Below, piece after piece: positions 1 to 64,000 of a stretch of 64,000 nucleotides of DNA (position 1 is the first letter of the stretch; every line of letters starts with the position of its first letter). Made by a program: the position numbers and the translations under genes. The notes beneath the pieces were generated by a model. It did no database searches. It saw only the letters and a program-made list of their open reading frames with translations, and was not told the DNA's origin. Source of the DNA: Botryllus schlosseri (taxonomy: Eukaryota); assembly GCA_051294905.1 (NCBI GenBank), contig CM119371.1, positions 16,246,001 to 16,310,000 on the forward strand. The letters are read 5' to 3'.

Positions 1-688
1 TGTTTCAAAATAAGCTATTCGATTGTGCCCAACGTCAGTTTTCCTCGCTAGCTGAAACGGCTTCGGTTATGGCAACATCATTTGATCGAGGGAGAATCAG
101 CTGATATGAATAAACATATTGCCTTGAAGTGCAATTGCCCAGACACTGCCAATACCGACATGCTTAGAAAACGGCTTCGTGCTTCCCCACAAGATAAAGC
201 TTTAAGGAAGAGACAGTCTTTCAGCTAGTAACGTATCTCGCTAGCCACAATACCGATTCTTTAGTCGCTGATAAGCTTTTGTCAGGTATCGTGCGCAGCT
301 CATACTTTAAAATAAAATGAATTTGCAAACCATGATATTTCTTGTTCCAATTGTACTTCTTCAATAAAATATTACTTCTTTCGCGGTAACGATGCCCGTC
401 ACTCATAGAGAGCACAGCGTTGTACTATTGAATGTAACCTTCGATAGATCTACTTACGTAAAGTTTTTTAAACGTGGTTGCTCAACTGCGTGGCTTATGT
501 TGTCTCAGTATTGCATTCTTGCGGCCCGCGGCCTCTACGAAATGTGAAAGTGGCCCGCGACCCGTTTTGAGTTGGCGACCCCTGACTAAAAATGTTTGCC
601 GAACTCTGATTTACACAACAGTCGTAGCATTGGGAAAGTGTAATTCGGCTGAAGAAATTTCAAGTAGAAGTGGACGAATGGTCTAAAA

Positions 689-1351
689 CAGTGGTTCCCA
701 ACCTTTTTGGATGTCGGAACGGCATTTCAAACACGTCAGTACGTATGGAGCCGCATGGAAACACTCGAGTGAGCCATTTAGAACGGAATTTTAAAGGTAT
801 AGACAGCCTACCCCAGAATCTCATCATTCAGCTAATTCAAAAGCTTGTACAATGTACATAGACTTCTATAGGTTACATATCGGTTATTTTAGCATTGATA
901 GACCCAGATTGGTGGGAGCAATACATTGAAAAAAGCCCAAAATACATATCATTACTACATCATACTACTATGTCGTTCTGTGATAATAGCTCTTCATACA
1001 TTCCAGCACTTAATGCACAAGTTTGCAGGGGGATTATACGCTGAGTAATATTGCACTTATTGCAATATATAATTGACTATGAGATGATATTTTGATGTTA
1101 GTGAAATTGTGTCGAATTTACTCTTAACAGAGACGAGATATAAAAGTATATGGCCAGCAGAACTCACGATATCTGCATGTTTGACGGGTATTCATGCATG
1201 CGTTTGACGATGGTATGCGAGAATTCTCTTTCCCGGTTTTCAGCAGCAGCATTAGACGGCTTTAGACATAACTAATGTAATATCCCTCATTTTAGCTTTC
1301 ATATACAGAAATTGGGCAATAACTATACATAGCCGCGGTTAGGAATCACTG
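689..1351. mobile_element. hAT-type (Buster/Charlie-like) MITE
   Basis: TIR CAGTGGTTCCCAACC / GGTTAGGAATCACTG; TSD GTCTAAAA/GTCAAAAA. Confidence 0.75.
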
Positions 1352-1428
1352 GTCAAAAACATAACCACTTGAAGTTATTGACCACCTCAGCCACTGATGC
1401 AGATTTCTCTAACTACATCCTTTCTTAC

Positions 1429-1625
1429 CTCGTCGTCACATAGGCAAGTCTCGCACTGGCAATTGCCCCTCCCGCTGCATTTCAGCTGGCTACGATCGCC
1501 ATTCTCCCGACAGTGGACTGGGTCGCAAGTGCAAGTACCGCCATCCGAATCGCGGTTAGTGTAGGGTTCGAAGCACTCGCATTTCTTGACGCCGTTGCAG
1601 TTGCTGCACCATCCCTTGTCGGGGC
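1429..1625 (-). CDS. ITGB: Integrin beta exon 13, I-EGF3/4 (GPDKGWCSNCNGVKKCECFEPY...CSGRGNCQCETCLCDDE)
   Basis: accAG and GTAAG sites; CSGRGxCxCxxCxC motif; phase 1/0. Confidence 0.93.
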
Positions 1626-1775
1626 CTGGTAGACGCAGAAGCGGTCAGTGGGCCCAGCACAATGTTTAAAGTGCTTGAATGTGGATCGAGTATTGATTCC
1701 AATGAATCGAGTCGAGTATAGTGAGAGATAATTTTTTCGAGTGCTGAGATATGTGCGTTCTTTGCCACTCAGAGT

Positions 1776-2066
1776 ACCGTGTCGAGATAGTGTAATGGTT
1801 ATGCGTCCGACTTCTCGAGCGGTAGGTCGTGGGTCGATCCCCGGCCGGGTCATACCAAAGACTCGAAGTTTGGTATCCGCAGCTATCCTGCTAGGCGCTC
1901 AGCTATCACGGATAGCATGGAGGGGAAAACAACGGGGGCGCAGACTAGATGACCTCATGGGGCCGTATCGCAACTCCGTCGTCAAAGCATATCGATGGTG
2001 CCGGCGAAAAAGAATAGCATATCTCCTCTCTCTTATGTATGAATACTGTGTTTTGATATTCATTAG
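1776..2066 (+). mobile_element. tRNA-derived SINE (probably resuming at 4546-4614)
   Basis: A box TAGTGTAATGG, B-box-like GGGTCGATCCC, then GTCATACCAAAGACT...CTGCTAGGCGCTCAGC. Confidence 0.7.
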
Positions 2067-4537
2067 TAGGGCAAGTTTTTGCAACTTTTGCAACTTTTTT
2101 TTACAGCTTCCGGCAGCTTGCTGAATACTCGGAAGACATGTAGCATGGTGTTTTAAGCTGTCTGGAGGGTTCTTATATTGCAACCTTTTGCAACTTTTCT
2201 CCATTTTTGTCATGCAACTTTTTGTAACTTTTTCGAATTTTCATGGAACTTTTTGCAAGTTTTTACGATCTTTCATGCAACTAACTTTTTACTGTCAATA
2301 TTTGGCAGTATATGTACGTAGATCGCTTGATTATTTCACTTCCGTTCAAATTTGAGGTCCTTTCTCAATTGACCGCCAAAATTATATTTTCACAGGGTCA
2401 ATTTTTTCAGGCTATTGATTTTGTTGAAGTCGCCAACACCGAGTTCTGCTACAGTGCATTGGATATGGATCGGTTCGAGTATCTCATACCCTAATAATTT
2501 CAAGGAACTTGTCCATAAATGCAACTTTTCAGAGCAACTTTTCTCAAAAATAAATGCAACATTTTACTGCAACTTTTGTGAAAAATAACTGCAACTTTGC
2601 ACGGATTTGACCAGTGGCGGCTCGTGACAATATCGGGTGGTGGGGCAAGGGCTGCAAGCGACTTTTTATCAAGATGACGTCACAATGGCGTTTTCCAACG
2701 TAAACAAGTAACTTAATGATGGTACGGTAACATGAATTTCCCGGCAACAGTGATTTTAACGTATGTGCCACGAGAGGTCTGCCGGTGAGCTGTGACTTGC
2801 AGTGTGGTAACTGCGTAAACGGCGTACGGAATAAAGATTCAACACGGTTCATGTTCGCACTAGACCTGACTAATTATCTGCAGAAATGGAAATTACTATA
2901 ACTCGAGAGATTGCGTAAGCCTAATTGGAAAGGTCAACGAGTTCGGACACATACGCAATTGTTATCTCATAGATTGGGCGTTGGGCCTGTCATATTGAAT
3001 CCAAAACATCATCCTGAAGAACTAAGAATAGCAGCCTCCGAAATTCAGTCTCGGTACAGCATAGGAGATTTTGGCCTTGAAACTGGAAACTGTAACACGA
3101 CACATACGGCTTTATTACTGTCTATAGGTCTGCTGCGAAATCGCCTTTGGATAATATATTACCGAATAAATACGTGGATGAAAGCCGTAAACTTAGTACA
3201 CAGTTACATGACATCATCGAGAAGTGGCCTCATGGCCCTTTTCGGTATGGTACACTGTCAAAATTAATGCGAACAGACCAACACCGAATTTTGCGTAAAA
3301 TTTACTGAGGAATAGGCTGATCAGGGGATCAGCTGCCGTTAGCCGCCATCGAAAACGAAATAGCTATCGCGCTTGACAGGGGGTTGTAAGCAAATGGCTT
3401 GAAGGCCACAATTTCACGGTGAAATTGACATTGGAGAATATAATATCGAAGTAAATATTTAAAGGCAAAAATGATTATATCATATATCATATCGTTGTAG
3501 GCTAAAGTGTCAGATCGGAGCACATCTCTACCATACTCGACCTTGATAACGAAATTACTGCCCTAATCATTGAGTGTCAACCTTGAGACTTGGCACAGCG
3601 TTCGATACTAAAATCAAGACATACCGTGCAAAAGCTTATGACGGTTCTAGGTAAGGAGCATCGTTAAAATCAATAGAGACCAATACCGGCTTTGCGTATA
3701 ATCTGTTAGCGATAAATGACGAGTCAGCTCTCACTCGAATCAGGAAACGAAATTACCACTAACACAGTTCAGTGAAAAACTTAAAACTTGGTACAGCATT
3801 CGGTACTAACATTAAGACTTACCGTGCCAAATGCCATAACCGATCTCAGTATTGAACATCGTCAAAATCAATGGATACCAATACCGGCTTTTGAGTAACA
3901 TCTGTTTGCGATACATGACGGTTCAGCACACACTCAACTTCGGAAACGGAATTACTACCCTAAACTTTAAGTAGAAACCCTGAAACTTGGCGCAGTGTTA
4001 AATACCACCATCACGACATGACATACCAAGTTTCAAGAGTTTTCATGGTGTGAAACACCATCAAAATCAACCTATACCAGCAAAGGTCTACTAAACGCAT
4101 ATGACGGTAACCGAGTTTAGATATAGATACGATTGTTACATCACACCTTAGGGGCACAGAGCTATTGTGCCCCGGTTTCTCGGTAATTTTATGGATAGGA
4201 GAGACTAAATCACCGTTTCTTTATCGTGCGCGGCTTTGAGAGAATAGACAGTGAAAGCTTGTTATGAGCGCTACCGGGGCATGCCCCGGCTAGGCGTTCG
4301 CAAAGCGAAAACACAGAAGAGAATTCGATTTTCGCAGAGACTTCGCTATATATGGGCATTTACAAGCGAAAGGACAAGAAGAATACGATTTTCGCTGTGA
4401 TTTCGGTATATATAGATTGGTGTGCGTCTATAAATGGTAAAGAATTGTTATTGAACAGAATTTTAGGTGGGGCAATGCCCCAGTTGCTCTATAGGACGAG
4501 CCGCCACTGGATTTGACTGCAACAAAAACTTGCCCTA
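2067..4537. mobile_element. hAT-type MITE with GCAACTTTT subrepeats, host of 2612-4509
   Basis: TIR TAGGGCAAGTTTTTG; TSD TTCATTAG on both sides. Confidence 0.88.
2612..4509. mobile_element. Non-autonomous hAT-type element with an internal ~200-bp tandem array
   Basis: TIR CAGTGGCGGCTCGT; perfect TSD GATTTGAC; second copy inverted at 15843. Confidence 0.9.
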
Positions 4538-4614
4538 TTCATTAGTAATTTTGCGTTCGTCGTCAAGATACCTCTCGCGAGTACGAAAGTGGCCATCTTT
4601 GATTAACCCCTAAA

Positions 4615-5182
4615 TAGGCTTACCATATTTTGGAAATCTAAAAAGAGGACACTTTTTCAGAAATTTGCAACTTGCAAAACCGGAGTAGAATTTTCCAAAA
4701 CCGGTGAATTTTTTCCACTTTGTGATCGGTTGACTAAAAAAAAAAGGTCATCTTTCCCGCTCAGAGCTCAAAATACCGTTTTTCTCTCCACATTGCCAGG
4801 TGGATGACTAAAAAAAAAGGTCATCTTTCGCGCTCAGAGCTCAAAATACCGTTTTTCTCTCCTCATTGCCAGGTGGATGACTAAAAAAAAGGTCATCTTT
4901 TCCGCTCAGAGATCAAAATACCGTTTTTCTCTCCACATTGCCAGGTGGATGACTAAAAAAAAGAGGTCATCTTTTCGCTCAGAGCTGAAATCACGGTTTT
5001 TCACTCCGAAATACCCGCCGGAGCTTCACTTCTGTGCTAATTTGCGGCATATCACTCGCAATTTGCTCTAAATCTGACCGAAATTTTCAGAAAAGAGGAC
5101 AAAAGGGTGTCCTCCGAGGACACTTTCAAAAAAGTCAAAAAAGAGGACAAATCCTCTTAAAAGAGGACGTATCGTAAGCCTA
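4615..5182. mobile_element. hAT-type MITE, TAGG(G/C)TTACCATA family, with a ~70-bp internal tandem repeat
   Basis: TSD CCCCTAAA; relatives at 13867, 14638, 34553, 45748. Confidence 0.88.
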
Positions 5183-5197
5183 CCCCTAAATGAGTGT

Positions 5198-5308
5198 GGG
5201 AAGTGAGTGGCGCAGTTGGATAAGCGGTAGCGTCACGTCACCAATGGCAGTGGTTCAAATCCAGGTTCGCACCAACTTCTACGTGTCGGAGGCTTCTCTG
5301 GTATAATC
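5198..5308 (+). mobile_element. tRNA-derived SINE head, interrupted at 5309
   Basis: A box TGGCGCAGTTGG, B box GGTTCAAATCC, CCA at about 5274; stems degenerate. Confidence 0.65.
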
Positions 5309-7477
5309 CAGTGTTGGGATCAAGTCACTACCTTCGAGTCACGAGTCATTTCGAGTCATTGCACATTTTGACTCGAGTCAAGTCAAGTCATTCGATTTTC
5401 GAAGGTGACTCGAGTCAAGTCAAGTCACTCGATGTTTGGAGGTGACTCGAGTCAAGTCGAGTCAAGTCAAGTCACGAGTCAAGTCACAATTCAAGTCAAG
5501 TTGCCTTTTTGAAGCATGAGGCATGATTACGTCATTGCATTTTGCTAGCTGTCTGAATTACAGATTTAGTGGTCATTGAGTCTGAACCAATGAACGAATA
5601 TATAGTTAAATATACACGCAAGAAGGCGCTGTATCGCTCACATATACGTATCACTGCTGAACTACGGAAGTAATTGCACAGCCTCAGTTTATAGTTACCG
5701 GCCAAAATAGAGAATAGAGAAACGAATTGATAAGATGTACTACATGTAACATTACCCATTTACAAATTGATATGATACAATTCGAGGAGGCGCCAATGGT
5801 TGAGGAGAAGCTATATTCGAATTCGATTTCAATGAAACAAGAGGTTTAGTTAAGGTAAGAACAGAGAATAGAAATAGACATTATTTTATTGAATTATTTT
5901 ACTATTCTAGTTTACGATAACGTAAGCTGTAAGTTTGGATCACTTCGTTTGCGGTCAATTTATGTGTGAGAGAACAATGGAGGCTCAGTAAAACGCACGA
6001 TCATTGAATGATTGGTCGCTCTAACACAGAGGTCTCAAACACGCGGCCCGCCAGAGCATTTTGTGCGGCCCGCGACGACATTTTGAAGTTTTATTAACTT
6101 GAAAGAATATAAGGGTCACATATATCTTTTCAGGTTATAAAGTGAAAATTCCCTCTTAAATTGCTCCGAAAGCCTTGAACTATTCATCAAACTTCACCAT
6201 CACATCAATTGCAAACGCTACCATGCAGTGGAACATTCACTATTTCGCTAATTTCCCATTCATGATGACAAAACAGGACCCTTAGACGATTCTAGACTGA
6301 AATTTGTGAGTTGGACCTGGACGCGACCTTTCTTAGAATTACTCAGACTCGGGCTAACTCGATGGCAAAATGAAAATGACTCGAGTGGACTTGAAGTGAC
6401 TCGGAATGCCGTAAATTTGTTACAACCATGGAAGCAACAAACTAATAGCGTATCAGGGGAATAGTAATAGATCAGAAGGTCGAAGCTTGGGATTTCGCTA
6501 ACCAAGTATAGTTATGGCAACCATTGGCAATCTGTTAGTTACATCTTTGGTCGCTAAACCATGTTATTAAGGCCACTTAAAGGTACCGAGTACCGTAGTG
6601 GTACCCTCCAACGATGCAACAGCAATGGGCCGTTCGGCGTTCCGACATTTCAATCACCTGGACACATTCATTAATATATTTATATTATATTTATATTTCT
6701 TTCTGCTCCTATATTGGAAGATATTTGACCATGAGATTAATAGCCTACTTATCAGAAGCATAAACGAATCCTGGATTGGAATTACAATGCTCAACTTAAA
6801 AATGTTTTGGTATCAGATAAGTCTCTATTAGCAGTCTGTTGGATTCAAAATATTCATAGTAGCTTAAAATCATAACCTGATAGCTTTTATGATGGCATCA
6901 TGCATCTGTCCGCCCATATGGTGTCTATATCTTATAGTTAATATATAACAAGTACAACAACAATTCAATTCAAATAGTTATAAATGTGATGATTCTTTTC
7001 GTGCCAGGCCTAAATTTATACAAACGTAGATCACATTTTGACGATGCGTGTTTAATGTCAGTCTGCTGGATCGGCTCAGTTTCAATAGCAAAATTCATTC
7101 TCGCCACATAAGGCCTACTTGGAAAGACATAGAATACCCCTATAAATGCTGCGGCCCGCGTCGTCGTCAAAACTGGAAAAATGGCCCGCGAGCACATTTG
7201 AGTTTGAGACCTCTGCTCTAACAGGTTACACCAGCATTTCGAGAACAATCCGACCATATGCAAGATACACTGAATTTTATGGACACCGATTACTTGATGA
7301 CTTGAAATTGACTCGTGAATTTTGCTTCGAGTCACGAGTCAATCCACATTTCTGATACGCCGAGTCAAGTCAAGTTAAGTCATTTTAGCCAAGTGACTCG
7401 AGTCAAGTCAAGTCATACGAAAAAGGTGACTCGAGTCCGACTCGAGTCAAGTCATGACTCGAGTCATCTCAACACTG
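5309..7477. mobile_element. hAT-type element with GACTCGAGTCAAGTC subterminal repeats
   Basis: TIR CAGTGTTG(G/A)GAT; TSD GTATAATC/GTATAACC; homologue at 54245-55219. Confidence 0.87.
6027..7215. mobile_element. Nested hAT-type element
   Basis: TIR CAGAGGTCTCAAAC; perfect TSD CTCTAACA. Confidence 0.9.
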
Positions 7478-8546
7478 GTATAACCTCGCCGCGATCGCAG
7501 TGTATGAGAAAGCCCAAGTGATGGTGAGCCGAGCCAGCAGTTCGACAGCAAAGGCAGAAAGTTTCGAAGGCATGTAAACGAGAGTTACCGATGATGGGAG
7601 AGCGCGAGAATAGAAGTCGTCGGTAGTATGAAGAAAGAAAGAGAGAAAGAAAGACCGCCAAAATATTGATTATAATGGAATTTCCGTGCCGGGCGCGAAT
7701 GACCGTAGGCAATTGGCGCCAATGTTGTGAATAACTCGAATCATCTCCTAGATGTACGCCACCCATCGAGCAAAGCTACTTTTTGAAACTATTTCACTTA
7801 TGGTACTTCTAGGTCCTTTAGTTCTAGTTCTCTACTTACACATGGAGTAGTCCTGTCATGTCTTTTAAATATCTACTTTTACTTGTAATTAGGCACATTC
7901 CCTATTTCAGGGACGGGTGACATGCGGCCCGCGAAGGGATTTTGAGCGGCCTGCAAACAGTTTTTATCCTGAACGTGAAATTATAATGTGAAAGTAGTGA
8001 CAAATTTTATGCGTCACAGAATTAATCAAGTTTTCCAACCTGTGAAAGACGGTCACGAAACTATACTTGCATTGTTCGGGTCTATATAAACATTTTGGAC
8101 CATGAACATTAACGAGACAAGGTTGCGTTTTATTATAACTGATGTTCACGTGCAGTCTTTACTAAGGGTTTCTACACGCGACATGCAGCCGTAGTTCATA
8201 GAACTCGTTGACAACTTTAATCGACCACAGATGTCTGATTGACTTCAATAGCTATTGTTGATAAATTCATTAAATACTGTTTTTGGTTTCCATGCTTTAA
8301 AATTAAAGTTTACAATGAATACGATTTATTCCTTGCATATGTGGATAAATACGAGATTAATGTATATATCATGTAATTCGGCCCGTCAAGTACTTCATTG
8401 TCACATATCCGTCCCGCCCCTGCCCTATTTCCACCGCGGTAGCCACGATGAGTACTTTCACAACCTCTGTTATCTGGTAACTAGATTTGAATTGAAGGAC
8501 GCCTAACGAAAATAGCCACCATATACAATACATTGCGTGTACTAAC

Positions 8547-8659
8547 CACCACACAACTTGTTTTCTTTAGTTGCGCATCCCGTAGTTTGACATTGGCAAC
8601 GATTGCCGCTGTATCCGTCGGCGCAAACGCATTTTCCGCAATCGCATTGTCCGTGGCCC
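8547..8659 (-). CDS. ITGB: Integrin beta exon 12, I-EGF2/3 (EGHGQCDCGKCVCADGYSGNRCQCQTTGCATKENKLCGG)
   Basis: cccAG and GTTAGT sites; GxGxCxCGxCxC motif; phase 2/1 bridges the neighbouring exons exactly. Confidence 0.94.
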
Positions 8660-9002
8660 CTGGGATATTATTATTGAAATGGCGGGTAAAAAAAATCGTA
8701 GAAGATGCTAAGATAATATGCTAAGATATCTATGCGAACTGCACTGTAAAAGTGTAAATACACGGCTGAAATATAACTGAAATATAAATCAGCAGATTGA
8801 TCCTGCAACACACGGTGCAAATCAGACTATCGGCACTTTCTCGTCCGAACTTCGCTTTGACACCCATTCCATTACGTGAAAACTATCAAACACAGCAATC
8901 CTTATAATGGTATAATCCAGGATTGAGTTGTCGTGCCCCTACAAGGCGACATTTGGTGGCACAAGTAAATATAACCGACTGCATCTCGGGGATAATCATT
9001 AT

Positions 9003-9780
9003 TGGGGTGATTAGTTTGACATAAACAAGGAAAATTGTAACCTAAAAATATTTTTGACATATTTTGACCTTACAAAACTTAATTTTGACCTCGTGTATGT
9101 TAATTACGTGTTTTCGCACATAATCTTGTTAGAATTGTACTTCTTATCTTCATTTCTGGTTGGAACTGCCTTTCCTTACGAAGTAGTTTGGCCTGCGAAA
9201 CTTTTTTGACTTAAAAACTGACAAATATTTACATGAAAAAACTTTATTTTAACGAAATTTGAAACTGATAAGAATTCCAGTAGTTGCATCACGCATTATG
9301 GTACAAACAATTAAAATCTGTTGTAGTATAACGAAAGAACTTTCGACAGCAGCCCTTGTTGGCTGACAACACTGAAATTGTGCGTACATTACTGGTGATG
9401 TAGCATGTTGCTTCCTTCTGACAATGTTGTCTACATCACCATTTTTCATCATGCGCTTCTTGATAGAAGAACCAATGCCCACGCAGTTTTGCTTCACTTA
9501 GGACAGTGCGGTACGCTGAGCATACCACCGTGTCAACCTATTTGTCTCATTTGACCGTTTGTGATTCACGATGAGCAAACAATGGGCCGTTTACGACGGT
9601 AGGCCTTTAAGTAGGCTACAAGATGTAAAATGTAAAATGATAAGTTAAACGACAGTGCAAACATCTACGATACAAACAAATGTAATTTGCAAAAGTAAAC
9701 AATTTGGACAATTTTTTGACCTGACGCTACAATTTTGACAAAATGTTGAATTATTATGACACGTCAAAAAAATCGCCCTA
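9003..9780. mobile_element. Probable old MITE with TTTTGAC subrepeats
   Basis: Ends TGGGGTGATT / AATCGCCCTA; TSD ATCATTAT/ATCATTGT. Confidence 0.5.
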
Positions 9781-10106
9781 ATCATTGTAATACACGACTG
9801 GTGAGGTAGTGGTATGTGAGTCGTGTATAGGAGTGGTTATGTCACCAAAATCTGATGCCAGGACGTGCTAATGGTCTGATTTTGACTTTACGTTCTGGTG
9901 GATATTTGGTAAATACAACCATGTACGATATGTATTACAAAAGCCTAGAACGGAGGTTGGTCGTGCTGCGAATCGGCAAATCAATAATATTTCTAAAGAA
10001 CATGGGTCAGAAGTACAATGGACAATGGGTAGTCGCAACCAGACTTGGACAACTACACAGAATCCTAATTGTCTAACTGAAATAATTATAGCTAAATAGC
10101 TGCAAT

Positions 10107-10971
10107 TAGAGTTGCATTTGAAACAAACGGTGTTTTAAAACACATTGTTTAAAGCATGTTTTAATCAGTGTTTCAAACTAAGGCCTTTTAAAATGATGTG
10201 TTTCTTTCAAGTTGTAAAATTATGCCACAATTGTTTAAATATATTCCAAAAACATGTTGTATGAGTGTAACAGCTGTCCCAGCAGGGTGCCAATAATCTT
10301 CCCACGCACCCCTGCACCCAACTTCGTTTGTCCCGACCTTAATCTTATTGACAAAGTAGTCTGCGAAGCACTTGCTTTGAGAGATCGCCGAGTGTAGCGG
10401 GCGTGCTCGCGCTTCAGTCGCAGTATCGTATATAGACAAAATACAATTAGATTCCATTCACTTTGTTCTTTCTATAGCTCTTAATATATTGCAGTATGAT
10501 TTGATCCTGGTAAATCTACAAGTTTCTGACCACTACTTACTACTATTTGGCTGTTTTGTTGTATTAAGGAAAGCTCCTTGGATCTGCGTGTGTGATCATG
10601 AATGCAGAGAACTAGAGCGGTCATTAGTCAGTCTGCTAGTGCGCACAACAGGAACTGTAACATCGACTCCAATCAAGCACTATACCAGCGTGTCCTGCAA
10701 CAAGTCGTTGCAGCGACCGCTACCATGAGCCGACGGACAATTACCACCCAATTTAGCCGACGTATATCGATATGGGATGGTTGGAACACTCAACATAGTC
10801 GGTTCAACAGTTATAGTACAGATATTTCGTGAAAGGAGCTATATTTACCCCACAATTGAATATTCGTGACGTCACGGCTTGATAAAAAAAAAACAATAAA
10901 AATGTTTTAAATTAGGGCATTGTTTTAAACATGTTTGTTTTTAATTGATTTTTGTTTTCAATGCAACCCTA
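10107..10971. mobile_element. MITE, TAG(G/A)GTTGCATTTAAAAC family
   Basis: TSD GCTGCAAT/GATGCAAT; relatives at 22666, about 29667 and 48092. Confidence 0.82.
10266..10724. mobile_element. Probable solo LTR
   Basis: 459-bp insertion absent from sister MITE copies; 5-bp TSD ATGAG; ends TGTAAC...GCTACC (near TG...CA). Confidence 0.6.
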
Positions 10972-11570
10972 GATGCAATATAATTCTAATTGAAGTTACG
11001 AAATGTTTCTATGCTATAAATTCAATTCTAATCAAATTGTATCATATGCCATGTTGAAGAAACTGCAGAGAACGTTATTACCGAGTGTGCTACGTACGCC
11101 AACGAAAGATGTCGGCTTATGGAGCTGCCGTACTGGACTTGAGAGTATACCCTTTATCATGGAAATATACTAACTACCGATTATATATTACCTTTGCCGT
11201 GGGAATTCATAGCAAAGACAAAGAGACGATAATGAATGGTTTAGTTGACTTTATATAATTATCGCCATATCTATTCGATTAGCAACTTTACAGTAGTGAC
11301 GCAAACGACCATAGTGGTTGTATGCGTCACTCAAATTGTTTTTAAACATAATATAGTGACTCAATATCAATTTTTTTACGAATTCAGTTAATCTGATTTG
11401 GAAAATATTGTTCAGTTATAAATCTAATCGGCAAAGCTGAATATCTTCTCGTTCTCCAAATCTGGTCGCACCACCATGAATTCCCAAACAGCAACATGGG
11501 CATTTGGGCAATTACCATCACTGATGTCGAGGCAGAATCTTCATCATACCAAACATTTACTTTCACTCAC

Positions 11571-11757
11571 TCGCACTGCTGCCCGTTTCCTCCGTCCATG
11601 AAGCAAGCGGTTACGTTCACTGTTGATGAATCGCATTGACAATTCAGGCCTTGCCAGCCTGCCTCGCACTCGCATATACCGCACGTCAGATTGCCTTGGT
11701 TACTGCACAGCGTGCTGTTGGCGGCTTGGCCCGGGCAGTTGCAATCGCATATGTACT
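11571..11757 (-). CDS. ITGB: Integrin beta exon 11, I-EGF1 and start of I-EGF2 (EYICDCNC...CSNQGNLTCGICECEAGWQGLNCQC...QQC)
   Basis: tctcAG and GTGAGT sites; Cys spacing; phase 1/2. Confidence 0.94.
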
Positions 11758-12017
11758 CTGAGATCGTAAAAAAGATAGGCTATTATTCTGATCTTATCAA
11801 AGCAGTCACCGCTGGGAATCAATAGGAAGTAACAGTAACGCTGTAAATGTCTACTCAAGTACAAATAGAGAGAATTACGAAAACCGAGTGGGAATGGAAA
11901 TAGAAATAAAATGAGTCCGTAAAAAATTCTTACAGGTAAAAGTATAAGTGGCGTTTTAAAGTGATTAAAGTGAATATTCGAGGACTAGTTTTGCCCAAAC
12001 AATTTAATGCTGTTAGG

Positions 12018-12591
12018 CAGGGCTGTAATGACTCGAGTCCGACTCGAGTCACGTTTATATTGTGACGCGACTTGACTCGAGTCAATTTTCAGATGCGTAA
12101 AATGACTCGACTCGAGTCAATTTGTGTATTCACTCGAATTGTATTCGAATCACTGCACATAACTCGAACCAAGTCATATGAGTCGAGACTAGGACAGCCA
12201 AGACCGACATTTCATTGTAATTTCGAAGAATAGTGAAGTCACAATTATTGGTTTTTCGTCTATCAGACATGATACTTAACAAATAGAGCCGGAAATTGTT
12301 AGGACTCGGGAAAATTACGATATTATGAACGTGAACCATTCTACATCACTAGAGCAGGGTTGAAAAAAGTTAGTCGAACCAGATTGAATTCAAAATTAAA
12401 CAGTGAACATAATAACTTGCGCTCGGACTCGAGTCACGACACTATTACTCGGAATCGACCCTCTACTTACTGACTTGCACTCGGACGTGACTCGGTGGTG
12501 AATTAAAAAATGACTCGACTTGACTGGAGTCCAAACTATAAAAGTGAGATTGACTTGTGACTCGGAACCTTGTGACTTGGTTACAATTCTC
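12018..12591 (+). mobile_element. GACTCGAGTC-rich hAT-type MITE
   Basis: TSD CTGTTAGG/CTGTTAAG; homologous to 12941-13467 (inverted) and 31170-31765. Confidence 0.82.
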
Positions 12592-12872
12592 CTGTTAAGT
12601 GGGAGTTGAAAGTAGTAAAAAACATAGCCATTGCATCAGTATGGTCCACTGCCGTCGTCTCGCAAAGTAGAAGTGCTTTGTTACTGGCGATTTCCATTTA
12701 GTGCTCAAATACACAGTGGTTGCGATATTCGAAGTTATATAATTTGTTACCGTCATAACGAGCCTACATCGCCCAGTTTTAATGTTAATTTACAAAATAT
12801 CAAGTAGAAAAAATATAACCTGGACATTTAATCTGGGCAAACCATCCTCAATTTTATGTCAAGTTTATAGAC

Positions 12873-13639
12873 CAGGTGTTACCAACCTGGGGACTATGAG
12901 CCCTTCTCACGGGCCATGAAAAAATGTAAAATTATATTTCCAGGGTTGTAACCAAGTCACAAAGTTCCGAGTCACAAGTTAATCTCAATCTTATAGTTTT
13001 AACTCCAGACAAGTCAGTCATTTTTAATTCACCACCGAGACAAGTCCGTGTGCAAGTCAGTGAGTGGATTGTCGACTCCGAGTCAGAGTCCAAGTAATTG
13101 TGTCACTGTTAAGTTTTGAGTTCAATCCTGTTTCACCCACTTTTTTAATTCTGCCTGAGTGATATAGAAGTGCTCGCATTCATAATATCATAATTTTCCC
13201 CAGTTCTAACAGTCTCTGGCCCGATTTTCTAAGTAACAGGACAGACATACGAAATACCAATAATGTGGTGACTTTACTATTCTTCGAAGTTACAATGAAA
13301 TGTCTCTTGGCTGTCCTAGTCTCGAGTCATATGACTTGGTTCGAGTCATGCACATTGACTCGAGTACAAGTCGATTCAATACACGAATTGACTCTAGTCC
13401 GTTCGAGTCATTTTACGCATTTGAAAAATCGTTCCGAAAAATCGTGACTCGAGTCATTACAACCCTGTGTACCTCTATTTATTGATCATCCCTCTCTGCA
13501 CTCACTATAATTTATACACGAGGTCTTTAATAACATGATGTTGTATCAATTTTTCCGATGGTTTGAAAACAATAGGTGGCCATTGAGTTTTTCCAATTTC
13601 GAACGGGGGCCACGATGTAGAAAAGGTTGGCAACTCATG
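12873..13639. mobile_element. hAT-type MITE containing a nested GACTCGAGTC MITE (12941-13467)
   Basis: TSD TTATAGAC/CTATAGAC; inner TIR CAGGGTTGTAA. Confidence 0.75.
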
Positions 13640-13721
13640 CTATAGACACTATAGTGTCATCAACATGGTGTCGCTTGGGTGTGAGGATGTGACATATGCA
13701 AACGATATTATCAGCACTCAC

Positions 13722-13824
13722 CCAGATCTATTGTGACTACATCAGTAAGAGAGCTCGATGTTAGATTGATTTGGTGCGATCCCTCCATGCACTCGTTGGT
13801 CGTAAAGCTCAATTCGAACGTTAC
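13722..13824 (-). CDS. ITGB: Integrin beta exon 10, hybrid domain end (VTFELSFTTNECMEGSHQINLTSSSLTDVVTIDL)
   Basis: ttttcAG and GTGAGT sites; VxFxxS...C motif; phase 0/1. Confidence 0.9.
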
Positions 13825-13847
13825 CTGAAAAGCAACACCACACGTAA

Positions 13848-14511
13848 GTGGCAAGATAGCTTAGTGTAGGGTTACCATACGTCCTATTTTAAGACGATTT
13901 GTCCTCTTTTTTGACTTTTTTGTGAGTGTCCTTGGGGGACGCCCAAATGTCCTCTTTTTTGAGAATTCAGGGTAAATATAGGGTATAATTCCAGTGAGAT
14001 ACAGTAAATCAGCTCTGAAGTAACGCTCCGGCGACTATTTCAGGAGCTGAGGCGGAAAGTTGACCTTTTTTAGAATTGAAGAAAAGTGTCAATATCTTAT
14101 ACCGAGTCGGAAAAATGACCCTTTTTTACTCAACCAATCACAAAGTCGGGGAAAATTTACTATTTTTCCGGATTTTTCTCCAGAATTGTAAGTCGGAAAA
14201 TTTTGAAAATGTGTACTTCTTTCACATTTCCAAAGTATGGTAACCCTAGCGTAGTGGTAGAATCCACGGCTGCAACACCACTGAATTTTGGGTTCGAGTC
14301 CGACCGAGGCCGAGTCCAAAATTCCTACCTAAGTGTTGAAGGTTCATCTAGGCCCCTACTCGCCATCTCATCCGTGGAAGCGGTGTCTCAAAAAGTCTAG
14401 AAGTGGGCCGTGCTACAAGATGGCAGCTTCGGAATCAAAAACAAGGAATATCGGCCTCGTGTAAATGACCATCGTAGTCGACAAACACCATAAATAGCAC
14501 AAACAAACAAC
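13848..14511 (+). mobile_element. tRNA-derived SINE (abundant family, AAAC tail) split by MITE 13867-14248
   Basis: Head GTGGCAAGATAGCGTAGTGG...CTGCAAC...GGTTCGAGTCC; MITE TSD GCTTAGTG/GCGTAGTG. Confidence 0.8.
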
Positions 14512-14637
14512 AGCGGATGTACTCTACGCAATAAAGTATGAAGGTGCAACTTCTGTCTATTAAAATGAAGCAATCATCTATTGCCAAGAATGAGTTCTCT
14601 ATGGGAATTTTATGAGCCTTCATCACATGGATTTATC

Positions 14638-15053
14638 TAGGCTTACCATACACTTTGTCAGAAATTTTGGACTTGCAAAACCGGAGAAGAATTCTCAAAA
14701 ACCGGTGAATTTTTCCCACTTTGTGATCGGTTGACTAAAAAAAGTCATATTTTCCGCTCAGAGCTCAAAATACCGTTTTTCTCGCCACGTTGCCGGGTGG
14801 TTGACTAAAAAAAAGGTCACCTTTCCGCTCAGAGCTAAATTCACCGTTTTTCCCTCCGAAATACCCGCCGGAGCTTCACTTCTGTGCTAATTTGCGGCAT
14901 ATCACTCGCAATTTGCTCTGAATCTGACCTAAATTTTCAAATAAGAGGACAAAATCTCAAAAAAGAGGACAAAAGGGCCGTCCTCCGAGGACACTTTCAA
15001 CAAAGTCGAAAAAGAGGACAAATCCTCTTAAAAGAGGACGTATGGTAAGCCTA
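14638..15053. mobile_element. hAT-type MITE, TAGGCTTACCATA family
   Basis: Perfect TSD GATTTATC; homologous to 4615-5182. Confidence 0.9.
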
Positions 15054-15930
15054 GATTTATCTCACTGTTGGATTCGGCAGTATTGATGTTTCGGGTGAAC
15101 AGGAAAAGTTATATTTGATTCAGTGTCTTATTGTCACAGTTGGGTCTATACTGAGATCTTCTTTATTTTATTGTTGCTAAACATTGACGATAGTGTTGTC
15201 TCGAAGAGGTTAAAACAAACACATAAATATCACAATATAACGTTTAAAGGATGTGACTAATCAGAAATACCTCTTGCATCAGTCATCGTCACATGACCAC
15301 GCGTAATTATCCCAGATAGCTAAGAAGGGGAAATTTTGACACTCTGGGTTATTTCAACGACAAAGACGTGCCAATATATCTTAGTGATCAACTGCAAAAA
15401 TTACCAAGAAGATTTAGCCTACGATATCTACAGTAAAAACCTCCTTCAAAATGGACCGAATATCAGTACAGTGCTCATCACGGTACACCACGTAATGTAG
15501 GCTATGATCGCATGTAAGAAGGTAGTATCGGGTTGTCGCAACGTGCTGTAATTGTTACAAAAAGCCGCCAACTACCGGATGTGTAGTAATCTAGTATATA
15601 GGCAAACAATAGGGCACGCACTGTGGTGGTGTGAATGCTATATTGATGCCTTATTAATGGCGAAATGGGATAGCGCACACGGTTTCAGTGTATGTTGATA
15701 GTAGATGTGGATATACAATTGGCAGGTTCAAAGCTTATCATGCAGTTTGACCTCTTCAACCTAATTTTACTTTCAACCCGATTTAACTGCTGCAATGATT
15801 CGAATCGATTCGTGAGAGCAGTTCTTCCCCGTTACTGCAAATCAGTGGTGGCTCGTCCTATAGGGCAACTGGGACATTGCCCCAGCTAAAATTCTGTTCA
15901 ATAACAATTATTTAATAAAATATTCATCTT

Positions 15931-15970
15931 TATTCCCGAAGCTTTTCGGCTGACCCTCGTCAGGGGAATA
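15931..15970 (-). ncRNA. Second identical minimal hammerhead ribozyme (inverted pLTR), sense to the integrin pre-mRNA
   Basis: Exact reverse complement of 17303-17342. Confidence 0.86.
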
Positions 15971-16307
15971 TCGTCAGCAATAATGCGAGAATTCGAATAA
16001 CTATGTTCAGCAACAATATATATCGCTAATTATGACGGCACACAGAAAATATACCAAGTTAGGAAAACGAGAGAACTGAAGCGTTGGCATGTTTGCCAAT
16101 AGAAGACTTTTTGACACATGGCCTGGTTATGTTGTAGAACAAGCGGATTGTTATGCTGCGATTTCGAGATATATGATTTGACAGACGGTGGGATGTGTTC
16201 TTTAATTCGGTCCTGCAACCGTTTGGAAGTTCTCCCTACGTACCGACAATCGCAGTGGCACTTGAATTCATAAATGACGTTACTTTGTTGTAAAGCCGGA
16301 AGAACGT

Positions 16308-17160
16308 TGACACGTTCGTGATCTTCAATAATGAATCTGACTGTGGTTTATAGGAAGCCCACGTTTTCGGGTCATTACCTTCGATGGAGCTCTTTCAGTC
16401 CAAAAAGTCGTAAAATCAATTTAATCGGCACCTTGGTCCACCGGGCGTTGATGATTTGTTCCGAGGTCAAATTGAATAGTGAACTTGATTTTATCCGTAA
16501 AATTTTCATTGACAACGGATACCCTGAGTATGTCATCAAGCGGACAATAAATAATAAGTGTTAAGTCATCGGAATGATACCAAACCAAATGAAACCCACG
16601 AAGAAGTCTCTCGTGAAAATAGGGATGTGTACATTCATCTACCTTGGATTGGCCCGGTTTCTTATCGATTTGAGAAACAGATAACTTCAGCAGTCCATCG
16701 CTGTTATCCAGCGGTGAAAACCAATGTTGTTTTTACCACGATACCAATGTTTCCTGCAGTCCGAAAGGACGTTCTCCCGGCTTTACAGCAAAGTAACGTC
16801 ATTTATGAATTCAAGTGCCACTGCGATTGTCAGTACGTAGGGAGAACTTCCAAACGGTTGCAGGACCGAATTAAAGAACACATCCCACCGTCTGTCAAAT
16901 CATATATCTCGAAATCGCAGCATAACAATCCGCTTGTTCTAGAACATAACCAGGCCATGAGTCAAAAATCTTCTATTGGCAAACATTTACTAGAAAATCA
17001 TACATGTGCTGCTAACTACCACGAGGACATGTTCTCTGTATTGGCTAAGGGTCGCAATTTATTTCATTTGTCTGTTCTTGAGTCCACCATCATCACTATG
17101 AGTAAACCTAGTTTATGCCAACAGAAAGAATATGTGTATCATTTGAAAATCGCGCATTAA
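16308..17160 (+). pseudogene. Penelope-like RT C-terminus/thumb and GIY-YIG endonuclease remnant
   Basis: DTFVIF (tail of the YVDD motif), VYRKPT, NGYP, NVIYEFKC...YVGRTSKRLQDRIKEH, IGKHLLEN; internal deletion and a frameshift near 16558. Confidence 0.9.
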
Positions 17161-17302
17161 CTTGTTTGGCTTCGCTATCTCCATGCCAACGTTTCAGTTC
17201 TCTCGTTTTCCTAACTTTGTATATTTTCTGTGTGACGTCATAATTAGCGATATATATTGTTGCTGAACATAGTTATTCGAATTCTCGCATTATTGCTGAC
17301 GA

Positions 17303-17342
17303 TATTCCCCTGACGAGGGTCAGCCGAAAAGCTTCGGGAATA
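17303..17342 (+). ncRNA. Minimal type I hammerhead ribozyme in the PLE pseudo-LTR
   Basis: TATTCCC-CTGACGA-GGGTCAGCC-GAAA-AGCT-TC-GGGAATA: 7-bp stem I, intact core, palindromic loop III, predicted cleavage after C17335. Confidence 0.88.
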
Positions 17343-19214
17343 AATATGAATATTTTATTCAAATGTGTTATGAAGTTCTGTACTCCTAAGCGTCTCTTTG
17401 TGAACAATTATTTATCATTTATAGACGCACAGCAATCAATATATCCCGAAGTCACAGCGAAAATCGCATTCTTCTTGGGCTTTGGCTTGTAAATGCCCAT
17501 TATCGAAGTCTCTGCGAAAATCGTTTCTTCCGTGTTTTCGCTTTGCGAATGCCTAGCCGGGGCATGCCCCGGTAGCGCTCAAAACAAGCTTTCACTGTCT
17601 ATTCTCTCAAAGCCGCGCACAATTAAGAAACGGTGATTTACTCTCTACTATTCATAAATTTACCGAGCAGGTGGGGCAACATAGCCTTGTTGCCCTTAAG
17701 GTGTGATGTAACAATCGTATCTATATCTGAACTCGGTTAACTTAAATATGCGTTGAGTCGACCTTTGTTGTGTAGGTCGATTTTGATGGTGTTTCACACC
17801 ATGATAATTCATGAAACTTGGTTTGTTATGTCGTGATGGTGGTATTCAACACTTCTCCAAGTTTTAGGGTTTCTACTTAAAGATTAGGGTAGTAATTCCT
17901 ATTCCGAAGTTGAGTGTGTGCTGATCCGTCATGTATCGCAAACAGATTTTACTCAAAAGCCGGTATTGGTATCCATTGATTTTGACGATGTTCCATACCG
18001 AGATCGGTCATGACATTTGGCACGGTAAGTCTTAATGTTAGTATCGAACGCTGTACCAAGTTTTAAGTTTGTCACTGACTATGTTAGTGGTAATTCCGTT
18101 TCCTAAGTCGAGTGAGAGTTAACTCGTCATTTATCGCTAACAGATTTTACGCAAAGCTGGTATTGGTCTCTATTGATTTTAACGATGCTCCTTATACCTA
18201 GATCCGTCATGAGCTTTTGCACGGTATGTCTTGATTTCAGTATCGAACGCTGTGCCAAGTCTCGAGGTTGACACTCAATGATTAGGGCAGCAATTTTGTT
18301 ATCAAGGCCGAGTATGGTGGAGATATGCGCTGATCTGACACTTTAGCCTACCTAACGAACGCATTGCGGATTTCACGCACAAGCCGGTGTATCTGTGCTA
18401 ACGTTAACTGTGTTCCATACTGAGATAGGTGATGAGATGATGATATCATGAAACAGTGTACTAACATTCTCGGTTTGCATTTAAATATTTACTTTTATTT
18501 TATATTCTCCAATGTCTTGGCCTTCAAGCCATTTGCTGCTAATAGTTGTTTGATTATCGGTGTGAATTATAGTCTCGATTGGTCGTATCGCAGCATGCGA
18601 AAACTGTAGTACCAAGCTACCCACGCCAGTGGAAATACCCACGCCAGTGGAAATACCACTTCCGTGCAGTCGTGATAAACCCACATTATCGCGAAGTGGA
18701 AGGAGATGGGCATGGTCGAAAAACTCTCAAAATATCTTTAATGTGGCGTGGAACTGGCATATAAGGTACACATTTGAGCTTTCCGCATTACCCGTAAACG
18801 TTTCTGGCGTGCCAAGGAGTCATACGCGATCACCAGACTCGGTTCCAAGCCTGATACTCGGGCCGTGTTATTTTTGGCATATTTAGGGAGGAATTCTGGC
18901 GTCGATGTCGATCGGACTCGAATCCGCAGCCTATTGGCGTTGCAGCTGTGAATTATACCACTACGCTATCTCGCCACTCCTATCAGCACTGTTGATACAT
19001 ACAGTATTTTATTTCATTTGCCAGTTACTTCCATGCCATAGCCTATCTGTAAGACCTCGATTGTCCTCTATTTCTCTTGGTACGTAGCGCGAAAAGCCTC
19101 TAGATCTGATTAGTAGCAGTTTTCTAATAAGCGCAACTGCGTGTTACAACCAGAGACGCAACAGCCGATTACAATGCCATGGTAATCAACAATTTAAATT
19201 TCAATACAATCAAT

Positions 19215-20194
19215 TAGGGATGGTGTGAACGTGAGGTTCACGTTCGTGTTCTGTGTGTGAACCTCGGAAATTTAGAGGTTCGCGTTCACAACAGAACCTT
19301 GGTAGGTTCTGCACTGTGAACCTTTTTGGTAAATTGTAATTTGCACTTCATTATAAGATCTTTGGTTCAAGTTTATTGCATTTCAACTGCGGGTCACTCT
19401 ATGCATGGCGCTTGCAGCATAAAAAATTAACACTAAACGAGCATGTACTATGACAACCTTAAAAGTTTTACTTGTTTTTTGTTACCGAAAATTTCTCGAA
19501 ATATTCAGCTTTCCGTTTTGAATATTTAGTGACCCTCCGCTGTGAGCTTGACCCGCAATCACACAACATCACGAGCGATATACGTAGTCAGCCAATGATG
19601 CTTATTCAACCAATCAATGACATTGATATCGTTTTCTGATGTAAAATATCGAGCGGGCGTACGGGGTCAATCTTGACTTCATATCTTTACTGTATCATTA
19701 AAACCAAATTCGTTCGATTAAGATGCTGGCTACTGCTATATAACTTGTTGTTTATGGTATCAGTAGCGAGTATAGAAACCCGTCTTACACTCTGCTCAAC
19801 ATCAATGTAGCAATACTCAGACTCCGAACACATTGTCCGGTCTGGCTAAGACCTTTGAGGCGTAAGCTTATATTTCATGGTACGTCCTCGTCGAAATTGT
19901 TGGCAAAGCGACGGAATGTATTGATTTTATGAGATTATTATATCCTTTGATAACCGCGGTTGATACATTTAGCGACGTTTAAAACGCCAATATGTACTTC
20001 AGCAATGCGACATTATGTGGCCCGAGTCTTCGCTAGGTATCGTGTACATTAATATAGGCTATCACTTCATTGAAAGATAGGGTTGGAATTAGCAATATGA
20101 CGTCACGAGGTTCACGTTCGTGTTCACACAGAACCTTTCAAAAAGGTTCGCGTTCACACGAACCCGAACCTTTCAGAGGTTCACACCATCTCTA
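19215..20194 (+). mobile_element. ~1-kb MITE, TAGGGATGGTGTGAAC family
   Basis: TIRs with GTGAAC/GTTCAC subrepeats; TSD CAATCAAT. Confidence 0.9.
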
Positions 20195-20213
20195 CAATCA
20201 ATGTCAAACGCAC

Positions 20214-20348
20214 CTCGTCTCCAATGGCTATGTTGTTACAGTCCATGTCCCCGTCGACAATGACACCGGACGAACAGTACGTTCTCGAAGAATACGTCAC
20301 GTGACTAGGAATGCTGCTGGTGCGCACCACGAGTCTTCCCTTAATTTT
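20214..20348 (-). CDS. ITGB: Integrin beta exon 9, hybrid domain (KIKGRLVVRTSSIPSHVTYSSRTYCSSGVIVDGDMDCNNIAIGDE)
   Basis: tttcAG and GTGCGT sites; CxNIxIGDE motif; phase 0/0. Confidence 0.93.
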
Positions 20349-21296
20349 CTGAAATAAAGCGGTCACAAATATAGGGATTTCCAGTTTGGTGTAAAACAGA
20401 AGCAGTGGTAGGATAGTAGATATCTCATACGCCGACCAACATACATCCATTGTCCATAAGATACTGAGGTGAGTTGAGCTCCACGGTTGATGAGACACTG
20501 AACTCATTTAGAGTCGGATTTACCAATGCGTAGTAGCAAAGGGATAGCTTATTCAATTGGCCCTTTGTTATTTCATATCTCATCATCACTACATGTTGAT
20601 GTTGTATGTCGCAACGTTACAATTGATACTACAGAGTGGCTTTGTATTGTTTCGCAATAGAGACGGTAGTTTTACTGCGTTGGGATTGTCGGATTGTTAG
20701 CTAACAATCGGCGACACAGATAAATTTGGGCCTCACAATGTATAGTTTTTTGCCGTCCTGGTTTGTAACAACTCCGAACTTTACATTCGGAGTAAATTTA
20801 AAGGGGGTTCTGGTACTCATACATTATCATCATTTGAATCCCAGAATCAGCGAGACAATAGCCTTCTATTAATACCATAGTTATGATAAATTATGAGTTG
20901 TTTACGATGAATTGGGCTACCGCAAGTGACGCTTTGCTCCTCCGTCCTTCACCTCTCGCCCTATATTTTTGTACGGTAAATATGGTAATTGAGGAATTGT
21001 GAATGTTTAACTTAAAATATACAGTCATACGAGACAAGTATTAGAATTTTTGAATTTGTAATTCAAATCGCGAAATCCGTCATGCCACCACAAAATGATC
21101 CTTTGACGTATGTGCTGTGCATTTGGCATGGCACACAAAACCGTGTGACACTTGCACGTGTTCGGTTGTCTTGATGTCAGAGATGGTGTTGGGATTAAAA
21201 AATCTCAAGTTGAAGTGTCCCTTAGTAAAGTGTCTTATTCACAAATGCTCAACTACCGCCAGCACTGCGTGATAAAATATGAAGCATACGACTTAC

Positions 21297-21389
21297 CTCG
21301 TAGGCATCAGCGATGAGAGACACAATATTGTTTGAGTCGCTGGCGAGCTGCGAAACTTCCCCAAGCTCTTTCAGTACGTTGGGTATGTC
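21297..21389 (-). CDS. ITGB: Integrin beta exon 8 (DIPNVLKELGEVSQLASDSNNIVSLIADAYE)
   Basis: ctttAG and GTAAGT sites; LxxDSxNIxxLIxxAY motif; phase 0/0. Confidence 0.93.
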
Positions 21390-21660
21390 CTAAAGGTCAG
21401 GTATGCATATGTCAACAGCAGAGGCGGTCAAACTCAAGTGCATGTTGACGAAACGACATGAATTCCGACTATTACAAGTGATTTACCTGACATGCGGAAC
21501 TTACTTCGGGCATAAATAGCAAATAAAGGGTATTATGAAGAGTATTCACTATTCAGGTAGTATCGAAATGTATATTTGATCGATCTATTGAATTAGTAGA
21601 GGTAACTCCGTTAATTTCTGCTACTGCAAGCAGAAGTAGCGATTACTAACACATGACAAA

Positions 21661-21853
21661 CAATGTTCCCTCTAAGCTGCACACGTACGCAAATGCGCAG
21701 TGCTGACACAGTCTTTGGGCACAGAAAATCTTAGTTGCGCACAAAAAATCTGAACAGATGACCTTATTTTAGTCGCTACGCACTGTTGTCCAAGGTTCTG
21801 CGCAGTGAGTTGGTGAGTGCGCGCAGACTCGTCAAAAATTAGAGGGAGCATCG
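21661..21853. mobile_element. ~190-bp MITE, CAATGTTCCCTCTAA family (also 25899-26091, 28705-28896)
   Basis: TSD ATGACAAA; the 25899 copy has TSD ATCATGAG/ATCACGAG. Confidence 0.85.
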
Positions 21854-22665
21854 ATGACAAAACTTCTTCTTGTGACGTAACCTTTTTGGACTCGCGGCAA
21901 AATAGTTCGCGGCACACTAGCACATAAGGATTTTGAAGCCCGGAGGTTTGTCAGAAAAGTGTCTATGCTTTTTCATAAAGTTGCCATTCAATTTCCTTGG
22001 CAAAATAGCTTCATGTGACAATCTTGCATGACAGAAAAGACAATCTAGTCATTCTAGTGCATTCATCATCACATCAAGTGATGTCCATATTCAGATAACT
22101 GTCGCTATATAAGCATGCTCTCTATGTTTATTTTCTGATGCACCGCCACTTCCGAAATCTCTTTTTTTTCACTACCGCAATGATCGTCACCGCTTGATTT
22201 CTTTTCTTTCAAAATAAACTTTGCCATTATATTATTTCCAAACGTAGCGTTAGTAAAGCGACCCTCACATAGCATACCAAACCCTGAAAAAGTTCGTCGT
22301 ATTTCTCAGGCCAGATTAGCGGTAATACGTAACTACAACAAGCAGAGCGTATTCAGACGAAAGTAAAGAGGGGCTACTCTAAATTACCAAAGATTTACGG
22401 CGTCACAGAAACTTCGGACTGCGCTTAGACCTTATGACGTACCATATGACGTGTTTGACCATAAACTCTGTACACTTCCGCATTGTCGATGTAATTGACT
22501 ATCGTACCGAAGAGACCACGCTAAATCGCTACTGACGAATACAGAGGCATATGCAGGAATAGCAAACGCATTTCCACACAGATCCTGTAGCACGCGTGAG
22601 GATAGACAGCTCCCGATAGTTCAATTCTCAAATTCGTCGCCGGTAACATAACGTTTCGCTACAAG

Positions 22666-23113
22666 TAAGGTTGCATTTAAAACAAACGGTGTTTTGAAAC
22701 ATTCTGTTTAAAACATGATTTAAACAGGGTTTTAAACAAAGGCCTTAAAAATAAATCTGTTTCATTCAAGTTGTAAAATTATGTCATAATTGTGTAAATA
22801 CATCCCAAGAAACATGTTGTATGAACCTACGGACAATTACCATCCGATATAGTCGATGTATATCGATATGGAATGGTTCGAACCCTCAAGACAGTCGGTT
22901 CAACAGTAATAGTACAGATCTTTCGTCAAAGGAGCCATAATTAACCTGTATTTTCAATTGTCAATGTAAATCCACTATGATGCCACAAACTGATATTCGT
23001 GACGTCATAGCTTTAAAAATCAAATGTAAAACAACAACAAAAGATGTTTTAAACAAGGGCTTTGGTTTAAACATGTTTGTTTCAAAATGATTTTTGTTGT
23101 AAATGCAACTCTA
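22666..23113. mobile_element. MITE, GTTGCATTTAAAAC family
   Basis: Perfect TSD GCTACAAG. Confidence 0.87.
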
Positions 23114-23739
23114 GCTACAAGCCTAGATTTTAACGGCAGTTTCTGCACGTTACAGCCTAGCAATCACAATGTAGATGGTTGTGTTTTCAATTAGAATTTG
23201 AAAACGTGAGCATCACTTCCAAAATAGTTCATTTCTCACTAGTGATTGAGAAGACGATGAGGATTTGAAAATTGCACTGCCATACAGACGTCGCCAAGCC
23301 TGCTATTCTCTGCGTATTGTGCAAAAGTTAATTCAGTCTTCAAGGCATGCGACATCACGGGTAAAGCGAATCGACGGGGACCAGTGCAAATGTACAAACT
23401 TAACATCGAGTGCGATTCAGATTCATTGATCGTTTGTCAAGCACTAGAATTATTTTGGGTAATTTCTAAATTTCGTAGAAAGCTCTGGCGGTACCTTTGC
23501 GAGACGCGGCAAAACGATTGGGAACCACTGCTATTCAAACTAGAAAGTGTAACCATGCATATAGTGTCGACTAAAACCAATGTTAGTAGAAGTAAAATTA
23601 GTGTAAAATCATCACCACTTGCGTAAGAGCTGAAAGCAGTCATAATCCGCCCGAAAACTTCGAAAAGTTAGTGGTAATGCGTTATCGATCACCTCTGGTA
23701 AACAGTAAATTAGGAATGTGCATATCCAGTAATACATAC

Positions 23740-23889
23740 CTGGTACAAGGGCAACACGTCATCGGTCACGGCGAAGATTGTGATGATCTTGTGTTCGGTG
23801 AACGCCTGCTTCAGCTGGCCGAGAGATGGATAATCCAAGGTCTTGCTTTTAGAGTACACGACTGCATCCGGAAGATATGTGTTGAAGCC
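23740..23889 (-). CDS. ITGB: Integrin beta exon 7 (GFNTYLPDAVVYSKSKTLDYPSLGQLKQAFTEHKIITIFAVTDDVLPLYQ)
   Basis: DYPSLGQL and IFAVT motifs; GTATG donor; the in-frame acceptor is the rarer aAG, so the 5' boundary is less certain. Confidence 0.88.
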
Positions 23890-23977
23890 CTTTACAAAAA
23901 TTCGAAGGCTGTCAGATCGTTGGTAAAATAGGAAAATCATAAGAGACATTGCAAAGAAGGGTTAGTATATATATATA

Positions 23978-24981
23978 TAGGGACTGTGCGAACCTCTGAA
24001 AGGTTCGGGTTCGTGTGAACGCGAACTTTTTTGAAAGGTTCTGTGTGAATGCGAACGTGAACCGCATGACGTCACGTGACGTCATATTGCTAATTCAAAC
24101 CCTACATTTCAGTGAAGTGATATATATTAATGTACACGACACCTAGCGACGACTCGAGCCACATAATGCCGCAATGCTGAAGTAGGCCTACATACTGAAT
24201 TTTTAAACGTCCCAAATGTATCAACTGGAGCAATAAAATCATATATCAACTGGAGCAATGAAATCATATAATAATTCCATAAAATCAATATTTTCCGCCC
24301 TTTGCCAACAATTTCAACGAGGACTTGCAAGGGAATATAAGCTTAAGCAATCATGGTGTAGGCCAGACCGGACAATGTATTCGGCGTATGAGTGCTGTTA
24401 CGTTGATATTGAGCAGCGTGTGAATCGGGTTTACCCCATTAACGCGTTATACAGCAATAGGCAACACCCCAATCGCACGGATTTGGTGTTTATGATACAA
24501 TGAACATGTGAAATTGAGATGGACCCAGTACGCTTGCTAGATTTTTTACATCAGTCAACGATATCAAATTTATTGATCGGTTAAATAAGTATCATTCGCT
24601 GACTACCTACATATAACGTATATTTCGTTCATGATGTGTGATTGCGCGTCAGGCTCACAGCAGAGAGTCACCAAATATTCACAAATAGAAAGCTGGATAT
24701 TTTGAGCAATCTTTTGTAACAAAACGGGTTAAATTTTTGAGATTGTCATCATGCGATCGTTTAGTGTTGATTTCTTATGCTTCCAGCGCCATGCAAGAGC
24801 GACCTGCAGTTGAAATGCGATAAATTTCAACTAAAGATGTTATAATGACGTGAAATTTGTAATATATGAAAAAGGTTCACAGTGCAGAGCCTACCAAGTT
24901 TCGTTTGTGAACGTGAACCTCTAAATTTCCGAGGTTCACACACAGAACGGGAACGCGAACCTCACGTTCACACCATCCCTA
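23978..24981 (-). mobile_element. TAGGGATGGTGTGAAC-family MITE, inverted relative to 19215-20194
   Basis: End-to-end reverse-complement similarity. Confidence 0.88.
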
Positions 24982-26175
24982 ATATCAACGTTGTCTAAAA
25001 CTGATTTGCATTTTCGGGTCGGCCTTAAAAATATTGCGGGCTTTATTGAGGCCGCATACCTGTACGGCAAAATCGAGCGCCTCAGTGATTCGATTATTTT
25101 TAATCTAGTATCATGCTTCGATTCGATTCGATTCGAGTGCAGTATTCGAGTCTTACTCATTATGACGCCAATATAGTCTGAATGATGCGGAAAATCTAAT
25201 ATATACTAGTGGGCCATATGATGTTTTTTCAGTGGGACATATAGAGCTTGCATCACATGTCGCTGATTTCGGAAATCATATTAATATAATACAGAAGGGC
25301 TTCAAATTCCCGCATCATATCCAGAAATCTGCGAAAATTGGATTGTTAAGATCCATTCTTTCGCCACAGCGTGATTGCGTGAATCAGACAGTTCATCGTT
25401 GTTGAACATAATATTGTCCAAACAGCGCTACAGATTTCATATTGTAACTGACACACGCCGTCGCTCACATCGAAAGCAAGCCACGGCAACGGCATTCGAG
25501 CAAATTTACGTTTTATGTATTCACTGCGCTGTTGAAACCCGGTGTTTTTCATTGAACGTTAACGTTATCGGGCCAACGCAATTTTGAACTAAATTAGTTC
25601 GTCATAAGCAGGACAAGGTCGTTAGATGAAGGGCAAAATTCTCGGACTTGGATATGCAATTTCTAATCATTGACAGCGTAAAAGAAAATGGAGTTACGCC
25701 AACTCCGCGCATCTTTAACGGATATTATCCCCGTTTGGCGCGCAGCATTGCCGTGATAGCACGGAGGGATGGTGCAAAACTAAGAAAGTCTTACAATGCT
25801 GTTTACGTATCTGCCATGTACACTCGTACATGAACTCATGGACTCATGGACGATATGCGTATGCACAGATCGTGTGTAGGTAGATATTATATCATGAGCA
25901 ATGTTCCCTCTAATTCTTTACGAGTCTGCGCGCACTCACCGACTCACTGCGCGGTATCTTGGACCTCAGTGCGTAACTACTAAAAAAAGGTCATCACGGC
26001 GGATTTTTTCTGCGCAGCTCAGATTTTCTGTTCGCGGAGACCGTGTCCCCAATGCGCAATTGCGCACGCGCGCTGCTTAGATGGGACATTGATCACGAGT
26101 CGGTGTATGTGCCTCCAAAACAATAAGTGACAAAAATATACTACGTCCTATTCCTATATATATATATAGTTATAC

Positions 26176-26304
26176 CTTTTCAAGGTGACACTTCATATCG
26201 TTCGCTTCGAGAATGGCCGCCAGCTTTCCGTCCATCGCAATGTGAGGCGTGGCGTCCGTCGTGAGTAAGATCACTCTCGTAGATCCCGTGCGCCATTTGA
26301 TGAA
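26176..26304 (-). CDS. ITGB: Integrin beta exon 6 (FIKWRTGSTRVILLTTDATPHIAMDGKLAAILEANDMKCHLEK)
   Basis: atttAG and GTATAA sites; WR...TDA..H...DGKL motif; phase 0/0. Confidence 0.94.
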
Positions 26305-26365
26305 CTAAATAGAGACAATTCGGTACTTGGAATCAATTTATGGAATTCGATTTGCGAGTCGTAGT

Positions 26366-26955
26366 ATAGATTACTAACCTACGGATGGATACGCAACTCC
26401 CGCAAAGTCTGTCGATACGGTCGGGCAAGCAGTTACTCCCGTGACTGGGCAATCTAAAGCAGCATAATTGGTAGTGCTTTAACTGCCGACCAGAGCGCTG
26501 AAAATTAATACAACTGGTCTTAATCGAAAGCTGGTGTCGCACTGATTCCGACAATACAAATTAAAATTTTGTGACAGCAATGGAACCACCTCAAAACAGC
26601 CCTCAAATTCTGAATATCGGCGTTTCTCCGAACAATCGCTTGACGGAATTGTCGGTTGTTATTTTGATTACGTAGCGGCGCTGCCATTGTTGGAACAATG
26701 ACGATTTTCAGACTTTGCGGGCTGTTTGGGGTCGTTCCATTGCCCTTACAAGATTTTAATTTGTATTTTCGGAATCAGTGCGACACTAGCTTTCGATTAA
26801 AGCCAGTTATATTCAAATTCAGCGCTCTGGTCGAAGGCTACAGCACTACCAATTACGCTACTCATAGATTGCTCACTCGCTCAGCAATACGAGACACTGC
26901 TTGCCCAAGCGGAACCACCATGAGTTGCGTATCTTTAAGAAGGTTAGTAATCTAT
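26366..26955. mobile_element. Foldback element with 9-bp TSD (Mutator-like)
   Basis: Long imperfect palindrome, termini ATAGATTACTAACCT; flanks AGTCGTAGT on both sides. Confidence 0.75.
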
Positions 26956-27008
26956 AGTCGTAGTAAAACTCGTGACGAGACACACTGAGAGAGGAGAGGT
27001 AGTCACTG

Positions 27009-27526
27009 GTTTGTTTGTTTTGATGTACATGGTGATTCGACTACATTGGTCATTTTACACCAGGTCGACACACTTTATTTTTGATTCCATATTCACCGAC
27101 TTTTAGCACGGCCCACATCTAGGCTTTTCATAAGACACCGCTTTTGCGGATCACGTGGCGAGGAGAAGCCTAGATAAGTCTACCTAGATAAGTCGACCTC
27201 GATAAGTCGACCTCGGTCGGACTCGAACCCGCGACCCATTGGTGTTGCAGCTGTGGATTATACCACTACGCTATCTCGCCACGACTACATTGGTCATTTT
27301 ACACCAGGTCGATACACTTTATTTTTGATTCCATATTCACCGACTTTTAGCACGGCCCACATCTAGGCTTTTCATAAGACACCGCTTTTGCGGATCACGT
27401 GGCGAGGAGAAGCCTAGATAAGTCTACCTAGATAAGTCTACCTAGATAAGTCGACCTCGGTCGGACTCGAACCCGCGACCCATTGGTGTTGCAGCTGTGG
27501 ATTATACCACTACGCTATCTCGCCAC
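27009..27526 (-). mobile_element. tRNA-derived SINE as a head-to-tail 244-bp tandem dimer
   Basis: 27039-27282 and 27283-27526 nearly identical; single GTTT tail at about 27009-27021. Confidence 0.88.
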
Positions 27527-27764
27527 GCAGGTTACGAATGGTCTGTAACGATGTACTCTTACTATTTGATAGTACTTAAATAGATTTCGCCTACTTGTAG
27601 TACTTACTCAAGCGACCATGTATGCAGACTATACTTTCACTTCAAAATAACAGTTCTTCAGGCAGACCTACTTACTTTTTCGCTCTCCGGCTATTGGAAA
27701 GTAGAAATGTGCTTTGGGTCATATGAATCGGGCGAAATAACCCTTGTATGACGATAACTGAATA

Positions 27765-28086
27765 CAGTGGTTCTCAACCTTTTTTTTTTAGACACGCCCC
27801 CCTTTATGATAGTGAAAAATCTCGCGCCACCCTTATCGTCATATTACAAAATCTAACCGGGATGCTGGCAACTCCTACAATTTGTTCGATTGCATGGAAG
27901 GTTATGACTGCTGATGAGAGAATTCAAAAATATAAAATCCGGTCTATATATAGAGAAAGACGCGTGAAGTGGAGGCAAATCGCACAGAGCGCGAATTTTT
28001 TTTCAGTTGACCGCTTCTTCGCGCCCCCCTTCAGATGCTTTCACGCCCCCCCAACAGTGGTGTGCCCCCCAGGTTGAGAACCACTG
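27765..28086. mobile_element. hAT-type MITE (relative at 31982-32299)
   Basis: TIR CAGTGGTTCTCAACC; perfect TSD ACTGAATA. Confidence 0.9.
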
Positions 28087-28319
28087 ACTGAATATGTCCT
28101 CACAAAATACACCTATATTTCCTCCACCAGTAACAGAATATGTGATATTGTCTTCATGAAAATCTAACAGTGCTTCGTCACTGACCGCACCAGATTTCAT
28201 AAGCTTTGAGAGTTTTTTCAGCGGGTGATCGACTCGCAAAAATTGGGTATGCAAATCAGTTTGACCGACGAGAAGACGCTATGAAAAATCGACGTGAGCT
28301 ATTCCTATAAAATTTATAC

Positions 28320-28512
28320 CTCTTCGCAGACTGCAATTTGCATGAGTGCGTCGAAGGATCCTTCTGGTATGTCGATATTGCCAGACACCGTAGTCGCTTC
28401 AACCGCGTTCTGGAACTCTGTGGCGTTACCCGTGATTGCGAGTTGGTGACGAAATCCGAAGGGTGGAGCGCACGACGTTACGTTCACTCCCCCCGCGCAC
28501 GGGTTTTGCAGT
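28320..28512 (-). CDS. ITGB: Integrin beta exon 5, specificity-determining loop and SyMBS (LQNPCAGGVNVTSCAPPFGFRH...VSGNIDIPEGSFDALMQIAVCEE)
   Basis: tttctAG and GTATAA sites; conserved motifs; phase 2/0. Confidence 0.95.
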
Positions 28513-28904
28513 CTAGAAATGAAATTGCACCCATTTCTGTATGTGCAATATGACAGTACACTGATATAATAATCGGTTATCTGACGGGTTCTGGACCTGG
28601 GGTCTGCTACGCCATGCTATCATGGCCAAAGTGATAAACATCCATCTATAAGCGATTCGTAACCTTGATGTCAGTACTAAATGCCGCAATGCGACTCTAC
28701 ACTGCAATGTTCCCTCTAATTTTTGACGAGTCTGCGCACACTCACCAACTCACTGCGCAGACCCTTGGACAACAGTGCGTAACGACCAAAAAAGGTCATT
28801 ACTTCGGATTTTTTGTGCGCAACTTCGATTTTCTGTGCGCAGAGACCGTGTCAACACTGCGCATTTGCGCACGTGCGCAGCTTAGAGGGAACATTGCTCA
28901 ACAG

Positions 28905-29450
28905 CAGGGGCGGGCAACTTCTCCGTCCGGCGGGCCGGATAGGGGAACATGAAGGTAAGGCGGACCGGATTCTGAAATTTTTATGAGTTCAGGGAAGCTC
29001 CCCCGTGGGAACGCGACACAGATCCGTCCATCCTACCCTGCGCTACCTTTTGTATAAACAATTCAGAGACGTACACATTCTTGCAGTTGCGTACTATACC
29101 TGGTATTGGGAGACCGATTCACGGGCGAGCTAAAATCGGTGATATGAAATCATTGTGTATGTGGCTTATAGTAACGCCGCTTATAGTCTGACATCTGCCC
29201 AAAAATATTGTACTATTTATAGACACTACGAATATTCTCGAAAAATTTCGGAATGGTATGAACCCATTCACCCCTGGTTACGCCTGTGCGGTGAACATCA
29301 GTTGTATTGGAACGTAGCCTTGTTTTGCTAATAATATTCATTGTCCAAAATGTTTGCGCCTAAATGCCTGTAGACGCGGCCACATCATCACTTAAAACCG
29401 CAATCTGTCGACGGACAAAATCCTGTCGCGGGTCGTAGTTGCCGGTCCTG
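28905..29450. mobile_element. hAT-type MITE, CAGGGGCGGGCAAC family
   Basis: TSD CTCAACAG/CTCTACAG. Confidence 0.75.
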
Positions 29451-30027
29451 CTCTACAGCATCAAATATTTCAGCGTGTTTTGTCAAAAAGAGTACCGCTC
29501 CTTAGCGAACTGACACATCTAACGTGGCCCAATCACTAATTACTTGGGACGTAAAATTGTGATATGTTTACAAACCTCCCACGAAACTTTCCAATGAGAG
29601 CATTGTCCTAAGCATATATACAAAAAAGAGTAATTCACTAACCGGCTAATCGATACAATATACAAATAGGATTGCATTTAAAACAAACAGTATTTCAAAA
29701 CACCATGTTTTAAACAGTGTTTTAAAAAAAAGGCCTTTAAAAAATTGTGATTTTTTAAGATGTAAAATTATGCCATAATTGTGTAAATACTTTATACAAA
29801 AAACATGTTGTATGAGCCTACGGACAATTACCACCCGATGTAGCCGACGTATCGATATGGGATGGTTGGCACCCTCAAAATAGTCGGTTCAACAGCAATA
29901 GTATATGTATATTTCGTCAAAGGAGCTAATTTTACCCTATAATACAACATACAAATATACTATTTTGAGCCACACCATGAAAACACAACCGACATCTGGA
30001 TCAGGTTATAAGGATTGATAAACTCAC

Positions 30028-30259
30028 TGCGCTGTGACCGTGCTGGTGTAGGGCATCATCACTTTGTCTACGAACGACCCGAAGCCCACTTCCACGTTCT
30101 GTGTGATGTTGTCCTTGATATTGTTAACCAATCTGGCTCCCAACCCTTTCAGTGTGTCCAAATCGTCGCTCATAGAGTTTGATAAATCCATTACGTAGTA
30201 CAAGTCCAACGGGTAGTCGATGACTTTGTGGAAGGTGATGTTCACCTTTTTCGTTTGAC
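30028..30259 (-). CDS. ITGB: Integrin beta exon 4, beta-I domain with MIDAS/ADMIDAS (DYPLDLYYVMDLSNSMSDDL...GFGSFVDKVMMPY)
   Basis: Within ORF 30024..30323; gcAG and GTGAG sites; phase 1/2. Confidence 0.96.
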
Positions 30260-30659
30260 CTGCCAGATATGAATGCGGTAATTTAGTTACACTTGTCCGC
30301 AATAAAGTCGAACTCATCGACAAATATATATCGTTGTGTGAAAATTCCCGTCATTACTATGCGCAGAGGTGGCCAAAGTAGCCAGTGTTGGTACTCCAGT
30401 AGCAGTAGAAGCAATGCCATAAATTTCTACTCAGTTACAAGCAGAAACAGCGATTTTCGATAGGCCTACATGTCAACACTACTTCAAGTGGAAATAGATA
30501 ATGAAAGGTTTGATACCTGGTCCAGTAAGCATATATAGTTTCAGAAATTGGATTGGGTATAAGGGTAGAATATTTTTATTAGGTATTAGGAAGTGGTGAC
30601 ATTCAAGATTGCAAGAAATATTTTCGCGACCAACGCAAGATGACTATATGACGCTACAG

Positions 30660-33376
30660 CAGGAGTGGGCAATTATTTTTCTCCGCGGGCCAAATGAGAA
30701 GCAGAAAATACGCCGGCGGGTCGAGACAAGAAAGTTAGCAGTGTTCTCCAGCGTTTTAATATATTTCAAAATTGAAAGCAGTGATTTACACCTAATAAAT
30801 GCTGCTTAGTGCATGTGCTGATATTAGGGAATTAGAAAGTGACTGTAAATTACCAAAAAAGGATATTTATTTGCCGTCATATTTCGGAACAATGTTAAAC
30901 ATGATACCTTATGAACTCTCCTTAAATCCCTAACCACGTTTTGCTAGCAAGACATTAAAGTGTTTTTGGGATATCACACAGCAATTGGTCGCTGCCTTTC
31001 GAGCAATGTGTAGCATGGCGAAATAGCCTTGTTGTGGAGCGAAGCTTACATTTTTTCTCAAATCGCCCTCCTATGACAGAGTGTGCATGTCTTCGTGTTT
31101 TTGTCATCAAACCAACTTCAATTATACTCCTTAAACACTACGACCTGATCGGCACTAACTACTAAAAGACAGGGTTGTAATGACTCGAGTCATGACTCGA
31201 CTCGAGTCAGACTCGACTCACGATTTTCTGATGACTCGACTTGACTCGAGTCATTTTCTCAAAATACGGAAATGACTCGACTCGACTCGAACCAATCTGT
31301 GCATTGACTCGACTTGGACTCGAGTCATTGCGCATGACTCGAACCAAGTCATATGACTCGAGAATCAGACGCCCAAGACCGACATTTCATTGTCACTTCG
31401 AAAAACAGTAAAGTAACCACCCTATTGGGATTTCGTATATTGGTACTGGTACTTGAAAATGCGGCCCGAAACTGTTAAAAGTGAGGAAAATTAGTATAAT
31501 ATAATTGCCAACCATTCGATATCACCAATCAGAGCCATAAAAGTGGGTTTAACGAGACTTTAACTAGAAACTGAGCAGTCAACACAATGACTTGGACTCG
31601 GACTCGAGTCATAATATCATGACTCGGACTCGAACCTCTGCTCGATGACTTGGACTCGGACTTGACTTGGTGGTGAATTGAAAAAGACTCGACTTGACTC
31701 GAGTCAAAACCATAAAAGTGAGATTGACTTGTGACTCGGAGCTTTGTGACTTGGTTACAACCCTGCTAAAAGACCGGTTTACCCTTGACTTCAGTGAACA
31801 AATATTTATTGCTCCGAACCGTCTTTGAATTTCAGATTTCGGCTTTCTTTTTTTGACATGCCCGTTCACCCTTTATGGGGGACGATGACTCATAGTAATC
31901 ACGTGCACCGATTGACTTGTTTTACGAATGAGGGTTCCGGAAACGCATCACGTAACAATTTGAAGCACGGACCGTGCAATGTAGTGGTTCTCAAACTTTT
32001 TTGACATCCCTCTTTTTATGATAGTGAAAAATTCCGCATCACCTTATCATCATATCACAAAATGAAACCAGAATGCTGGTAATCCCAACGCATAGTTTGA
32101 GGGCATGGAAAGTTACGACTGCTAATGAGAGAATTCTCAAATACGAAATTCGCACTGTACACAAAGCAACAACTATGAATTAAAGGTAAATCGTGCATAG
32201 CGCGAAAATCTATTTCAGTTGACCGCGGCTTTGCGACCTCTTTCAGATGCTTTCACCCCCCCCCCCAAGGCGGGCACGCCCCCAGTTTGAGAGCCACTGG
32301 TGTGACAATGCCAACAAATGTCTGGCGAATTCTTGTGACGTTGATCGCTACGACATAATTTACGACTTTGACTTTGTTTTGAATCCAGATTACGCATGCG
32401 AGGTGCGTAGGCTGCGTGGTATATTAATGGGCAGGATTGAAAATAAACTAAATTTGGACAATTTATACAGCCTATGGCAGGGGTGTCAAATATACGGACC
32501 GCGAAGCAATCTTGAGTAGATTGAAAAATGATTGTTGTATCGAGCAGATTTCTAATAAATGTTGAGATTGCGATAGTAAGAAATACTGCCATTAAATAAC
32601 CCCTCACGACAGCAAATGAAGAGTATGTTTATGTTCATAGGCCACATTATAACCATCCGACTGCGGTGTTGTGGCTTCACTATATAGTCACCTTTAGAAA
32701 TAAGTCGCTCACATTGACACCCAATTCCGAGAAGGCAAAAAAGTGCGGACAGAGTTCAGAGTTTTATGGAAAGATGGACCCAAAACTAGTTATTCACAGA
32801 AGCGAAAACGCCAATGCGAAACCATTATATGCAGGTTACGTGGAGAATATATTAGTTACACTGGTATATATGGTCCGCTCTTGTATTCCTCACAACGCAC
32901 ACGCAGGGCTGACGCCAGTATACGACTGAAACAAAGGCGGCATAATAATGTAACAATTTATATATATCATCGCCAGAGCTACTGTATAACTGTATTCAAC
33001 CGCGTCATCGAATTATTGTCATTTCCATCGTTTTCGAATGATCGTGTAGCTAGAAGAGAACCCCTATGATCCGTATTGTAATATACCATGTCGTATATAG
33101 GCTTGATAATAAAGTATTCAAATGAAAAACAAAGGGTATGTTTTTTGAGGCAATATTGAGGAATCATTTGACTTGTGCGGCCCGCGAGCGATCCGAAGGT
33201 TTTAATCCGGCCGGCGATGCAGGTTGAGTTTGACACCCCTGGCCTATGGTCTTAGTCCACGCAGCAATAATAAAAAGTAGGTTTTATGTTTTGAATTACG
33301 AGAATCTTTTCGCGGGCCGCACAGAATAGCTCCGCGGACCGCATCTGGGCCGCGGGACGCACTTTGCCCGGGTTTA
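30660..33376. mobile_element. Old hAT-type element hosting three younger MITEs (31170-31765, 31982-32299, 32478-33241)
   Basis: Outer ends CAGGAGTGGGCAA / TTGCCCGGGTTTA with weak TSD; inner perfect TSDs CTAAAAGA and GCCTATGG. Confidence 0.65.
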
Positions 33377-34552
33377 CATTACAGATACGTACCGCTACAT
33401 TATTCCCAAACACATATAGTCACGGGGACACACGGTCTATTTAACGATTTTCAAAAGCCAATATCTTAACCGGATTCGGATCGGATTAGAAGACACAATT
33501 AACTTTATCTGTATTTTGAATTTCGGCATGTAGAATTTCGAATCGTTTTCAACTTTGATGAGAGTCCGAAAAATATTAAATCCGCTTATCTCTGAGCAGT
33601 GAGTACTGTAGCAAACTCTGCTAACGTTGACTGTGATAGAAGGATGATAATTACAGTATCAAAATATTTCTTAAGGTCCCCATATATACATATGATATGA
33701 GCCTAGGTATGATGTCAACTAATAGGCCTATCATATCAGCCGCTGCGAGATTTCCGGCGTTGGCACAATTTCAAACGGACAAGACGTAAGGTGTAAACAA
33801 TAGCTTCGTATCTCTCTCTATCCGACCTCACATCGTGTTTACTAAAATAACAGGTCATATCAAGACACCTAGCAGAAGTGATTGCAATAGCATGGCCGGT
33901 AGTGCACATTAGTCATGCTGATAATCGTTTTACCATTCGTGGTATTAGACGTGCGATGAATGGTGATGGTTTCCAGTGGAACTAAGCTCTTTTGGGGTTG
34001 ATTAATCCAACTCATACATTACACCTTCATGACTTCATCCATCAAATACATAGTCGCTTCCTAAGTCTCATTGTAACGGCACAAGACAGCGTCTTCTATG
34101 CACACACCATTCACAAAACAAGTCGTAGGTTACTTTTCACGATATAGCATAACCTACATGCAGTGGCGTCCTTTCCAACCATCATCCGATTGAGAATCTT
34201 ACCAAGGAACGTAAAATCTTCAAGAGTAGCTATTTTCGCGTCTATTTTAGGATCAAACAGCGCGCTCTAACAGGAAACATTGAAGTTGACAAGTGACTAT
34301 GTTCAAGTTTGGCGATATTAACTCACAGTCTATTTATCTGCATGCATATACGGCTCCTCAAATGATTTGTAACTTGCGAGCATTCTCATTTGTATTGGCA
34401 CACTCACATAATTTACAACTTCCATTGCAATATATGCCAAGCTTGAAGACTATACCTGATGTGGCCGTCACCAGTAGTAAAGCCACAATAACGGAAGTTT
34501 CCGGAAAAGGAATATTTAGATTTTGCGTCGATAATCACTCAAACATTTAATG

Positions 34553-34901
34553 TAGGGTTACCACACGTCCTCCTTTAGGAGGATTTGTCCTCCGAGGATG
34601 CCTAAATATACTCCTTTTTGGGAATTCGTCTTCCTTTACAGCTTTTAGAGCTAAGATAGTGGACAGATCCGAGTCAAGATGGGCATAAATGACGCTGAAT
34701 AGGGCATTCGTGGTACGAACGAAAGTGACCTTTTTTTAGTCAAACAACGTAAAGTGTGTAAGAAAAGGAAAGTTTTTTTTAGTCAATCAACCACAAAGTC
34801 GGGAAAAATTTACCATATTTTCCGAATTTTACTCCACAATTCTAAGTCTAAAAATTTTGAAAAAGTATCCTCCTTCCCGATTCCAAAATATGGTAACCCT
34901 G
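34553..34901. mobile_element. MITE, TAGGGTTACCA family
   Basis: Perfect TSD ATTTAATG. Confidence 0.85.
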
Positions 34902-35010
34902 ATTTAATGCCCATGTCAGTCACCCAGCTACAATGTCACTCTTGTATAGGTAATGTAAAATAACAGTCGCAAACATTTCGATGCAGCTACGTACGGCGGC
35001 GAAACGTTAC

Positions 35011-35168
35011 CTTTTCTTAACTTCACCGTTAGCCTTTGCGGTCGCATCTGAATGATATCTTGTGAACTTGTTGTTAATTCGCTGGCGTTGCTGTAGTTTT
35101 CATCCTGCACATTATCGTGGTAGCTCTGCGGATTGATGAGAGGGTCGGAGCAATTATAAGTCGTCGTC
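35011..35168 (-). CDS. ITGB: Integrin beta exon 3, PSI end and hybrid start (TTTYNCSDPLINPQS...IIQMRPQRLTVKLRKG)
   Basis: gacAG and GTAAC sites, QMRPQRLTVKLRKG matches the integrin-beta QxxPQxxxxxLRxG motif, phase 2/1. Confidence 0.93.
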
Positions 35169-35199
35169 CTGTCGTAAAGAAACGTGAATATAGAATCAT

Positions 35200-35525
35200 A
35201 CGGTGTCCGGTCAATACCGAGAAGATCATTACCGAGAATGGACACCACCAAGAATAATTATGAACATTACCGAGAATTCAATGTATGCAATGCAAGCATG
35301 TTAGGCATATGAACAGGTCGTGTGTATGTGCACCACGGCGTTGCCACATTCGGTGTCGATTGCCGGTATAAAATTCTCGACAACGTCCGTCGCTGTAAAT
35401 TAGATTCTCGGTAATGCCCATTCTCGCTGGTGTCCATTCTCGGCGGTGTCCATTCTCGGTGGTGTAAATTCTCGGTAATGTCCATTATCGGTTATTGTTT
35501 TCTCGGTAGCGGTATGGAACCGAAC
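35200..35525. repeat. Short element built of ACCGAGAAT / ATTCTCGGT inverted subrepeats
   Basis: Repeated CCGAGAA on the left and TTCTCGG on the right; begins about 30 nt from the exon 3 acceptor. Confidence 0.6.
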
Positions 35526-35936
35526 GGGGCCTACGATATCGTAAGCCCCGAAAGAATCATATACATACTACATAGCGTATGGTGTCTAGCAGGAAGACGA
35601 TTTTATAATGGTATACCGATATTGCTATTGATGGATATACAACAGTGGCTGTTGTCCGTCGTTGAGCTGTCAGTGTTGTGCGAATCAAATGTATACATGA
35701 CATGTGACCTGATCATAGGTGGTCAATGTAGTCAGCGGTGCTGCTGCGCAGGTAGAGGTAGAAGTAACGCCGTTAATTTGGACTCGATTACAAATAGAAG
35801 TAGCAAATTCCATCACGTGACAAAACTCTTTCAAGTGGAAATAGAAAATAAAAGGCCTGAGAATTACTCAGGTCAGTAGTTTAGTAAAGTAGATTTAGGT
35901 TCAGTTCAGTATATTATGAAATTTCATCATTTCAAA

Positions 35937-36532
35937 ACTAATTTAAGCCTACACACAAAATTTGGTTCAATTCCAGCCAGTAACCGCTTTGGTACAGGAG
36001 AAGTAAGTTTCTATTTATTATATAAAAATAAATAATAAATTTTTTTTAAATTTTTTGTTTACCCCATGAAAGTGTTAGGCTGTCTATAGAAACGATGCTC
36101 ACCAAATTTGGTTCAATTCCAACCAGTGGAAGCGGAGTTATTGCCATCGAAAATTTGGATTTGAATAAAATAGTATCTACGGTGAGCACAACTAAAATAA
36201 ATAAACAAAGAATCGGTCACCGTAAATACTATTTTATTCAAATCCAAATTTTTCGACGGCAATAACTCCGCTTCCACTGGTTGGAATTAAACCAAATTTG
36301 GTGAGCATCGTTTCTATAGACAGCCTAACACTTTCATGGGGTGAACAGAAAATTTTCAAATTTTTTATTATTTATTTTTATATAATAAATATAAACTTTC
36401 TTCTCCTGTACCAAAGCGGTTACTGGCTGGAATTGAACCAAATTTTGTGTGTAGGCGTAAATTAGGTAACCTAACAATTTTATCAAGTAGCCAGTACGAT
36501 TTGAGAAAAAAAGTCATTTTTTAAGAGCCCTA
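35937..36532. mobile_element. Foldback palindrome, TAGGGCTCTT family, left end truncated
   Basis: About 250-bp inverted arms, spacer GCACAACTAAAATAAATAAACAAAGAATC; same family as 42976-43638. Confidence 0.85.
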
Positions 36533-37139
36533 ATGCACACTGAATGAAAAGTAAAAGAAGTCATTGAAATTTCCGGGACAGTGATCACAGTGGAACTGAT
36601 ATACATAAATTTGGCAATCTCTGGTTTCCGCATATCTTATGTTTAGGACACCGAATCCTTTGAGCACGGATTTGTAGGACGCACAACCTGGCCAAATCGG
36701 GCCCCTGGGTATCATGCGTAGGACGTGTTGTTGAAGTATTGGTATAGTGACTTGAGTGCGCTAACGCAGGCAGCTCCACAGCAGATGATGCCATATTGTA
36801 ATTTCGATTGGAATGTGGTTTTGGTTCCGCAAAATTTTGACGCTCATTGGTGGCGGCTACTTTTGAACATGCAAGATGCGGCTTTGCAACTAAGGCAAGA
36901 AGAGTAATGAGTCTACAAATAGACACCAACTTTGAAAATCTAGTCTGCAGTTACTGCAATGGCTATTGCGCGCGTTTCTTATGATGATTTCAAACATGTT
37001 GTTTGTGGTATTCATGGTGTTTGTCGACTACTATGGTCATTGGTCATTTACACCAGGCCGATATTTTCAATTTTTATTCCGTAACTGCCGACTTATAGCA
37101 CGGCCCACTTCTAGGCTTTTTGTAAGACACCGCTTACGC

Positions 37140-38759
37140 CAGGGGCGGGCAACTTCTCCAGTCGGCGGGCCGGATATAGGAAAATTAAATACTTGGCGAG
37201 CCGGATTGCTGACTCGAAACATTATTCGCCCATTTATCAACATACGCAAGGAATAAATCGTATTTAATGAATGTATTTTAATAGTGACGATGACAATGTG
37301 GATTTGAGAACAGCATTGTCATACAAGCACCACCATGTTTGCTTCTTTCTGATCGATCAACACGGTACAATCCCTAATTAAGATTTGAAGGCGTTCGATA
37401 AGCCCGGTACCACAAATTCATCAAGATATCTCTTCATTAGAGTTTATAAACTATAGTACAGGGGTGGCCAACCTTTTTGCCATTCACGGCCGCATTTCGA
37501 CTACTCATGTAGCCACGGCCGCAATCAAGGCATACACTACACATGCTAAACTGTCCATGTCCTTTTCCGCTGAACTGCGGACTTATCTATTTAATCACAA
37601 AGGCATACTAGACGCACCGACTTCGCGAGTGGTCACTGGTGACTGGTCAATGTGGTCGTGTTATGGGCCGTACATAATCGCACGAAGCGCGAAAATATAT
37701 TTCCTGATTCACCTATGTATTTCGTCATAAATAATAGTATTTTTCCTATTGTTTCTCATCCCATGTCATCAGATTCAACTGCAGATTTAATTTTTCGAAA
37801 ATTTAGGACAAGATATCAATGATGATGCATCTTCGGGTGGGCCAATTATAATTAGTCACTTGATTGCATCCTGTTATTTCTTGACCTACCATCAAGATTG
37901 TCCGTAAAGTGAGGAGTACAAGACTCCGAGTTGGTACTTTTATATGAGGCGCATCATTTTCCTCTGCTGTTCACGTCTGTACTGTGGGGCTATGATTGCA
38001 AAGGGCGCCACTATTGAAATCGATAAACGAAGTCACATTGAATCGCGCGCAGCGGGAAGAAATTTTCAAGATTAATTAGGATCTCTCAAAAAATCGAGAC
38101 TCAATTTGTAAATTCAAATTGCATGTCGATGGCCGCCAACACATACGCTAAAATTGAATTACTTGTCCACGGCCGCACAAATTTCCCTTCTACGGCCGCA
38201 GGTTGGCCACCCTGGTTTAGTGGGTGATGAGATATAGCGTGGTTGTTCAACAGTGTGGCCTATTTTATCTCGATATTGAATTCATGCGGCCCGCGGCCTC
38301 TGCGAAATTTCAAAGTGGCCCGCGACCCGTTTCGAGTTGGCGACCCCTGGCATAAGTGATGTCTTAGAAAAGCCTAGAAGTGTGCCGTTCTACAAGTCGA
38401 CGGTTACGGAATCAAAAATATGAAATGTCGGCCTAGTGTAAAAGACCATTGTTGTTGACAAACACCATGATTACCACAAATGACATTCGGGTTGAGTACA
38501 TCGTAAATGCCGATAATGCAAGTCTTCTCGCTTCGACTAACTTACGAGTAAGCACCACCCTCGCTCACTGCGCAGTGCGCATACATGTGTATAATAACAT
38601 ACAGTCACTAAAATTTGACGTTTACGCAAGTAGTAGGGAATCTTTGAATACTAAGGCCGCGGGCCACATTATCATGTAAGACAGAAAACTTGCCGCGGGC
38701 CGGACAAAACCCCTTCGCGGGCCGGATCCGGCCCGCGGGCCGTATGTTGCCCACCCCTG
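37140..38759. mobile_element. Composite hAT-type element inserted in a minus-strand SINE; contains nested element 37459-38214
   Basis: TIR CAGGGG(C/T)GGGCAAC; perfect TSD GCTTACGC. Confidence 0.88.
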
Positions 38760-39460
38760 GCTTACGCGGATATGGTGGCGAGGAGGAGATTTCAAACACA
38801 AAAATGATGCTATCTTATCTCCAGATTGCTTTCTACTTTGAGAAATCCGAGGTGAAAAAACTAAGCAGTTCCATGTAAAAACTGTTGAAGTAATTAAAAA
38901 CTTAACCTCACGAGTAAGGTAGTGCAAGCAGTCAGTGAGTACTTCCTGACTACTTCCAAAAAGTATGCGTATTTCCTTACTGATCACATCTGATTGCAAC
39001 CTAATAGATTTGCTAGAGCCTAATCTTTCTACCAATGGACAATAATTGGAATCGACCTTTCGCCCCGTGGTACCGTACAGCGATTGCTGTCAATATAACA
39101 TCAGTTAGGTTGATACATCATAAGTTCATCGATGAACATTGAACACTTTGAATAGAGATCACCACTCGACAATAGTCAGCAATACGTGAGTGATGTATCG
39201 GCGATACGCTATGGGCTGGACTGGACCTGCATTTTATGCTTGGCTGGTTGTCTTGCTACGGTGATCACGTTTCAAAGCAAAGCTCCGGGTGAAATCAGCT
39301 GATGCGTGATGTGGTTAAACGATTCATTGACCTTGCTTCTACGTCAGGCGGATGTGTACTTGTACATTGTACAATGTGTACATAGATATTTTAAGTACCT
39401 CATATAACATTATCTATTGAAATATTATCTCGAATAGTAGCAATGGTATGTCATAAATAT

Positions 39461-39972
39461 TAGGGCTGGGCAAAATCGAGTACCTGAGTGATTCGATTCT
39501 GAATCACGTGTCACGCTTCGAGTCGAGACGAGTATTCGAGTATCACTCATTATGACGTCACAACAGAATCTACTATGCCAAAGTTCAAATATGTACCTTT
39601 TATGCCAACACAAAGGACATAATGCCTGTTATCCATCACATTGAAGATACTTGGGTATTTTTTCGCCATACCGATTTCATTACACTTGTTGACAATGTTG
39701 TGAGATGATCATGACTTCGCAAATCTGCTATTTCCAGTAACGTTCGTAGCTTTGTACTGTGTCTCGTATGCTGCGACACAGCCAATCAAGGTTTCAAGGC
39801 TTCCTCAGTGGAAAGTACTATCAAAACTAACATTCTCGTTAGTAAATAAACTTTCAGTTACGAGGAGCGTATAAATTCAGCACTCGAAAAAATCGTCATT
39901 TACTACTCGACTCGAATGATTAAAATTAATATTCGATTCAGATTCGAGTACACGAATCATTGTGCCCGCATA
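39461..39972. mobile_element. MITE, TAGGGCTGGGCA family
   Basis: Homologous to 56386-56900 (TSD CCCGTCAC). Confidence 0.8.
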
Positions 39973-40335
39973 CAAAACTGTTTGCGGTTCCACCAGTTTA
40001 GCTCTTATGAGAAGTGGCCTACTATCATTGGTTCATATCTTGGCATACACCATCGGTTCCCACACCTTTTTGTTGACGGGCACTCTTTGAAGACTGATAA
40101 ACACTCGCGACGCTGCAATGAAGCAAAGTGTCGGAAATTTCGAGAGAAGCATACAATAATATGAATTTACGAAATCCCGTTGCTCAAAATGCATTTAACA
40201 GTGAACTGTTCATGTGAAAAATGTGCGTGCGGATTTAGAAATCCATGGCACACGTTTCTGAATGCAAGTACCCGTCTCGCCATGCCAAGTAACGAGCACA
40301 GACTGAAATTTCTTTATCATATTTAGAGTGTAGTG

Positions 40336-40640
40336 TAGGGGTCTTCAAGAATGACGTACTGGCTACTTGATAAAATTGTTAGGTTACCCAATTCAAGCCT
40401 ACACACCAAATTTGGTTCAATTCCAACCAGTAGCCGCATTGCTACAGGAGAAGAAAGTTTGTAATTATTATTTTAAAAATAAATACCAAAAAATTTGAAA
40501 ATTTTCTGTTCACCCCATGAAAGTGTTAGTTTGTCTATAGAAACGATGTTCACCAAATTTGATTCAATTCCAACCAGCGGAAGCGGAGTTATTGCCTTCG
40601 ATAAATTTTGATTATCAGTAAAATAGTATTTACGGTGACC
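40336..40640. mobile_element. Half copy of the TAGGGCTCTT foldback element
   Basis: Matches one arm of 42976-43638. Confidence 0.8.
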
Positions 40641-41232
40641 AATTCCTTAATTATTTAATATTGATTATGTACCGTTTTAGTAGGTATGCTCATGGCCAGA
40701 TATTTCATTTATACGACCGCAGGTTGTGTAACTATGACTTTAGTAAACCTGTCATTATAACATCAGTTAGTTTGTATAACTCAATCAAAATTGAACCCAA
40801 CAATTTTGTCCCGGGAGGAGAGGACTCTTCGTCGGAGTGCTGACGTTCCCATTACGCCAAAGAAGGGAACCACAAACAACAGAACACTAAGAACAACTTT
40901 CACGTATCTGCGCGGTGGTCAGGTTTGGAACCGCTGTTATATACAAAATACATCACTAAGGATTCATGTCTTTGCACACACATCATATGACTGTTTTCTA
41001 GATCTTTCCTTTTCTAGACGTAATCTCAACTGCCTGACAATATCTTGACTTCAGAATGAGCGATGACTGATATGAACTTATTTGCCAATAGATGTTGAGT
41101 TCAAAAGGCTCAGGTCACACCAGGTGTGTCATAAGTTCTTATCGCATCGTCTCAAACAGTTTTATAAGACTATAGAAAAGTTTCCTTAACACCGTTATAC
41201 AAAGCTTTTGGCGCGATATCATTTATTCTTAC

Positions 41233-41353
41233 TTGGAATCGACACACGTTGGCTTTCTGTCCATGATCAAAGCGTTGCTGCACCAAGCGCAGTCTGGATG
41301 AGCCAAAATGCAAGCCTTGCAGTCTTGGGCGAGCGAGCACACGTCGTTTACGC
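41233..41353 (-). CDS. ITGB: Integrin beta exon 2, PSI domain (GVNDVCSLAQDCKACILAHPDCAWCSNALIMDRKPTCVDSK)
   Basis: ttaacAG acceptor, GTAAG donor, CxxC...CAWC PSI signature, phase 1/2. Confidence 0.93.
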
Positions 41354-41668
41354 CTGTTAAATTGGTTTCAATTAAGTTTGACAATCTGTGACAAATTCAT
41401 CCCACGAAATTGTACCGCATTCACAAAAACATTGATGATTCAATTCGATCTTAGCAGCTACAGCATGAATGCCTAGCGATGAAACGACTTACGATATACG
41501 ATACCGGCGAGATATTAGGAAATTCAGTCTCATGTCCTAGCTTAGCGCAAATGAGTGCGGTAGACCATATGTGGGACTTCGGTCGCTTCATTTGATGAGT
41601 ATAGTAGCAATCGATTGGTTGCTAATCTATACTCTCTTTCACGTTTACATTCACAGTATAGGCTCATC

Positions 41669-42941
41669 TAGGGATGGTGTGAACCTCTGAAAGGTTCAGG
41701 TTCGTGTGAACGCGAACCTTTTTGAGAGGTTCTGTGTGAACGCGAACGTGAACCTCATGACGTCACGTGACGTCATATTGCTAATTCCAACCCTATCTTT
41801 CAATGAAGTAATAGCCTATATTAATGTACAGTTGAACACGATACCTAGCAACGACTCGGGCCACATAATGACACAATGCTGAAGTACATATTGGCGTTTT
41901 CAACGTCGCTAAATGTATAAAGTGAGGCAATCAAATGATATATAGTCGGGGGAGATAGTGTAGTCGGGGCAGATAGTGTAGTGGTTTGGTGCCACCAATC
42001 TGACGGACCGGGTTCGATTGCCGTCGGAGGTTTATCTGGGCTCCTCTTCCTCCGCCGTTGCCGTTCTTACGGCGACAAAAAAGCCCAGTACAAGGGCCGC
42101 GGCTTCAAAAAAGATCAACACAGAAAAGAACTGTGACATCGGGCACTCTAGGCCGAGTTGGATGTTAGAGTAAATAATCGCTACCGATGCGTGTCGTTCG
42201 ACATCCTCCTACCTGTTCATGACATCGCATTGTGTCTTATCGCATTGTACATTGTGTGTGACTTGTTCTGATGAAAATTATTACCCAACGATGTTATGTT
42301 ATAATAATCCCATAAAATCAATATCTTCCGTCGCTTTGCCAGGGAATATAAGCATACGACTGAACGGTCTAGGCCAGACCGTGCAATGCACTCGGCGTCT
42401 GTTACATTGATATTGAGCAGAGTGTAAAACAGGTTTCTATATTTCCCCCCGATATTGCCCCATTAACAGGTTATACAGTAGCCAACACCTCAATCGCACG
42501 GATTTGGTTTTAATGATACATTAAACATATCAAGTCAAGATTGACCCCATACGCCTGCTTGATATTTTACATCAGAAAACGATATCAATTTCATTGATTG
42601 GTTGAATAAGCATCATTCGCTGACTACATGTAGTGTATTTCTTTCGTGATGCCGTGTGATTGCGGAAAGCCAGATATTTCGAGCGAACTTTTGTAACAAA
42701 GCCATTAAAATTTTTGAGATTGCCAAGGTACATGCTCGTTTATTATTGCTTTTTTATGCTTCCAGCGCCGTGCATATAGTGTCCCGCAGTTGAAATGCAA
42801 TAAATTTGAAGTGAAAACTGTATTATATGAAAAGGTTCACAGTGCAGAACCTACCAAGGTTCTGTTGTGAACGCGAACCTCTAAATTTCCGAGGTTCACA
42901 CACAGAACGCGAACGTGAACCTCACGTTCACACCATCCCTA
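41669..42941 (-). mobile_element. TAGGGATGGTGTGAAC-family MITE with a tRNA-derived SINE inserted (about 41945-42303)
   Basis: Both TIRs present; insert has A box TAGTGTAGTGG, B box GGTTCGATTGC and an ATGTT tail. Confidence 0.85.
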
Positions 42942-42975
42942 CTCATTACCACATCAAGAAGTTTAGTCTGTACAA

Positions 42976-43638
42976 TAGGGCTCTTCAAAAATGACTTTTT
43001 TTCTCAAATCGTACTGGCTACTTGATAAAATTGTTAGGTTACCTAATTCAAGCCTACACACAAAATTTGGTTCAATTCCTTCCAGTACCCGCTTTGCTAC
43101 AAGTGAAGAAAGTTTCCATATATTATATAAAAATAAACAATAAAAAATTTGAAAATTTTCTGTTCACCCCATGAAAGTGTTAGGCTGTCTATAGACACGA
43201 TGTTCACCAAATTTGATTAAATTCCAACTAGTGGAAGTGGAGTTATTGCCGTCGAAAAATTTGGATTTGAATAAAATAGTATTTACGGTGAGCACAACTA
43301 TAATAAATAAACAAAGAATCGGTCACCGTAAATACTATTTTATTCAAATCCAAATTTTTCGACGGCAATAACTCCGCTTCCACTGGTTGGAATTTAACCA
43401 AATTTGGCGAGCATCGTTTCTATAGACAGCCTAACACTTTCATGGGGTGAACAGAAAATTTTCAAATTTTTTATTATTTATTTTAATATAATAAATAGAA
43501 TCTTACTTCTTCTGTAGCAAAGCGGTTGCTGGCTGGAATTTAACCAAATTTTGTGTGTAGGCTTAAATTAGGTAACCTAACAATTTTATGAAGTAGCCAG
43601 TACGATTTGAGAGAAAATGTCATTTTTGAAGAGCCCTA
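42976..43638. mobile_element. Complete foldback MITE, ~315-bp arms
   Basis: TAGGGCTCTTCAAAAATGAC termini; TSD CTGTACAA/CTGAACAG (6/8). Confidence 0.88.
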
Positions 43639-43959
43639 CTGAACAGCTACAATTGACATCTACTACAATGAAATGAGCCAAGCGCCGCCCACGACACAAA
43701 ATTCGAACCATTACCGCCGTTTCCGAATATGCAGCACCCGTTATATTGAAGTGTTCTTGTCGGAAAGAATATTATCAACCAAACACTAAGGAACATCTAA
43801 CATAGCCAAGTCGCGAATTAGTTTCGCACAAAAAGTTTGATACGCCTAAGGCTCTAAAAGTAAGATTTAAAAAGAGAACTTTACCATGAGCACACGAGAA
43901 GAGAGTTGCTCTATACGTAACCTATACCGATCACGTTACTGGGTCTCTCCAGATATAGC

Positions 43960-44588
43960 CAGTGGTTCACAAACTTTTTTTGCTTGTGGCACACTATAAA
44001 AATTAAAAAACGCTGGTGGCACACTTGCAAGAAAGTTGCTCAAAAATTTGTTCAAGTTGTAACGCGATTGCTGTACTGGTTTATACGAACATATGTTCGA
44101 TTGAAGCGAGATTTAATTGTTGAACAAAGTACCCACATTTTGTCGTTTTCAAGCAGTGTCAATCGGCTACAGCTTTTAATTTCAATGAAAACGAAAAGAA
44201 AAACATGTTCACCTATACTCATGCCCAATAATATTTATTTACAACAAATCCTGAGAAGTATGGTGACGTGTAAGTTCAACTCCAGACAACGATCATGATT
44301 TGCGGCAAGATTTTTCGTTTATGAGTTGATTTGAAACGATTCAAAGAATTTCTTCACGACATAGTAGCCCGATTATGGTGCGGACATTATACTCTTCTCA
44401 TTGGCAATGCCATGATTGGTTTCATGAACATGGTAATATGTGATTATATATTAGGTATTGAGAAATTTAGACCGCTTTCAAGCTTGTGTGCGTGCATTAT
44501 CTTTAATGCTATACAGCTCGCTCCCAAAATTCCACCAAGAGTTGCGGCACACCTGCGAATCTGGCGGCACAGAGTTTGGGAATCACTG
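43960..44588. mobile_element. hAT-type MITE
   Basis: CAGTGGTTCACAAAC / GTTTGGGAATCACTG termini; TSD not recognisable. Confidence 0.6.
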
Positions 44589-44722
44589 CGTTGAAGGCTC
44601 ATTCAAAATCATTGCTAACGTATAAGAATCCAATATCGGTGCATGTGGTGTACTTTGGATTCAAATTCGTCTCGACCACAAACACGACTAACACTGCTTA
44701 ACATGAATACATACACACGTAC

Positions 44723-44801
44723 CTGTATTTTGTGATGCGACTAGTACAAACATACACACCACGAATGCACTTTCAGCACGTAAGAGGCCGTGGTGTGTCA
44801 T
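44723..44801 (-). CDS. ITGB: Integrin beta exon 1, start codon and signal peptide (MTHHGLLRAESAFVVCMFVLVASQNT-G)
   Basis: ATG, hydrophobic stretch, phase-1 donor G|GTACGT matching the phase-1 start of the PSI exon. Confidence 0.75.
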
Positions 44802-44818
44802 CCTCTATTAAAGCGTAG

Positions 44819-44836
44819 CCGGAAGTTGGAACTTTC
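44819..44836 (+). promoter_or_regulatory. Candidate ETS site (CCGGAAGT) next to an NF-kB-like GGAACTTTC, 18 nt upstream of the integrin ATG
   Basis: Motif match only; a second ETS core ACCGGAAA lies near 44891. Confidence 0.25.
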
Positions 44837-45269
44837 TATCAAAGCACTGGTATATGTATGAATGTATACTCTAATAGTAATTCTAAACACACCGGAAACA
44901 TTGAATATGAATACATACGCTTGTAAATTTGACAAAACATTTTCGCAGAATATGCAACCATTCAAAAGAAACACTAAACTGCATCTGCGAATTGCATTTA
45001 TGCGTAAATGAAGAATATCACTTCGCCTCGACCAGGGGTTGGCAACGTTGAAAATGCGAAGAGCCTTTCAGAATAAGGATGATACTCCGCAGACACGGTT
45101 TGCCGACCTCCGACTTATATCTTGTAATCACGTGGCAAACGGGCATGTGAAAATAATGTGAACTGAATCTCATATTTTTACAGCATACTTAAAAAGAGCT
45201 GCTTACACATTTTCACTACGACACTGTCTAACCGCCTAACGCATACGCAGAGAAGACAACCGATTAGGT

Positions 45270-46196
45270 CAGGGGCGGGCAACTTCTCCAGTCGGCGGGC
45301 CGGATATAGGAAAATTAAGTACTTGGCGGGCCGGATTGCTGGATCGATACATCATTCGCCCATTTATCCACATCTGCAAGGAACAAATCGTATTTAATGA
45401 ATGTATTTTAACGACAGCAATGTCGCTTCAAAGCCATTGCTCGCCGATAATGACGATGACAATGTGGATTTGAGAATAGCATTGTCATACCAGCGCCGCC
45501 ATGTCTGCTTCTATCTGATCAATCAACACACGCAGCAATCCTTAATTAAGATGTCAAGGCGTTAGATAACCTCGGTACCCCTAATTTGCCGAGATATCAA
45601 TTCATTAGGGTTGAGTAGGTGACGCGATAGCATCGTTGTTCAACAATCTCGATATTGAATTAATGCGGTTCGCGTCCTCTACGAAATTTGAAGAGTGGCC
45701 CGCGACCCGTTTTGAGTTGGCGACTGCGGGTATAAGCGGTGACTTACTAGGGTTACCATACGTCCTCTTTTAAGAGGATTTGTCCTCTTTCTTACTTTTT
45801 TGAAAGTGTCCTCGGAGGAAGCTCAAATGTCCACTTTTTGGGATTTTGTCCTCTTTTTTGAGAATTTCAGTTAAATATGTGGCAAAATCGACTGATATAC
45901 AGTAATTTAGCAACGAAGTAACGCACCAGCGGCTATTTCGGGAGATGAGTCAGAAAGTTGAACCTGTTTTAGTCAACCAACTGGTAATGTGAAAGGAAAA
46001 ACTGTATTTTGGGCGCTGAGCGAGAAAGTTGACCTTTTTTATTTTAGTTAATCGACCACGAAGAAAATAGGACGTAGTAAGCAAGTAGTGAGAAATCTCG
46101 GCAGACTGGGGCCACGGGCAACACTATCATGTAACACGGAAAACTCTACGCGGGCCAGAAAAAATCCTTTCGCGGGCCGTATGTTGCCCGCCCCTG
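45270..46196. mobile_element. Second copy of the composite CAGGGGCGGGCAAC element, with a truncated TAGGGTTACC MITE from 45748
   Basis: Perfect TSD GATTAGGT. Confidence 0.88.
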
Positions 46197-48091
46197 GATT
46201 AGGTCATGCCGCTGTTTGATTATGTCCGCGCAGGGTATTGACACACCTGTTTAGATATGTAGCACAGAATTAGTTACTATCGACATTGATTTCGCTGCTG
46301 AAAAACACGATTTTCGAAGATGAAATCAAGATATGCCCTTGTCAAAGTCACGGGCTCTTCTCAGGGATATTGTGAAGCGTAGCTCCAGAAAACCCGGTAT
46401 AATTTACCCAGTTTGACTGTGGAAAAACTGATTGGTCACAATGGACTGCCTCGGTCATAATATGACTGAATCGGATACCGCAGTATATTATTGAATGTCC
46501 TTTCCATTGTGAGTTGTCATAGATTGCGATGGAAATATCCAAATTTCCCAGCGAAATCCGCTTAGAATCCACGACTGAATGGAAACGTACTTGACTAGAT
46601 CAATGGCATAACCAATAGTCGCTTATGTCGTTCTTTCATTTTATGAAAATTACATTCACTATGTCACGAAATACAAAAGCATTCGTTGAGCTTCCATGCC
46701 ATATTCAGATATCAGTCTCACCGGAAACTAGATGTATCAAACCAATTTTCCCCGTACCGTGGGGTGCAAATCAGGCTACTTCCTGATGTGACACTCGAAA
46801 ACACATTGTATGTGACTAGGCTTCACCCATTGGAATCTGCGTGAAGAAAATCCTGATCCTGAAACTACCGTGTTACTGTAGTCCTGAACCTCACGTTGTG
46901 GTGGATATCGCCGAACACGATTGCTGTTCACTTGGTGGGATAATCGTGATCAACGCCAAACAATCAAGATAAACCTGAGCTACATTCTCGTGTGTCAAAC
47001 TCAATGGACATGGATTTCTCGGAATCTCATCTAGAATGCGCCTGGCCTAACCTATTCCTCAATACCTGATCTAACTCCTTGTGATTTAATCTCTAATATG
47101 TATAACGATGGACCAGAAATACCCATCAAGGACTGTGAGTGATGACGAAACAACAAGTCACGTACACTTTCGAAATCACTGACAATTCAAGATGATACCA
47201 CAAAAGCGTACAACGTATATTGTATATGGTTCAGAGGATGGCACACCAATGGAATCTAGAACAACAGCTAACTATTCATCACCACCAATCTGAATGTTCA
47301 CCGTGGTAATCAGTCATCAAAGCATGTGATCCATCATATACATATCTCACACATCATGCGTATATTGTCTGCTGTCTTTATGCACAATGATAGTATAACC
47401 TATAACGGTATAATGGATGATCAATTTCCTGCACACCGCAACGTGACGTAACGGTAGTCAGCGTGAGAAGTTCCACAGTCCTGTCACCATACTGTCAACT
47501 GTTGACGAGAATACAGTGAAGACAGTGGCACACCTACTACCACGGAACAGCAACCCTGAGTCACAATCCTACTGCGAAGCGAACAACTAATGATCCCGGC
47601 ATCTGTAGTCGAGAATCACGTTTACAGTAAATAAATTTACGGGAAATCGGGTCGTTACAGACGCATCGGATGTTGCAGATGTTATACTCTCGATGTATCT
47701 GTTACGAAATCATAATAAACTCGGTTTTCACGTTATATACCCTAGGAACTGACAACTAATTGACATTTCAGTCAATGTGTACATTACCTGTGTCTTTTTG
47801 TTTGATTGCTGTTATTTGCGCACCAATTGGAATTAGAGCAATCAATCTGTCAATAAGACTGTGGCTTTTGTTGCATACAGCTTATACTCTCTTTAGGCAT
47901 GCGCTAAAGTTCTGCCTGAACCATTCGTATGATAGAATATAGGCTACGAGTCATCACCATTCTGAGGCCGCTTATTTCAGGGAACCAGAAATCAACACCG
48001 AACAGTAAGAGTGCTTCCGTCATGTCATCTCCGGGAGCGTTGCCTCATTACTCCTTTCCTGGTGGATTTGACAGGCAAATGGTCTTGTAAT

Positions 48092-48272
48092 TAGGTTGCA
48101 TTTAAAAGAAATGGTAGTTTACCCTATATTTTCAATTGTCAATGGCAATACACTATGACGTCACAATTGAATAGTCGTGACGGCATATCTTAAAATAACA
48201 TGTTTTAAAAATAACGGCCTTGTTTTAAACATGTTTGCTTTAAATTGATTTTTTGTTTTAAATGTAACCGTA
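48092..48272. mobile_element. Short deletion derivative of the GTTGCATTTAAAA MITE
   Basis: TSD CTTGTAAT/CTTATAAT. Confidence 0.75.
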
Positions 48273-49441
48273 CTTATAATTAACCACTAACTACCCCAAG
48301 ATTACAATACGGTGAATCGAAATGAAGCTTCCACGACGCACCAGACTAGTGCTTAGCAGTGTGTTAGATCCTAACGCGTTCTTATGCTGTTTAATATTTA
48401 CAACGCTGTTGCATTGAAATGCGTAACATCTTGCGTCGATAGAAATATCCACACGTTAGCAAATGTATTCTTAATGCGCGATATTACCATGTACGTGGAT
48501 TATTTTACGTACGTAGTATTACATATCACCGCTGTAAAAGTGTTATAGCGGTAAGAGCTTGGCCAGATTGGTGGAGACATCCTTTTTCGTGAAGAAGGCT
48601 ACCTGCTTGGAAGTGGAGATGACTTGAATGGACGATTAATGCGCACTTCGTGACGTAATACTTGCCGCGAGCAATCACCTCTGTTCAGGCCGTGGTATGA
48701 TTTTAGTGATTCATCAAAAGGCCGAAGTGGGCCGTATAACAAAGGATACAACCTGGTTCGCTTCCTACGTACTATACGCTTGATGACGGACATTTACATA
48801 AACACAGCGTAATGTTTACTGTAATGCAACTTCAAAAGTGTAAGCTCTTTCATTTTGTATGGAAATTAATCAGGGAACGTCTGAAACATTAATGCGGTCA
48901 GTCAGTCGATGGTGTCGAACACGGAGATGAATCGATGAGAGCATTCCGTCAAAACACTACAATATGAGACGGTAGCTCACCATATGTATTCTATTGCTTC
49001 CCCGTTATACAGAATGCTTCCGCAACGCTGCCGTTATAACTTTCCTTCTCGCATTTGATTTGCCGGAATTTGCTACCTTCTGAACAAAATCTGGGTAGTA
49101 CCAGCAGCAGCAGTAGCAGTAGTAGACTACCGGTAGTAGACTCTGGTTTTCAAATTTCATGAGAAAAGAGCGTGTGCGTCGTTATCGATTTCCATCTTTA
49201 ATCGCAGCGTAACAGGTATAGTCCTGTGTCTTGATGTCCAGTATATTTGATGTGATAGATGGTTGGGTGCCGGAATGATGATGTTAAGCTTATAGTATTT
49301 TGTATACCGCTCGTTCGGATATCCGCATCAGCTCCTACGTGACCTTTCGTATGCTAAGGTTATTCACGTGAGCCGTGATTGACAGCTCACCAAAATGAAC
49401 TGAGCGCAAGTGCGCTATGTGGAACCTCTGTATGTTTATCT

Positions 49442-50018
49442 ATAGATAACCAACCTACGTATAGATACGCAATACCCGTCGTCACGCTTGCTTGCTCGGA
49501 GGAAATTACTTTTCAGCAATCTGAACGCAACGTAATTGCCAATAGCATAGCTGACGATCCGAGCGCTCAAATTAAATGAAGTTGATCTTATTTGAAAGCT
49601 ACTGCCGCGCTGAATCTAAAAATATACAATAAACATTCATCAAGGCAATGGAACCAACCCGCAATAGCCTTCAAAGTCTGAAAATCGGCATTGTCTCAAA
49701 CAATTGGAGCGACGCAGTACAATGACCATAACGATGGCCCTTGCGTGTCTGCAGTTGTTCAGAACAATGCCGATTTTCAGAATTTGAGGTGTATTTCGAG
49801 GGGTTTCCGTAGCCCTGATCAGATTATAATGTTTATTTTCGGAATCAGTGCCACAGTAGCTTTCAAATAAGATCAACTGCATCCAATTTGATCGCTCGGG
49901 TCGTCAGCTTTGGGATTGGCAATTACGTTGCGTTCAGATTGCTGAGCAGTAATTTCCTCCGAGCAAGCAAGCGTATGACGACGGGTGTTGCGTATCTATC
50001 CATAGGTTAGTTATCTGT
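49442..50018. mobile_element. Foldback element related to 26366-26955
   Basis: Termini ATAGATAACCAACCT / AGGTTAGTTATCTGT; flanks TGTTTATCT/AGTTTATCT. Confidence 0.75.
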
Positions 50019-50062
50019 AGTTTATCTGTGTATAAAGTTAGATTTTGAAATGAACTGTGATG

Positions 50063-51309
50063 CACTGGCGTAGCAGCATGTTCTGCCGCCCCTGGCTCTC
50101 GCTTAAAATGCCGCCCCCCCCCCTAAGTAGACAGCAGCAAATTTCGACATATATTGATTTTCAAGCAATCTTGTCAATACAAATAATTACAAATAATGTG
50201 CCGCATCTCAGGCTCACCGTCTCAACGTTAATATGGCCAAAATAAGACAAACAAGAAATAGCGGACGAATGTATTGTGCAAATAGAAATCAATAGCCGCC
50301 TCAAAACTTGACTTTTCGGGCTTTCACTGAAGAAAAATCAGCGATAATAACCTCAAATTCGAGTTTTTGAACGTATACCGGTAGTCTCTTTCTATAGACA
50401 GAATAGATAGAGCTGATAGCCGATCATCATTCATGGTAGAACGTAAATAAGACTTAATCAGTTTGAGCTTTGAGAAACTCCTCTCACAGCTTGTAATTGA
50501 AGCACCAATGGTCTGATAAAGTTTCAGACACTCTGAGCATAAATATGGTGTCGAATCAAGTAGCATTGCATTAACTAACCACTGCTCCATACCAGCCTCT
50601 TAAATCTGTCAATTTCCACAGCTAACTCCAAAAAGTCTACCTCGTCGTCATAGGTGCTTTTAAAAGCGCTGGTGAATAAATTGTGACTTTCGCTTTGCAG
50701 CAGCGCGTGAGGATTAAAAAATCCAAACATTATTAAGTGGTGTAGGCTATGCCGGTAAACCTAGTTTGAGCTTCAAGTTTAGTTGTCACACTTGAATACC
50801 CAGACAGGCCTACTGCTGAGCCAGCTAAACGCAGCATAATTGGTCATGGTCATCATATAGTTGGTCAGGCCCTCCGAGCGCTCAAATTTAACAATACTGA
50901 TCCTAATCGAAAGCTATTGTTGACCTGATTCCGGAAATATAATTTAAATGCTGGTATGGAAATCGGCATTGTTCCGAATAATCGCTCGATATAATTTCCA
51001 TTATCATGGTCAATTGGTCAGTGTGTTGCGGCGCTCCGATTGTTAGGAACAATCGGCCTTGACGGCGATTTTGGAGTGGTTCTATTGCCATGTTAAGATA
51101 TTAATTCGTGTTTTCGGAATCAGCGCGACACTAGCTTTTGATTGAGACCAGTTTGATAAAATTTTAGCTCACGGGATGCCAGCTATAGGACTACCAATTA
51201 CGCTGCTTTTAGCCGGCTGTGTACACTGCGTAGCCTCATTTTGCCGCCCCCTTGGAGCCTGCCGCCCCTGGCGCAGAGCCAGAACCGCCAAGTGCCTGCT
51301 ACGCCACTG
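50063..51309 (-). mobile_element. Internally deleted hAT transposon with a transposase C-terminal dimerisation remnant
   Basis: TIR CA(C/G)TGGCGTAGCAG; perfect TSD CTGTGATG; ORF 50324..50590 SCERSFSKLKLIKSYLRSTMNDDRLSALSILSIE. Confidence 0.9.
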
Positions 51310-51843
51310 CTGTGATGTAGAATTAGCTATCGCCAGCACGCTCTAACGTGGTTCGGGAGTGTTAGTCAATAGCTATAGTTGTCAATCTTCTGTAGAAGCT
51401 TATAAACTGATATGGTAATTAGAAGTCGTCGGACATCAAGATTTGTTGTATATTCTATAGCTATATGTACGCGAAAATATGCAGCAACTTTTCGTCAAAA
51501 TAGACAATATGAGACGCATAGATATGGCGAGGATGAAATGGGGCACGTAGTGGCTGGAAATATGGGAGGATGGCACATTTTCTCAACCTAACGTGACGTC
51601 ACATGATACTTGCGACGCTAACAACTCACAGATTTGTATGGGGAAATGTGACTGGAATGCCAACCAAATACGGCTTCACGACCGAAATCAACTCTAGAAA
51701 CCATACTCTAGTGTTCAATGCCAGTCTACGCCAACCAAGCAGTAGGCCTATACATGAAATGTCTTACATAATCTTAAAACTAAAATGTCCAGTACGATAA
51801 GTTGTTAGAAATGGGAGTCGGCAACAAACTCATCAGTCATATG

Positions 51844-53190
51844 CAGGCCGTGTTATTTTTGGCATTTCAGGAGCCAGATGCCAAAACTGCCAAAAATAAA
51901 AATTTGAAAATGCCAAAAATAAGCAATTTTTGGCATATGCCAAAAATAACACGGCCTGCTAAATAGTGTATTTCGTTCATGGTGTTGTGTTAACAGGACC
52001 GCGTTACAAGCGAGAAGGGCGTTTGTGAAGGGCAGGTTTCTTGATCTGGGTCCAACCCACCCATTAGGGGTGAAAGCATGGTGTCCTGAATGGCACAGCG
52101 AGATTGAACGGCTGACTGCATTTGGTTTACGTCATACTTTCCATTTGTCCAAAGGCAATTTTACGATCATTTTTGACCGGCTTGTCGAGCGTAAATTTGA
52201 TAAAACCGGTATCAATGAGAAGCTGCCTCAGTACTGATTATTAAAATATAAATGATATTCTGCTCATAGAACTGGAACCCCCAAAATCAACCACGATTTT
52301 TGCAATGTGATCGAGTTGAACACTGTGACGCAACAAACTGTCCGGCTATTTCTGAGCTGCATAGTCTCGTTTTGCCAGACAGTCTTGTTGCGTCAATGTT
52401 CTCAAACAAACTAACCTTCCTAGGACTCTTCCATGCGAGTTGGTAATATTAAAGCCACCTGAAGTGACAAAAGTCCTCCGAAAATATATCGGTAGACTGA
52501 AGGAGAAATGATAGTCAGGCTATCAAATAGAATGTGTTGAGAGACAACACAGGAAACTCCTAGAAAAGGATCGGGAAGAAAATTCTTTCCGCGATGAGAT
52601 CGATGGCAGTGGTGAAGTGATCTCTTTTCATGATGCATGGAAGGCGGTTCGGCCTTCCAAAGATTTTGAAGCTCTGAAAACCTTTTGGGATGACTGGCAA
52701 CATTCTTTCCCTAAACGGCTACTGTTGAAGCCGATATTTCTCAGATTCGCTGGGCGAGAAATGAATTTAGGAGAAACTTAGCTGACCTGAGTTTGGAAGC
52801 AGTGTTACAATGCAAACGATTTAAGTCTATTCAACAGCTGTAACAATCAGCTGTTGAGCGTGTTTGTTAGGCTTTTCTTTCTTTTTTTTGCTTATTGGCA
52901 CCGATTCTGGGGGATACTGCACATTTTGTGGTTTCGTTTGATATTATTAACCTATGAAATCGTTAGGTTTTTTCTTCTTATTGTTTGTTGGCACTGATTA
53001 TACGTGGATGCTGCACATTTTGTGGTGTCTTTTGACAAACTAGCCCAAATAAAGCGTTTATGTGAATAATTCAAGGCTGAAACCATCTATTTAGAGGACG
53101 ATGCTAAAACTGCCAAAACTAAAAATCGAAAAATGCCAAAAATAAGTTATTTTTGGCAGTTTTGGCATATGCCAAAAATAACACGGCCCG
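51844..53190 (+). mobile_element. hAT-like element with a decayed transposase C-terminus
   Basis: TIR C(A/G)GGCCGTGTTATTTTTGGCA; perfect TSD GTCATATG; frameshifted peptide FHDAWK...LKTF...LATFFPKTATVEADISQIRWARNEFRRNLADLSLEAVLQCKRF at about 52625-52825. Confidence 0.78.
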
Positions 53191-54244
53191 GTCATATGCA
53201 AACACCAGTGCAATTGAAAACCATTTTTAAATGAGACTGAATCATCTGACATAACCGCATAACCACGCAGCTCTATTATTTTGCATAGCTCACGTGTCAA
53301 GTTTAATAAGTCCTGATCATCATCTATTGTTTGTCGGAACAAATCAGAGTTCTGACGTCTATCTAAAATTAAACCTTTCCCAATTTGTAACGCTCTAGCC
53401 GACGCTGACCTAGCCATCAGTCCTATACTGTAATTCAATGCAACAGTTCGACAATTCGTCTTTTCACCGATCAGATACTACATTGGTAACAGTATTGGCA
53501 TTTGGCATGTAGTACGATCTACTATAAATTATCGTATTCTATCATCGAAGTTATCATAGCATTTAACGTTCTCCTGTCACATCGCTAAACTGACATAGAT
53601 GGTTGCATGGTTTTAATAGTAGACTTGAAAACAGCTGAACTACATATAGGTGAGTAAATGATGACGCGTTCAAAACGGTTATTGTGACAGCGTCGTGACT
53701 AATTCCGGGAAGTGAGATTAGAAATCGGCTAAGGCTTGCAGTAATATTTCAACAGGCGTTCGAGAAACCTGAAAACAATCTGAGGCGCCTTGCATAATAC
53801 CCGTTGGCGTATAAATAAATGCATATATCAGGCTTTTCTGTGCATTTAGTGACAAATATTGAATGACTCTTAAGGATGATCCGATACTGTAAGTTGCGAT
53901 GAGATGGTTGACACTTTTGGCTTCAATGAATGTCTGTCGGTTGACAGTTTCGCAGTGTCATCGTATTATTCGGTCGAAGCGCAAAGCGTGCAATCAATTG
54001 CCCCATTACAAATGAACTCATACATATTGGCGATAGAATTGACATTTCAGAAAGACATGGTTTCGATGTAGAACCCCAACCTCTCCTGCGTATATGCCAC
54101 TGCACACGACTTACCACCACAACAGTCACAGTTCAAATAGTGCTCGGGCTTAAATACCTGCAGCTGCAACACATTGTTTGTTTGTTCGTGGTATTCATGG
54201 TGTTTGTCGACCATACAATGGACAGATGGTCAGTGGTCACTTAC

Positions 54245-55219
54245 AAGTGTTGGGATCAAGTCACTACCTTCGAGTCACGAGTCATCTCGAGTCATTGCAC
54301 ATTTTGACATGAGTGAAGTCAAGTCAATCGATTTTCGAAGGTGACTCGAGTCAAGTCAAGTCACTCGTTTTTGGAGGTGACTCGAGTCAAGTCAAGTCAA
54401 GTCAAGTCACGAGTCAAGTCATAATTGAAGTCAAATTGAATTTTCGAAGTATCAGTGACGATTCAAAGTCATTACATTTTGCTAGCTGTGTGAAAGTCAG
54501 AATAATTGGGCATTTATCTTGAATCAATAACTAATATAAAGGTAAATATGCTTGCAAGAAGACGTTGTATCGCTCACGTACACGTAGAACTGCAAATAAA
54601 TTACATGAGTTACTATGTATAGCAACATGCAACAGTCTGTTTTTAGCAGCCAATCGGCTCGAAGCCTCGAGAAGTTTAACACATTGGTATGGTACAATAC
54701 ATTATACCCATCCGCGAGAATGTAAACGCACAAACTATATTCGCTGGATTTAAATCATACAAGAGGGTCGGTAAAGGCGATCACCGTGGAATTTAAGCAC
54801 TGTGCCGGCCAAGAAACAGAGATACGTTGTTATGAGGTTAATATATTGCTACTCCTACTAACAACGTAAGCTCTGATCATAACGTTTGTGGTCAATTTAT
54901 TTGTGGTGTAACAATAGAGGATCAGTGAAACGTACAATCAGTGAATGACTGGTTACTCTCGCAAGTGACAAAGCAGGCGTATCGCGCATAGTACCAACAT
55001 TCACAAAATTCAGTGATTTAATCGATACCGTTTACTTGATGACTTGAAATTGACTCGTGAATATTGCTCCGAGTCACGAGTCAATCCACATTTCTGATAC
55101 GCCGAGTCAAGTCAAGTCAAGTCATTTTTGCAAAGTGACTCGAGTCAAGTCAAGTCATACGAAAAAGTTGACTCCAGTCTGACTCGAGTCAAGTCATGAC
55201 TTGAGTCATCCCAACACTG
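54245..55219. mobile_element. GACTCGAGTCAAGTC element inserted in a minus-strand SINE (about 54175-55320)
   Basis: Homologue of 5309-7477; TSD TCACTTAC/TCATTTAC. Confidence 0.85.
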
Positions 55220-55356
55220 TCATTTACATCAGGCCGATATTTTTCATATGTAGGCATATTCCGTGTCTGCCGACTTGTAACACGACCCACTTCTAGGCTT
55301 CTGTAAGACACCGCTTACACAATCAACTGCAAATATGTGGGTCGTGTCGGTGATGG

Positions 55357-55602
55357 TACCTTCCTACATTCCTACGGGCATACCTTCCTACGCTCTTACG
55401 TTCCTATGTGCATACCTTCCTACGTTCATTCGTCCATACGTCCGTACGTTCCTAAGTTTCTACGTGCATACCGTCCTACGTTCTTACGTTCCTACGTTCC
55501 TACGTGCATACCTTCCTACCTTCATACGTCCACACGTCCCTACGTTCCTACGTGCACACCGTCCTACGTTGCTACGTATACATACATTCCTACGTTCCTA
55601 CA
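55357..55602. repeat. Degenerate (TACGTTCC)n / (TACC/TTCC) microsatellite
   Basis: Visible 4/8-bp periodicity. Confidence 0.85.
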
Positions 55603-56011
55603 TAATTTGGATCAAAATGCTGTACTCTATTTATATCGTGGTATAAGTCTCAGGTAGGTTCAGGTTCCGTTCCGTGTGCCATGGGTGTATATTCTCACCC
55701 ATGGTGGACGGTGGTACATGTGTGGAAATACGCACATTTTTGCTAATTGTGTCTGGCACGACGCAGCAGTGTACTATCCAACTATCCAAAAAGGTTCAGA
55801 AATGGAGTACCCGAAAGTACCCGAAGCGGACAACCAGAAGTTGAATGTATTTGGAAGAGGGCCGCAGGAATGGAAAGACATGATACGTTGATTGCACCCT
55901 TGGTGACGACAGATAAATCTATTGGATTGCAAACTATCAGTTGATATCATCGTCGGTACTCAATTAGAAGTAAAAGTAACATGGTAAATTTCTGGTCATG
56001 TAGGACTAGAA

Positions 56012-59000
56012 CAGTGGTTCCCAACGTGGGCGATATCGCCCCCCAGGTGGCGAGTTGGCGGTCTAGGGGGGCGAAAATAACGAAGAGGGCGATAGGGGGG
56101 CGAAAACGGACGAAGGGGGCGATAGGGAGCAAAACCAACGAAGGGGGCGATAGGGGGGCGATGGCGCGTTAAAACGGCTATATTGGAGTCGGGATCGTAA
56201 CTACCGCACCCCAAACCCCCCAATTAGGGGTGGGGGCCCGAAATCGAAGGAAGCCCAAAATTATTTCGTGAATTAACATGAATGATAGAGTAATATCTTA
56301 GAAATTCATGCGACTTTTTCAAAAATTTTTCGCGCTGGACGCGATTTAATATTTTCATGTATCTTGATGTTGGGGTCCCCGTCACTAGGGCTGGGCAAAT
56401 TCGAGTACCTGGGTGATTCGATTCTGAATCACGTATTATGCTTCGAGTCGAGTCGAGTAATCGAGTATCACTCATTATGACGTCATGACAGTATATAAGA
56501 TGTCCAAGTTCAAATACGTATCTTTTATGCCACCACAAAAAATATAATGCCTGTTATGCATCCCATTAAAGATGCGTCGGTACTTTTCCGACCATACCGA
56601 TTTCGTTGCACTTCGTTACAATGTTGTGGCACGACCATGACTTCGGAAATGTGTTATTTCCAGAAACGTTCGTAGCTTTGTACTATATTTTTCGTATGCT
56701 GCGATTGCCCAATCAAGGTTTCAAGACTTCAGGGTGTAAAATAGTATCGAAACTGCAATTTTCGTTGATAAATTAACTTGCAGTGACGAGGAGCGTATAA
56801 TTTCAGTACTCGAGAAAATCGTCTTTTACTACTCGACTCGAATCATTAAAATTAATACTCGATTCAGATTCGAGTACTCGAATCATTGTGCCCAGCCCTA
56901 CCCGTCACCCAACAAAAATACCCATGATTTATGGAAATGGGAGACTTCGGCGTCGGCCATTACAGCGCCACGACGCACCAAGACATATGAAGTTACAGGA
57001 CATGTAACATGCGACTCCGAGAAATGTGCCAGAACGATCAGCCGCGAGAAGACCGAAAACTTCGATATATATACACATATGTTTAATAGTCCATAGGCGT
57101 CTCAATGGCTGGCGTCGAATGTTCGTGTCCTGGCGACCTTTACCCTACAGCAATGGTTCTCAACCTTTTTCACCTCGCGGACCGGTAAAATTTCAAAAAA
57201 TATTTGATGGACCGGTGAACTATTAAAAATTGAAATTAACCCAAAATGTAAAGTGATCCACCGCGTTTTCTTGCTAGTATATGGTGCTAGTGAGTGACAT
57301 TTTGAGAGTTTTGATCGTAATTAATTATGGCCAAGATGGCATCCATGTGATTTTACGGTGGTGAGTCTGCTTAGTCGAGGTAAAATTGCCTTGCCCAGAG
57401 CAACGTGCTACCGCCGAGAGTCGTCCACAGTCTTTCGTGCCAAAGGCCGCGGATTTAACCGACCACGACAACTCGAATAAAATTCATCTCTTTGACAATA
57501 TCGAAAGAAGAAACGTTTCGGAGTCTATCCAATCGAGCTGTGCATGGACCAGAGCCGGATTGGATATCCGGCTAAATTTGCTCATTTTGAACCGGAGCCG
57601 GATCAGTACTTTTTCTGATACGGCCGGAGTCGGATCGGAGCCGGATAAGCACTTTTCACTAAGAAGAGGACAGCGTTAGCCTATAATCAGCACCCTTGAA
57701 GCAATAAGTAAAGTGGAAGTAAATCACATGCTTTAGGCTTGGGCTTCATCATTGAGTTTTTAATTTCCTGTTTGCATTGTTTCAATCAATATCCAATACT
57801 ATATTGTGAGTAGATATTAATTATTATCGGAGTTCGTCGGACCGGATCACGGCCATTTCTAGAATCCGGACCAGGAGTCGGGCCGGAGTCGGAGCTTCAA
57901 AAATGTGATCAGAGTGGGCCCCACAGGATGATAAACCAAATTTGAAAAAAGTTGAATAAAGATTCAAAAATGGCCAATGGGTTGTGGGTTCGAGTCAGAC
58001 CGAGGTGGACTCCAGAATTCCTACCTAAGTGCTAGAGGTTTATCTAGGCTCCTCCTAGCCACGTGATGCGCGCCAGCAATGTCTTATAAAAGCCTAGAAG
58101 TGGGCCGAGCTACATGCAAGTCGGTAAATACGGAATAAAAATAAAGAATATAGGCCTGGTGTAAAATGTATAATGTAGTCGAAACACCATGATCATCAAA
58201 CATACAAAGCTTAAAAAAATTATATATTTTATGTTCATTCACAAAATATTTTTCCAAGCCTGGTCCCGATCCAATTGAGGGTTAGGGGTGCGTTGGATAC
58301 GGTCCAACACACGTTGAATGAATCGCAAATGAATGGTCGCGCAAAAAACGACGTTAGGTGAGTCAGCTTTTACTTGTCCCTCGCATATCGACAAATGACA
58401 CGCATTGAACTTCAAGTCAAATCGAATATATTACCTCACGAAGTTATGAATCAGTTTAAATTTGATGTTTCATTTATTTAATCAATGAACAAGCCTTCAA
58501 GATATTACATCTTGAAATTAAGGTATAAAATTGTAATATACCTGGCGGACCGGCAGGAAAGTCGTTGCGGACCGGCACCGGTCCGCGGACCGGCGGTTGA
58601 GAACCACTGCCCTACAGGACAAATGCCATCCCGCAAGGAAAAAGATATTTGCCAGTAAAGAAATACCAATATGAAATCATGTGCGTCTTTGAGTTTGGTA
58701 CGCTTTTACGATTTCCATATTTTCTGACATAGCAGATATAGGAGGTCACGAAATAGCATCATGTAAAGAAGTCAATATAACAACGATTCCGCACGAAGAT
58801 GTTTAATTATTGTTTAGGGGTCCTACCTTTTTCAACATACCACATCGACCATATTGCCCGATTCAAACATGAATTATATAAATTTGTCGCGCTTGGCGCG
58901 TTTAGGCGAAATACTGTGACTCACCAAACAGTATACAAGAGATATAGGGTATAGCTGATATGTAGCGATAAAAAGCCCACTGGCTGATGGGGGGTCTGGG

Positions 59001-59153
59001 GTTTGGTTTATCACCCTATGGGGCCAAAGACCAACGTTTTTTTCGAGGGAGGGTTGACGAAGTGCTGTTTTTCGGTTCCCAATATTTGGGGGGCGATGAT
59101 CGGTGTGGAGCTTCAAAAGGGGGCGATGAGTCGAAAAAGGTTGGGAACCACTG
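56012..59153. mobile_element. hAT-type element with nested 56386-56900 and 57151-58609 (the latter holding a SINE at about 57972-58208)
   Basis: TIR CAGTGGTTCCCAAC; perfect TSDs GACTAGAA, CCCGTCAC, CCCTACAG. Confidence 0.9.
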
Positions 59154-59554
59154 GACTAGAAGTTTCGATTTTCAAGTAAGCAAGGAAAAGTTTGTATTCT
59201 GAACCTAATTTTGTCTAGAAATCTAAAAACTGTAGAGTAAAAGTGCTGTTCAGCCTTTTTGAGAATATTATGCACTTTTATTTCAGTGAAATATTTCATC
59301 CGTAAAAACCTGCCGAAATTATTACTCAAAATCACAATAAGACGGTTTACACTTTTTAATTCGAATTTCCAACAAGTAGGCGACCGGTTTATCAATGAAT
59401 CTGTGGATGCCCAACATTTAGAACAATTTCAGACCAGTTAGGTACAAGTTCCAAAGCTCCCCGCATTAGACCATTAACTGTTTCATCAAGAAGACAACTC
59501 CTTTTCCTCATTTTGATGTCAGCTAGTGAACTAAATCCCTTTTCCACCAAATAA

Positions 59555-59735
59555 GTTGTTTGTTGCTGTTGTTTTTGTAGTATTCATGGTGTTTGTCGAC
59601 TACTATCGTCATTGACACCCGCCATTTAAAAAAAATTTTAATCCATAGCTGCCGACATGTAGCACGGCCCACTTCTGGGCTTTTATAAAACACCGCTTAC
59701 ACGGATGTGATGACGAGGGGAGCCTCGATAAACCT
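59555..59735 (-). mobile_element. 3' part of the abundant SINE family (other fragments about 18890-18978, 36996-37139, 63780-63995)
   Basis: CATGGTGTTTGTCGACTAC...GCACGGCCCACTTCT...CACCGCTTAC shared with other copies. Confidence 0.75.
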
Positions 59736-59739
59736 AGCT

Positions 59740-60462
59740 TTTCATATGCAGATACGGATTCTCGGACCAACTGTTTCTAGTTAGGTGTTTTGTGATCATC
59801 TAAAAAGTTTTATTTATTACATCTTAGGATAAATTCCATTTAGTGAATTCCTTTCCAATAGGAAATTGGAATCTTTCATCCGTATTCGAATCTTAAATCT
59901 ATCAAAGATACCAGATTTAAACTATCGTTTGATGGGGATACGATAGGTTTACGCACTTTGTTGACTCGGCGGAAAATTATCCATTTACAAATAAATGAGA
60001 CGCATGTGAGTATTGTAGTTAAGCTTTTCAAGGACAAATTTTATAGCCTTATACTCCTCTTTAATCTTGGTAGAATGACCAATTGACACAGGAGAATATG
60101 TATTTCCGTTGTGCAACAGTACAATTTTCAGGCTTGACAAACTGCTTTTTTGACAAACAAATATTTCGCACCAGGTCATATTAATATTGATAGAATGACT
60201 GAGAACGACATGAGGGTTCTTCATAGTTAATTATCTATTTATGCGCAGTATAAAAATAGAAAAACTACGATATTCTTCCTATCAAGTAAAATATTCAAGT
60301 GTAAATACAGCAATTTTGGACTTTTTTAGGGCTGTAAATATCTACTGAACAAGAACCAATCTGGCAAAAATAATGTGATATTCGTTATCAGCAACCTCGA
60401 AAACCCCAGAAACGGCTCTCAGATGTTCTGCCAAAATTTCATTTTCATTTTGTTGACCAGTG
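59740..60462 (-). mobile_element. Decayed DNA transposon, Chapaev3/CMC-like
   Basis: Terminus CACTGGTCAACAAAA; peptide SSLKIVLLHNGNTYSPVSIGHSTKIKEEYKAIKFVLEKLNY and downstream KSGIFD-like and NFL.DHKTPN-like remnants; family name from memory. Confidence 0.62.
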
Positions 60463-60495
60463 TTATAGTTGAATTGTATGTTTATATTGAAATGA

Positions 60496-60529
60496 ACCCG
60501 AATATTTTCGGCTAACACTCGTCACCGGT
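60496..60529 (-). ncRNA. Degenerate minimal hammerhead motif (core GTGACGA)
   Basis: ACCG-GTGACGA-GTGTTAGCC-GAAA-ATAT-TC-GGGT on minus; a different core substitution plus a stem I mismatch. Confidence 0.6.
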
Positions 60530-60815
60530 AATCGTCAGCAACTAGTAGAAAATCGGAAATAACATTGTATATCAACAATCGTATGACAAAATATGACGTC
60601 ACCAGCATGAAATGTCGAATACAAGAGCGTTCAATGTACTATTTTAATATGGTACACGAACTCCTTCTGTAGACAAAACTTGGGCTGATGTATTTTGACA
60701 AAGATCGACTCCAAGGCTCACAAATGAAAGTGTGAGCGGCCCGTTCCGATGACGCGAAATTTGTCGTCGTTGATATACAATGTTCTTTCCAATTCTCTAC
60801 TAGTTGCTGACGATT

Positions 60816-60849
60816 ACCCCAGACGAGTGTCAGCCGAAAATATTCGGGT
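60816..60849 (+). ncRNA. Degenerate minimal hammerhead motif (core CAGACGA)
   Basis: ACCC-CAGACGA-GTGTCAGCC-GAAA-ATAT-TC-GGGT; one core substitution. Confidence 0.65.
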
Positions 60850-60982
60850 TCATTTCAATATGAATATACTATTCAAATGTATATTGAAGTTGTGTACCTC
60901 AAAAAAGCTCTGTAATAATAATAGCGACCAAATATTAATTCATTCAGGCTGGTGCGAGACAACATTGTTGTAATAGGTAATT

Positions 60983-61970
60983 TAGGGATGGTGTGAACGT
61001 GAGGTTCACGTTCGCGTTCTGTGTGTGAACCTCAGAAATTTAGAGGTTCACGTTCACAAACGAACCTTGGTAGGTTCTGCACTGTGAACCTTTTCCTTAT
61101 ATTACAATATTCACTTCAATATAATATCTTTGGTTTAAATTTACTGGATTTCAATTGCGGGCCACTCTATGCATGGCGCTGGCAGCATAAAAAAAAACTC
61201 TAAACGACCGTACACCTTGACAATCTCAAAAATTTTACTTGCTTTGTTACAAATGTTTGCTCGAAATATCCAGCTATCCGTTTGTGAATATTTAGTGACT
61301 CTCTGCTTCAAGCTTGACCCGCAATCACACAACATCAAGAGCAAATACGCTATACATGTAGTCAGTGAATGATGCTTATTCAACCAATCAATGAACTTGA
61401 TATCGTTATCTGATGTAAATAAAAAATCCAGCAAGAGTACAGTGTCAATCTTCATATGTTCATTGTGTCATAAAAACCAAATCCGTGCGACTTGGGGTGT
61501 TGACTACTGCTGTATAACTTGTTATTGGGGTAATACCGGTAGCAAGTATAGAAACCCGTTTTACACTCTGCTCAATATCAACGTAGCAATACTCGGACGC
61601 CGAATACATTGTCCGGTCTGACCTTGACAGTTAAGGCGTAAGCCTACATTCCCTTGCAAGTCCTCGTCGAAATTGTTGGCAAAGCGACGGAAGATATTGG
61701 TTTTATGGGGTTATCATATCATTTGATTGCCCCGGTTGATTCATTTGGCGAAGTTTAAAACGTCGAAATGTATTTCAGCAATGTGGAATTATGTGGCCCG
61801 AGTCGTCGCTAGGTATCGTGTACGTCAATATAGGCTACCACTTCACTGAAATGTAGGGTTGGAATTATCAACATGACGTCACGAGGTTCACGTTCGTGTT
61901 CACACAGAACCTTTAAAAAAGGTTCGCGTTCACACGAACCAGAACCTTTCAGAGGTTCACACCATCCCTA
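60983..61970 (+). mobile_element. TAGGGATGGTGTGAAC-family MITE
   Basis: Full-length homologue of 19215-20194. Confidence 0.88.
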
Positions 61971-62853
61971 ATAGGTATAGCGGTGTAATTCTAAGTATAG
62001 CAGTGCGTCGCAAGTCCAACAAGTTTTTGCAAATGCGTGGCTACGCCGAAATTTAGAGAGCCACTGATTTTAAAATCGTAATAAGTTTATTCGTATTATT
62101 CCGCAACAAACAAAGTAAAATATATGCACAATTTTCATCCGCGCTCATCAGGACCAAGTATGTCATCCGCACTGCATTTTGTTTCATCCGCACAAGTGTG
62201 TACCATGGACCATCCCATCGGCTGAAAAGCACTGTAAACCAGTGGTTCTCAGCCATGGCTTCAGCGCCCCCCAGCGCACGATGTAAATTTTCAAGGTTGC
62301 GTTGAAGAAAAGCAGCAGCATAGTTGGTGTAGTGTTCACATAATGATATTGTATTGTATTAATCGGCACAGCACAGTTGAGCTTATCGCCTTTCTAGGCC
62401 TTGTGCTCCACGACATGAATTTCATAAAGTTCATTGGTCTTTGCTTTTTCGTCATGTTGGGAACGTCTTTTTCATTCTCTCTCGCAGTCATCTTCATTGT
62501 CTCTCGCTCCCATGCATCCCCATCGTGGTCTCTGCTGCCGACTTATAGCACGGCTCACTTTCAGCAGGGGCTTTTCAATGCACTACCGTAGCAGTGAGGT
62601 CGCAGATGAGACTTAATGATATATACTACGGTTTATATATCCCCGAGTTATCGTTGAAATTGACGTTCGATAAAATTTATCAAATCTCCGAATTTTTCGT
62701 CTCGTGGTGCGCGAAATATACCGACAATGCGATGTGTTTTCGCACACGCAGCCGTTATTATGAGTATTGCAAAGTGTGGGCCACGTATTTCTTACGCGTA
62801 TCCCTATCGATTGAAAGTTTCCTGTAACCCAGTGTAATCGCACTAGCTAGGGA

Positions 62854-63129
62854 CAGAGATGGTCACAGTCTGGTTCAGGAGCCGGAGCCGGGACAGGATT
62901 TCATTGATTTTTTACCTGGGCGGACTGGATCCGGATTTTGAATTTGCGGTGACGGTCGGATTTTAGCCGTTTTTTTGCTTCAATATGATAAATTAGCATT
63001 GTTCTGGCAGGATATTTTCGGATTCCGAACTGGACCTTCACCAGCCGGATTTTTCGGACTCTGAATTTCCAATTGCCAGACGGATCCGGATAGATTGGGA
63101 TCCTGATATTTGGGAATCCGCCATCTCTG
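62854..63129. mobile_element. CCGGAT-rich MITE
   Basis: TIR CAGAGATGG; TSD GCTAGGGA/GCTAGGGG. Confidence 0.75.
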
Positions 63130-64000
63130 GCTAGGGGTTTACTCAACTACTAATTGTTTCGAATTACGTGTTGTACCTTGCAGCACATGTCAGGTTGATA
63201 ACCCAACTACCCATGTATCTCAATTTTTTGTGGTTCATTGAACTGACAAAAATTGCTAATAAACCGAACTGTCTTGAAAAGCTAAAAAAATGACAGCGTC
63301 AGTATATTTCTTCATCGTACAATAGAGAATGACACCGCTTAGTCTTGTGACCCACAACTCGCGTGGTAATCGGCCAATCTGATAGGCGTGTATACTGCGC
63401 AGTTATTAATTTACGATATTTCAGTGACGCTTATGTCCAGTATTGGCCTTGTGCATCACGACATTGATATTGTATAGATCAGCTCAATGACTTCATATCT
63501 TTCGCATCTTCTTCATCCGCTTCAATCTTTCACTCTTCAGTCACAGACTCTCTCGCATGCATCCAACTTCGGGTCTCTGGTGCCGCGTGGCTTACTGTGT
63601 TTCTGCACTTTTTCACGATACTGTTAGTACAGCGGGTTCGGTGATGAGGAGCACAGATAACCTACGACACATAAAAACCAGCCCGAACTGGGGTGTGAGC
63701 CAGTTCCCATAGGTGTCGTAGCGCAGTCGTTTTACGCACTGCCCCACTCGAAGTGAATGTGTTCCAACCGCTAAGCGTCGACACCAATGTGTTGCGAGTC
63801 TGACCGAGGTCGACTTAGAACTCCTTCCGAATTCTTGGAAGATTATGTAGGCTCCGCCTCGTCATCCGATGTTAAACAATGCCTCAGAATAGCCTAGAAT
63901 GGAAGTGGGCTATGCTGACCGTTGGCAGTACAGGAATCATAAAGAAGGAATATCGGCTTGGTGTAAAATGACCAATGTAGTCGGAACATCGTTAATACTA

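Follow-up and report, generated by a model that had tools for sequence, protein, structure and literature searches.

The window, meaning here the whole 64-kb stretch of DNA that was analysed, contains a minus-strand integrin-beta gene, and one of its introns holds a Penelope-like element (PLE) insertion with two hammerhead motifs. Five homologues tile this single gene from about position 41360 down to 1423, a span of at least 40 kb, and a search with the minus-strand ORF at 30027-30350 recovers 37 proteins, headed by integrin-beta sequences labelled Clavelina, Styela, Ciona and Halocynthia, so that the host is most likely a tunicate. In an integrin-beta labelled Styela clava, residues 396-451 align to 20378-20211, while residues 450-486 align weakly (E 0.26) to 13827-13723. 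The intron and its flanking exons are arranged as follows:

20214-20378, minus strand: upstream integrin-beta exon (tblastn with P0014, E 4e-7, and with P0006, E 0.001; far boundary approximate)
13825-20213, minus strand: integrin-beta intron with the insertion (GT/AG ends, in-frame join)
13722-13824, minus strand: downstream integrin-beta exon (in-frame join; weak tblastn in two of five homologues)

By homology, the intron at 13825-20213 is real. The intron ends, the in-frame join and the homologue alignment uphold the proposal of an earlier sequence-only reading that the minus-strand hammerhead copy lies on the strand of the integrin pre-mRNA.

Six long inverted-repeat elements are located within the gene span, in seven blocks, two of which come from the 15915-17402 element. 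Long inverted-repeat or palindromic elements are seen at 12086-13427, 13867-15053, 26365-26956, 35938-36465, 36996-38486, 42968-43646 and 49440-50020; five of these are inside the integrin gene, so that long RNA hairpins are expected to be common in its pre-mRNA. Two other repeats within intron 13825-20213 appear to be polymorphic. The repeat at 14630-15053 is skipped by an X17 contig of unique depth, in which 14629 is followed directly by 15054, and the one at 19205-20192 by an X18 contig that runs from 19204 straight to 20193.

The insertion consists of a forward body followed by a pLTR and a tail, preceded by an inverted copy of the endonuclease region and the pLTR:

15838-18358 (15838-15914 plus 17403-18358), unstranded: host repeat split by the insertion; its unbroken copy at 3492-4515 shows 90-92% identity
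15903-15914, unstranded: left target-site duplication, 12 bp, AT-rich, identical to 17403-17414
15915-17402, plus strand: full extent of the Penelope-like insertion, a head-to-head, non-autonomous copy of 1,488 bp bounded by the duplication
15915-16091, minus strand: inverted pLTR copy without tail (181-nt block, five mismatches against 17182-17362)
16089-16307, minus strand: inverted endonuclease-region copy, 97% identical to 16769-16986 (Pfam GIY-YIG, E 6e-4)
16308-17160, plus strand: forward body, which opens at the region of the RT catalytic motifs, has lost about 40 codons and its reading frame, and continues into thumb and GIY-YIG
17346-17402, plus strand: first 19 codons of the following ORF unit, lying within the pLTR
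17359-17402, plus strand: tail, 44 nt, right arm only
17403-17414, unstranded: right target-site duplication, 12 bp

In tblastn against full-length RT plus GIY-YIG proteins, the element is matched by P0040 (E 7e-83) and P0042 (E 3e-70), and RT (PF00078) is found in eight of ten longer homologues. The forward body matches residues 521-532, 573-646 and 663-841 of P0040 in changing frames, and its GIY-YIG domain (PF01541) scores E 5e-4, 20.8 bits against a cut-off of 22.6. An intact single RT-EN ORF is absent, since the sequence covers only P0040 residues 521-841, and these with a gap and shifts of frame; the broken frame and missing codons rule out an autonomous copy. By eye, the 19-codon pLTR translation resembles the N-termini of P0040 and P0042. 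The C-terminal GIY-YIG after the RT, the pLTR with an ORF start and a hammerhead, and the target-site duplication are all present, which places the insertion among endonuclease-bearing PLEs. A non-LTR retrozyme was considered and rejected, the structure being an inverted pair with coding remnants and not a series of tandem, direct, non-coding units of a few hundred bases each.

The two arms show 10 differences over 396 aligned bases. The inverted arm is missing 198 nt of the forward arm (16984-17181), with a 3-nt microhomology at the gap; a spliced intron as the source of this gap is ruled out by the lack of GT-AG ends on either strand. A paralogous repeat near 4440 passes through the insertion site uninterrupted. 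The joint 15902->17403, with 12 shared letters, represents the empty form and is found in RNA run X21 and contig run X17, reaching a depth of 470 in X17; as this is far above unique depth, the joint reflects paralogous host repeats and not an empty allele. One X18 contig ceases to match at 15872. Over the element body, X17 contig depth is 12,800-34,200 against 62-85 on unique pieces, which is not a copy number; the excess over unique depth in both contig runs points to a multi-copy family. An internal array of about 199-bp units is contained in the host repeat, at 17779-18275 and 3535-4079.

Each pLTR copy carries one hammerhead, the positions of which are given below for the element strand:

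15931-15978, minus strand: hammerhead, pre-mRNA-strand copy, 48 nt with leader
17295-17342, plus strand: hammerhead, element-strand copy, 48 nt with leader
17295-17300, plus strand: leader, part of the 48-nt hammerhead
17303-17309 with 17336-17342, plus strand: stem I, 7 bp
17310-17316, plus strand: core
17317 with 17325, plus strand: G10.1 paired with C11.1, a single-pair stem II
17295-17300 with 17319-17324, plus strand: pseudoknot helix, 6 bp, predicted to stack on the lone 10.1-11.1 pair across a 1-nt linker (17318)
17326-17329, plus strand: GAAA
17329-17334, plus strand: dimer palindrome AAGCUU, which takes in A15.1 and U16.1
17335, plus strand: C17

The exact 40-mer occurs twice in the 64-kb window, at 15931-15970 (minus) and 17303-17342 (plus), with no mismatches, and in none of 100 shuffled windows. 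A hammerhead descriptor finds these two sites only; on simulated 64-kb sequences it returns a mean of 0.03 matches, and a 7-bp stem I appears in 0 of 200. The presence of a hammerhead in both pLTR copies, as first proposed, is thereby confirmed, and the features of the element and the motif agree with the assignment to Penelope-type hammerheads with a short palindromic stem III. The conserved core and NUH cut site of type I hammerheads in RF00163 are present. Rfam Hammerhead_1 (RF00163), the model named for checking in the sequence-only reading, matches 17304-17341 in a 121-nt scan with E 0.00087; its 23 bits fall short of the 34-bit gathering score, and the motif is not picked up in an 8-kb scan. 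The core and stem I of that reading stand; its 40-nt extent is too short, as 8 nt more on the 5' side belong to the motif. Likewise, the palindromic loop described as AGCT is present, and the full dimer palindrome extends to AAGCUU with A15.1 and U16.1. The first CUGACGA, at 17296, is ruled out as the catalytic core, having no fitting flanking stems. In contig run X17, one base at 17305, within the 5' strand of stem I, is missing in 11,397 of 23,213 of the depth, so family copies differ in stem I length.

Read from the sequence, the predicted cuts fall at 15938/15937 (minus) and 17335/17336 (plus), the former 2,113 nt upstream of the 3' splice site of the integrin intron. Stem III has at most two pairs, and its formation requires a dimer. 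The palindromic 15.1-16.1 segment is kept in all seven aligned rows, as AAGCUU in the 15931-17342 element and as AAUAUU and AAAUUU in relatives.

The six bases lying two positions 5' of stem I are complementary to the six bases preceding C11.1. This complementarity was tested on prokaryote genome contigs with a leader-blind pattern, in which nothing is fixed except the core, some of stem I and the ends of the palindrome. This pattern gives 12 matches, five of which (L014-L018) are AT-rich and similar to PLE proteins; in all five the leader helix is paired at 6/6 positions and is followed by GA. Among the seven non-PLE matches, one reaches a 6/6 helix when given free choice among ten offsets. 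The window also contains an older relative:

60469-60897, unstranded: Penelope-like remnant, also head-to-head but older; neither hammerhead core is unaltered, the palindrome is AAUAUU and the leader helix is retained

This remnant is about 78% like the pLTR of the 15915-17402 insertion and has no clear target-site duplication, a single 10-mer with one mismatch being the closest. Seven rows are aligned: one copy from the 15915-17402 insertion, the two arms of the remnant, and L014-L017. L018 is left out because it duplicates L017, as are the seven non-PLE matches. Across these rows the leader helix is paired in 42 of 42 cells with two-sided change at five of six pairs, against 24-40% paired in slid-register controls. 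The ordinary second pair of stem II is broken in four of seven rows, and the 10.1-11.1 pair is kept in all seven. These counts represent about four lineages, from rows picked after inspection, and much of the change possibly reflects one 2-nt register shift. By covariation, the 6-bp leader helix exists. In the most likely fold, a variable 1-nt linker separates the lone 10.1-11.1 pair from the 6-bp pseudoknot, a geometry that H-type pseudoknots suggest to be feasible.

The contigs with PLE-like fragments (L007, L010, L014-L018 and L026) belong to two genomes titled bacterial MAGs, and an apparent decayed LINE piece is seen by eye beside L007. The fragments are most likely animal host DNA binned by mistake. 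In genome G001, four of six pattern matches are unrelated bacterial sequence. In the GC-rich Pirellulales contig L023, a minus-strand match at 601-632 has a 6/6 leader helix and the palindrome, with three stem I pairs and no PLE similarity; it is probably a chance match. A metagenome scan gives six matches, none similar to PLEs, and viral contigs give neither relatives by protein nor pattern matches.

The leader also changes the computed equilibrium fold. Without it, the core pairs with the loop (P 0.90); with it, this misfold drops to 0.56 while leader-loop pairing reaches 0.38, and a 40-nt construct that lacks the leader would probably misfold. In the 17295-17342 copy, the leader repeats the first bases of the core. 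This repetition, the pairing drawn away from the core-loop misfold, and the 2-bp stem II possible in the window copy would also suit a leader helix that acts as an off-switch or decoy, competing with a 2-bp stem II and forming no pseudoknot of the active fold. Such a role is unlikely: the second pair of that stem II is the one broken in four of seven rows where 10.1-11.1 persists in seven, a bulged alternative fails in three of five rows, and the leaders of L014 and L016-L018 do not repeat the core yet pair at 6/6. Furthermore, a type II hammerhead with a 1-bp stem II and a 6-bp pseudoknot is described as active and fast in PMC3088659, which speaks for the pseudoknotted fold.

Pseudoknots between bases preceding stem I and loop II are reportedly common in hammerheads according to the abstract of Lunse et al. 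2017, so the knotted variant may be covered there. Among the papers listed in searches on the subject, no title or abstract reports a pseudoknot in PLE hammerheads. In the passages of PMC8557442, PMC10085705, PMC7761336 and PMC11722881 that use it, the word "pseudoknot" concerns other RNAs. That a Penelope hammerhead with a leader pseudoknot on a one-pair stem II is undescribed is an appreciable possibility, which we place slightly short of even.

In the computed fold of the integrin pre-mRNA, the two arms form 396 inter-arm pairs, and 48 of 48 motif nucleotides are paired with the twin at a mean probability of 0.999. The suggestion that the antisense twin masks the sense copy thus holds in the equilibrium model. 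In snapshots of the growing transcript, about 316 inter-arm pairs are possible before the first motif base emerges. Masking as a special property of this locus does not hold, because a plus-strand transcript is masked as fully (48/48); equal masking in both orientations means that it is built into the head-to-head geometry. The twin duplex over the motif amounts to -100 kcal/mol, against -4.3 for the palindrome dimer contact, and the monomer active fold to -1.8 to -2.6 kcal/mol, against -12.3 for the misfold, in a model to which pseudoknots are external. All folds are equilibrium snapshots free of proteins, helicases, editing, kinetics and pseudoknots. The 48 identical nucleotides between the arms are expected by chance with P = 0.29 at a divergence of 10/396, and a run of 109 consecutive identical bases around the motif with about 6%, for a stretch chosen after the fact. 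On these figures the motif appears no better conserved than the arms, and arm divergence gives no signal of selection.

Four of 24 listed sequencing runs were mapped to 11400-21500 at 90% likeness, with about 6% and 3% of two RNA runs sampled. Unique bins in the intron and exons reach an RNA depth of no more than 0-0.64, and most mapped reads derive from repeats elsewhere. No splice joint across intron 13825-20213 appears among the 15 joints listed of 791, in a gene barely covered at depth 0-0.64, and the three listed molecule-end pile-ups include none at either cut site, at the low power of that depth. The RNA reads neither support nor refute cleavage. In RNA run X21, the bin with the forward pLTR shows a strand-biased depth of 75.9 against 7.8, in a bin that also includes host-repeat sequence. 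Counts of T>C against A>G are 111 and 80, and 118 and 93, in the RNA runs, and 102 and 64, and 86 and 52, in the contig runs, in reads mostly from other copies; owing to this origin and the equal T>C excess in the contig runs, RNA editing of the duplex is not readable.

The 15915-17402 insertion is very probably an ordinary, fairly young, dead head-to-head Penelope-like copy, a passenger in an intron that is not cut. The duplication, tail and junction suggest that the element endonuclease would have cut an AT-rich site within another intronic repeat, that copying would have left a truncated body and an inverted copy of the element's own 3' end, and that both hammerheads would have arrived within the pLTR. 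The fold most likely for the motif when the element is active and in tandem has a 7-bp stem I, a single 10.1-11.1 pair and a 6-bp leader pseudoknot, and cutting would presumably occur only when two copies pair through AAGCUU or when an element protein assists. In the integrin pre-mRNA, the computed folding suggests that the antisense arm, being made first, would zip the sense copy into a duplex of about 400 bp on its emergence; the intron would then stay uncut and the insertion would be removed by splicing. Both cores and the leader helix remain intact in the element, a point against the passenger reading.

Two further proposals assign the hammerheads a consequence for the host. The sense copy could cut the integrin intron co-transcriptionally, alone or paired with family transcripts, and so lower or regulate integrin expression. 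An intact core does lie on the pre-mRNA strand, 2,113 nt upstream of the 3' splice site, family transcripts seem to exist in view of the strand bias in X21, and the splicing of CPEB3 is described as tuned by an intronic ribozyme (PMC10919898). Against this, the -100 kcal/mol twin duplex far outweighs the -4.3 of the dimer contact, the upstream remnant is disqualified as a partner in cis by its altered core and by a palindrome that does not match (+3.3 kcal/mol), the listed end pile-ups, of low power, avoid both cut sites, and PMC11167929 found no RNA-seq ends at the cut site of an anole element. We regard this regulatory proposal as highly improbable. Cutting of the host intron is itself unlikely in the model, because stem III needs a dimer, only one sense copy is present and the arm duplex can form beforehand; no second sense copy lies within the mapped gene span. 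With the motif apparently no better conserved than the arms, the view of the host intron as a likely target is not supported. None of the papers listed in a literature search dealt with PLE hammerheads cutting host introns. PMC4209133 describes the minimal PLE hammerhead as inactive as a monomer and weak as a dimer, and PMC11167929 the anole PLE motif as cleaved only with element protein, dispensable for insertion and free of RNA-seq ends; slow intronic ribozymes leave splicing intact (Fong 2009, as cited in PMC10919898).

Masking could instead act family-wide, if hammerheads harm host introns and selection removes sense copies that lack a mask, leaving the head-to-head ones. It is automatic in both orientations, inverted arrangements are found in L010, L016-L018 and L026 (six loci tested) as well as in the second remnant, but depletion from introns, which is common to many transposons, counts against such a purge. 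Retrozymes are described as under-represented in Xenopus introns in bioRxiv 10.64898/2026.07.22.740005, which would favour purging. Head-to-head structure is, however, explained by the transposition mechanism (PMC3846280) and occurs also in clades without hammerheads (PMC8557442), and the purge appears improbable. A wider version, in which marine-invertebrate PLE hammerheads with the leader pseudoknot cut fast once dimerised or protein-bound, free sense copies damage introns, and the self-masking head-to-head form survives in genes, is speculative and equally doubtful. PMC3088659 states that a pseudoknot is able to raise hammerhead rates by orders of magnitude, so the knotted subfamily may outpace the minimal motifs tested so far.

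At an otherwise ordinary locus, the way in which the motif knots is the sole feature that looks unusual. Hammerheads of Penelope elements cleave poorly in vitro and are dispensable for insertion in the one reconstituted system (PMC4209133 and PMC11167929), which leaves their role open. A covarying pseudoknot subfamily would imply selection on the folded RNA in active lineages and would supply a better construct for activity assays, since an assay limited to the 40-nt core would be likely to come out falsely negative. The geometry of masking also offers a simple genome-wide test of the intron cost of transposon ribozymes.

The head-to-head arrangement with opposite-strand hammerheads is already published. 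Dual hammerheads on opposite strands are noted for PLEs in PMC4209133, while PMC3846280 and PMC8557442 describe pLTRs in inverted orientation, tails at a single end, deletions at microhomologies and insertion within other repeats. With the head-to-head copies of the latter two sources, the insertion shares an inverted 5'-truncated copy, a tail at one end, a pLTR with the first codons, a microhomology deletion and insertion into a repeat; the tail is 30-40 nt and the duplication 8-10 bp in the copies covered there, whereas here they measure 44 nt and 12 bp, in a tunicate host.

Self-cleaving motifs on the sense strand of a host intron are represented by the CPEB3 ribozyme (PMC10919898) and the C10orf118 and RECK hammerheads (PMC3088659), a position that the present copy shares, its cleavage being predicted. 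Those ribozymes show conservation between species, and each of them cleaves as a single motif. Unlike them, the motif here is part of a young multi-copy transposon, lacks a sign of selection between its arms and faces an antisense twin.

The PLE minimal hammerheads of PMC4209133 have in common with this motif the type I topology, the CUGANGA plus GAAA core, the NUH site, the short palindromic stem III, the position in both pLTRs adjoining the ORF start and the occurrence as opposite-strand pairs. Their stem II is a hairpin of several pairs that as a rule follows a bulged base, where the 15915-17402 family keeps only 10.1-11.1; in the rows of the 2014 supplement that were compared, all stem II hairpins have at least 3 bp, in contrast to the one pair and 6-bp leader pseudoknot seen here. 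In a review (PMC7761336), PLE motifs are described as lacking helix III or the usual tertiary interactions. With the pseudoknotted hammerheads of Perreault 2011 (PMC3088659), the motif shares a Watson-Crick helix that joins stems I and II, here of 6 bp beside the single-pair stem II; a covarying helix between the two stem sides, by which that study recognises such folds, is found in 42 of 42 cells from about four lineages. The example tested there is a metagenomic type II hammerhead with full stems, whereas the present motif is type I, retroelement-borne and dimer-dependent, and draws its helix from the 5' leader.

Follow-up and report, generated by a model that had tools for sequence, protein, structure and literature searches.

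The hammerhead ribozymes of Penelope-like elements (PLEs) have been characterised as slow, minimal motifs that lack tertiary contacts. The locus described here raises the question of whether such a hammerhead, with next to no helix II, is completed by a pseudoknot between its loop II and the strand just upstream of stem I, and whether that pseudoknot would help or hinder the ribozyme. The locus lies in a 64,000-nucleotide stretch of the Botryllus schlosseri genome (contig CM119371.1, positions 16,246,001 to 16,310,000), here called the window, in whose numbering all its coordinates are given. We put at roughly 75% the probability that the motif is a type I hammerhead in the pLTR of an endonuclease-bearing PLE clade, in which helix II is a single G10.1-C11.1 pair rebuilt as a six-base-pair Watson-Crick pseudoknot.

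Ribozyme copies and host element

Four copies of a type I hammerhead lie in the window, in the pLTRs of two Penelope-like families, A and B. The copies and the remains of their host elements are as follows.

15931-15978, minus strand: A2 ribozyme, family A, intact, inside an inverted copy (covariance model; inverted repeat I8)
16108-16314, minus strand: inverted fragment of the same endonuclease region as the ORF below, part of the inverted 5'-truncated copy (tblastn, 93% identity to residues 69-137; inverted repeat I6)
16558-17160, plus strand: 3' end of the family A Penelope-like ORF, GIY-YIG endonuclease, 200 amino acids, 5'-truncated
17295-17342, plus strand: A1 ribozyme, core intact
17346-17402, plus strand: the element's own ORF start, carried in the pLTR, with its ATG 10 nt past the predicted cut; the translation resembles the N-termini of P0002 and P0004
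60496-60539, minus strand: B2 ribozyme, family B, decayed, with a G.U within the pseudoknot, C3 of the core replaced by G and the first stem I pair broken
60634-60768, minus strand: 3'-terminal 45 codons of the family B ORF, lying upstream of B2 (49% identical to family A residues 156-200 by tblastn)
60806-60849, plus strand: B1 ribozyme, family B, pseudoknot intact, core U4 changed to A (60821)

The Pfam GIY-YIG match of the family A ORF is weak (E 5e-4, 20.8 bits, below the 22.6 cut-off). Its CCHH motif has C87, C89 and H143 invariant and H108 conserved. Ten longer homologues exist, six of which, of 827-850 amino acids, carry a reverse transcriptase domain (PF00078); the reverse transcriptase is thus known from homologues and not from the window. 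This order, a reverse transcriptase followed by a C-terminal GIY-YIG domain with CCHH, is the canonical feature of endonuclease-bearing PLEs of the Penelope/Poseidon type. By eye, the protein alignment contains no CxxC linker such as that of Neptune and Nematis, and the tree held no reference elements. A1 sits 150 nt past the stop of the GIY-YIG ORF and ahead of the ORF start, which with the inverted copy present is the pLTR position; such an inverted copy is the usual Penelope-like arrangement according to the available part of PMC8557442. From position 17402 a contig of X12 runs on in frame for ten residues that, in a by-eye translation, equal residues 21-30 of P0002. Families A and B are 78% identical over 112 nt around the ribozyme, a stretch that is partly coding, versus 49% over the 45 residues of the ORF end.

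A covariance model built from the four window copies and six relatives found no fifth copy in the window, its next score being 13 bits against 64-79 for the four, which are its own training rows. Rfam returned no hammerhead family among its nine window matches at E up to 5, nor among six matches at E up to 10 in seven relative loci. A2, which was absent from the initial annotation, is identical to A1 across the motif. Both have the type I order of core CUGANGA, GAAA box and NUH site, which B1 (U4A) and B2 (C3G) lack; the latter two look decayed. The consensus core of family B is not seen here.

The window also contains other repeats. A long inverted-repeat, MITE-like family occupies 35938-36539 and 42968-43646, with arms that are 92-94% complementary, and gives rise to a spurious MIR841 match below the gathering score. 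An 82-nt element of tRNA-derived look (SINE-like, by eye) recurs at 18901-18982, 27206-27287 and 27450-27531, and a tandem array with an 8-nt period lies at 55337-55584.

Anatomy of the motif and its pseudoknot in related elements

In the coordinates of copy A1, all on the plus strand, the parts of the motif are the following.

17295-17300: pseudoknot 5' strand, GCUGAC
17301-17303: GAU crossover from pseudoknot to stem I, invariant columns in an unguided alignment
17303-17309: stem I 5' arm, up to 7 bp, of which the inner 4-5 bp are common to all families
17310-17316: catalytic core C3-A9 (CUGACGA)
17317-17325: one-pair stem II (G17317-C17325) closing a 7-nt loop
17318, then 17319-17324: variable linker, then pseudoknot 3' strand GUCAGC, within loop II
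17326-17335: GAAA box, palindromic AGCU loop III and UC; the cut after 17335 is predicted from the hammerhead consensus
17336-17342: stem I 3' arm

The strands that the initial annotation had paired, GCTGAC at 17295-17300 with GTCAGC at 17319-17324 and GCTGAC at 60806-60811 with GTCAGC at 60829-60834, lie exactly where it placed them, and the minus-strand copy at 60496-60539 does have GTTAGC, which keeps the pairing through one G.U. The differences it described between families in stem I and loop III are also as we find them. Its covariation across the two window families does not hold for the pseudoknot, which is identical in both; the cited changes concern stem I and loop III. The window thus gives conservation and not covariation. 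Moreover, in 200,000 trials with hexamers drawn at random from the window, 1.3% had a fully Watson-Crick-complementary partner 10-35 nt upstream, or 7.1% if G.U pairs are allowed. One ancestral hexamer match is therefore only modestly above chance. With identical strands in both families and damaged cores in both copies of family B, the window alone cannot show the pseudoknot, and the case is carried by covariation outside it.

Relatives were fetched by protein alignment and comprise 79 metagenome loci (the best 80 of 117 confirmed) and four loci in genome contigs. These 79 loci (again, the best 80 of 117) yielded 66 ORF ends, seven with less than 220 nt downstream; by eye, the other 59 comprise 53 with the motif, three in which it is interrupted and three without it (L021, L060, L078). 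As 77 loci from five assemblies are near-identical copies, they were counted as one family (C). Further families are D (L001), E (L010), G (L080/L096), H (L081/L108) and I (L092). Seven of the eight families are tied to the endonuclease and were not picked by ribozyme sequence, while family I was found with a pattern that ignores the letters of the pseudoknot and is linked to the element by its N-terminus. The pattern search of G001 and G002 gave 22 matches, five of them real. In viral contigs, the protein scan hit none of 32 stretches, and pattern scans gave zero and five matches, the five having neither stem I nor element context. Pairwise endonuclease identities, family I left out, are 40-63%. 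Some of the Penelope-like copies (L080-L083 and L092, from G001 and G002) lie on contigs filed under bacterial metagenome-assembled genomes, which are probably host DNA; one 52-kb contig of this set has a repeated unit with six ribozyme copies.

The RNA alignment (MAFFT) has ten rows, one for each of the eight families plus A2 and B2. The complementarity, whose loss in other family members the initial annotation had named as grounds for giving up the pseudoknot, is kept in eight families in three sequence forms: GCUGAC/GUCAGC (A, B), UCUGAC/GUCAGA (C, D) and UGACGC/GCGUCA (E, H, I). Family G, with the 3' strand GUCGGA and one U.G, belongs to the second type. All six pairs form in all ten rows (60/60 cells) at a fixed offset, and five of the six show two-sided change. 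RNAalifold, run on the sequence-only MAFFT alignment, returned exactly these six pairs and nothing else, and combining a strand of the window type with one of the E/H/I type leaves only one or two of the six pairs. For the whole structure 95.3% of cells are paired, versus 24-45% in slid controls. The covariation score was reached by none of 500 shuffles and the count of pairs with two-sided change by 43 of 500, in controls that ignore the relatedness of the rows.

The protein tree reduces the two-sided changes to about two independent events. One concerns the first pair, which is either G-C or U-A (A+B clade, support 86/77); the other is a register shift in the E/H clade (97/95), the sole source of four of the five covarying pairs. 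This shift appears hard to get by chance, as it involves matched changes on both strands with all six pairs and the GAU kept. Among 43 distinct family-C copies, 33 keep six pairs, nine keep five and one keeps four; changes affect 14/516 positions in pseudoknot columns versus 87/1978 in other columns, with copies recurring across assemblies. These losses are ordinary decay, about as elsewhere, and are no test of selection. In a DNA run (X1), core position 7 (17314) is T in place of C in 5% of depth, and the linker at 17318 is C in 12% and T in 7%, with neither pseudoknot strand touched by the 40 variant rows listed, out of a longer set with 79 more. Taken together, the comparison argues that the pseudoknot is a real, selected structure, and a loop II/5'-flank pseudoknot with a stabilising role, as initially suggested, finds support in the covariation of the related elements.

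The GAU letters are the same in all eight families, with a U always directly 5' of the pseudoknot strand. Stem II had been given as 1-2 bp; it is indeed very short, but consists of one pair (G10.1-C11.1; G.U in family G), without an extra base between A9 and G10.1, in all eight families. The linker base that follows G10.1 varies between families (G, U or A), loop II is 7 nt long in all ten rows, and 7-10 nt, stem I arm included, separate the pseudoknot strand from C3. Stem I has 4-7 bp, with two-sided changes at three of five pairs; a putative distal extension, in which the 5' flank would pair with the ATG region, is seen by eye in A, C, D and E and is absent in B. Stem III is one pair (A15.1-U16.1) and a 4-nt palindrome, which is present in all ten rows as AGCU, AUAU or AAUU. 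The predicted dimer duplex of AGCU has -4.3 kcal/mol and those of AUAU and AAUU only -0.2 to +0.4. At 40-63% protein identity the catalytic letters, the swap of C3-G8 to U3-A8 (family D), the NUH site and the three loop III palindromes are kept; most family-C copies have U3 with G8. Sequence comparison thus supports the pairing and its selection, the one-pair stem II, the palindrome and the position before the ATG.

Several candidate features were rejected. A helix IV like that of the PK hammerhead is supported by A and B only (four and five pairs, versus 1, 1, 1, 1, 2 and 2 in the other six families). The upstream heptamer as the true catalytic core failed on inspection, since no pairing is possible between the bases that follow it and the arm preceding GAAA, and since the heptamer is missing from E, H and I; a non-circular permutation, as described in the available part of PMC10085705, was rejected on the same grounds. 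The statement that the upstream CTGACGA duplicates the core is right for family A and wrong for family B, whose cores are broken, and for E, H and I, which have UGACGC.

The predicted cut is followed by the ATG after 3 nt (family C), 4 nt (D), 10 nt (A), 14 nt (B, ATG 60860), 41 nt (E) or 46 nt (I). In these six of the eight families the motif thus directly precedes the ATG, while G and H are decayed in this region. A cut inside the start codon in E and H was rejected, the ORF start lying 41-46 nt downstream. Just past the predicted cut, hairpins resembling the histone 3' stem-loop occur in E (L010, 1319-1365, 27.7 bits), I (L092, 1532-1575, 26 bits) and H (L081, 2038-2082, 25.5 bits), all under the gathering score of 34; in L010 the hairpin repeats the ORF-start stretch. 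In two family-C loci (L002, 774 and 1273; L017, 1924 and 2771), an insert carrying another hammerhead with an ordinary stem II lies inside the family-C ribozyme. That hammerhead differs per locus, and the same stretch of about 13 nt over stem I and core is duplicated; the stem I/core region of the family-C ribozyme is possibly a preferred insertion target.

Proposed working and alternative readings

In the proposed working, six bases of loop II would stack on C11.1 and pair with the strand directly 5' of stem I, one variable base bridging loop II. A single base is long enough, by the geometry of pseudoknots, to cross the deep groove of a six-base-pair helix. The GAU crossover would tie the pseudoknot helix to the outer end of stem I, placing the two helices side by side, so that the pseudoknot would supply the missing helix II and also do the job of the rate-raising loop I/loop II contact of natural hammerheads. 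With stem III too short alone, two copies should have to pair for cutting. The cut would release an uncapped RNA whose ORF starts 3-14 nt on (41-46 nt in two families). As the window copies are inverted, each transcript would have one sense copy, and dimers would have to come from tandem full-length elements or form in trans. We infer the helix stacking, the activation of cleavage, the use of dimers and any effect on translation. The helix is probably activating and not inhibitory for the predicted cleavage, because the pseudoknot takes the place of helix II in the PK hammerhead (PMC11300833) and the rate is lost and rescued with an equivalent pseudoknot in PMC3088659, as far as the available parts of these papers go.

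A more far-reaching version appears doubtful to us. It would make these motifs a distinct PK subclass of animal retroelements, at about 45-48 nt the smallest yet and without helix IV. The ribozyme would be doubly gated, with the upstream strand freeing the core and a second copy building stem III. Cleavage would be restricted to full-length tandem transcripts and, falling 3-14 nt ahead of the ATG, would turn on cap-independent translation of the element. Many 'ribozyme-less' elements may then carry knotted hammerheads.

An unlikely alternative, compatible with the pseudoknot-completed ribozyme and ranked second to it, is a folding switch in which the upstream strand is mainly a decoy. Loop II GUCA would pair with core U4-G5-A6 and disable the ribozyme, and the upstream strand, transcribed first, would capture loop II and free the core; this strand may stem from a tandem duplication of the core block. 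The predicted loop II/core hairpin, which the predicted A1 fold contains, comes to -6.0 kcal/mol (family A), -3.5 (D), -3.2 (H and I), -1.9 (G), -0.3 (C) and 0.0 (E), against -5.9 to -8.1 for the pseudoknot duplex, two kinds of energy that are not strictly comparable. Among all 4096 hexamers, those doing as well as the actual one make up 0.17% in A, 0.37% in D, 1.1% in H and I and 14% in C. A competing off-fold between loop II and the catalytic core could thus be strong, in some families only. GUCA stays in the loop in seven of eight families, even past the register shift. However, shared ancestry means that the families are not several independent observations, the hairpin is absent in E and marginal in C, where the pseudoknot is perfect, and in E, H and I the upstream strand does not copy the core.

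There is a slim prospect that the fold, though real and under selection, acts in the pLTR mainly in a non-catalytic way, for instance in binding protein, in template use or in starting translation, and that it cleaves little or not at all in cells. PLE hammerheads are slow in vitro in the available part of PMC4209133. According to the accessible part of PMC11167929, an Anolis Penelope element required protein for cleavage and could insert in vitro without cleaving, and its RNA-seq reads showed no ends at the cut site. The place directly ahead of the ATG in six of eight families would suit such a role as well. On the other hand, the kept catalytic letters, the C3-G8 to U3-A8 swap, the NUH site and the palindromes fit selection for dimer catalysis.

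In two single-cell RNA runs (X23 and X24; 594 and 392 reads, second mates only, mostly sense), no pile-up of read ends was found at 17335/17336, in libraries not expected to show one. Many RNA reads run into non-element flanks, and the reads seem to come from few embedded, partly decayed copies. A-to-G differences occur at 19 and 14 places in these runs, among them window positions 17328-17330, 17342 and 17361, versus none in the DNA run X1; in the GAAA box they affect 17-43% of RNA reads versus 0.2% or less of DNA depth. They could reflect A-to-I editing of inverted copies, which would disable the ribozyme. Other RNA-only differences (17356, 17385, 17354) also point to few expressed decayed copies.

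That the pseudoknot is an inhibitory fold holding the ribozyme inactive, the second possibility of the initial annotation, is very improbable. Nested folding by standard programs does have the pseudoknot competing with stem I. However, no nucleotide of the core takes part in the helix, which can form alongside stems I and III and leaves stem II free as well; without it, helix II would be a lone pair. In the available parts of the sources, viral hammerheads with a one-pair helix II cleave at about 0.01 per min (PMC13725137), whereas equivalent pseudoknots raise activity 20- to over 100-fold (PMC3088659). Finally, a functionless chance complementarity arising from local duplication of the core heptamer can be given next to no weight: it draws on the identity of the family A upstream heptamer to the core, on the chance partners in 1.3-7.1% of trials and on the absence of covariation within the window, but it is largely refuted by a pairing kept through three forms, one of them not a core copy, at one offset in eight families.

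Comparison with known hammerheads

The comparisons below refer to the available parts of the cited papers. Like the minimal PLE hammerheads of Cervera and De la Pena 2014 (PMC4209133), the motif is of type I, lies in a pLTR, and has a short stem I and a palindromic stem III expected to need a dimer; the U3-A8 core variant of one family here occurs there too. In Fig. S3 of that paper, all 56 representatives have, by eye, a helix II of at least three pairs, most with an extra base before G10.1, whereas one pair and no extra base are found here. PLE hammerheads are usually without tertiary contacts in the available part of a review (PMC6155905), unlike the present clade with its covarying tertiary helix.

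In about 40% of hammerheads, stems I and II are joined by a pseudoknot (Perreault et al. 2011, PMC3088659). In a ribozyme tested there, with a one-pair stem II and a six-base-pair pseudoknot, shortening the pseudoknot slows cleavage 20- to over 100-fold, and activity returns with a compensatory change. The two features are shared, but that example is a type II metagenomic ribozyme and not a dimer type of retroelements, and none of three loop motifs taken from this clade was found in 11 supplementary files of the paper. Type I hammerheads of fungal RNA viruses lie before ORFs, and their self-cleavage has been linked to cap-independent translation (PMC13725137). They share the helix II of 1-2 bp and a cut few bases before the start codon (7 nt in one virus), but have a long helix III and are monomeric; no pseudoknot is described in the available part of that source.

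Naiads, which according to PMC8557442 lack canonical hammerheads, provide a separate observation. Among the consensus records in its supplement, five distinct ones and one near-duplicate can be read by eye as non-circularly permuted hammerheads of type CSG, which the accessible part of PMC10085705 knows from two sequences. Their core block forms part of a long hairpin's loop and is followed by the cleavage block and then by the GAAA block. Their three stems pair with differing sequences, the stem II arms being GGTCC/GGACC, GTCCC/GGGAC, GCCTC/GAGGC and GCCAC/GTGGC. Naiad-3_Nbra, listed in PMC8557442 as 'HHR_half_core', is among them. The link between Naiads and type CSG was not found in the literature searched.

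The literature already contains every ingredient of the present motif: hammerheads in PLEs, loop II pseudoknots with the flank of stem I, and the replacement of helix II by a pseudoknot. Their combination was not found in the literature searched. Lünse et al. 2017 reportedly contains about 150,000 short-stem-III hammerhead variants. The search returned no description of this build in a PLE, while Lünse 2017 and Weinberg 2015, both outside its coverage, may hold one. Current models, both those of Rfam and the PLE descriptors in print, miss the build. That compensatory changes have preserved a tertiary helix between families at 40-63% protein identity argues for selection on cleavage efficiency in this clade, and the pseudoknot allows a clean disrupt-and-rescue test.

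The closest known system is the PK hammerhead (PDB 8YDC; Zhan et al. 2024, PMC11300833), in which a pseudoknot stands in place of helix II over G10.1-C11.1 and which cleaves at 16 per min. Common to both are a six-base-pair pseudoknot over the single G10.1-C11.1 pair, a partner strand 5' of helix I followed by GA, and a standard core. In contrast to its 5-bp helix IV, no stable one is found here (1-2 pairs in six families, 4-5 in A and B). Its A-rich linker and the minor-groove triplex between helix IV and helix I are absent in all families, which have the 3-nt GAU instead. The six pairs here are all Watson-Crick, with a 7-nt loop, whereas the PK hammerhead has four plus two non-canonical caps and a 6-nt loop. 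Stem III is of the palindromic dimer type here and a 7-bp helix III in the PK crystal construct, and the setting, unlike that of the PK hammerhead, is an animal retroelement. Judged from its sequence, the motif would work like the PK hammerhead, yet it belongs neither to the PK family nor to the published minimal PLE type. As a stripped PK hammerhead, it may be used for asking whether helix IV and the triplex are needed.
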